A stretch of DNA of 43,828 nucleotides from Basidiobolus meristosporus CBS 931.73 (lineage: Eukaryota > Fungi > Basidiobolomycota): contig MCFE01000702.1 of the NCBI GenBank assembly GCA_002104905.1, forward strand, positions 1 to 43,828, read 5' to 3'. The notes under the pieces are model-generated. The model worked only from the letters and a program-made list of their open reading frames with translations. It made no database searches and was not told the origin of the DNA. The first letter of the stretch is position 1, and each line of letters begins with the position of its first letter. Made by a program: the position numbers and the translations under genes. Below, in pieces: positions 1 through 43,828 of this stretch.

Positions 1-1719
1 ATCGCACATGGCCATTATAAATCGCGGCAATTTGCTCGATAGTATTTAAATGGTCTTTTTCAACGCCTCTCTTCTGCTTATTATTTAGAATCGCCTAATC
101 ACTCATGCATCATGCTCAGGTCACTGTTAGGGCTAGAGTTAGAGTTGATCTGCATCAGTGATCTTCAGAAAAAAATAGTTTATATACTTGTCATCTCCAC
201 TTTGATATATGAGGGTTAGGATATGGAGCATTAGAGTAGAATCGAGCCCTTACAGTAAAGTATACTTTATCCATATATACTTTCGGCTGAGCCCTCTTTG
301 GCCTTGATATTATGTAGTGTGTGCTACTATTAAACAGCTAGGTATATTGAGCCTATCATCGATGTCAATTCAGGGTTAGTGTTCTTTGTAAATAAAGCTC
401 GATCCCACGATAATGTTAAAGTTTGAAGATAGTCATGGATTTGAGTAAATTAGGGGACATATATCTGTAGCACCAGTCCCTAAAGTCCAAGCATCCAAAC
501 AGGTAATATGAAGCACCACTCTATATTCAGTTAGTTGAATGTTTTACGATACAATGATTAGTAATAGTAAAACTCATTTAACTATATTAGAAGAGGTTGC
601 CCACTTCTTGGATTTTCTTCAACGTACCACGTCCATGATCATTTTACTATTCCTGGACTCCCTGCGATAGTGAGTAAGATTCAACCAAATAGGAAGGTAG
701 CGCGAATTTTGTATAGATTAGGTTTCTTCTTGGTGAATATCATTATTGATGGATAAACACCATCGAGGGCCCAATGGAGAAAGTGACATAGGAAGGGAGA
801 ATCTCCGGGTATTGTTTCATCAGCCTTCAAATCATGCATGTTGGAAACAATGTTGGTTTTTCTTTCTCAGCTAAACATATAGGTTGTCAGGTCATTAGGA
901 GAACTCTATTTGCTCCAACATAATCCGTCCAAGCACGGTCGTTACCATATTTTGGAGTAAATTGGTTATTCCTGTGTACGATTATGTTGCTGGTAAAGCC
1001 TTGACCCTTCACTCAGACCGACCCCAATCCTACATATAAATCTACCATTATCGGCATTTCCTAATCCAACCTCAAGTTTACGAATACCTCACCAATACTA
1101 CATGATATTAATAGAAGCCTCGCCGTTTTGCATATTGACTACTGAAGGTTGGTGCATGACAACACACTATGTGTGAACGGTTAAGCGGGAAAGATTGTGG
1201 CATACGTGCGGGGATGTTTCAAACTCAACGTCGAAGAGACTGCCGAAGACTATATATCGCTATTGTCTATCAGGGAAATAAGGAAATACATAATAGCCAA
1301 CTTGCATTTTCAAGATGAAATTTCTCCTTTTGGAGAATAGTTTCATCGAGATATTCCCGGACAGAGTGTTACGGAAGATTCAGGATGGCATCAAGATGAT
1401 TGCAAATTTGGGATTGGTTCGCGACTCCACACGCGAATATTCCTTCTAGAAATGAGTGGTAGGGAATTTGGAAAGCTGTACCTTAACAGAATTACCATAA
1501 GTGCTAAGCTTGATAGGTTATCTCGGCACCAGAGTGGTCGATATAGGCCTGGAAAGTAGACCTTGTATGAAGACGTTCCGCCGCCATCGCTTGACATCTC
1601 AATTCACATAAATATCCTTGTTCCCTGATCCAAGAATACAAATACCGAAGATATTTTCAACTCTATATTACTACCATTGTCGATTTTCTCGCCTTAATCA
1701 CATATACAATCACTCAACA

Positions 1720-3312
1720 ATGAGTCTTACGACTGCAGCTCCACAGAACCCCCAGACTACAGTCAACGGTACTGCTATGTTTGAAACATTCCATCAAACA
1801 CCCCACGGGGAGTTTCGAACTTCATTTTACAATCCGTTCGAAGTCAAACATCGCAAAAGAACAACGAGAACCCAGTTCACAGTCCTGGAAAAGGCATTCC
1901 AGGAAAATGCAAAACCAAATAGCGCCGTTCGTAAGGAGTTAGCGCAACAGCTAAATATGACTCCTCGCGGAGTCCAAGTATGGTTCCAAAACCGACGCGC
2001 CAAAGCTAAGAATCAAGGGAATAGCGCTCAGGCCGAATATTCAGAGAGCAGTGCTGACATCGGCCAAGACAACGCTTTCCTGCACACGAACTCGACAGAT
2101 TCAGGCCTTTTTGACCAACAACAGCCTCTCTTCGATCACTCTCTTGCACTTTCTCTCAACAATGAGCCACTGAACTTTTCTGGAGTGGGTTTGATGCCAA
2201 ATGACCTCAAACAGAACCCCATGCTATCCTCTAGAAGAAGATCCTTCACAAGATACTCCCCGCTCCCTCAGAACCCAAGAACTAAGCGATGCGGGTCTTT
2301 GAAGATTGCTACTTCTGACAGCTTGTATGATATTGAGGCCAACTACCAGCAAGCTCGCGCATCGAAGCGAAGCTACTCACTTGATGTGCCATCATTTCAT
2401 CTTATGCAAGGCAGCAAATCGGCTCCTTCTTCCGCCTACCCATCTGGCAGTGCTTCCCCCAGCTTCATTAGCGTCACTCCTGCCGATGATTTGGAAGATC
2501 TGCAAGACTTCCACCAGCTATCTGCTGTGTCACAGCCAGCTTCAAACGGACACCTTCTAACTCCGACTGAAGAGAACTTCCAACAAATGCTGCTTCAGAG
2601 CAACCTGGCGCCACCATATCCTAGCACGCGTCGAAACTCGTGTCCACCGGAATTCATTGCGTCATTTGATAGTATGAACTTCAGCTCACCTAACCCACAA
2701 CTGAGCACCATTGTGGAGGACGAGGGTTTGTACGTTGATCCACGCACTGACCTGACCACTAGCTATGACATGGGCCTCAAGCTCGAGGCAGACGGATTCC
2801 CGCATATCATGGAAACACCAGTCTCTGCCACCGGTTTGGATCTTTCACAGCCACTGCCACTGTCGGCATTACGGGCACACTCCACTGGTGGCGAATTGAT
2901 CAATCCGGCGTTGATCAGAGTTAACAAATCGGGACGTTTCAACAATCGAATGTGCTCCGAACCGATCATCCACACACCATTCAGCCAAGAATTGACCAAC
3001 GAGCTTGATATGCATTTGAACACCGGCCTCAATCAAGATTTTGCCCACGCACTCTCCCAAGCCTCCAATAACTCACTCTACGAGGACCTAGATTTCTCCG
3101 AGAATTATTTGGATCAATCGCTATTCTCGGCACCTGAGTCCGGGAAAGGAAGGACTAGAATCCCGAGCAAGAACTCCAAGATTTCTGAGAGTTTGGATTT
3201 CCTCAATTTTGATTTGGCCCCTGCCGCCATATCCCATGACCATTCGACGGCGATTTCCGCATGCTCCTCGCTTGACGACTGTCTTGACGGGGCTCTTTAC
3301 TTCAACGCCTAA
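1720..3312 (+). CDS. Homeodomain transcription factor (about 530 aa, intronless)
   Basis: ORF 1618..3312 starts at TTG; first ATG is 1720 (MSLTT). Homeodomain KHRKRTTRTQFTVLEKAFQENAKPNSAVRKELAQQLNMTPRGVQVWFQNRRAKAK with the WFQNRR recognition helix, followed by a long S/P-rich low-complexity tail. Confidence 0.92.
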   Translation: MSLTTAAPQNPQTTVNGTAMFETFHQTPHGEFRTSFYNPFEVKHRKRTTRTQFTVLEKAFQENAKPNSAVRKELAQQLNMTPRGVQVWFQNRRAKAKNQGNSAQAEYSESSADIGQDNAFLHTNSTDSGLFDQQQPLFDHSLALSLNNEPLNFSGVGLMPNDLKQNPMLSSRRRSFTRYSPLPQNPRTKRCGSLKIATSDSLYDIEANYQQARASKRSYSLDVPSFHLMQGSKSAPSSAYPSGSASPSFISVTPADDLEDLQDFHQLSAVSQPASNGHLLTPTEENFQQMLLQSNLAPPYPSTRRNSCPPEFIASFDSMNFSSPNPQLSTIVEDEGLYVDPRTDLTTSYDMGLKLEADGFPHIMETPVSATGLDLSQPLPLSALRAHSTGGELINPALIRVNKSGRFNNRMCSEPIIHTPFSQELTNELDMHLNTGLNQDFAHALSQASNNSLYEDLDFSENYLDQSLFSAPESGKGRTRIPSKNSKISESLDFLNFDLAPAAISHDHSTAISACSSLDDCLDGALYFNA

Positions 3313-4479
3313 GCAGACGCTTTGTAATATTGTCGAGCATCATTGTATTAATAGTACCACCGCGTTTCCGTTTCCTGTTTACTGTAATTACTTCATAAAA
3401 TCCCCCAATAAACTGCTTCCAAGAATCCACCGCCTCATCGGGCTCTAAATCGCCTATTGGCCGTCCTTTATCTTGATTCGTCAACCCTGAACAGAGTGCG
3501 TTTTCCAATGGAATAGTATAATAAATAGGTCTACGCAAGCGATAAACCAAGTGAAGACGGAACCAGGACAGCCGCTAATCTGGTCCGTGGGGTTTAATCT
3601 ATTTAAAGTAATTCGTCAGTGCGATTACTGCCGCCTTTGACGTCTAGTTGTTGTCAGTTGACTCATCCATGACACCAAATACCTACGATTCAACAAGGAT
3701 ACTGGCTTCTTTGGGTATTCCTCACTTCTCCTTTCTTGGTTAGCAAAGGATAGGGAACACTACAAGTGACGTCTGTGCCCGGGCGACAGATTGGTACAAG
3801 TCCGAGAAAAAGCACCGTTATGCGATTACACGTGAAAAATGCCCGATCATTTTGGGAATTCATTTAAACTCTCCATTCAAAAATCAACCAACCAATGGTG
3901 ATGCCAAGCCTAATGGACATTTTCGATAAATAACCGTAAAACTTATGGGGCTCTGCACGTAAATCCGGGAAGCCCATTTACTTATTTGAGAAAACCTATC
4001 CTTCGGATTTGGACGCGTCATCCTAATAGCCCAGGGTACTTGGTTTACCAGCTCATCATCTGTCAAAGACGAGTGCTATTTTTTTTTGGATGCCCGCTTT
4101 CGACCTCGAGAATAAGCTGTTCCTCAAATCATTTTATTTTCTATTAAACGTGCATGAAATCTTGATTCAGGAATGCCGATTGATAGGAGTCTAAACATGA
4201 TCTGGACAATTGATACCCAATCACGCCACGTATCTCGCTAATCCAATCGCCGCGTACGTCAGTTGCCATGTAACCATAACGCTGCGTCAATCTAACCACA
4301 ATAGCATTGGGTTTCATTGCTAGTAGTATGCCATCAGCAAGTGACCATGACAAACGAATACTTGCGCTACCTCCTCTCAACAAACCCTTCAATATTTGGT
4401 ATAATTGTCATCTGTATCAAACTTATTTGTCGAGTGGTGTCATATGATTGGCCAACTCACCGATGGATTCCTTTTTTGA

Positions 4480-6100
4480 CTCATACATCTCTGGCTCAAC
4501 TGCTACAAGTGCTCACGCCAAGGTTACTGGCCCAGGCTATGCGGGATTGCTAAGTTAGTGGCTCATAAAAGTGTAGGCCAACCTAAGATAATGGACTAGA
4601 ATAGTAGGCATACCCTAACCCTACTTTGGCAAAAGGTTGGAGCATTGCTCGTTCTTGTGGTCGAAGTTGCATTCATATCGGACCTCAAGCTTCTAATGGA
4701 CCAAGGTGTGCTTTTCATATAACCCCTTCTGATCAAGTTAAACCGTAGAACAATTATCTGGTAAACTCTATGGATGAAGTGATGAGCAAAGCATTACCTC
4801 AGAATTGCATGTGAATACCCAAGTCAAATCTTCAATTTTTTGGCGATGATTGATGTGAACACTAGTAACCGGATTTTGTGTTTTGCATACAAAGTAAAAG
4901 AGAGTGAATATAACTCAGGCCGTATGGCCCTTATTTTCATGCAGTGTACTTTTCTTATGACACTTACATGGAACTAAGCCATCTCTACTCAGGAATACGT
5001 ATACAGCATCAGTTTATACTTGGTCTACTAGTTGCCACCTAACAAACCAACGCATTTTGATAAACCCCACTATTGTAGAACTGGTGAAATAATTGATGTT
5101 GTTACAAACACTGTGCTAATACATAACTTCGAACATACTTGATTACAACTTTACACAACGTTTACGAAGCATTACCAAGTGCAAAAAGCCAGACAGGTGT
5201 TATGAATTATACCAAAGAAATATAGTAACAATAATCAAGTCAAAGAATTTGTTTGATATCAAATGATGGTAAGCTGACTTCAAGCTTAAATAGCTTGTAG
5301 AATACTTAATACTTGAAGAACTCAAAGGCACAAAGCACTAGTAAATGTTGTACAAATGATATTATTAAAAATCCTCAACTGAATATCACAAAGTCAGAAT
5401 TGGTTTTCCATCAATACTATAGCTACTTTTATGCATTTATAATGCCTTTGGTCAATGTCTTGGATATAAGTTAACTTGGATGATCGTTTTTTTTGAATTT
5501 CACAGAGTACTGAGCTTGAGAAAGCAAAAAGAACGTACTACTAGTCTCTGAAGCATGCACATGATCTAGAGCTTATAAGTTGCACTTATTTGTGGATATA
5601 ACTGAATTTGTCATAAGTTTTGTATTTGCACCTAAGTATATATTGTAAAAGGTTTGAAGATGATGGAAGCTTAGGAACATTCCTCTTTGTCAGGATATAC
5701 TTATAACATCAAAGTTCGTTGAGATATCCAAAACCCATAAACCCAGAACACATGTTTTTGGGATTCTCCTAAACAACCTCTACATGTATGTTCAGCCCAG
5801 ACTTTGGTGAGTATATTAACACTTTTATATTCAATGAATTATCAAGTGAAGACCATGTAATATACTGGTCCTCTCAATCACTTCCCATTCCTCCAAAACT
5901 CTCACAACAGATACAAATTAGATATATATATGATCAGAGCTTTGTAACAGCACTGACACGAGTGTTTTGACCTAAACCACATTACTTCCCTACTTACAAT
6001 ATTCAATAGTTTAATCACGTATAAACTCCTACTTGTACTGCCAGTACACAGTGCCCAACCCTATTGTTTAGTGAGGCTTAAGCGTTGCTTCTCACTAAGA
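4480..6100 (+). mobile_element. Highly degenerate retroelement-like relic (AT-rich, CpG-poor)
   Basis: 4501-4542 reads CYKCSRQGYWPRLC, a CX2CX4HX4C zinc knuckle with H replaced by Y. The rest has no long ORF and few CG dinucleotides. Boundaries approximate. Confidence 0.35.
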
Positions 6101-6292
6101 ATGGTTGGTAGAAATGGTCAAGATGTACTTATTCAAATTTGGAAGCGGGTAAAACAAAACATAAAACTGTAGGCTTCAGCATTCCAGCCAGTTCATGAAC
6201 ATGCTCATTACGATAGGTTGAGTAGTATGTATAAATGGGCTTTATTGGACACTGGACAGTAGGTAGGGAATCCAGAGTAAACATAATCCACT

Positions 6293-6776
6293 TTAACGGT
6301 AGGACTTTTGGTATCTGGCACGAGCACCTGGACCTCCGAACTTCTTGGGTTCGCAGCGTCTGGGATCAGCAACGAGCAAGGTTCTGTCATAGGCGACGAG
6401 CTTCTCCTTGATTTCCTTCTTGGAAGCCTCATCGACAAACTTTTGATAGAAGGCAACGATGGCCTTGGCAATAGCTTGACGGATGGCATAGATTTGGGAA
6501 GTGTGACCACCACCACGAACGCGAACTCTGATGTCAACGTCGGCGAATTTGTCTTCACCCAAGATGAGGATGGGTTCGTAGACCTTGAACTTGAGGATTT
6601 CGGGTTCAACAAGCTCAATGGGAGAACCGTTAATACGGATCATACCCTTTCCACGCTTGCAGAAAGCAACGGCGGTAGCGGTTTTCTACAAAGAATCACG
6701 ATGAGCACACATTCAACGGAAATACTGTATCGGGTGTTCAGCGTACCTTGCGACCGAAAGTTTGAACAGCCTCCAT
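6293..6776 (-). CDS. RPS16: 40S ribosomal protein S16 (uS9), 140 aa, 2 exons
   Basis: Exon 1 6776-6747 ([10 protein letters not shown]), GT-AG intron 6746-6686, exon 2 6685-6293 ([14 protein letters not shown]...[17 protein letters not shown]...[23 protein letters not shown]). Confidence 0.98.
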
Positions 6777-6950
6777 TTTAACACTGCAAATAACCGTGAA
6801 TTAGTCGAGTGGTTCTAACGGATGGATTCTACAACTTAATAGATGTGATACCTCGTCACAAAGCAAATGAACGGAGTTCAGAAGAGAAAGAACGATTTCT
6901 GTAGATTGGGGGAACTTTTGACCTATCGAAGGAACCCGCTGTTTCTTCCA

Positions 6951-6959
6951 ATCACGTGA
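6951..6959. promoter_or_regulatory. ATCACGTGA E-box (Cbf1/USF-type) in the RPS16 / OSH3-like divergent promoter
   Basis: Perfect RTCACGTGA about 175 bp upstream of the RPS16 ATG. A single motif, so a chance occurrence cannot be excluded. Confidence 0.4.
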
Positions 6960-7236
6960 GAGTTTTTTTTGATCCAATCCTCTGGTAAATTGGCCTAACG
7001 TTAACCATCAGGTTGGCCGAAGTTGTGCCGATATTTGTGCGGACATTTGTGTGGAATGGTCAGGAACCATGATTAGAGACACTACATACTAATTTGGTCG
7101 CCATCGCATTGGGTCGGGGTTATTGGCCAATTCGTTCCTCGGATCACACGTGCCGTATATCCCTACTACATATACTTTAAACGCCAAGCATTTAAGCCAG
7201 CTTACGTTGTCTGTTGTATCTATCGAGTGCGCTGAA

Positions 7237-10198
7237 ATGCAAGAGATAGAGGTTCCCCCAAGAGATATATTTCAACATTACATCTATGTTGACCAAAAAG
7301 GAAAAAACCTTCTGTGGTACTTTTCAACGAAAAGAAAGAACATTTCCTTTGGTCTTTACTATCGGAGAGAGCCGGTGACCTCATCCACCGATCTCTTTGT
7401 TGCGTCCTCTTCCCATTCAGTCAAATCTGTGAAGACCGGGAGTGGTGCTAATCATGCTGCCAATTCTTCCGTCTCAGATAACGCTGACTGCGAACTAGGC
7501 GATGATAATACATCCATACTTAGCCTGCAGGATTCACAGAATCCTGCCCCAATACGCAAATCGTCCATTTTCATGGCCGTAAAAGATCCTAACCTTATTG
7601 AAATAATCCCCGTTGGTCACTACGAGTCTTCCAAAACGACCATAAAAGGCTCCTATCTGGTGCAGGAGCCAGGAACATACGTTCTGTGTTTTGGTAGGCC
7701 TGCCTCAACCCTGGATCCAGTTGTACATGATATTTACCCTCCAAAACATAGATAACTCCTTCTCCCGCAACACGTCGAAGAAGTTGACGTTTTTTGTTGG
7801 TCTCAAAGATGGTATGGACTCTAATGGAATTGGCTCGTCTCGGACGAATATTCATGTTTCTCGCATAGGCCCGGAGGAAAAGAAGAACGAGCCCGAAATT
7901 AGTGGCTGGCTTCTCAAAAAGAAAAGAAAGAAGATGCAAGGTCGGTGCCAAGTGATACTTGTGTTCGCGTGAATTGGCACTAAACGATAAGCTTCTATTT
8001 GAAACCAACCAGGTTGGGCTAAACGCTGGGTACAAATTGACAAGGGCGTGTTGTCTTATTTCAAAAGCCCACAAAGCTTCTGCCGCGGATCCATTCAAAT
8101 ACCGCTCTCGGTCATCTATGTCGTCCCAGGGCACAGAATCATCAATATCGATAGTGGGTCCTGTCTATACAGTTTGAGGGCACTGAATACTGAGGATTTT
8201 GAGTTGTGGATGAATGTTATAAAGAAGTACTCCAAGCAGACAGGTGACGAACCCGCTGGTGACAGCTCACCACACGATACATCCAACCCGGTCAGATCAG
8301 GCAACCCTGGCCTTCGTGTTTCGACGTTACGTCAAGAGGCCAACAACTCCGAACCATCACCATCTTACAGCAAAGGAAAAGAAGTATACAACTCACTGCT
8401 GTCACAGTTGAGTGATGCTAGAGTTTGTATTAATTCCATCAAGGACTCGCTCCAGGGAGATTCATCCACGGCGCCTGTACCTGGTAACACCGGTAGAAGC
8501 TGACTGCAGTTTGCACTTATTGTTGTTTGCATGGAACTTATGCTCATCTCCATTTTAGGTGATATCGCAGGGAATACCATCTCTCCTCCACCCACAACTC
8601 TAAGCTTGGTCGAACAGTTGGAAAGCTGCTTGATGAACATTGACTTGAGAGCCAGCTCTCTAAGTCAACTTTTATTCGATGAATCCAGTAGAAACGCATC
8701 TTTAGAATCAGCCGTAGCGAATCTCACTCAAGAGAACGACAGTCTCAAGGGAGCCACTGGCGATACCGAGAGCAACGTCTCTTCTGGTAAACGGAACAGC
8801 CGTCCATTGTCCATTGCCTCTTCCGCCGCTACTGGTGAAGACGAATTCTTCGATGCCACTGAAATCATCATATCAGAGGATGTTTCGGGAGATGACCACG
8901 CGTGCGCCGGCGATTCCTCTCAAGTTGACGACGACGACGATGATGATGATGATGATGACGATGATGACGCGAGTTTCTTCGAGACTCTGAGTCCACCCAA
9001 TCCTCAAGACTCAGCAGTGATCCACCTCCACAATCTCAAGGATTCATCACAAATAGTGCGTCGACGCAGAGCGCTTCCCTCACCCATATCAGGGCCTGAT
9101 ATCAGCATCATATCCATTCTCCGTAAGAATGTTGGCAAAGATCTATCCTCGGTGGCAATGCCTGTTGGTCTGAATGAGCCTTTGAACTTGTTACAGCGGC
9201 TCTGTGAGGAATTGGAATACAGTGAACTGCTTGACAAGGCCTCGGATGCATCCGACTCTATTAATCGCTTGGCATATGTTGCAGCATTTGCGCTATCCGC
9301 CTATGCATCTACCCAAGCTCGAACTGGCCGGAAGCCATTCAATCCACTTCTAGGCGAAACGTACGAGTGCGTTAGACCAGACAAAGGGTTTAGGTTCATC
9401 TCGGAAAAGGTGTCCCACCATCCACCGATCATGGCCTGCTACGCTGAATCGGCCAATTACAAATTCTGGCAAGACTCTAGCATCAAAAGCAAATTCTGGG
9501 GGAAGTCCATGGAGATGGTTCCTGAGGGAACTGTCCACATTGAGCTAACAAAGCATAACGAGCATTATACTTACACCAAGCCCTCTACCTGGGTGCGTAA
9601 CATGCTTGCAGGCACTCGCTATTTGGAGCACTCGGGGGATGTACGCATCACCAACCATACGACCAAGGAATACTGCGTGTTGACCTTCAAGGAAGGGGGA
9701 TTCTTCAAGTCCTCCAACAATGAAATACAAGCCGTAATCCATGATGCACAAGGAAAGGCCGTAAGCACATTCAGTGGCCAGTGGGACCAAGCCTTCTGGA
9801 GTGAGCTTGGAGGAAATAAGCTGGAAATCATCTGGCACGCTCATCCCCCGCTACCAAACGCTGCAGAATACTTTGGCTTTACTCAGTTTGCTATAGAGTT
9901 GAACGAGATCACCCCAGACATTGCTGACAAGATCCCACTTTCTGATACACGCTATCGCCCTGATCAGCGACTCTTTGAACAGGGCAAGGTGGATGAAGCC
10001 GACGAGGAGAAACTGCGCTTAGAACAAATGCAACGGGAACGCAGAAAACAGATGGAGGCCGCCGGCGAGGTATGGTCACCTCAATGGTTCGAGAGGAAGG
10101 CGAACCCCTACTCAGAAGAAGAATCATGGGTGTATTCGGGAGGCTATTGGGAGGCAAGGGCAACAGGTGTTCCCCCGTCCAAGGTGAAGCTTTGGTAG
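7237..10198 (+). CDS. OSH3: Oxysterol-binding protein-related protein, Osh3 type (GOLD-PH-FFAT-ORD)
   Basis: ATG 7237 (MQEIEVPPRDIF..., GOLD-like with WYFSTKRKNISFGLY and GTYVLCFDNSFS). Introns 7694-7751, probably 7812-7868, 7941-8012, and 8484 (or 8493)-8558. PH domain GWLLKKKRKKMQGWAKRW...LSYF; FFAT EFFDATE at 8843-8863; ORD signature EKVSHHPP and KPFNPLLGETYE; stop at 10198. Confidence 0.93.
8927..8968 (+). repeat. (GAY)14 coding microsatellite encoding poly-Asp
   Basis: gacgacgacgacgatgatgatgatgatgatgacgatgatgac, in frame within the OSBP gene. Confidence 0.95.
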
Positions 10199-11037
10199 AT
10201 GATAGTAGGCGCTTTGTTATCCACCCCATCGGGAAGCTATGGCAATCTATCAATATTACCAATGTTGGCGAGATGTGTTTATTGGAACAGCGAATGTTAA
10301 CCTGGACCAAAGGTAATATTACATCACACAACTATAGATACTCGCAGGCTGTTCCGCTGTCACCCCAAATGTTGATATTGTGTTCTCAGTGTGTAAATAA
10401 ATGACCTCTACCAAGAGGTTAGATATTTTATTCCCTATTCCCTCGAGAAGTCCAGCTAGCCACCACCATTCTAAGCAATTGAAACAACGCCGCCAATATT
10501 GCCGAAACGAACCATGAATAGTGAGGTGGTTAGGGGGAGGGTTAGGGTTATACAGGAGCCTCACCCCCAACGAAACACAAGTCATTGTTGTCCATACAAG
10601 TCGACCAATGCCACTGGTCGGCCCGAGCCAATCAGAGCTAGCGAGTTGTTATTGACAGAAATCGAGGAAATGGCTATGCTATATATACATCACGCATTCT
10701 TTACTTGGCAATCGCTTTGAAACCAATCAATTCATCACCCCTAAGTTGGCATGGAAAACACGTACAGTTTACGCGATTAGGTCTCTTCTACACCTGGTGG
10801 CCTCTATCTTGAATAAAATTGAGGAATTTGCAGCTTACCAGAATAGGCTCGATATCAAGGATGCACTGTTTGTTTACTACTTGATCTGATTGACAGATCG
10901 TTCAGGTCGGATTCTATATGTGCTCATTTCCTTATTTAGTCCTCATCCTCTTCCCAAGTCATAAAACTACCCTCCTCGCCGCCAACTCTAGCACCCTTCG
11001 TATATTCAGCAAAAATTCCTCCCTTACCTAACACGCA

Positions 11038-12640
11038 ATGTCAACCCAAACCACCCCGTTCTTTATGTTGATGCATAAGGGGGAGAGGAAGCCGAAGAAG
11101 CACTTGGGCGTGTTGGAAATAAAGCCGTGCCAAGGCCGAGGCTTGCGTGTGGTTCAAAAAATCGGCAAGCAGGATCCTTATATCTCAGTAGAGTATGGTG
11201 TCCGCAGCCAGCGCTCCAAGGCAGATAAAAACGGTGGGCAGAAGCCTCGCTGGGAGGACGTCTTTAAGTTTGATATCTTCGAAGGAGATACCGAGGTTAG
11301 AATTTATTGTTTGGACCAGAACTTACGCGACAGCTCCTTGATTGGCCAGCGTGCTATAGACTTCGCTCCAGCGTTAAAGAGCTATCAGTGGGATGGTAAG
11401 TTTCTTCCAGTTGGGCTTTGGTTCAACCCGTCAGACTTACAGTCTAGTGCATAGGTTGGTTTGGATTGACATTCCAAGGGGTTCCGGCTGGCGATGTTTA
11501 TTTCGAGTTCACCTACTACCCTGAGGTACATATCTGGCCGCAATTACCGTTCAGCCTCAGCCTTTGCTAACGCTTTATGTAGGGTGGTATTCCAAAGCCA
11601 AATAGCCCCTCGAAGCCCGCCGTACATAGAATCTCACTAACTCCGACGGAGATTCTTGATCAAATGAAAGAGGCTGAAGATGCTCTACCACCTCTTGACA
11701 ATCCTACACCCAGCGCGGAACCCAAGCTAGACTCCGATTCAAATGCACCTCCGAAGGGCTCCTCTTTGGAAGCTCCTGCTGAAGCCGTGGGAGTTGAGGC
11801 GAAAATTCCAAACTTCAACAGCCCTCTTCACTCCAAACTTCAACATAGTTACACCAGCGCAACCCTGCCAATTCATGAAAGACATCTCCATGACCCTAGG
11901 ATCAACCATATGCGTAGTTTCATTCATCGAAATTCCGAGCCAACTATCCAGCCTACTGGCCATTTCTACTCCCCGCCGGAGGGTAGCTTTTTCCCTGAAA
12001 GCTCGCCGTTGCCTTTGCCTGACAGACGAGTGTCCACCTCGGAGATGGAGTGCTCTCGCCCCAAGCCACAGGCTCCTGAACAAAAAGCACCTATTCGAAC
12101 GGTGGCGGACAGGCGAAAATCCAAACTAATTGGTCCAAGAAGGGCTAATTCCACACCAGAGGTATTTTGTTATTGCACGACCAACCAGCGAAATCACTTA
12201 GTTACGCTTTTGCCATAGATCCACAGCGCTAGCATTCCCAGAAAGGATGATATCTCCCCGTCCAAGGTATGTGTTTCTTATGTACCCCCCCCTTTAACCC
12301 TCATCTTACCGTCATGAATCCACAGCCCCCTCGCGAAGCTTTCCCTTCCATGCAGGAGCATCGACACAGCGTTTCTTATTTTTCAGAGGTACTTTTCCTA
12401 CCACACTCGATAACAAACTTCTGCTTTTGCTAACCCAAGTGCCAGTCTCACCACATGCGTGGCTATCCAACACCCTACGAAAGCTGGGGCTTTGGCCATA
12501 TCCCGTGCAGCCCGTTCCCACCTCCGCCACCAGGAGCAGAGTATCCGGTGAGCCCGCCCTTCATGATGTCACCCCATATGTACTCAGAGCCAGCGTACTT
12601 CGATTATGGCGCCGATGCCACACCAACGGATTGTCGCTAG
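11038..12640 (+). CDS. Inn1/Fic1-like cytokinesis C2-domain protein with Pro-rich tail, 6 exons
   Basis: C2 motifs GKQDPYI, KADKNGGQKPRWEDVFKF, SLIGQRAIDFAPALK and WFGLTFQGVPAGDVYFEFTYY fit the fungal Inn1-like C2 pattern. Exons 11038-11395, 11455-11525, 11583-12161, 12219-12266, 12326-12388, 12446-12640 splice in frame with GT-AG. C-terminal PxxP run PFPPPPP. Confidence 0.85.
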
Positions 12641-13200
12641 AATAGCAGCCGTAACTACAAGAATTATCCATATCGTTTCAATATGTACTATATTACCTAT
12701 CCTTAATAAACCACTTGAATCACGTGGCTCAGTCCAGACATAGAATGTGTTAGGCAATGTTTATATTTAACGCTTGGATAATGCTTGAAATTTTGAAATT
12801 CATCATAGCCGTTGATCTGAAGGGGTCGACTGTAAACTGAGGTAGGGGGAGGTGTTACGTCAAGGCCAATGACTTGATTTCCCTGCGCTAACCATCCATC
12901 CATGTACGATGGAATATTACCGCTAAACCAGATCAAAATCCTTTTACGCTCTTTAGCTTGACACAGGTTCATAACTTATAAAGCTTTATTGTATTACTAA
13001 ATTCATATATTTATATATACATTTTGATATATTCCCACTTGCAATTCCACTGCACTTCCATCGTCTCTACAGCGAGTCTTCATCCGAGTCCCTTAATTGC
13101 CTCTGATCCTATAAACCGCCTATATCCACCATTTGTAGGAGGTTTTGTACATTTACATCATCTGTTTCCGCCCAGTGACGACCTTCGTTTCGATATAAAC

Positions 13201-14655
13201 ATGAGCGCATTCGCAACACCCAGAAACATACGCAAGAAGAGAAATTTCAAGAACCTCGAGCTGACGAACTCCCCAGTGGTCCATGGTGCAGTAGGTAAAG
13301 ACAACTGTTACAGCGCAGACATGTCCGGGATCGGAAGCGGAGTGCTTTACGACCAGCTTTCTAATTTGGAGGTTGGTCTGGAGTTTAAGCTAGATTTGCG
13401 GCGCGAGGATTTACAAACCATCCATGAACTTGGCTCTGGCAACGGTGGAACCGTCTCTAAAGTCCTCCACGTCCCCACCAAGACAATCATGGCTCGAAAG
13501 GTAAGCTTCTACCCTTTCCAACTCCTCGAGGGTGCTGTACTCAGGTGGCGATTTCTCCTAGATTGTCCATGTCGAAGCGAAGGAGGCAGTAAGAAAGCAG
13601 ATCATTAGAGAGTTGCAAATCATGCATGACTGTAACTCCCCTCACATTGTATCTTTCTACGGAGCCTTCATGCACGAGAACGATATGAAGTTTTCCATTT
13701 GTATGGAATACATGGATATGGGGTGAGGGTTTCTCAGCAAAGACGGCACATGCTTTCGTTACTTATACGCTTTTGTGTGTCTAGCTCGCTTGATTACCTA
13801 TACAAAAAAACCGGACCTATCCCAGAACCAGTCCTCGGAAAGATTACCTATGCAGTGAGTAGCTTTGATTGTCACCTGAGGGAAGGCAAACTAAGCCATT
13901 TGTTCTAGGTTCTCGATGGTCTCACCTACCTGTACGACAATCATCGTATTATCCATCGAGGTACTTGGCATGTGAACCACACTGACATGCGATGATTTAT
14001 TGATCTCGCTGCAACATCTAGATGTGAAGCCGTCGAATATTTTGATCAACTCTGCGGGCCTGGTGAAGATCTGTGACTTTGGAGTCTCGGGAATCCTTGT
14101 GGACTCCATTGCCAAAACGTTCGTTGGTACCAGCCAGTATATGTCGGTTAGTAGGCCCTGTGGTTGATCGTGGTTCCAACCAGCAGACTTAGCAATCCCC
14201 TTGATATGTGTAGCCTGAGCGAATCTCCGGCGCTACTTACACGGTCAAATCAGATGTGTGGAGTCTTGGAATCTCGTTGCTGGAGCTTGCGCTAGGCCGC
14301 TTCCCGTTCCCACAAGAGGGAAAGCCTCTTTCTGTATTCGAGCTGCTCGAATTCATTGTTCACGAGGAGATGCCTAGCCTGCCAAGTGGACAATTCCCCT
14401 CCGACTTCGAACATCTGATTAAAATATGGTAAGTACTCGGCCGCCACAGCTTGCGAAGACCCATGGTAACCTGTTTCTGTAGCCTGGTGAAAGATCCTGC
14501 TAAAAGACCAACGCCCAAAGAGTTGATGGTAAGTCGGTTTGTCCTACTGCTCTTGGAGATGTACTAATCCATGGTTCGCGTAGTCCCACCCCTACGTTTT
14601 GCGCACACAGACCGAGAAAATCGACATCGAGAAATGGGTTCAGTCTATTGCTTGA
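13201..14655 (+). CDS. STE7: MAP kinase kinase, Ste7/Fuz7/Byr1 type, 8 exons
   Basis: Docking motif [11 protein letters not shown]; GSGNGG loop; HRDVKPSN; DFGVSG; activation loop [18 protein letters not shown]. Exons 13201-13500, 13562-13722, 13785-13854, 13909-13960, 14022-14146, 14214-14428, 14483-14528, 14584-14655. Confidence 0.95.
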
Positions 14656-14934
14656 AACGCCCCCGTCCTTCACCCTGCCCTCTACCTTGACATAAACACG
14701 AATTCTTCCAACCATTCAGTTTCTTTTTATTTCCATTCCTTCGCCCAAGTGAAGCTACTTGATATTCGGTAAATAATGGTAGATTGGTTTAGTTTTGTCC
14801 ACGATAAATAAACTAGACATGATTTACACGTGACATCGAGGGTGTGCAGATTGGTTGGATCGCCAATTGAAATTCGTCTTCCATGAGGAGCATTTCTCTC
14901 CGTTTCACGGTCAGCGCACCAAACCGCCTCGCGT

Positions 14935-15987
14935 ATGAATCACTTGGAAGATTATTTCGATAGTAAGTGTAGAAGCGTCTCCACCACCCATCCAATTCTA
15001 ACCTTATTCTAGCGCTGGATTCGCTTCCGGCTGAGCTCCAGCGAAACTCCACGTTATGGAAGGAGGTAGACGGGTCATGGTTTGGTATGCAACGAAACGA
15101 GCGGACAAGTAAATTGCGCACCGAGGCTGATTTGGTTGCTTAATTGAATAGAAAACCTTGACACCCACGACAGCACCCTAGACGCTTTTCTGAGTACCAA
15201 CCAGGAAGAGAAGAACACCCAAGATAGATTGTCCACTTTGAGGGAGTTGAGCCAATGTGTTGGGGAATATAGCAAGCAAGACGCCAAGAAACTGGCCCTT
15301 GCCGTGAGGCTGGCGGACACGGTACTGGTGGAGATTTCGATTGGGTTGTCTGCATTCGCTGATCCAGGCCCCCTTTATCAATCACGTTCTCTTGTAGGTA
15401 GATCGCCACATCCAGAGATTGGAATATCATTTCCTTGGTTTCCAAGAGGAACTTGCTGGAGATAAAGCTCTGAAGGAAACGAACAAGGAGGCATCACGTG
15501 ACCGAAAGGATGCCAAGAAAGGTATGCACCATCAAAGGCAACAGCACTCCTCATATGACGAACTCATGAGCTGTCGATAAAGGGAATAGCGTTAACGCAA
15601 GGTTACAGCAAAGCTCCACCGGCGCACGACATACTAGGAAAGACGAGGATTCATTGGACCAAGGGGTCAAACGGTAATCTTGTTTACTAAACAGGCGATT
15701 ACGTAGTAGTGTACTCATCCAACTCGACCACAGCCAGGAGCTTGGCATTGACCCGAACGAACCTACCTATTGCTATTGTAATCAGATATCGTTTGGAGAG
15801 ATGATTGCTTGCGACAACGACAACGTAAGGACGGTCGATGTGTTTGGATTCAAACGGTTGCTAAACGTGATTTTTCTAGTGCGAGCTGGAATGGTTCCAT
15901 TATCAATGTGTTGGTCTGAAAGACCCACCCAAAGGTGCCTGGTACTGCAAGGAGTGCCAAGCGAAAATGAAAAAGCAGAAGCGCTGA
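14935..15987 (+). CDS. ING-family (Yng2/Pho23/ING-like) PHD-finger chromatin protein
   Basis: Not seen as one ORF in the track. Exons 14935-14962, 15013-15084, 15152-15321, 15398-15521, about 15583-15673, 15734-15824, 15880-15987 give [21 protein letters not shown]...[20 protein letters not shown]...[51 protein letters not shown]. The acceptor of exon 5 is the least certain boundary. Confidence 0.92.
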
Positions 15988-16215
15988 GCCCCGTTCCCAC
16001 CCTATTTCGTACCCATGTATATATCTTAGAATGGTGTTCGGCAGCAGATTACCCGCAAGATGGAAGATCATTCGAGCAGCATTGAATAACATTTTGAATA
16101 GGCTTTTATTAATAAACATATATAACTAGTCGATTGAGTAATGGATGTACAGTCACATTCACGTATTCCTGCGGGTATTTACAATTACAGAGGGTCCACT
16201 ATTTTACATCCCAAC

Positions 16216-16818
16216 CTAAGCGGCCACCAGTTGCTGATAAGAATCCTTAGATGACACAAACCTCCTGAGCCATCTGACCACATCAAAGCCAGTGTCTTCA
16301 GCCATGGTGAGGAATTTCAGCTGGCATTCAAAGCCTGAGGGGACGATCCATCTTTCATCCTCGAATTCCCCTGCTTCCACGGAATACTTGAACTGCCAGG
16401 ATCCCATCTGACCGACCTGGTTTTGCTTCATGGCCAGGAACTTGGGCGACGCGAGTAAGGACTCTCCCTGGGATGTGATATCGGAGATTCGGGGGGTCTG
16501 GAAGTATCCATTGTCGTAGAAGCGTTGCTTCACTGGCTTTTCAACGCCAAACACCACGGTACCGGTGGCCAGGTTGTACTCGGGGTTGCTGAAGCGAACG
16601 GTCAGGCGTCGGCGACCCTCCTGGTCCAGGACCACCTGGGGAGCCATGGATTCCAGGGAGTTCAGAAAGGCGCCGAATTGCTTTTCGTCGAGCTGGGTAT
16701 TCTGCATAGACATGTTGGTGAGAATTGGGATATCTGGCTTGTTGCAAGGGGGTCTTTTATACCCGGCCTTCATGTCCCGAGCGCTGGACGTCCACTGTGG
16801 TTTCTGAAAGTGGTACAT
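16216..16818 (-). CDS. Hypothetical protein (5' end unresolved)
   Basis: 200-codon ORF with gene-like C/G-ending codon use and globular-looking sequence. No family recognised. The start could be a downstream ATG or an upstream exon. Confidence 0.6.
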   Translation of the reverse strand: MYHFQKPQWTSSARDMKAGYKRPPCNKPDIPILTNMSMQNTQLDEKQFGAFLNSLESMAPQVVLDQEGRRRLTVRFSNPEYNLATGTVVFGVEKPVKQRFYDNGYFQTPRISDITSQGESLLASPKFLAMKQNQVGQMGSWQFKYSVEAGEFEDERWIVPSGFECQLKFLTMAEDTGFDVVRWLRRFVSSKDSYQQLVAA

Positions 16819-17472
16819 GCAAGCAGATCATCTAAAATGGTGGACTTTCGGCCAATTCGTCATTGGACATCGATGATGGCAGTGATGTGATAAAAAGTAA
16901 TCGCTGCTTCCATCCCGAGCGAATCCTCTGCCCATGCTAAGCGATGATGATTCAAACCAAACCAGGTCTAGCAGATTTGCTATCCAGGGTATTCGATTAC
17001 CCACCGATGTCTTCTTTTTGGACCAACCGATCAGTTGCATCCGTGATAGGTGCAGCCGAATGCAGCCGAATTCGTGACCATGGGGGCCGAAACCCTACCT
17101 GCCTGATTGGTATCGAGTCGGTGCGAAGCATGAACGAATCCGGAATCAGCAGAGAACACTCCTGTAGAATCATAGTTCCGAGGCCGCTACCAGATGGAAC
17201 GTTCTTTGTGGATGATTTATACCGCGGTGCATCTGGAATCCTTACTGAGGGATTTATTTTTACAGGGTGATTCGTTTCGACCTCCTTACTTTACAAGGAA
17301 TTTGGAGGGAGCTAGATGACGGTGCGTAGTATAGATATGCAGGTGAGGTGATGAATATAAGTCTATGATGTGATATGTAAAGAAGCGATGGGGGCAATTA
17401 TGCGGGATTAGTGAATGGGGAATGTAAACTACATGGGGAGGAATAACGGGAGGGATGGGGCTTCTCTGGAGT

Positions 17473-19297
17473 TCAAGCGTCCAGGTCCATGAGGTTGTCG
17501 GCATCTCCAATGGACGAGTGCCGGTAGTCATCGATGTTGATGACAGAGCCGGTATTGCGGGCGTGTTCAGCAGCGAATACGTAAAGCTGGTTTTCTACAC
17601 GGGTAAGTGTTAAGCAGCAATCGACAAGCGCAAGCTCAGTCCGTGTGCCACCTACCTAAAACATCTTGGGATTCACAAAAGACACGCCCCTCGGTACTGT
17701 ACACGGTTACACACTCGAGAAAAAATCGGATGACTCCATAGTCCCCATCTAAAACAAATCAAATCAGTCTCGTTTCTCCTGGATGCCTCTAATGCCATGA
17801 TACGTACTGCTGGACGGATCATCTTCATGCTCGTCATCTCTCTCGGGTCGAATGATCTCGCTTCGACGGGTCAGGAAATCAAAGTGACGCACAACATGGC
17901 CATCGGCCTCCAGCTCGCCCAAAGTCCCGAAAATCCTCGTCTTGCGCTCGCACAAAGATTCAGTGCAAGCTACCATAGTGAAGTTACAAGTCTTGCCGCC
18001 GTCGAATTCCATGTTGATGATCTAATGCAAGTCAAGGTTAGGGGCGATCTTCCGCGTGTCTGGTCGCTCGTGGAGGGGCCATACCTGGTTATCACAGGAA
18101 TCCCCAGCTTCACTGTCCGAAGCGTCGTCCTTACAGTCGTAAGGGCTGACGAGATTCTCGATTTCCTCAATGGGACTATATACAGGGCTAGCGATTCGGG
18201 ACCTGTCCGACCAAGGGGAGTTTTCCAAGTACATCTGCTGCGCCGAAACGCAGCATTCCTGCTCATGGGGGCATTGCCGGCACCGGGCGGAGAGTCGGAT
18301 CTGGAAGTTCTTTCTCTTGTAGACATGGTAGAGGCTGCCGAAGGAGCTGACCCGCCGGCACCGAGTACCCATGAACCAAGAGATCAGATCGATGTCGTGG
18401 ATGTTCTTGGACATCAGTGATAGCGTGCTCTCTCGTTTTTTCAACCCGCCGTGGGAGACCGTAGGGAAGGAGGGTCGGAAATGATGAAAGCCAATGGGTT
18501 CCATGTGCTGGATGCTCATCACCTCTCCGATCGCCCCCGAGTCAATCATTCGTTTCATGGTTCGGTTGTAGGCGCTGTACCGCTCGGGGTGGCCAACCAT
18601 AAATATCACCTGAACACGAGATTTAGTCCACCTGAACGGCTTTTCATACGTAGAATAACTCACTTACGTTGTGCTGGATGGCGGCATTGACCACTTTGAG
18701 GCATTCGCTCAGGGTTAGTGAGGGGGGGTTCTCCAACAACACGTGATATCCGCTCTTAATGAACGCTAGAAATTCGCTCGCGTTAGAACAACAACACCAT
18801 CGGGATCGACGCATCACAACCAAATACCTAAGGCCGAGTGGTAATTTTTCGAGTCTAAGTTGGAGATGATCACCGAGTCGGCGATTCTGGGCCGCATGGA
18901 GAGCTGTCCGTAACATGCACGGTTAGCATGTGGGATCAAGAAGCGGCACCATGAAAAGAAGCGGGCTTACCTCTCGCCAGTTTGAAAAGATGTTCTCGGA
19001 GGAGATGTTGTGTCTCTGTGAGGAGTGGGTCGGGTAAGAGAGGATGGTCACGAATGTATCCAAGCAAAATCAATATGAACCTTGGCTAGATTGAATCGTC
19101 GGAATTCAGTGGGCGAGGCAACACCCACGATTCGTAACAAATGGGGGTTTTTAATGGCAAAATTGGCGTACAAAGATCCCCTACACAATGGCCGGTTATT
19201 AAACATTCGTGCCAAGACTCGCTCAGGCCAATATTCACCTGTTTCCAACCCCAATGATGCATGCGGTCACCACTGGACCATGAGAAGAGGGTAGCAT
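17473..19297 (-). CDS. Divergent Gfo/Idh/MocA-family oxidoreductase, 9 exons
   Basis: MLPSSHGPVVTACIIGVGNR|GSLYANF (Rossmann GxGxxG), SALAFIKSGYHVLLENP, IFMVGHPERYS, GAIGEVMSIQHMEPIG, KNIHDIDLISWFMG, CDNQ|IINMEF, ERKTRIFGTLGELEADG, and terminal LYVFAAEHAR. All eight introns are GT-AG and keep frame. Confidence 0.85.
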
Positions 19298-21170
19298 GAA
19301 GGAAGTCGTTGTTCAGAGGTGGGGTGAGGGAGTGGGGTAGATAAGGTCAGCTTTGCGAATAATCCTTGATGATGTTACTGAGGGGGAGGAAAAAATACAG
19401 AGTGGAAGCGGCGAAAAAATAAGAAATCCCCGGCCCCCAACGTCCTTTTATTTAACACGGATTCTCCTGGAGACACAGCATCAGTCCAGAAAAGGCTGTC
19501 GGACCAAAATGAGCCATTTGCACTCCTACTCTCAATGCCTAGCCCCTCTGGTTCATTCACTAATTCCCGTTACCGATCGGGTTTGTTTTAAATGTTATGT
19601 GAAACCCAGGTTAATGAGAACCTCCATCGAGTGCGCGAATATGTGAAAGAATAGAATTACTATGGCCTTCAAGACCGTGAATGGCCTCTTCAACCGTCAG
19701 TATGTCCCCGCACCATACAACCAAGCGTCATTCTCTCCTGCTTGCCGCACCCGTAAGCATAAGGTGGACCGGGGTAAAGAAGGGTCTAGAACTCAGCGAG
19801 GGAGAACGTACGCCACGTGCATCCAGATCGGAAATGATCAAAGCAAAATAGATAATTCATGCCTTCGTGATATCTAGTTGAAAATTCCTGCACAAGATCT
19901 AGACCACCTCGTACCACATTACCTGTCCAATTTGACTACCTCCATTCATCCATTATAGTAAATCAACGGAACTCGACCCTATATGGGCATTGAAGGTTAG
20001 TTGGATGTACGGTCCATGATCCCACGTATTATATTAAATCCTTATGGAGGCACGCGCTGCTGTATGTCGTGAAGCTACCATAACCCATCGCTATCATCAT
20101 CTTCATGATGCAATCTACCTGAGCCGTACATTCATGCACAAAGGTGATTTCCTAGAGCATGTGCCATTCCGTAAATTGCCAGAGCAGTCTGGACCAGCGT
20201 CCTGTGACCAGAGTCCGGGGAAATGTGAGCATTTCGTGGCCTTTATATTGCTGTAGATTGACTCAGCTGCAGGACGTTGCGAAGGCTGATTGTTTATCTC
20301 GTACATGCCAGATGAACCGTTTCAGACACGCCTTCCCAACTGCTCCAGGGATTCGCAACCTCACGCACCATCAAATGCATGCATGATCCTGTAAGGCTAA
20401 TCATCTACAGCCACCAAGTTCTAGACTCGGTATGCCATCGTTAATTATTAATCAATTAAGTACATGAGCCTGCATTACAGCGGAGGAGCCATTCCTGCCA
20501 CAACGTTCCTCAACACTGCAGGCAAAGGTTCTGGTGCCGTCGGTGGGTAGTCCGGCTGCCCTCCTCGCTGCTCACCGGCGCAACTCCGGTTTCCTCTTGT
20601 TTCATGGAGCTTGGCCATCCCAAGATTCCCAGGAATCCCACCGACAGTATAAAATTAGCGCTCGCTCAGTCTCTCATATGCAGAGATGAATCCGGAATCA
20701 CCATTGCTGGTGACACTTGCCATAACCAATGATGTATATTCCGGTGATTAAACTCGGGGATTCAAGGGTAATAAATCATCACCAATGGCCAATGGCAAAT
20801 GATGGTGGTTTGCAGAATACTCGGCGAGTAACCATGGTGGTTGATTAATCTCTAGATGAGATTTACTCGAAATAGATGGATTCTGGAGATCGAGACTAAT
20901 CGCTATTTAGATGGGATGGGGGATGGCAGCGCACAGATGAGTCGGTAGTTTATTACATCACAAGAGGGCTACAAACGAGTCGGTTTATTACATCACAAGA
21001 ATGCTATATAGGATGGAGACCAGTTAAAAAGGGATCTAATAGTCGAATTAGCACCTCCATCGAGCATCAAAAAGATGGGGAGTAACATATGTAGGAGGTT
21101 GGGAAGTGAGGGATGTGAGGGATGTACAAAAGTGAGTAGTCTAGAAAATAAGGACATTACGAATATATAT

Positions 21171-22325
21171 TTAAATCAATGAGGTGCGACGCTTAGATAC
21201 TTGGCTTTGGGGGTTGCAACTCTCCGAGTTGGGAAGGTTGGTCTTCGTGGAGAGGGTGTCCTCAGCAGATGGCGCCATGCCAATCGAATCAACGATTTCG
21301 GACGGGGGGTGGGCATCCGTGCTACTGGAGGGGGCTCCGCTCGTGTGTCGGGTTTGGTGGCTACATGATGAGTTGGATGGGCAGCAGCAATCGATTTCCG
21401 CCATGTCAGCTGACCTCAGGCTCCCAATACTGTCTGTCGTGAGCGAAGCCGATAGGGGGCCGGATGACCCATTATTTGCATGAACATCTTCGGAAACTTG
21501 TGCGAGCATCTCCAAATCATCGGTGCTGCTTTTGATTTTTTTGCTGGCCAGATTGGATCCTTGACGGCTGCGGCGGCGTCTGGGTGGGGATAGGACGGTG
21601 GGTGATTTGGCCGATGTCGAATACTTGGCATGGCGTTGTTTGTCTCGACGCACTGCCTCCTGTAGCAGGGTGACTTTGATTCGGTAGTCTAGGTTGGCTG
21701 AGGTTTGAAGATAGCTGAAGAACTCCGATAGTCGTCGAAAGTCCCAGTCTGAAGTCAGTGCAGCCAAGAAGCGCTCCTTCTGCTTCATGCAAACCCATCC
21801 ATTCATCAGTCCCCCAGTGAGCTGTGCGAGTGCGTTGCAACTCCAATTCTTGGTCAGATCCTTTACCAGATGGGCTCTTCTCCGCTCAGCTAAATCCAAC
21901 ACCGTTTGTACTGCCTGTTCAGTCATGTCTGGCATGGGAACCGCCCAGTCGAGGGTGATATGGCGAACTAGCAGAACTACCGACTCTATGCGCCATTCAG
22001 TGATAAGCCATTTCAGTGCGCTAATAATACGTTCCAAAGTATATTCGTTGGCAATGCGATGCAAATAGACCGAGGTGACCAACACATTCTCCTCGTTTTT
22101 CAGCCATGTATAAAAGGAGGCGTCGTACAGGGAATCCATCTTTCGGATGTTTGCATTGACATCCTTCCAGAAATCGTCCGATTTGGGGGAACCTGTTGAA
22201 CAAGGGGTGTTTAGCGAACGTCCCGCAATGGAAAGAAAAGTGACTTGGCGGGTACCTGTCTCTAAGGAAGCGAATTTTCTTTTACGGAAAGAAGGGGTGG
22301 AGTTGGAGCAAGAAGGTGAACTCAT
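21171..22325 (-). CDS. Hypothetical protein with Trp-spaced helical repeats (about 384 aa)
   Basis: Intronless ORF; track start 22337 is TTG, first ATG 22325. Basic NLS-like RKRK near the N-terminus, a central helical block with repeated LxxxW units, and an S-rich tail. Confidence 0.75.
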   Translation of the reverse strand: MSSPSCSNSTPSFRKRKFASLETGTRQVTFLSIAGRSLNTPCSTGSPKSDDFWKDVNANIRKMDSLYDASFYTWLKNEENVLVTSVYLHRIANEYTLERIISALKWLITEWRIESVVLLVRHITLDWAVPMPDMTEQAVQTVLDLAERRRAHLVKDLTKNWSCNALAQLTGGLMNGWVCMKQKERFLAALTSDWDFRRLSEFFSYLQTSANLDYRIKVTLLQEAVRRDKQRHAKYSTSAKSPTVLSPPRRRRSRQGSNLASKKIKSSTDDLEMLAQVSEDVHANNGSSGPLSASLTTDSIGSLRSADMAEIDCCCPSNSSCSHQTRHTSGAPSSSTDAHPPSEIVDSIGMAPSAEDTLSTKTNLPNSESCNPQSQVSKRRTSLI

Positions 22326-23161
22326 ATCTACTTCCAATAAGTAGGCGAACTAACTAGTACCAAGGATAGCTTTGGTGGGTTGAGGTAGTGGAGAGAAAGT
22401 GTGCAGCGGGGGGGGAGAGTATATTAAATAAAAGGGGGGCTACTATGAGCGATTTTAATCAAGCGCAAATAAATTGAGGGGCAGGAATTATTGTGGACAA
22501 GAGCTCTTCAATCCGATTATGAATGATAATAAAAATAAGAATAATAAAAGCGTGTGTGTGGGCGAATAAGCAACGTAGTAAAAAATGAGCGGCTCTTGTG
22601 TGCAAGTGAGTTCAATTTATCTTGTTGAGTGGCCGCCAACATAAGCTTTTCCCAAATCGGGCAATGAAAGAAGATTGGGTAACAAAGATGAGTGACCAAT
22701 GGATCTTGTGAGAAGATTCTGTACATTGTTCATTTGCTGACTGACTGTGATGGGATTGGTACAGTGAACCCAGAGCCGGCTAGAGATTAGGCTGATGAGT
22801 AATAGAAGTAGCGTCGAATTAGACGGAAGTTGCAATTATTGCTGGGCAGCTTTGGTTAGAAAGGTTCCAATCGAACTTGGGATCTCTCTCGCAATGGCTA
22901 TGTCCACCATTGGCCGCATCAGCACACTTTAAAAACTGCTGTTGCACAATACAATTATGATTGAAAGACAGTAGGTGGCAGTAAATAATCAAATACTCGT
23001 TTCAAGGACATTTCATTGTCACACACGAACAAGAAGCTATTGGTTTGGTTTGATTTCTTTGGCTCTAGCTGTACCGATACTGTACCGATGCTGCACCTTC
23101 TCCTACCATCACTCACCACCTCATCGTTGGATTTCTCTTCATTTCTTGAGCTTCATCCCAA

Positions 23162-23188
23162 CCCACTCGACCCACTCGACCCACTCGA
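23162..23188 (+). repeat. (CCCACTCGA)3 tandem repeat
   Basis: Three exact 9-mers in intergenic DNA. Confidence 0.9.
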
Positions 23189-23330
23189 CTCGTTCCTTCG
23201 AATTTCACATTTTTGTGGTGTCCCGATTCAGAGCGGTTGGATAAAATAGGGAGTGATGACCGAGCTACTGTAACGTTACCAAATCCACACTGATTCCAAT
23301 AGAACGTTGACTCAACGGCGAAAAACAAAT

Positions 23331-23354
23331 CACCAAATCACCAAATCACCAAAT
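23331..23354 (+). repeat. (CACCAAAT)3 tandem repeat
   Basis: Three exact 8-mers in intergenic DNA. Confidence 0.9.
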
Positions 23355-24036
23355 TTGCCCACAAGCCCACCATACTTGGTGATCATTTATCCAATTAATG
23401 ATGGGAATTCACCTAGTTGGATGTGGTGGTGGGTGCTTGCTCGAACAGAAGATTGGTTTTGACCACCTTAATGATTATCTGGCAACAACGGCGATGGTGC
23501 ATGATCTTTCGGGTTTTCTAAATTTAGTGTGAGGGGTGTTTCTGTTAGGTGGTTCTGTTGAGTGTTTCTGTTGAGCTGGTCCAGACCATGTATTTCATTT
23601 GCCTCATATGCTATTTGATTGGAACCTTCCTTCACGAACCCATGATGAAACATGAGAAGTTTCACCCGTACGGAGTCCCTTAATCCGAATGATCTGTATA
23701 AATATAGATAACATGCTTATCTTGCCACTCTAAATGAGCATAATCTGTTTATCCCGTGGCGTTACATGAATACAATCTGCTTATCTTGCGGGTTGGGATG
23801 TCCACATGTAAGCTGGATGATCCTTCGATCCATTCACTGTCCTTGGCGCTTAACAATGCATAAATTCACCTACGGAGCTTTCATGTGTGTAATTAGAAAC
23901 ATAAATTTAGCACAATGGTCATTTCCTGCTACGCCCCCTCTTCGTATAAAGGTGTCCGCCCGCCTGACTGTTTGGTATCTTCGTATCACTACCTTCCCCT
24001 TCGTCGAATATGAGGATACATATATTACTAGGGTGG

Positions 24037-24989
24037 ATGAATATCGTGGCTTTATGTGGTAAGCTGGGGCAATGGTTGTGGTCTTTGGATGATTGGTCTG
24101 AACGTGGTTCATTGTAGTGGTGGGACAAGGAATTGCCCCAGATGCACACGGCATAAACTCAGGTATACACCACGGTGACACAGGAGTTTGTGAACCGATT
24201 CTTGGGTTAATTTTATCTTCCATATTCTGTAGTTGCACAACCAAGCTCTGTGCCAACCAAAGCTAATGGTGACACGTCCAAGGCTACAGCGGCTACTCCA
24301 ACTAGTGTGACAAGTCCACCTGTTAGCGTTTCAAATCCTACAACTTCACATGTCGAGACTACTCCTATACCTACTCCCACTCACACTGTAGCAACAACTC
24401 CCATAACTACCTCTAATCCCACTCCAAGCCTTTCCATTTCCCATTCAGAGTCCATCGTGACCCCGCCAACAAGTCAAGTCACTTCCAATGGAAACAGTAT
24501 GACGAGCAAAAGTGACCCGGTGAAGCCTTCCACAGCCACCCTCAGTAAGTACACCGTTTCTGTGGTTAGAGTACTCCAACTAATTTTCCAAGCAGCCGAT
24601 CATTCTATCATTGTTAATCCACCCATTGTCACGGTAAATAGCCATTTTGAAATTCGCCCCTCCCCCGAAACATCTGCCTAACCCCATCATTCCACCAGTT
24701 CACTCTACCCGGCTCCAATGGTGTTACGGGACCACCGATAACCCTCAGCATTCCCAGCACGGCATCCGGCTCAGCAGTTACGACGCTGCCTAATTCCGAT
24801 GTGGTCAAAGATGTGGTCGTTACAGCAACTGCCCAAGTATCGGGATCAGACGCCGTAGTCCTAGCAACCGTCAGAGTAACTGGGAAGCCTGTAGCTCAGA
24901 ATTACATCAGCCCTGGAAATACGGTCCATGCACCCCAGGGAGTGTTGCTAGGAATATTCTCTGCCGCGTTGTTCTGGAGACTCTTATGA
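24037..24989 (+). CDS. Ser/Thr/Pro-rich putative GPI-anchored surface protein (5' end uncertain)
   Basis: Short exons (MNIVALC|VVGQGIAPDAHGINS|VAQPSS...) lead into a mucin-like T/S/P tract. Introns start at 24545 and 24634. The C-terminus ISPGNTVHAPQGVLLGIFSAALFWRLL looks like an omega site plus hydrophobic tail. The true start may lie further upstream. Confidence 0.55.
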
Positions 24990-25074
24990 AGGAAAGAGGC
25001 AACATAATGCGTGTAGCATAATAAAAATCGCTTTGACACCCATTTTATTTACGACGCTGAGTCCGATAAGGTAC

Positions 25075-25699
25075 CTACCACCATCCAACACAATACATCG
25101 CGATACCAAAAGCGGCACCCATGTAGGAGCCGAGCCTTTTTGCTCTCTCGATGAGAAATCCACTCCCAGGCAAAAGTATGTTGACCAAATCCTCAAACGG
25201 GACAAAATCCTCCTGTTTCTTGATCCGATACTTTCCAAAAGACTTGTCGAAGTCCAACAGCACTGTTAGCCGTATCTCAACTTGGATCAGCGGCATATGG
25301 ATGGGTCGTACGGTCTGCGTCAGTTTCATCATAGCTTTAGATAGCCCCGCATCGAACCATATCTCCTGTACCTCGGGAATGTCTTCCCAAGTAAGTCCTG
25401 GAGAGTATGTTAGTAAACGGCTGCTGGTAAACACCGGTAATGCCTGTATACCCTTCCAACACCGGTAAGCTTGGATGATTCGTTCTTTTGAACCTGGCCC
25501 AGGGAGAATATGAATTACTGGGTGAACGAATTCGCTGTGTTCGCAAAACACCCGCTCCAGTGTTTCCCGCTGGCTTTAGAGGTCGTTAAAGGTGAGAGAA
25601 CTTGAAGGAGTCCCGTCTTGAGTGAACTTACATCTGCGGCTTGACTGTTCCCAAGGCGTTTTTGACTAACAAAGGGAGTTCCTTAACTGGGTCATCCAT
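25075..25699 (-). CDS. Fungal NTF2/SnoaL-like fold protein (SigF-like NTF2 family)
   Basis: ATG 25699 MDDPVKELPLLVKNALGTVKPQI, intron, QRETLERVFCEHSEFVHPVIH...SKERIIQAYRCWK, a probable 54-nt in-frame intron, then VEIRLTVLLDF...YRIKKQEDFVPFEDLVNILLPG. Family assignment is from recalled motif pattern (MDDPV, FxHP, YxIxxQxD). Confidence 0.65.
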
Positions 25700-25890
25700 T
25701 TGTGAATGAAAGATGTAACTATTGCTGGTTGTACGTGGCCCTCTTTTGAGGGCACCAATCTTCACGTGTTGCCATACTCAAATGGTTCTGGAATATTGTG
25801 GCTTAGAGAAATTACGTTGGTATTGCATCTTTGTTTGGTTTTATTGGACTAAGATAAACCAACTAACAGAGTAGGTTGAACAATGCAGAT

Positions 25891-26833
25891 TTAGTAGAAG
25901 TAACCCAAGATCTTGCCACCAGTGTGCTTTCTACGGGCTTCTTCGTGGTCCATGATACCGGCGGAGGTGGTGAACACAAGGTATCCGAACTGACGAGAGG
26001 GCAACAATTGGTTGATCCAGTTCTCGACATCAGTGAGCTTCACGTTGAAGCGAGGAGAGATGACTCCGCACTTGTTCAAACGTCCGTTCAATTGGATGAC
26101 AATCTTGCCAGAACGGTGGTCATCGATCTCTTCGAACTCTCCGATGTAGCCTGTAATGAAACAATCACAACTTTCAGTTAGTCACCGCTTCACTCGATTC
26201 GTCCCACTCTACTTCGACCATCGCCAGCAACAGCTGGCCATAGTCGGCAAGGGTTAGTCGATATCTCCACCGTCGCGCAAGCAGCTCGAACCCGACAATG
26301 TTGCAGGCTCAGCAGTAGCAGTGTGGTAGAAGGCAGATGGTTTGTCACGATGATATAAACAGTATGCAAGGTGAATACCCCTTGACCACGCCGTGTAAGT
26401 ACACGTAGTTAATGTACCGAAGCATTAAAAGACAAAGTAGGTAGGAAGATACTACGCTCATCCAGTTATAGACTTCGGATCGGCCCACTAGTGGCCATAA
26501 TCGATTGCGCCCCGCACTTCCATCTGCCATTCTGCCACTCCTCAACTGGCCCACACTGTTGCCCTTGCTGTTGTTGCTGCCGCTGCTCTTGCTTCGGGTG
26601 ACAAAGAACTCTCCCCTCACCATACCGTAGATACATACAAACACACACACACACACACAAGTGCGCATGCGTATGCGGGCTTAATGGATTCGGTACTTAC
26701 CATGCTTTTGCATAACCGACAAGAACTTCACAATGACCTTGGAGGAGGGTCTGATGAGAACTTGACGCTTTCCACGCTTCTCAGCGTTGTTGATGTTCTT
26801 AAGGCAATCGTTCAAGACAGAGATTCTGACCAT
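25891..26833 (-). CDS. RPS22: 40S ribosomal protein S22/S15a (uS8), copy A
   Basis: Exon 26833-26701 ([45 protein letters not shown]), 550-nt intron 26700-26151, exon 26150-25891 ([34 protein letters not shown]...GGKILGYFY, stop TAA). Confidence 0.98.
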
Positions 26834-27149
26834 GTTTCCGGTTGTTCACAAGTGATATGAAGTGGCTACATGACAAAAGTTCAGTTAAGTCCGTGTTGCT
26901 TTCACTGTAGTCCCTGACGCATCGTCAGTTTCCAAACTCTTCAAGCCAACTAGAGTCTCGCCTCCTTGCCACACTCGCCGCAAGCCCACGCCCACCTCGA
27001 GGTCTGCTTCGATGTTGCAGACAGAAGGTCAGCGCGGGGAGGCAACTCGTGAGCAAGCAGTGCGATTCATAGATGTCTCGAACCGCTTTCGCAGTTCTTT
27101 GAATGCCCAGCATGAGTGTTGCCTGAATGAACAGGCAAGTCATGAGGCA
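25892..27149. repeat. About 1.26-kb near-identical direct repeat (partner 28765-30019) covering RPS22 CDS, coding intron and 3' half of the UTR intron
   Basis: Direct comparison shows scattered SNPs and a net 3-nt indel. Identity starts at the stop codon and fades after CATGAGGCA at 27149/30019. Confidence 0.95.
26340..26480 (-). ncRNA. snR44: Intronic box H/ACA snoRNA, snR44-like, copy A
   Basis: Hairpin 1: stem CCGAAG/CUUCGG, pocket CUAUAACU (26471-26464) and UUUAAUG (26429-26423), H box ACAUUA (26415-26410) 14 nt from the pocket. Hairpin 2: pocket CUUACA (26399-26394) and UUUA (26359-26356), ACA box (26345-26343) 14 nt from the pocket. The pockets complement conserved 18S CAUUAAA-U-C-AGUUAU and 25S UAAA-U-A-UGUAAG. 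Confidence 0.85.
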
Positions 27150-27465
27150 AGTAAGCAGCGGCTCATTGGTAATAACCAAATCTTCATAGAAATCATCACC
27201 ATTTCTAATGAAGGGCCTTAACACGATTCTTGATGCACAGTGATTGTTTGATGGTCGGTCAAACGAGCCATCAGACACTTTCTGATGCTCAAGAATGGCT
27301 GACTATGGGATCAAAACCTCTGGGTAGAGGTTGACTTGACTTGCCTGCACGATTATTCCCCTCATGATCTTCCGCATACTATGAATACACTCTCATCTGA
27401 AGCGCAAGGCTTCAGATAGTGAGCTTTGGAGATGGATGGAAGGATTCATGAGCGTGATTACTAAC
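26866..27465 (-). other. Predicted 600-nt 5'-UTR intron of RPS22 copy A
   Basis: Donor ACAG|GTTAGT at 27465, kept in both copies amid unrelated sequence. Branch-like ACTTAAC, pyrimidine tract and TGTAG acceptor at 26866, 32 nt before the ATG. A pyrimidine-rich short first exon lies upstream. Confidence 0.7.
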
Positions 27466-27696
27466 CTGTTGCGATGGCGTTGCCGAGGAAGAAGGAACCG
27501 AAACCCAATCCAATGGAAGTATTTATATCCGGTATGCATGATGAACCAACTCCACCCAATTTCTTGATTCCCCCATCAAAGATGCCACCAATCAAAAGTA
27601 CAGAAGCCTTGCCATGCACTACTACGACCAGGTGGTGTAAAAATCGACATAACCATTATGAAGTGCCTGTTACAACTCGAGAAATCCTCGAGAACT

Positions 27697-28536
27697 TTAA
27701 TTGGTGATCTTACGGTTCGCCACAGCCTCGGCGGCAGCTTTGAGTGCGATGTCACGCTTGCTGCCCGCCTCGGTTTGGCCCGCGATGAATTTGGAAATGC
27801 TTTTCAACTCCTCAGTGTCGAGGAGATTGGGATGAACGTAAAAGGTGGGTTTGGGTGGGTTCGAGGATTGGTTATACAGTGGTAGCTTTTCCTTCTTGAC
27901 TCCCCAAGAGGTGAAGGGTCGGTTGGAGGGCTCCAAATCACCCACTTTCACCTGGCTGATGCGTACCCCACCGAGGAATTTGTAGGTGTATAACTTGAGC
28001 TCGGTATCGGGTGTGATTTCCGAGAAGGTTGTTTTCAGTGGATTGTTGTCACCTAGTACATCTTGGGTATAGTGTTCACCGTTATGTTCCTCGGATATGG
28101 CGATTTTGGTCACATAAGGGCTAAGACACCAATGGACCAACCCAGTTGAGACGGTACTGGTAGCGATAGCTAGATAAACACACAAGAGCTCTGTTAGCGA
28201 AGGTGCTCACTTTCACATTACTTAAAGGCCATTCTAACCTGCACCCACGAGGATACTTCTCATGCCGAACGAAATGGGCGCCTCAATCAAGAAAACGGCC
28301 GGACATACGGCGAAAGTAAGTGCCAAGGAGGAGACCGAAAAGATTTTGAGGTATTTTGCTGTGTTCGCAAGTGGCCCAATATACAACGCACGCTCCTTTT
28401 CGGCAGGTTGACTTCCGGTAGTGTACCAGTGCTGGTGGGATACCAAGGATAGCGTCTTTAGCGCAGAACCTCTTGCGGTCTGAACAGCCGTGAACGTACG
28501 GAAGCCATTCCGGCAAAGAGCTTGGCGAACGAACAT
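27697..28536 (-). CDS. TMEM70-family mitochondrial membrane protein, 2 exons
   Basis: ATG 28536 with an R/S-rich mitochondrial presequence; LYIGPLANTAKYLKIFSVSSL; two hydrophobic helices split by intron 28238-28170; STGLVHWCLSPYV, RPFTSW and FYVH motifs. Confidence 0.75.
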
Positions 28537-28763
28537 CGTATACAAGTAATAAGCTCAGTTCTACTACTATGCCTTTAAGGGCAAACATTGGCAATCAAAA
28601 ATTTTCGATCATGTGATGACTCCCAATATCCCACCACCTCAAAATTCCTTGGAGCAACAGCAACAAACTAGCATTGTTTTTCAAATTTGTATTTATTATA
28701 AGATATTGCATGTATATTTTTACAGCTCCAAAGAACTTGTCTTGGAGTAGATATTAAGGCAAC

Positions 28764-29703
28764 CTAGTAGAAGTAACCCAGGATCTTGCCACCAGTGTGC
28801 TTTCTACGGGCTTCTTCGTGGTCCATGATACCGGCGGAGGTGGTGAACACAAGGTATCCGAACTGACGAGAGGGCAACAATTGGTTGATCCAGTTCTCGA
28901 CATCAGTGAGCTTCACGTTGAAGCGAGGAGAGATGACTCCGCACTTGTTCAAACGTCCGTTCAATTGGATGACAATCTTGCCAGAACGGTGGTCATCGAT
29001 CTCTTCGAACTCTCCGATGTAGCCTGTAATGAAACAATCACAACTTTCAGTTAGTCACCGCTTCACTCGATTCGTCCCACTCTACTTCGACCATCGCCAG
29101 CAACAGCTGGCCATAGTCGGCAAGGGTTAGTCGATGTCTCCACCGTCGCGCAAGCAGCTCGAACCCGGCAATGTTGCAGGCTCAGCAGTAGCAGTGTGGT
29201 AGAAGGCAGATGGTTTGTCACGATGATATAAACAGCATGCAAGGTGAATACCCCTTGACCACGCCGTGTAAGTACACGTAGTTAATGTACCGAAGCATTA
29301 AAAGACAAAGTAGGTAGGAAGATACTACGCTCATCCAGTTATAGACTTCGGATCGGCCCACTAGTGGCCATAATCGATTGCGCCCCGCACTTCCATCTGC
29401 CATTCTGCCACTCCTCAACTGGCCCACACTGTTGCCCTTGCTGTTGTTGCTGCCGCTGCTCTTGCTTCTGGGTGACAAAGAACTCTCCCCTCACCATACC
29501 GTAGATACATACAAACACAAACACACACAAGTGCGCATGGGTATGCGGGCTTAATGGATTCGGTACTTACCATGCTTTTGCATAACCGACAAGAACTTCA
29601 CAATGACCTTGGAGGAGGGTCTGATGAGAACTTGACGCTTTCCACGCTTCTCAGCGTTGTTGATGTTCTTAAGGCAATCGTTCAAGACAGAGATTCTGAC
29701 CAT
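28764..29703 (-). CDS. RPS22: 40S ribosomal protein S22/S15a (uS8), copy B
   Basis: Exon 29703-29571, 547-nt intron 29570-29024, exon 29023-28764 (stop TAG). Protein identical to copy A where compared. Confidence 0.98.
29213..29353 (-). ncRNA. snR44: Intronic box H/ACA snoRNA, snR44-like, copy B
   Basis: Same boxes and pockets as copy A (offset 2873). The one substitution seen (29236) turns a C-A mismatch in the hairpin-2 upper stem into a C-G pair. Confidence 0.85.
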
Positions 29704-29735
29704 GTTTCCGGTTGTTCACAAGTGATATGAAGTGG

Positions 29736-30268
29736 CTACATGACAAAAGTTCAGTTAAGTCCGTGTTGCTTTCACTGTAGTCCCTGACGCATCGTCAGTT
29801 TCCAAACTCTTCAAGCCAACTAGAGTCTCGCCTCCTTGTCACACTCGCCGCAAGCCCACGCCCACCTCGAGATCTGCTTTGATGTTGCAGCCAGAAGGTC
29901 AGCGCGGGGAGGCAACTTGTGAGCAAGCAGTGCGATTCATAGATGTCTCGAACCGCTTTCGCAGTTCTTTGAATGCCCGGCATGAGTGTTGCCCGATTAA
30001 TAGGACAATTCATGAGGCATATAACCGGATGAAAAGCAAGCTTTCAATTGGCGGTCGGCAATCACAGTTACGGAGCCCAACCTCAGTCAGAGATCCACCG
30101 AATAGGGTTTCTTCGGACCTTGGTGAGCGCCAACCGGCCAACCGGATTCTACGATGTTGAATTTGATGTTCCTTCGGGGACACTCATGCGGGCTTTCATT
30201 CTATGAACTCTGTTCCGTGGACTGGCTCTCGGATTGGGTTGTAAGGGCCCATGAAATTGATTACTAAC
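29736..30268 (-). other. Predicted 533-nt 5'-UTR intron of RPS22 copy B
   Basis: Donor ACAG|GTTAGT at 30268 and acceptor TGTAG at 29736, equivalent to copy A. Confidence 0.7.
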
Positions 30269-30554
30269 CTGTGGAGAAGGTACCGCTGGTGTAAGAGATG
30301 GTAAACCAACGTTTGATCGCCCCTTATATGGGGGAAAATTTTATTCACCCCTGAAGAATGGGAATCTCAAGGGGCACCGATTTACAGGGTTATGGAATTT
30401 GGTATATCCATCCAATCAAATCTCGGAAGCGAAATGCATTTATGGGATTATAAATAAATATGGGAACGCGAAATTAGTTGGTGTGTCAGCAATCATGTCA
30501 ACAGAGGAAAATGGCCTGAGGTTACAAAATTCTGGAGCATTTGTATGCATGCAT

Positions 30555-32087
30555 TTAGTAGGTGAATCGGAAATCAAGTCTATCACTTCCGACATCCTTC
30601 GTGGTATCGAGATACTCCTGTCTGGCTTCCTCCGACATCGCATTCCATCGTTGCTCTCTTTTACGATTGAGGAAGATGTAGTGGTATCTTTGCGCAATGA
30701 AGAGTATGATGGTAAAGAATGTCAGCCCGATATTGATCCAGTTCCCCCGATGGAATCGGGGCTTATCGTCGTCCCGGTAGATTTGACTGCTGAGGAGCCC
30801 ATTGATGTTCACGGACATGATATACATTGCCAACGCCATTGAGCGCTTCCCCATGGGTGCTACGTTTTCGGTGAGCCAAGCTGCATTGATAGGATGCCAT
30901 GATGGCCAGCCTACAGTGAACACGATCACTGCGTACAAGGACCACCGGTTTGTGTTATCGGGTAAGAGCTCGAGGCAGAATAGTCCAACCAGAAACCAGA
31001 CAGTTCCGGCAACTCCATGCCATGCCCGGTCTTTCACACGATCACTGTTTCGAGTGAGTGCCAACATGACCAAGAACTTCAGAAAGTGCGCCGGGATGGT
31101 AAGCAAGTTGCTGATCACTGTGCTGAAGCCTAGACTCTTGATCACTAGTGGCATGTAGGATGTGACTGGAACTGGGGCTGTCAATCCAAAGAAACCGATG
31201 AGGAGATGCCCCCAAATGCGTGTATCTTTCAATGCAGCTAGCAGCTCAGTGTTCTTGACTCCTTCTCTGCGGCCAATGGCTTTGCTAGGATCATCTCGGA
31301 TCAGGCGGGTTACCAAGATGCTGACCTCCCTGTCGTCAAACCAGCCGTTTTTTCCTCTCAAGAGGCCCTTGGTTCTGGCTGGGCCCTCCGGGAGATAGAA
31401 GAAGGTGACGATTGCGACAAGCACAGTGCCAATGCCATCAATCAGGAACAGCCATTGCCATCCTTTGAGACCGGCAACGCCACGTAACCTCAGGACTCCG
31501 AATGAAATCAGTCCAGAAGATGCGTCGGCCAGGGCCAATACTCCCCAGAACCAGGACAAACGAGTAGCTAGTTCCTCTTTGGTATAGTATGTGGTCATGT
31601 AGAGAATGATGCCAGGAACGTAACCAGCCTCGGTCAGGCCAAGGAAAAGACGCGAGAGAAGGAAGGAGGTTTTGTCATGCATGAATGTCTGAGCCCAGCT
31701 CACGGTGCCCCACAGAAACATCAGGAAGGGGATCCATCTCTCGGCACCAACCTTGCGAATCACCATGTTCGAAGGGATCTCCAGACTTACGAAGGACAGA
31801 ACAAAGATGATGGTGCCGAGGTTCACCACGTCAAGGGTGATCCCAAGGTCATCAATGAAGTTGTCAGTTAGCGCGTTCGACACATTCCCCCGATCCAATT
31901 GCAAGAAGAAGAACATAAGACCTATCCAAGTCATTACGCGAATATCTATTCTGCGTACCAATCTCTTCTCTTCCTCCTCTTCCCAGGTGATTTTGTGGTC
32001 ATACCCTTCTACATGACTGAGTCGTTCATGTTCCACCGATATGATATCAGTGATGCTGTCGCGAGGATTCTTTTTCTCCACAGGCAT
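30555..32087 (-). CDS. MFS permease, anion:cation symporter (Dal5/Tna1-like) family, copy A, 510 aa, intronless
   Basis: EEKRLVRRIDIRV, QLDRGNVSNA, SLEIPSNM, SRLFLGLTEAGYVPG, YYTKEELATRLSWFW, GLKGWQWLFLIDG; about 12 hydrophobic segments. Confidence 0.93.
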   Translation of the reverse strand: MPVEKKNPRDSITDIISVEHERLSHVEGYDHKITWEEEEEKRLVRRIDIRVMTWIGLMFFFLQLDRGNVSNALTDNFIDDLGITLDVVNLGTIIFVLSFVSLEIPSNMVIRKVGAERWIPFLMFLWGTVSWAQTFMHDKTSFLLSRLFLGLTEAGYVPGIILYMTTYYTKEELATRLSWFWGVLALADASSGLISFGVLRLRGVAGLKGWQWLFLIDGIGTVLVAIVTFFYLPEGPARTKGLLRGKNGWFDDREVSILVTRLIRDDPSKAIGRREGVKNTELLAALKDTRIWGHLLIGFFGLTAPVPVTSYMPLVIKSLGFSTVISNLLTIPAHFLKFLVMLALTRNSDRVKDRAWHGVAGTVWFLVGLFCLELLPDNTNRWSLYAVIVFTVGWPSWHPINAAWLTENVAPMGKRSMALAMYIMSVNINGLLSSQIYRDDDKPRFHRGNWINIGLTFFTIILFIAQRYHYIFLNRKREQRWNAMSEEARQEYLDTTKDVGSDRLDFRFTY

Positions 32088-32141
32088 TTGCTTGATTTCA
32101 GACCAAGAAGGCTGTATGGTTTAGGGTCAGGCGCTGATGTT

Positions 32142-32250
32142 CTTATACGTGAGCTCGGGCTCCAAGTGGGACAAGCCCAAGTCTTCACCGAATAGAAAGT
32201 GGATGCCACTCAAGCGAAAGGTAGCGTCAATTCGGAACAATCTCACCTCA
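32142..32250 (-). promoter_or_regulatory. Conserved promoter blocks of MFS copy A (partner 35562-35656)
   Basis: Plus-strand blocks shared with copy B in the same order: CTTATA (TATAAG on the sense strand), CAAGT(G/A)GGACAAGCC, AAGCGAAAGGTAGCGTCA (18/18) and ATCTnACCTCA. Confidence 0.6.
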
Positions 32251-33986
32251 GTACGTATAGTCAAACGCAATGAGGATGCAGAGATACTTGTTTCAACAAG
32301 AAGTGCAATATGCCCCTCATGTTGCAACATTCGATGAGCGTGTCCTGGGTCCGATGGTTGGCTGCTATCTTCCGATCAAGAGAGTCTGCCATCTCGCTAG
32401 ATGATCTCTAGACCAACCATCGCTTCTGTCAACTATTGCATCATCCCATTCGACTATGGACCGGAGAGGCGTGGTGATTTAATGGGATCGCAATTATGCC
32501 ATTAAGCTGGTATGTGATGTTTTTCCGCTTATCCGTCGAAACCTGGATCCCACATCAAGCGGAATAAGATCACGCAGCGTACACAAAAGTGGCCAGTCGT
32601 TGAATGTTTCCATATGAGTTAATATAGTTCTTCACAACTTCAAGGTTGTTACTGGCTACCAAGATTACACACAGTGACTCAATTCCTATTTGCACACCAG
32701 ATGGAGTGCTATTCTGCTAGCTCACGCTCACTGTTGTCACATCCTGATCTTGCCTGATATGTCTGCCATTGTTCTTTACTGGCTCTGAAGATTGCTGGCA
32801 GCTTGCTTCGCTCTTGGTGCACAGGTTGTATCTGTAAAATATTGTAGGAAGTAGACTATCTCACAGTTGTCAGCTTCAATGTATAGCACATCTTATTCGT
32901 GATTCCCTCATTGGCTTCGCGAATATGCCAATAGCGCTTATAAGGGGTTTACCAGGCGCCAAATCTTATCGATGCTGGGTTGGAAACTGCTGAGCTTCTG
33001 AGGGAGTCCGTTGCCCTAGTTTCTTATCATAATGATATTAATGGCTAGATATGAGTTCTACAGCGGATCCTTAGATTTGCTTCGAAACACTCTCCACCTC
33101 ATTAAGATATACCCAAGTGGCCTTATCCATATAACTTGCAATGATTTGGCGCTCGTTGGATTTCATTTTTATATACACATTGAAATGGATATTTAGATAT
33201 GCGTATATCAAGAGTTCACTGAACCATCTATTAAGTAGTTGCTACGTATATAGCATACCGATCAGAATGTTGAGATAATGAACGATTATGATGCTATCCA
33301 TTAAATGGATGCCGTATTTTAACTATATACCTGGTGCGAATCTGCAGGTGGATTTCTGCATTTGGAATATTGTACCAGAGCAATCCTTACCGAAATCTAC
33401 GTCTACAATGCGTTAGCTGATCGGTCCCATTCTCTCTCGATGTAGTAGCAGTGCTCCGTAGACTACACGCAGGGCTGCCATCCACCGTATGCATTGGTTC
33501 AACAACCTCTACACAGTTCCAATTTGCTTACATATCCTTAGCCCTGGTTCCTGGAAAGTTGGAATCAGAGTTTGAGAACTTTCCAAGCCACAAAACTGGC
33601 CATTCCATTCTGAAGAGAGATCATCATACACTACACAATGCGTTCCGGACCAGCTTCATTGGATTCTTGACATATACACGCTGTATGACTGTATGAAGGT
33701 GCTGCGGAAAGATTGGAGGTGGGAAATATCAATGATGTTTCTAGCAACTCTTGGTATCTAGTACATACTCTACCGGAATGATGTGGCACTCGAAATTTAT
33801 ATAATTTAACTTGCACCGAAATCTCAATTTAGTCTTCGAATATATATGTTAAAATACGTTCTGTGCAGAGGTGCTTATTATCAGGGTGGGTGATAGGTTC
33901 AAGCGCTAACTGATGTAGTGAATGCGATGGCAGCAAGGGAAGATGGGCCGAAGTTACAAAATTCTGGAGCATTTGTATGGATGCAT

Positions 33987-35519
33987 TTAGTAGGTGAATC
34001 GAAAATCAAGTCTATCACTTCCGACATCCTTCGTGGTATCGAGATACTCCTGTCTGGCTTCCTCCGACATCGCATTCCATCGTTGCTCTCTTTTACGATT
34101 GAGGAAGATGTAGTGGTATCTTTGCGCAATGAAGAGTATGATGGTGAAGAACGTCAGCCCGATATTGATCCAGTTCCCCCGATGGAATCGGGGCTTATCG
34201 TCGTCCCGGTAGATTTGACTGCTTACGAGCCCATTGATGTTCACGGACATGATATACATTGCCAACGCCATTGAGCGCTTACCCATGGGTGCTACGTTTT
34301 CGGTGAGCCAAGCTGCATTGATAGGATGCCAGAATGGCCAGCCTACAGTGAACACGATCACTGCGTACAAGGACCACCGGTTTGTGTTATCGGGTAAGAG
34401 CTCGAGGCAGAATAGTCCAACCAGAAACCAGACAGTTCCGGCAACTCCATGCCATGCCCGGTCTTTCACACGATCACTGTTTCGAGTGAGTGCCAACATG
34501 GCCAAGAACTTCAGAAAGTGCGCCGGGATGGTAAGCAAGTTGCTGATCACTGTGCTGAAGCCTAGACTCTTGATCACTAGTGGCATGTAGGATGTGACTG
34601 GATGTGGAGCCATCAATCCGAAGAAACCGATAAGGAGATGCCCCCAAATGCGTGTATCTTTCAAAGCAGCTAGCAGCTCAGTGTTCTTGACTCCTTCTCT
34701 GCGGCCAATGGCTTTGCTAGGATCATCTCGGATCAGGCGGGTTACCAAGATGCTGACCTCCCTGTCGTCAAACCAGCCGTTTTTTCCTCTCAAGAGGCCC
34801 TTGGTTCTGGCTGGGCCCTCCGGGAGATAGAAGAAGGTGACGATTGCGACAAGCACAGTGCCAATGCCATCAATCAGGAACAGCCATTGCCACCCTTTGA
34901 GACCGGCAACGCCACGTAACCTCAGGACTCCGAATGAAATCAGTCCAGAAGATGCGTCGGCCAGGGCCAATACTCCCCAGAACCAGGACAAACGAGTAGC
35001 TAGTTCCTCTTTGGTATAGTATGTGGTCATGTAGAGAATGATGCCAGGAACGTAACCAGCCTCGGTCAGGCCAAGGAAAAGACGCGAGAGAAGGAAGGAG
35101 GTTTTGTCATGCATGAATGTCTGAGCCCAGCTCACGGTGCCCCACAGAAACATCAGGAAGGGGATCCATCTCTCGGCACCAACCTTGCGAATCACCATGT
35201 TCGAAGGGATCTCCAGACTTACGAAGGACAGAACAAAGATGATGGTGCCGAGGTTCACCACATCAAGGGTGATCCCAAGGTCTTCAACGAAGTTATCGGT
35301 CATCGCGTTCGACACATTCCCCCGATCCAATTGCAAGAAGAAGAACATAAGACCTATCCAAGTCATTATTCGGATATCCACTTTTCGAACCAGCCTCTTC
35401 TCTTCTTCTTCGGTCCAGCTAACTTCTGGGTCGTAACCATCAACATGATTGAACCTTTCATACTCTACAGTGAGGATGTCAGTGTTACCCTCGTGTGGAA
35501 TCTTTTTCTCTAGCGTCAT
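33987..35519 (-). CDS. MFS permease, Dal5/Tna1-like, copy B, 510 aa, intronless
   Basis: The track ORF extends to 35657, but ATG 35519 (MTLEKK) aligns with the copy A start, gives the same length and lies downstream of the shared TATA box. Confidence 0.93.
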   Translation of the reverse strand: MTLEKKIPHEGNTDILTVEYERFNHVDGYDPEVSWTEEEEKRLVRKVDIRIMTWIGLMFFFLQLDRGNVSNAMTDNFVEDLGITLDVVNLGTIIFVLSFVSLEIPSNMVIRKVGAERWIPFLMFLWGTVSWAQTFMHDKTSFLLSRLFLGLTEAGYVPGIILYMTTYYTKEELATRLSWFWGVLALADASSGLISFGVLRLRGVAGLKGWQWLFLIDGIGTVLVAIVTFFYLPEGPARTKGLLRGKNGWFDDREVSILVTRLIRDDPSKAIGRREGVKNTELLAALKDTRIWGHLLIGFFGLMAPHPVTSYMPLVIKSLGFSTVISNLLTIPAHFLKFLAMLALTRNSDRVKDRAWHGVAGTVWFLVGLFCLELLPDNTNRWSLYAVIVFTVGWPFWHPINAAWLTENVAPMGKRSMALAMYIMSVNINGLVSSQIYRDDDKPRFHRGNWINIGLTFFTIILFIAQRYHYIFLNRKREQRWNAMSEEARQEYLDTTKDVGSDRLDFRFTY

Positions 35520-36249
35520 TGGATCAATGGTTTGAATACTGGAAGGAGAGCTATGGGCGTCCTTATATGTAGTTTCATCAAGTAGGACAAGCCATAGTCT
35601 ATCCCTGACAACCATCAAAGCGAAAGGTAGCGTCAGTTGGTAGTGATCTGACCTCAATGGACTCTACACGCACAAAGAATGGAGCCGATACCTGTTTCGG
35701 CTGGTGCAAATATTCTCTCCAATTCGCAACATCCGGCCAAAAAGTACGAAGTGAGCTGCCAACACACTCTGGTGATTCGATGGCATTTGAATTGTGCCAT
35801 TGAGCCTGAAAGTGATGTTCTCGTTCTCCTCGGATGAAAACCGGTTTTATCTCGATTGAGGTTCAATGCGGTCAAGATCCCATGGCCCACCATTACACAA
35901 ACCTTTGGCTATCTCCATTAGAGTTACCCTCGTAGATACCGTTATCCATGATGGGTCTCTCATTTCATTATCATCGTGTGTAAAGCGCCGGTGCCACTCT
36001 ATTATATGCAATAACCATGCTTGTTAGCAATACGCTTGATGCCGAAGCGTGATACCGATAACTTTAATCATGCCCTTCATTGATCCTAGCGCTCCAACTA
36101 TGCTGCCTCTGATATCTAGTAATCCTAGTTTAACTTCCCAAATCAACGATTTTACTCCTAGTCTCCGGGCAACACCTTGTATATTTCATCACTCAGCCTG
36201 GCCAAAATATACATACAAGAATTTTCAGCCAAAGTGATGAGCTTTGTCT

Positions 36250-36913
36250 TGAAGTCCTTTCATCAAATCTGCTGAATCGTGGTCACATTAGCGCAGTAGA
36301 TGACATATGCTGCGGCCAAGCATCTCCTCTGGTACCTGGAGCTCAGCTTGATGCTGGAGCAAGGAGCACAAGCTACTAAAGGTTGACTTCCCTGCTTATA
36401 AAACGGTGCTTGTTAAGTATAGATACCGCCCAGAAACTTGACATTAAATGCACTGGCATACATACATATTACGGATTGTTAGATACTTCAAGATGCAGAG
36501 CTCTGGATTAGATATATCCCTAAGAAAAAAATTGAGAAAAGGCCAGCAGAATACCGTCATGATATCCACTGAATTCCAAGCTTCTCAAAATCGACGGCTC
36601 CCAATATCTCAGGTACAAGCTGCTGGGCAGACAAGCAGACATATTTTCCGGGAGGAGACTAGGCCAACTAGCATTCATACCGAATTTGGTGATCAACTGC
36701 TCGCTACTTCTGCCAAAAATTGCAAATGAACATTTGAAGGAAAACCACCACCTGAATATCACCAGAATACCGGCTGAAAATCAGATGAATTCCAAGTTTG
36801 AGATTTTTCTTAGGGTATTCTTATTTTTATCAAATAAGAGTTCTGATGCTGTTGCTCACAGAGGGAATATCACTACCTGGCATGAGCTTGTACTAGAGTG
36901 TCGGGAGCCATAA
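36250..36913 (+). pseudogene. Possible decayed ankyrin-repeat gene
   Basis: Fragments in shifting frames resemble ankyrin repeats: LLNRGHISAVDD, YAAAKH...LMLEQGA, LLGRQADIFSGRRLGQLA, VAHRGNI. Stops and frameshifts throughout. Confidence 0.3.
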
Positions 36914-37219
36914 TAACCTTTATTGCAAATTTAGTATCCAAGAATATGCAGACACCTGGAGAGAATGAAACAGAACAAGACCCTATTAGCAGTAATTTGA
37001 TTCCGCAGGCAGATCTAATCTGGATCAGCTATCAAGATCTCATCAAAACACTGTTGCAACAGCTGCACATTGGAGCTACTACCTTACTCAACAGTCTCAT
37101 GATGTAAGCTTGTGTTTTTTCATGTACATTTGGTAATTAGACCTAAATGCTCCACAAGCTTAATCAGTTGAATCCTATTCTATATATCTAAGGGTGCTTT
37201 ATCACACATGCCTTGTTGG

Positions 37220-38199
37220 TGTTGTAGAAATCTTGAATATACTGGAAGTAATTAGGAGATCAAGTCTACTATTATGCTTTAGTTGGCACTTCATTCAATG
37301 TTATGGTGGTATTTATACTTTAGCCCTACCCTAAGATCCCATCAAAAGGTTATCACAAGATTCAAATCTCATGAACAAGTGGCATTGCTGCCATTAGGAC
37401 CATACGTAAACCATTTGAAAAACATTGTGCCTTGGATTTCACAAATGGCTTGGTCAAAATTTTCATCACAACAGCCCCCAAGTTGCTTTTGATTGGTTCT
37501 CTGCCATTTCTCTCACTTTCTGATCCCAGTCACTGAGTTGATTCCTACATATGTGTACATTGATGCACTATTGCCACTCTTTCTCACTCCATACATGCAG
37601 ACTCAACCAGTGCTCTTACTCTTCATGCATACAAATTGGTTTGTGTCTGCTGATTCTTCAGTTGTAACTCAAACATAGACTGTACCTACCAATATAGTGT
37701 TGTAAGAGTCTTGGAGATATTGGAAGTGATTGGGAGGACAAGTAGATCATGTGTTTTTCACTTAATGATTTATTGTATGTAAAAGTAGTATTTATACTTT
37801 TACATGGTCTTGGCAAAACAAACATGTAGAATAGGTTAAGGAAGGTCCCAAGTGTTGTAAAAATTGAATTCCACCTAAATATTCACCTAGCTTAGTCACT
37901 TAATTCAGTACCTTCACATCCCAGAGAACACCAACCAAATTCCCTGCCAGGATTTACTTAGAATATTTTCACAAAAATACCAGGTACCCAGAACATGAAA
38001 ATTCTCAAAGTTGTCCATACAGCCCCAATCTTTGCACACATGCTCTTGGGACCTTCCTTAACCTATTCTACATGTTTTTTATGCCAAGACCATGTAAAAG
38101 TACAACTACTACTTTTACATTCAATAAATCATTAAGTGAAAACCACATAATCTACTTGTTCTCCCAATCACTTCCAATATCTCCAAGACTCTTACAACA
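37220..38199. mobile_element. Cluster of copia-type LTR copies: older (-) copy about 37220-37473, partial (-) copy 37698-37852, (+) LTR 37853-38199
   Basis: TGTTG...CAACA termini at 37853/38199. All three share the 3' segment (AAAGTA(T/C)AA...ACTTGnTCTCCnAATnACTTCCAnTAT...ACAACAC), and two keep TATAAATA. The 5' end of the older copy is uncertain. Confidence 0.6.
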
Positions 38200-38201
38200 C
38201 T

Positions 38202-39030
38202 AACTACCAAGTGTGGAAGGTGAAGATGAAGATGCTGCTACAAGAAAGAGGCCATTGGAATATTGTCATGGGAGAAGAATGCCCTCCTAAAGATGTGGTT
38301 GCAGAAGCCTTAAAGTACCAGAAGAAAGAACTAAGTGCCTTTAACTGCATTTGCCTTAATGTACAGGACAAATTGCTAATTCAATGCTCAAGAACAAAAA
38401 TGGCAAAGAATGCCTGGAAGGCATTAGAAGGCACCAACCAGTCATGTTCAGCTGCTAAGAAAATGTATCTAAGACAAAAATTCTTAACTACAAAGATGCT
38501 GCCAGGAGAAGAAATGAAAAATCCAATTAACAGAATTACCCTGCTGGTAGATGAAATGGAATCTGTGGGCATACCAACCACTGATAAGGATGTGATAGTT
38601 ACTATCCTGAATAGCCTGACAGAGAAGTTTCAGGGCCTTGTATCAGCCCTAGAGTCCAGAACTGAAGCTTTCATCTTAAATTATGTATATGGAAGGCTCC
38701 TGGATGAAGAATTAAGAAAATCAAGCACCAATAAGAAGGAAGAAGAAAATGCATTAATAACCAATAATAACCAACAAAGAAGGTAACCAAGACCTTACAA
38801 AGGCAACAGCAGCCTGTTTTGCAACTACTGAAAAAAGAAAGGACACACATCAGTCTGGTATCTCAAAAAGAGAGATAATCAGCAAAAGAAGCCTGAATGT
38901 GGAAATGCTGCAACAACTGAAGATAGACTATTCAAATATGCACTAAATATGACCACAAACAAGGATTCTCAGATGTGTCATATTGACTCTGGAGCATCTC
39001 AACACTTTACACACAAAAAGTACTTTTACC
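38202..39030 (+). mobile_element. Ty1/copia gag-protease fragment (dead)
   Basis: NYQVWKVKMKMLLQERGHW gag start, a UBN2-like region (KMYLRQKFLTTKM, VTILNSLTEKF), a broken zinc knuckle CNY*KKKGH, and protease HIDSGASQHF. Truncated after the protease. Confidence 0.88.
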
Positions 39031-39217
39031 CAATAGACTTGTTCCATTGGATAGTGCCACATAGTGCCAGCCTGTTTATGGTGCTGGATTGATATGGCAC
39101 TCTACAGCACTATCTGGCACTATAATCTCTACCATGATGCCAGTGGTATGATACAGTTACTGGTAATTTTACTCAATCTTACTTATGTTGCTCAGAATAG
39201 TGCTTTCCTTGCTTTAT

Positions 39218-40101
39218 TCACTCTTCATAATGCTCCAGACACATTTCTCTCAGTGGATGTCTGCTTGTATGAACATACTGTGCATTAATAAGTATCTTAA
39301 CTATTTTACCTATTCTGCTGTTTTCTCCTATATATGACTTTCCTCTGTATTTACTTGCCAATATGCTGAATCTCTTCAGATATCCAAATGTGTGCTCTAC
39401 CCTCACTCTGAAATGATTAAATATCTCATTGTAGAGCCTCTGCTTCCTGCTAAGCACACCATTCCTTGGCTTCCTATAAGCTGTAATACATCCTAATCTC
39501 TGACAATCCTCTCCTATATAGGCTAAGTCTGCCATACATTTCTCCCCTCTACTGAATTCAGGATGATTCTCTACCCAGAGTGCTTTGTCATGCCTACTTC
39601 CAGCAAATGGCCCACTAAACCAGATGATGTTACCTTCAATGTCAGACAGTGCTTAAAACTTCATACAGTGTGCCTTGTACTTGCCAGAATAAAAGTGCCT
39701 CTGCCCTCTTGAAGGTCTGTTAATCCTCACTGGGAAGGTATCCAAAATACTCCTGATATGGAACCTGTTGCTGAACACTCTGGGATATGGAAGACTATTG
39801 GAGCTTCTGAACCTAGTATTCCAGGCTTGCTCTAAGTCATTCATACCCTCTGCAAGGTGGTTCTCCATTGCTGTCAGCTGGGAATGAAAGCTTCTAGGAC
39901 TTTTGTTGCCATGGATGGTGGGATGAAGCCTTGTAGGGCATAGTTCTTGTAATAGCAGAGAAGCTTGACAAGGGATCTCCTTGAGTAGAATGGGGTTGAT
40001 GGTCCACAGTACTTGGAATAGATCTCCTCTAGTGTGTCAAAAGGAAATCCAGTGGTAGTGATGGGATTGATGAGAAAAGACCATTCAGATGAGTAAGTCA
40101 T
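39218..40101 (-). mobile_element. DDE_Tnp_4 (PIF/Harbinger-IS5-like) transposase pseudogene
   Basis: ILDTFPVRINRP, FYSGKYKAHCMKF*, WFSGPFAGSRHDK, MADLAYIG, RVRVEHTFGYLKRFSIL. In-frame TAA at 39653-39655 and a stop plus frameshift near 39870. TIRs not identified. Confidence 0.88.
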
Positions 40102-40290
40102 ATTAAAATTGGTGGATGATCACAAACGTGGTCTGGACCGGAAAAGTTGATGTTGGATCTGTTTGAGTTCTTGCCAAATGATTTTAGTATGGCCCAAGTG
40201 TCTATGATGAGCCTTCATACAGATATTTGGGCACAACTGATTAATCTAGCAGAACTAGATACCTCAGAGAGTTGACAAAGATGGAAGAAT

Positions 40291-40893
40291 TTGAGTAGAA
40301 AGCTGTGGCATGAGTTCTACATCAAGATGCCAGCCAATGTATGTATAAAGATATATAACAAGACAAGTATTGAAATCAAGAATGAGCTGAGAGTGAGGGG
40401 ATTTGACAAAGAAGCCATGCGGGAACAATTTTGCACGCAATTTGCACAGTATGGGCTGGACGCGTCCGTTTGTGCCTCAACTTTGGGAACCAAAGAGATT
40501 TTGAATGAGTTTTTGCCTCAAATGACTAATGTACTACGTGATATATTAGTAGAGCTAAGTGGCTTCCAAGAGCAATATATACAGGACTCATCCAGGCAAC
40601 AGCTCCAAAGTATCAGACAGAGGGTAGTGAATACCTTGAGGAATCAGATGGTGAGCTTCAGGAGGAAGAATACAGACCGCAAGCAACATTGTCCAGATTG
40701 CGCCAGCACGTCTTGCTGGATTCCCTACCATCTCTTGCAACCACAGCGTGCCGGTGCACGTCAGTCCAGACCACACCAACACCCTTTACCAGAACGCCCT
40801 GCATCAAGCCAACACGCATTGAGTCAATGCACATTGGGCCAACGTGTGCGCTTCAGAGCAAAACTACAAGAACTTGCCAAACTGCTCATTTAG
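40291..40893 (+). CDS. Hypothetical, probably transposon-associated ORF
   Basis: 200-codon ORF (TTG start) with a helical-looking N-terminal two-thirds, divergent from the DDE transposase. No family recognised. Confidence 0.3.
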   Translation: MSRKLWHEFYIKMPANVCIKIYNKTSIEIKNELRVRGFDKEAMREQFCTQFAQYGLDASVCASTLGTKEILNEFLPQMTNVLRDILVELSGFQEQYIQDSSRQQLQSIRQRVVNTLRNQMVSFRRKNTDRKQHCPDCASTSCWIPYHLLQPQRAGARQSRPHQHPLPERPASSQHALSQCTLGQRVRFRAKLQELAKLLI

Positions 40894-41600
40894 ACACAAG
40901 TCCATTGGAGCGGACCAAGTTGCGTCAACATGCAGCATCACATCAAACTCAGCCAAGGGCCATCTCAACATGTCAAGGTGTGCCTGTGCGTGCCGTTTTG
41001 CCTGACCATCAGCAAGTTACTTCTGGTGAACTGACTGATGATGACCAACATGAAGTGCCTCAACCACCGGAGCCCTTAGCAAGTAAAAGAATGTGTTAGC
41101 ACATGGCACTACAGGCCAGTTCAGTTGGTCCAGTTGGAGCAATTCAGCGCGGTGTGGTGGTGTATAAGTCCAAGGGAGAGATACATCCAACACTTCTCAA
41201 GTGTTTTGTGTGTGGGGTGTTCACTGGGTGCGATAACCTCTGGCAAAAGCTTGCTAGGAATACTTGGGTTCTGTCTCTAATCTAATGTGAAGGGGAATAA
41301 AGCCACAAGCTTGTCAAGGGAAAACTATTGAGCTACAATCCCCAACTTAGTTGGCGTCTTAACAAAAGTATGTGCTGGGTTCAGCGTCCTTTGAGATGAC
41401 AATGTACTAAAGCTTCCAAAGTCAAAACAACTGTAAACTCCACCAGCAGGGACTTGATAAGAATGCAGCTGTGGTCAATAGTTACAAAGACAGAAAAGTA
41501 TCTTTGCCTGTACAAGAACAAACTTGGGAAAGAATCAAATATAATAAAAGATACCTACTCTGAGTATTCCTCACAAGTAGTGCCTCCAAGGTCAGTTGGC

Positions 41601-42213
41601 TGTCAGCGCGGTTTCCTGGGAGTGTCCTGTGGTCTAGGGTTGGAAGTTCAGGTAGCAGCAGGTAGCAGTGATCACACTAATCAACAAGTCGGTATATTGA
41701 TAAAAGGGATGATGATTTATTGTTGAGGGATAGCCTCCCCTATATACTTTTCTCACTGGCTAAGTGATTACTAATCATGGTGTTCCAGAAGGTTCCAGAG
41801 ATCAATAGAAATCTTAATGACATCAGAATGACCTAAGAATGTTCTAAGTAGGTGCCGGAAGGTTCTAAGAGGCACAGCACATCCAACCAATGAGGAATCA
41901 GTATTCTGAAACCTGCGTAACATGGGGATACCATATATGGTATGGAAATGGTAGGGATGGTGACACGGGCTGATCATGTGTCACGGGTACTGGCGCGGGT
42001 ACTTGCTCAATATAGAAGTACTTATAGCTAGTAGTCTTACATAAAGTGAGGGTTAACTTATGCAATAAGGTAAGCAGGTGTGATAGTCAACCGGCTTATG
42101 GGATAGTACTGATTGGGTAAGACAAATGGGATAAAACTAAAATAAGTGTAGTAGAGATATAGGGAAGTAGAAAATAAGGGAATGAGCACATCTGTCAGTG
42201 GGTGTCACTGTCA
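41601..42213 (-). mobile_element. Probable 3' LTR of the gypsy element (about 613 bp; internal alternative ends at 41965 and 41979)
   Basis: On the minus strand a purine tract GAGAGGGGGGTGGATATAGTGGGG (42237-42214) directly precedes TGACA at 42213. TATATA (41741-41746) and AATAAA (41716-41721) follow, and the segment ends TGACA at 41601. Confidence 0.55.
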
Positions 42214-42262
42214 CCCCACTATATCCACCCCCCTCTCAGCTTTGAACTTGGGTCAAAGCAAA

Positions 42263-43828
42263 CTAATCTTGATGTGCAAAATTCCTATGCTTGAATAACT
42301 TAAGTCGATTTCCAGCAACTGGTGCTCTCAACTGGGTGTTGTCAAGCTCAGATATGTAATAACTTCCATTTCCAATCACTTTGGAAATGAGGTAGGGGCC
42401 AGTCCATTTGTTGTCAAACTTCCAACTCCATTGCTTGTCCAAGGTGGAATCATAGAGTAATACTGGGTCTCCTAGTGATAGTGGTTTTGGTCTTGTTGGG
42501 TGTGATTTGTCAAAGGGCACCTTGTTCTTTAGTCGTGTATCCTTAAGTTGTTCAGCAGCTCTGCTGATATTCAAGTCATGGTGATCAAGTTGCTGTATGC
42601 GAGTTGCAAGGAGGTCTTCAGTCTGCATATTGGATCTCCAATTCAATGAGTTCCAAGTGACTGTGTTTAACTCAACTGGTAGTATGCAGTCATGTCCATA
42701 GAGTAGCTTGAATGGCGATAATCCAGTTGTCCTCTTAGTAGTAATTCTATCTGCCCAGAGTGCTAGATGTAATTGCTGTGGCCACAGTGTTGTGTTATTC
42801 TCACAGGTCTTGACAAGAGAGTTCACCAATGGTCCATGTCCTCTCTCTATCATTCCATTGGCTTGAGGGTGGTAAGCTGTTGTAAAAGCAATGTGTATCT
42901 TGTACTTTGAGCACAACTCCTGGATCATTTGGGATGTCATCTCTCCTCTGTCAGCAACAAACTGTCGGATGCAGCCAAATCTGCAGATGATGTCTTCAAG
43001 TATAAATCTCCATATGGTATGGCTCTTGTTGTTGGGCAAGGCTCGAGCCTCTGCCCATCCACTAAGGTCATCTCTAGCAACAATCAGGTACTTTTTTGAT
43101 CCAGCTGTTGGCATGTGGACAAGGTCAATACCAACCTTTTGCCATAGACAGATTGTGTAAGTAGGATGCAGTGGTTCTTCATAACGCTTTGAGGATCTCT
43201 TCTGGCAGGCTACACATGACTCAACAAAGTGTTGGATATCATAGTACATGTTTTCCCAGTAGTACCTCTGAGCTGTAGTATTGTATGTGGCTTCTCGTCC
43301 TCTATGTCCTCCTGGTTCTCCTTGGTGGATACTTGTCATGATGTTCAGTTGCTCTTGAGGGGTAGTGACTACTCTTCTTGGCATAAGTCCAGGTTTCACT
43401 CGCTTAAAGAGAAGATCATCTTTAAGATAGTAGTGGTGTGCCTTCTTCCTGAGTTTTCTAAACTCCTGAATATCCATCCAACTAGGTTTCTTAAGTGTCC
43501 TTAGATATTCCTTGATCAGACTCCAGGTAGTTCTCTCTTGGTCTTTGATGGCAATCTGTCGGATCTCTGCATCAATAATATCATCAAAGTGAGGGTCCAA
43601 GTCTTCAAATAATTGTGGTCCCTTCCTGGAGAGTGCATCAGCCACAACATTTGTCTTGCCAGGGATATGTTTGACCTCAAAGTCAAACATTTTCAGCCAT
43701 GCCATCCATCGGTTTGTGGCATCATCAGGTAGGTCAGGCTTGTTGATCAATCCTATCAGTGGCTTGGCATCTGTCTCCAGGATAAAATGTGTCATGTAGA
43801 GTTGTGACTTCAGTTTCCTCAGCATCTT
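42263..43828 (-). mobile_element. Ty3/gypsy pol 3' part (RNase H end plus integrase), runs off the window
   Basis: ETDAKPL...RWMAWLKMFDFEVKHIPGKTNVVADALSR; H2C2 GGHRG...CVACQ; DDE core DLVHM, ADRG, ERGH; GPY motif KWTGPYLI. 520 codons open, no chromodomain. Confidence 0.95.

Follow-up and report, generated by a model that had tools for sequence, protein, structure and literature searches.

A probable orthologue of the box H/ACA snoRNA snR44 in the introns of tandemly duplicated RPS22 genes of Basidiobolus meristosporus

The intron of an RPS22 (uS8) gene in Basidiobolus meristosporus CBS 931.73 holds an RNA sequence that we interpret, with a probability of roughly 0.87, as the Basidiobolus orthologue of the box H/ACA snoRNA snR44. 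It lies in a window of 43,828 nt (43.8 kb), by which we mean the whole stretch of DNA analysed, and is found there twice because its host gene has been tandemly duplicated. On this interpretation an unannotated snoRNA with two copies becomes securely annotated in a little-studied fungal lineage, and two pseudouridines are predicted for the Basidiobolus ribosome. The locus is well supported as a further member of the known snR44 family, represents no novel type of element, and makes a modest evolutionary addition concerning the age of the host linkage.

The host of the snoRNA is a uS8/RPS22 gene on the minus strand, as indicated by a Pfam match to Ribosomal_S8 and by a homology search with exon 2, the product of which is 100% identical to the B. 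meristosporus 40S ribosomal protein S22-A. Searches and translations treated each exon on its own, never a joined sequence, and homologues were sought with exon 2. Copy A of the gene comprises two exons and one intron (Table 1), and a joined form with an exact skip of 26150-26699 is present in public run X4. The snoRNA is placed 220 nt from the 5' splice site of this intron and 189 nt from its 3' splice site. A 1.26-kb segment with the entire RPS22 gene occurs twice in the window, in tandem, and the exon translations of the two copies are identical. Extra RPS22 paralogues that have no intron are found in both Basidiobolus species, B. meristosporus and B. ranarum.

Table 1. Features of the RPS22 locus and its probable snoRNA, with matches to covariance model R1. 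Positions are those of the window; rRNA positions follow yeast numbering.
Feature	Position	Strand	Basis or detail
RPS22/uS8 exon 1, copy A (133 nt; ATG at 26833-26831)	26701-26833	-	Sequence, translation
Host intron, copy A (550 nt; GTAAGT...ACAG; after CDS nt 133, phase 1)	26151-26700	-	Exon/intron comparison
RPS22/uS8 exon 2, copy A (stop TAA at 25893-25891)	25891-26150	-	Sequence, translation, Pfam, protein match
Second copy, whole host gene and intron	28765-30019	-	98.25% identity to 25892-27149
Probable H/ACA snoRNA, copy A (~141 nt; 5' end near 26481-26479, 3-nt tail to 26340)	26340-26481	-	Sequence anatomy, conserved island, model R1, Rfam snR44
Probable H/ACA snoRNA, copy B (copy A +2873)	29213-29354	-	Sequence, model R1 match
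Lower stem 1 (6 bp; CCGAAG with CUUCGG)	26478-26473 with 26422-26417	-	Sequence
Pocket 1, 5' strand, CUAUAACU	26464-26471	-	Complementary to 18S AGUUAUAG, nt 108-115
Pocket 1, 3' strand, UUUAAUG	26423-26429	-	Complementary to 18S CAUUAAA, nt 99-105; U106-C107 left unpaired
H box, ACAUUA (ANANNA)	26410-26415	-	Sequence
Pocket 2, 5' strand, CUUACA	26394-26399	-	Complementary to 25S UGUAAG, nt 1058-1063
Pocket 2, 3' strand, UUUA	26356-26359	-	Complementary to 25S UAAA, nt 1052-1055; U1056-A1057 left unpaired
ACA box (3-nt tail after it)	26343-26345	-	Sequence; invariant in all orthologues
Sole difference between snoRNA copies (A in copy A; G in copy B, at 29236)	26363	-	Sequence comparison
R1 match, window copy B	29216-29352		45.3 bits, E 1.7e-8
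R1 match, window copy A	26343-26479		40 bits, E 3.2e-7
R1 match, B. ranarum			43 bits, E 6e-8
R1 match, Lineolata			44.9 bits, E 2.1e-8
R1 match, Phycomyces L010			34.6 bits, E 6.4e-6
R1 match, Phycomyces L012			29.6 bits, E 0.00011
R1 match, Neoconidiobolus			21.9 bits, E 0.0074

The RNA displays the complete order of elements of a box H/ACA snoRNA: a lower stem, an open pocket and an upper stem-loop are followed by the H box, a second pocketed hairpin, the ACA box and three final bases. The hairpin-ANANNA-hairpin-ACA arrangement, with ACA 3 nt from the predicted 3' end, is thus present, and the distance from the start of the 3' pocket strand to the following H or ACA box is exactly 14 nt for both pockets, within the 14-16 nt that characterise the class. 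All 11 sequences examined, the two window copies and nine other orthologues, have this design and the 14-nt spacing. The sequence-only reading of the window had described a two-hairpin H/ACA RNA in the host intron, and the boxes, both pockets and both spacings are present on the minus strand as it described them. Unconstrained folding recovers the two hairpins in both copies, with the pockets open. Set against shuffled sequences, copy A has no advantage in folding energy (z -0.10) and copy B only a mild one (z -1.82). A weak folding-energy signal is usual for H/ACA RNAs, in which the pockets are open, and we attribute the unremarkable values to the large internal loops that must stay unpaired.

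The 462-nt orthologous intron of B. ranarum does not align with that of B. meristosporus, save for ~140 nt at ~93% identity that correspond to the RNA. Contigs from public runs were compared over positions 25850-26900 (1,051 nt) and include two further Basidiobolus-like data sets, X5 and X6. A 516-nt contig from X5 matches the intron at 26343-26480 only, with flanks unlike those in the window, and a contig from X6 matches 26317-26481 together with exon 1, the remainder of the intron having been replaced. Substitutions in these relatives sit in the apical loops, in the linker after the H box (one position of which shows all four bases), at an N position of the H box, or at stem sites where pairing is preserved, as in changes from G.U to A-U and from C-G to U.G. 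The H box of the X5 and X6 relatives, ACAUCA, still satisfies ANANNA. A C.U mismatch is seen in lower stem 1 of B. ranarum. The four guide strands, CUAUAACU among them, are unchanged across five Basidiobolus lineages, and both boxes are likewise retained in these relatives.

Between genera the stems change while continuing to pair. Lower stem 1 appears as CCGAAG/CUUCGG, UCGAAG/CUUCGA, CCAUAG/CUAUGG, CCGCAG/CUGCGG, CCAAAG/CUUUGG and UCGGGC/GCCCGA, which is the kind of compensatory stem change across species that is looked for in a box H/ACA RNA. Covariation was quantified on an alignment fitted to covariance model R1 (described below) and containing one spurious row; in it 89.9% of cells are paired, compared with 38-50% when the partners are slid, 23 of the 31 stem pairs change on both sides, and the observed values are attained in none of 500 shuffles. 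Per-sequence constrained folds and this model-based alignment were used in place of MAFFT with RNAalifold, which, when given five or nine sequences, misaligned the lower stems and gave too low a measure of covariation. At the level of sequence comparison, these observations show the RNA to be under purifying selection, with covariation of its stems.

The single base by which the two window copies differ lies in the upper stem of hairpin 2, where the C.A mismatch of copy A is replaced by a C-G pair in copy B. Because G occupies this position in every relative (B. ranarum and the X5 and X6 data sets), G is ancestral and the A of copy A derived. The substitution at 29236 had been read as the repair of a stem mismatch; the pairing is as proposed, but the direction is reversed, since it is copy A that gained the mismatch. 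One alternative is that copy A is a duplicate in decay, with copy B as the working gene. The mismatch is confined to copy A, and with the pocket constrained to be open hairpin 2 has a calculated energy of -13.6 kcal/mol in copy A compared with -17.2 kcal/mol in copy B; copy A misfolds, and model R1 scores it 5 bits below copy B. We consider degeneration unlikely, however, as the defect is one mismatch within a 7-bp stem that runs on into a further 5-bp helix, and the guides, boxes and host exons are the same in both copies. The A, moreover, comes from the assembly alone; a contig of public run X1, from the source organism, carries only the G-type base, and the A-type base could be an assembly or consensus error.

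The window contains no rDNA, and the target strings and their numbering were read on environmental rDNA rather than on Basidiobolus rRNA, in one metagenome scan that gave 118 eukaryotic 18S contigs, none assignable to Basidiobolus. Pocket 1 forms 8 + 7 perfect pairs with CAUUAAA-UC-AGUUAUAG, leaving UC unpaired, and pocket 2 forms 6 + 4 perfect pairs, 10 bp in total, with UAAA-UA-UGUAAG, leaving UA unpaired. The 18S context in the 118 contigs is CAUUAAAUCAGUUAUNGUUUAUUUGAU, with N being C in 60, A in 57 and G in 1, and the pocket 1 target string in its AGUUAUAG form is found in 57 of them. Among the C-type contigs, which resemble yeast, those that reach the start of the 18S most often have the first base of CAUUAAA at nt 99, so that CAUUAAA-UC-AGUUAUNG sets the unpaired U at position 106. 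The bracketed U in AAA[U]AUGUAAG is nt 1056 in contig L131, which has a complete 5' end of the 28S. The A-type 18S contigs end before the 28S site, with the exception of L030, whose sequence there is AAAUGGGUAAG and whose source is probably not a fungus.

On these environmental strings the 5' pocket is complementary to 18S around U106 and the 3' pocket to 25S around U1056, as is expected of snR44, and in yeast both 18S Psi106 and 25S Psi1056 have been assigned to that snoRNA (PMC5699541). The proposal that the pockets bracket 18S U106-C107 and 25S U1056-A1057 is therefore borne out, in its strings and its yeast numbering, by environmental rDNA and the literature. For B. meristosporus itself, the snR44 reading predicts CAUUAAAUCAGUUAUAG in the 18S and UAAAUAUGUAAG in the 28S. 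Opposite 18S position 114 the base of the guide varies by lineage: Basidiobolus, Geosiphon and Phycomyces have U, Lineolata and the yeast consensus have G, Neoconidiobolus has C and Rhizophagus has A. This pattern would fit a guide base that tracks the local 18S variant of each lineage, which we offer as a prediction.

Pairing of pocket 2 extends over just 6 + 4 bp, its hairpin is evolutionarily labile, with a different pocket sequence in Phycomyces L010, Neoconidiobolus and Lineolata, and upper stem 2 of copy A is mismatched. The RNA could accordingly be a real H/ACA snoRNA in which only the 5' hairpin acts as a guide, for 18S U106, with the 3' pocket either vestigial or serving another target. 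Such a restricted role appears improbable, since CUUACA, UUUA and the 14-nt spacing are the same in the five Basidiobolus lineages, Geosiphon and Rhizophagus and match the Rfam snR44 consensus, and 10 bp is also the pairing of the yeast family at a site that has been experimentally assigned to snR44 (PMC5699541).

As a two-target guide of the snR44 type, the snoRNA would be transcribed within the RPS22 (uS8) pre-mRNA, where the Cbf5/dyskerin, Nop10, Nhp2 and Gar1 proteins would bind both hairpins. Splicing, debranching of the lariat and exonuclease trimming would then leave a protected RNA of ~141 nt. In the nucleolus, the pocket of the 5' hairpin (8 + 7 bp) would clamp 18S around U106 and that of the 3' hairpin (6 + 4 bp) would clamp 25S/28S around U1056 (yeast numbering), in each case keeping the target U and the base on its 3' side free of pairing. 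The U would lie at the 14-nt distance from its H or ACA box at which Cbf5 could turn it into pseudouridine. Run X5, from a relative, behaves like RNA, with an exon depth of 1e4-1e5 compared with 521 for the 516-nt contig that holds the snoRNA; from this depth we would guess that X5 consists of RNA data, although none of the runs is recorded as RNA. Since this contig carries flanking intron as well, and contigs cannot display RNA ends, expression as a mature ~141-nt RNA, its processing and the two pseudouridines are features that we infer.

The conserved island might instead be a cis-acting structure for splicing or autoregulation of RPS22 rather than a trans-acting guide. Introns of ribosomal protein genes are known to carry regulatory structures, the other intron of yeast RPS22B being one case (PMC5291244; PMC8476143), and the RNA is known here from its sequence, its mature form being deduced. 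A regulatory hairpin, however, has no need of boxes of the ANANNA and ACA types at an unvarying spacing of 14 nt, nor of two bipartite matches to exactly the rRNA sites of snR44 that stay invariant while the stems covary, and we regard a purely cis-acting role as very improbable.

Detection of the RNA by existing models is weak. At Rfam gathering thresholds there is no match anywhere in the 43.8-kb window. At relaxed thresholds snR44 is the only snoRNA family matched in the intron, at 26351-26480 with 15.5 bits; the E-value of 1.7 over 4227 families corresponds to ~4e-4 for snR44 alone, and the aligned blocks are the guide elements. A search with the Rfam H/ACA models, which the sequence-only reading had put forward as a check, thus favours snR44 when thresholds are relaxed, but the Basidiobolus RNA stays below the gathering score of the family (RF01262, 33 bits). 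Its positional orthologues (described below) are distributed on both sides of that score: Lineolata (39.7 bits) and Rhizophagus (37.9 bits) exceed it, Phycomyces L012 (23.3 bits) falls under it, and the RNAs of Phycomyces L010, Geosiphon and Neoconidiobolus give no match to the Rfam model.

An independent covariance model, R1, was built from the two glomeromycete RNAs, those of Geosiphon and Rhizophagus, only, with no Basidiobolus sequence in its training. It recovers both window copies and the RNAs of B. ranarum, Lineolata, Phycomyces and Neoconidiobolus (Table 1). In the rest of the 43.8-kb window R1 finds nothing beyond the two copies, and on loci free of the snoRNA it finds nothing convincing. 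The orthologues collected here give a shorter and broader snR44 model than the yeast-centred one in Rfam, which misses Basidiobolus.

The same intron, interrupting the coding sequence after nt 133 in phase 1, holds the RNA in B. ranarum, Neoconidiobolus thromboides, Geosiphon pyriformis, Rhizophagus clarus, two Phycomyces blakesleeanus paralogues and Lineolata rhizophorae. Lineolata is a dothideomycete, and hence a filamentous ascomycete. Introns at this position that contain the RNA are 202-550 nt long, compared with 80-112 nt for those without it; the latter are found in the two copies of Calcarisporiella and in the chytrid Phlyctochytrium. RPS22 has no intron in Piptocephalis or Blastocladiella. 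Encoded, as yeast snR44 is, in an RPS22/uS8 intron, the Basidiobolus RNA is supported by both position and sequence as an orthologue of the yeast snoRNA.

All Basidiobolus lineages, as well as Geosiphon and Rhizophagus, retain CUUACA, UUUA and the 14-nt spacing, with the pocket motifs also present in the Rfam snR44 and yeast consensus, whereas Phycomyces L010, Neoconidiobolus and Lineolata depart from them in pocket 2. By parsimony, the two-target design would be ancestral to Zoopagomycota, Mucoromycota and Dikarya and would have been altered several times since. The combined proposition is that the pairing of the RPS22 intron at CDS nt 133 (phase 1) with snR44 predates the split of these three groups, that the 5' hairpin has been locked on 18S U106 with a varying guide base (U, G, C or A) opposite position 114, and that several lineages have independently re-targeted the 3' hairpin or dispensed with its 25S guide; taken jointly, we judge it somewhat more probable than its negation. 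Below the Zoopagomycota-Mucoromycota-Dikarya ancestor the linkage was not found in the one chytrid (intron without the RNA) and the one blastoclad (no intron) that were covered. The claim that host and snoRNA have been linked since early fungal evolution consequently holds as far back as that ancestor but not, on these two genomes, any deeper. If the combined proposition is true, RPS22/snR44 ranks among the most ancient fungal linkages of a snoRNA with its host. The distribution also shows that an intron of a ribosomal protein gene can keep its snoRNA through the deepest divergences among terrestrial fungi.

The literature places the Basidiobolus RNA within a family otherwise documented in Dikarya. 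In S. cerevisiae, RPS22B houses SNR44 in its second intron, which lies within the coding region (PMC5291244), and the statement of the sequence-only reading that yeast snR44 guides both sites from an RPS22B intron agrees with that report and with PMC5699541. In Neurospora crassa, the 136-nt intronic H/ACA RNA Nc ACA1 is listed as the snR44 homologue and guides 18S Psi105 from its H pocket and 26S Psi1037 from its ACA pocket, which are the same two sites (PMC2780460). Candida species carry snR44 in an intron of the RPS22A orthologue (PMC5033589), the Fusarium snR44 is intronic and Dbr1-dependent (PMC9606315), and an intronic snR44 is also documented in Kuraishia. The Neurospora, Fusarium and Candida examples all belong to Dikarya, whereas the Basidiobolus RNA carries family and host to Zoopagomycota, and the comparison loci carry them to Mucoromycota, including Glomeromycotina. 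In the literature searched, we found no paper on Basidiobolus snoRNAs and none tracing the RPS22/snR44 pair outside Dikarya.

Comparable cases of a ribosome-related intron position that is kept across most fungi for its snoRNA are RPL7/snR59 and NOG2/snR191 (PMC8476143), a study in which the RPS22/snR44 pair is not reported. In a fungal snoRNA survey just seven H/ACA families have been traced between Dikarya and early-branching fungi, and its main text makes no mention of snR44 (PMC5824354); given such a small number, each securely traced family would help to date the modification system. Vertebrate SNORA36 (ACA36), ACA50 and ACA62 are functional homologues at the 18S site, corresponding to Psi105 in human and chicken 18S (PMC2653536; PMC2780460). 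They differ in having unrelated hosts (for example, a CNOT1 intron in chicken) and another second target, with no counterpart listed for the 25S site.

Comparison with S. cerevisiae snR44 (RF01262) shows common targets, 18S Psi106 and 25S Psi1056, a common allocation of the 5' hairpin to 18S and the 3' hairpin to 25S, a common host gene family and common pocket 2 motifs, CUUACA and UUUA. The differences lie in size and in pocket 1. The 5' guide in Basidiobolus is CUAUAACU, with U opposite 18S position 114, compared with GAUAACU in Dikarya, and the 3' strand of pocket 1 is UUUAAUG, which pairs perfectly, compared with UUUAAGU in Dikarya. The Basidiobolus RNA is ~141 nt long, as against 211 positions in the yeast model, owing to its shorter upper stems.

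The 18S guide is retained in the 5' hairpin of the orthologous H/ACA RNAs from Phycomyces (L010), Neoconidiobolus and Lineolata, and the CUUACA/UUUA pocket, the guide for 25S U1056 (yeast numbering), is absent from the 3' hairpin of these same RNAs, which has apparently either acquired other targets or decayed. In the environmental metagenome 18S contigs (L018-L135), position 114 within the context CAUUAAAUCAGUUAUNGUUUAUUUGAU is occupied by C in 60 of 118 and by A in 57, with G in 1. Both C and A are therefore common at this position, providing frequent natural targets for both guide variants of the snoRNA family.

The 98% identity between the two tandem copies of the host gene, RPS22, is confined to 1.26 kb comprising the gene and about 300 bp upstream; the DNA between and after the copies (27150-28764 compared with 30020-31640) is unalignable except for one 44-nt match. 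Either duplication of a short unit or gene conversion homogenising the gene alone would account for this similarity. Upstream of the snoRNA, the host intron carries a (GT)n microsatellite that differs in length and by one point change between the gene copies, and which gives rise to weak, spurious Rfam miRNA and scaRNA matches.

Intronless RPS22 paralogues are also present, both in B. meristosporus, on another contig, and in B. ranarum (L003, L004), with 95-96% identity across the 85 residues of the query. Copies carrying the intron and snoRNA thus coexist in the genome with intron-free copies, a pairing reminiscent of yeast RPS22B and RPS22A. Contigs from X4, a public run of unknown type, include a form that precisely skips the 550-nt intron and is about 91-97% identical to the exons of the window. 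This form is either mRNA from which the intron has been spliced or a relative's intronless paralogue and, since there are DNA copies that lack the intron, it is no proof of splicing.

Just upstream of RPS22 in Rhizophagus clarus there is a weak match to the C/D snoRNA family Afu_455, its 23.1 bits falling below the Rfam gathering score of 48. Elsewhere in the window, a second duplication (95.4% identity) covers an ORF for an MFS-type transporter, and a 158-bp repeat, which may be a small transposable element, occurs as an inverted pair with a third copy 32 kb distant.

Coordinates of features in the window and at comparison loci
Feature	Location	Strand	Remarks
Divergent 3' hairpin pocket, Phycomyces	L010:1750-1813		
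Divergent 3' hairpin pocket, Neoconidiobolus	L005:1745-1818		
Divergent 3' hairpin pocket, Lineolata	L016:1800-1872		
Sole match between gene-copy flanks	27434-27477 with 30237-30280		75%
(GT)n microsatellite	26639-26662; 29510-29529		
Intronless RPS22, B. meristosporus	L002:2501-2893		
Intron skipped in X4	26150-26699		
Afu_455 match, R. clarus	L017:1407-1497	minus	
Second duplication	30506-32078; 33938-35510		
MFS-type transporter ORF	30555-32087	minus	Pfam MFS_1, E 5e-28
158-bp inverted repeat pair	37695-37852; 38045-38202		95% identity; about 190 bp between arms
Third copy of 158-bp repeat	5779-5909		76-82% similar
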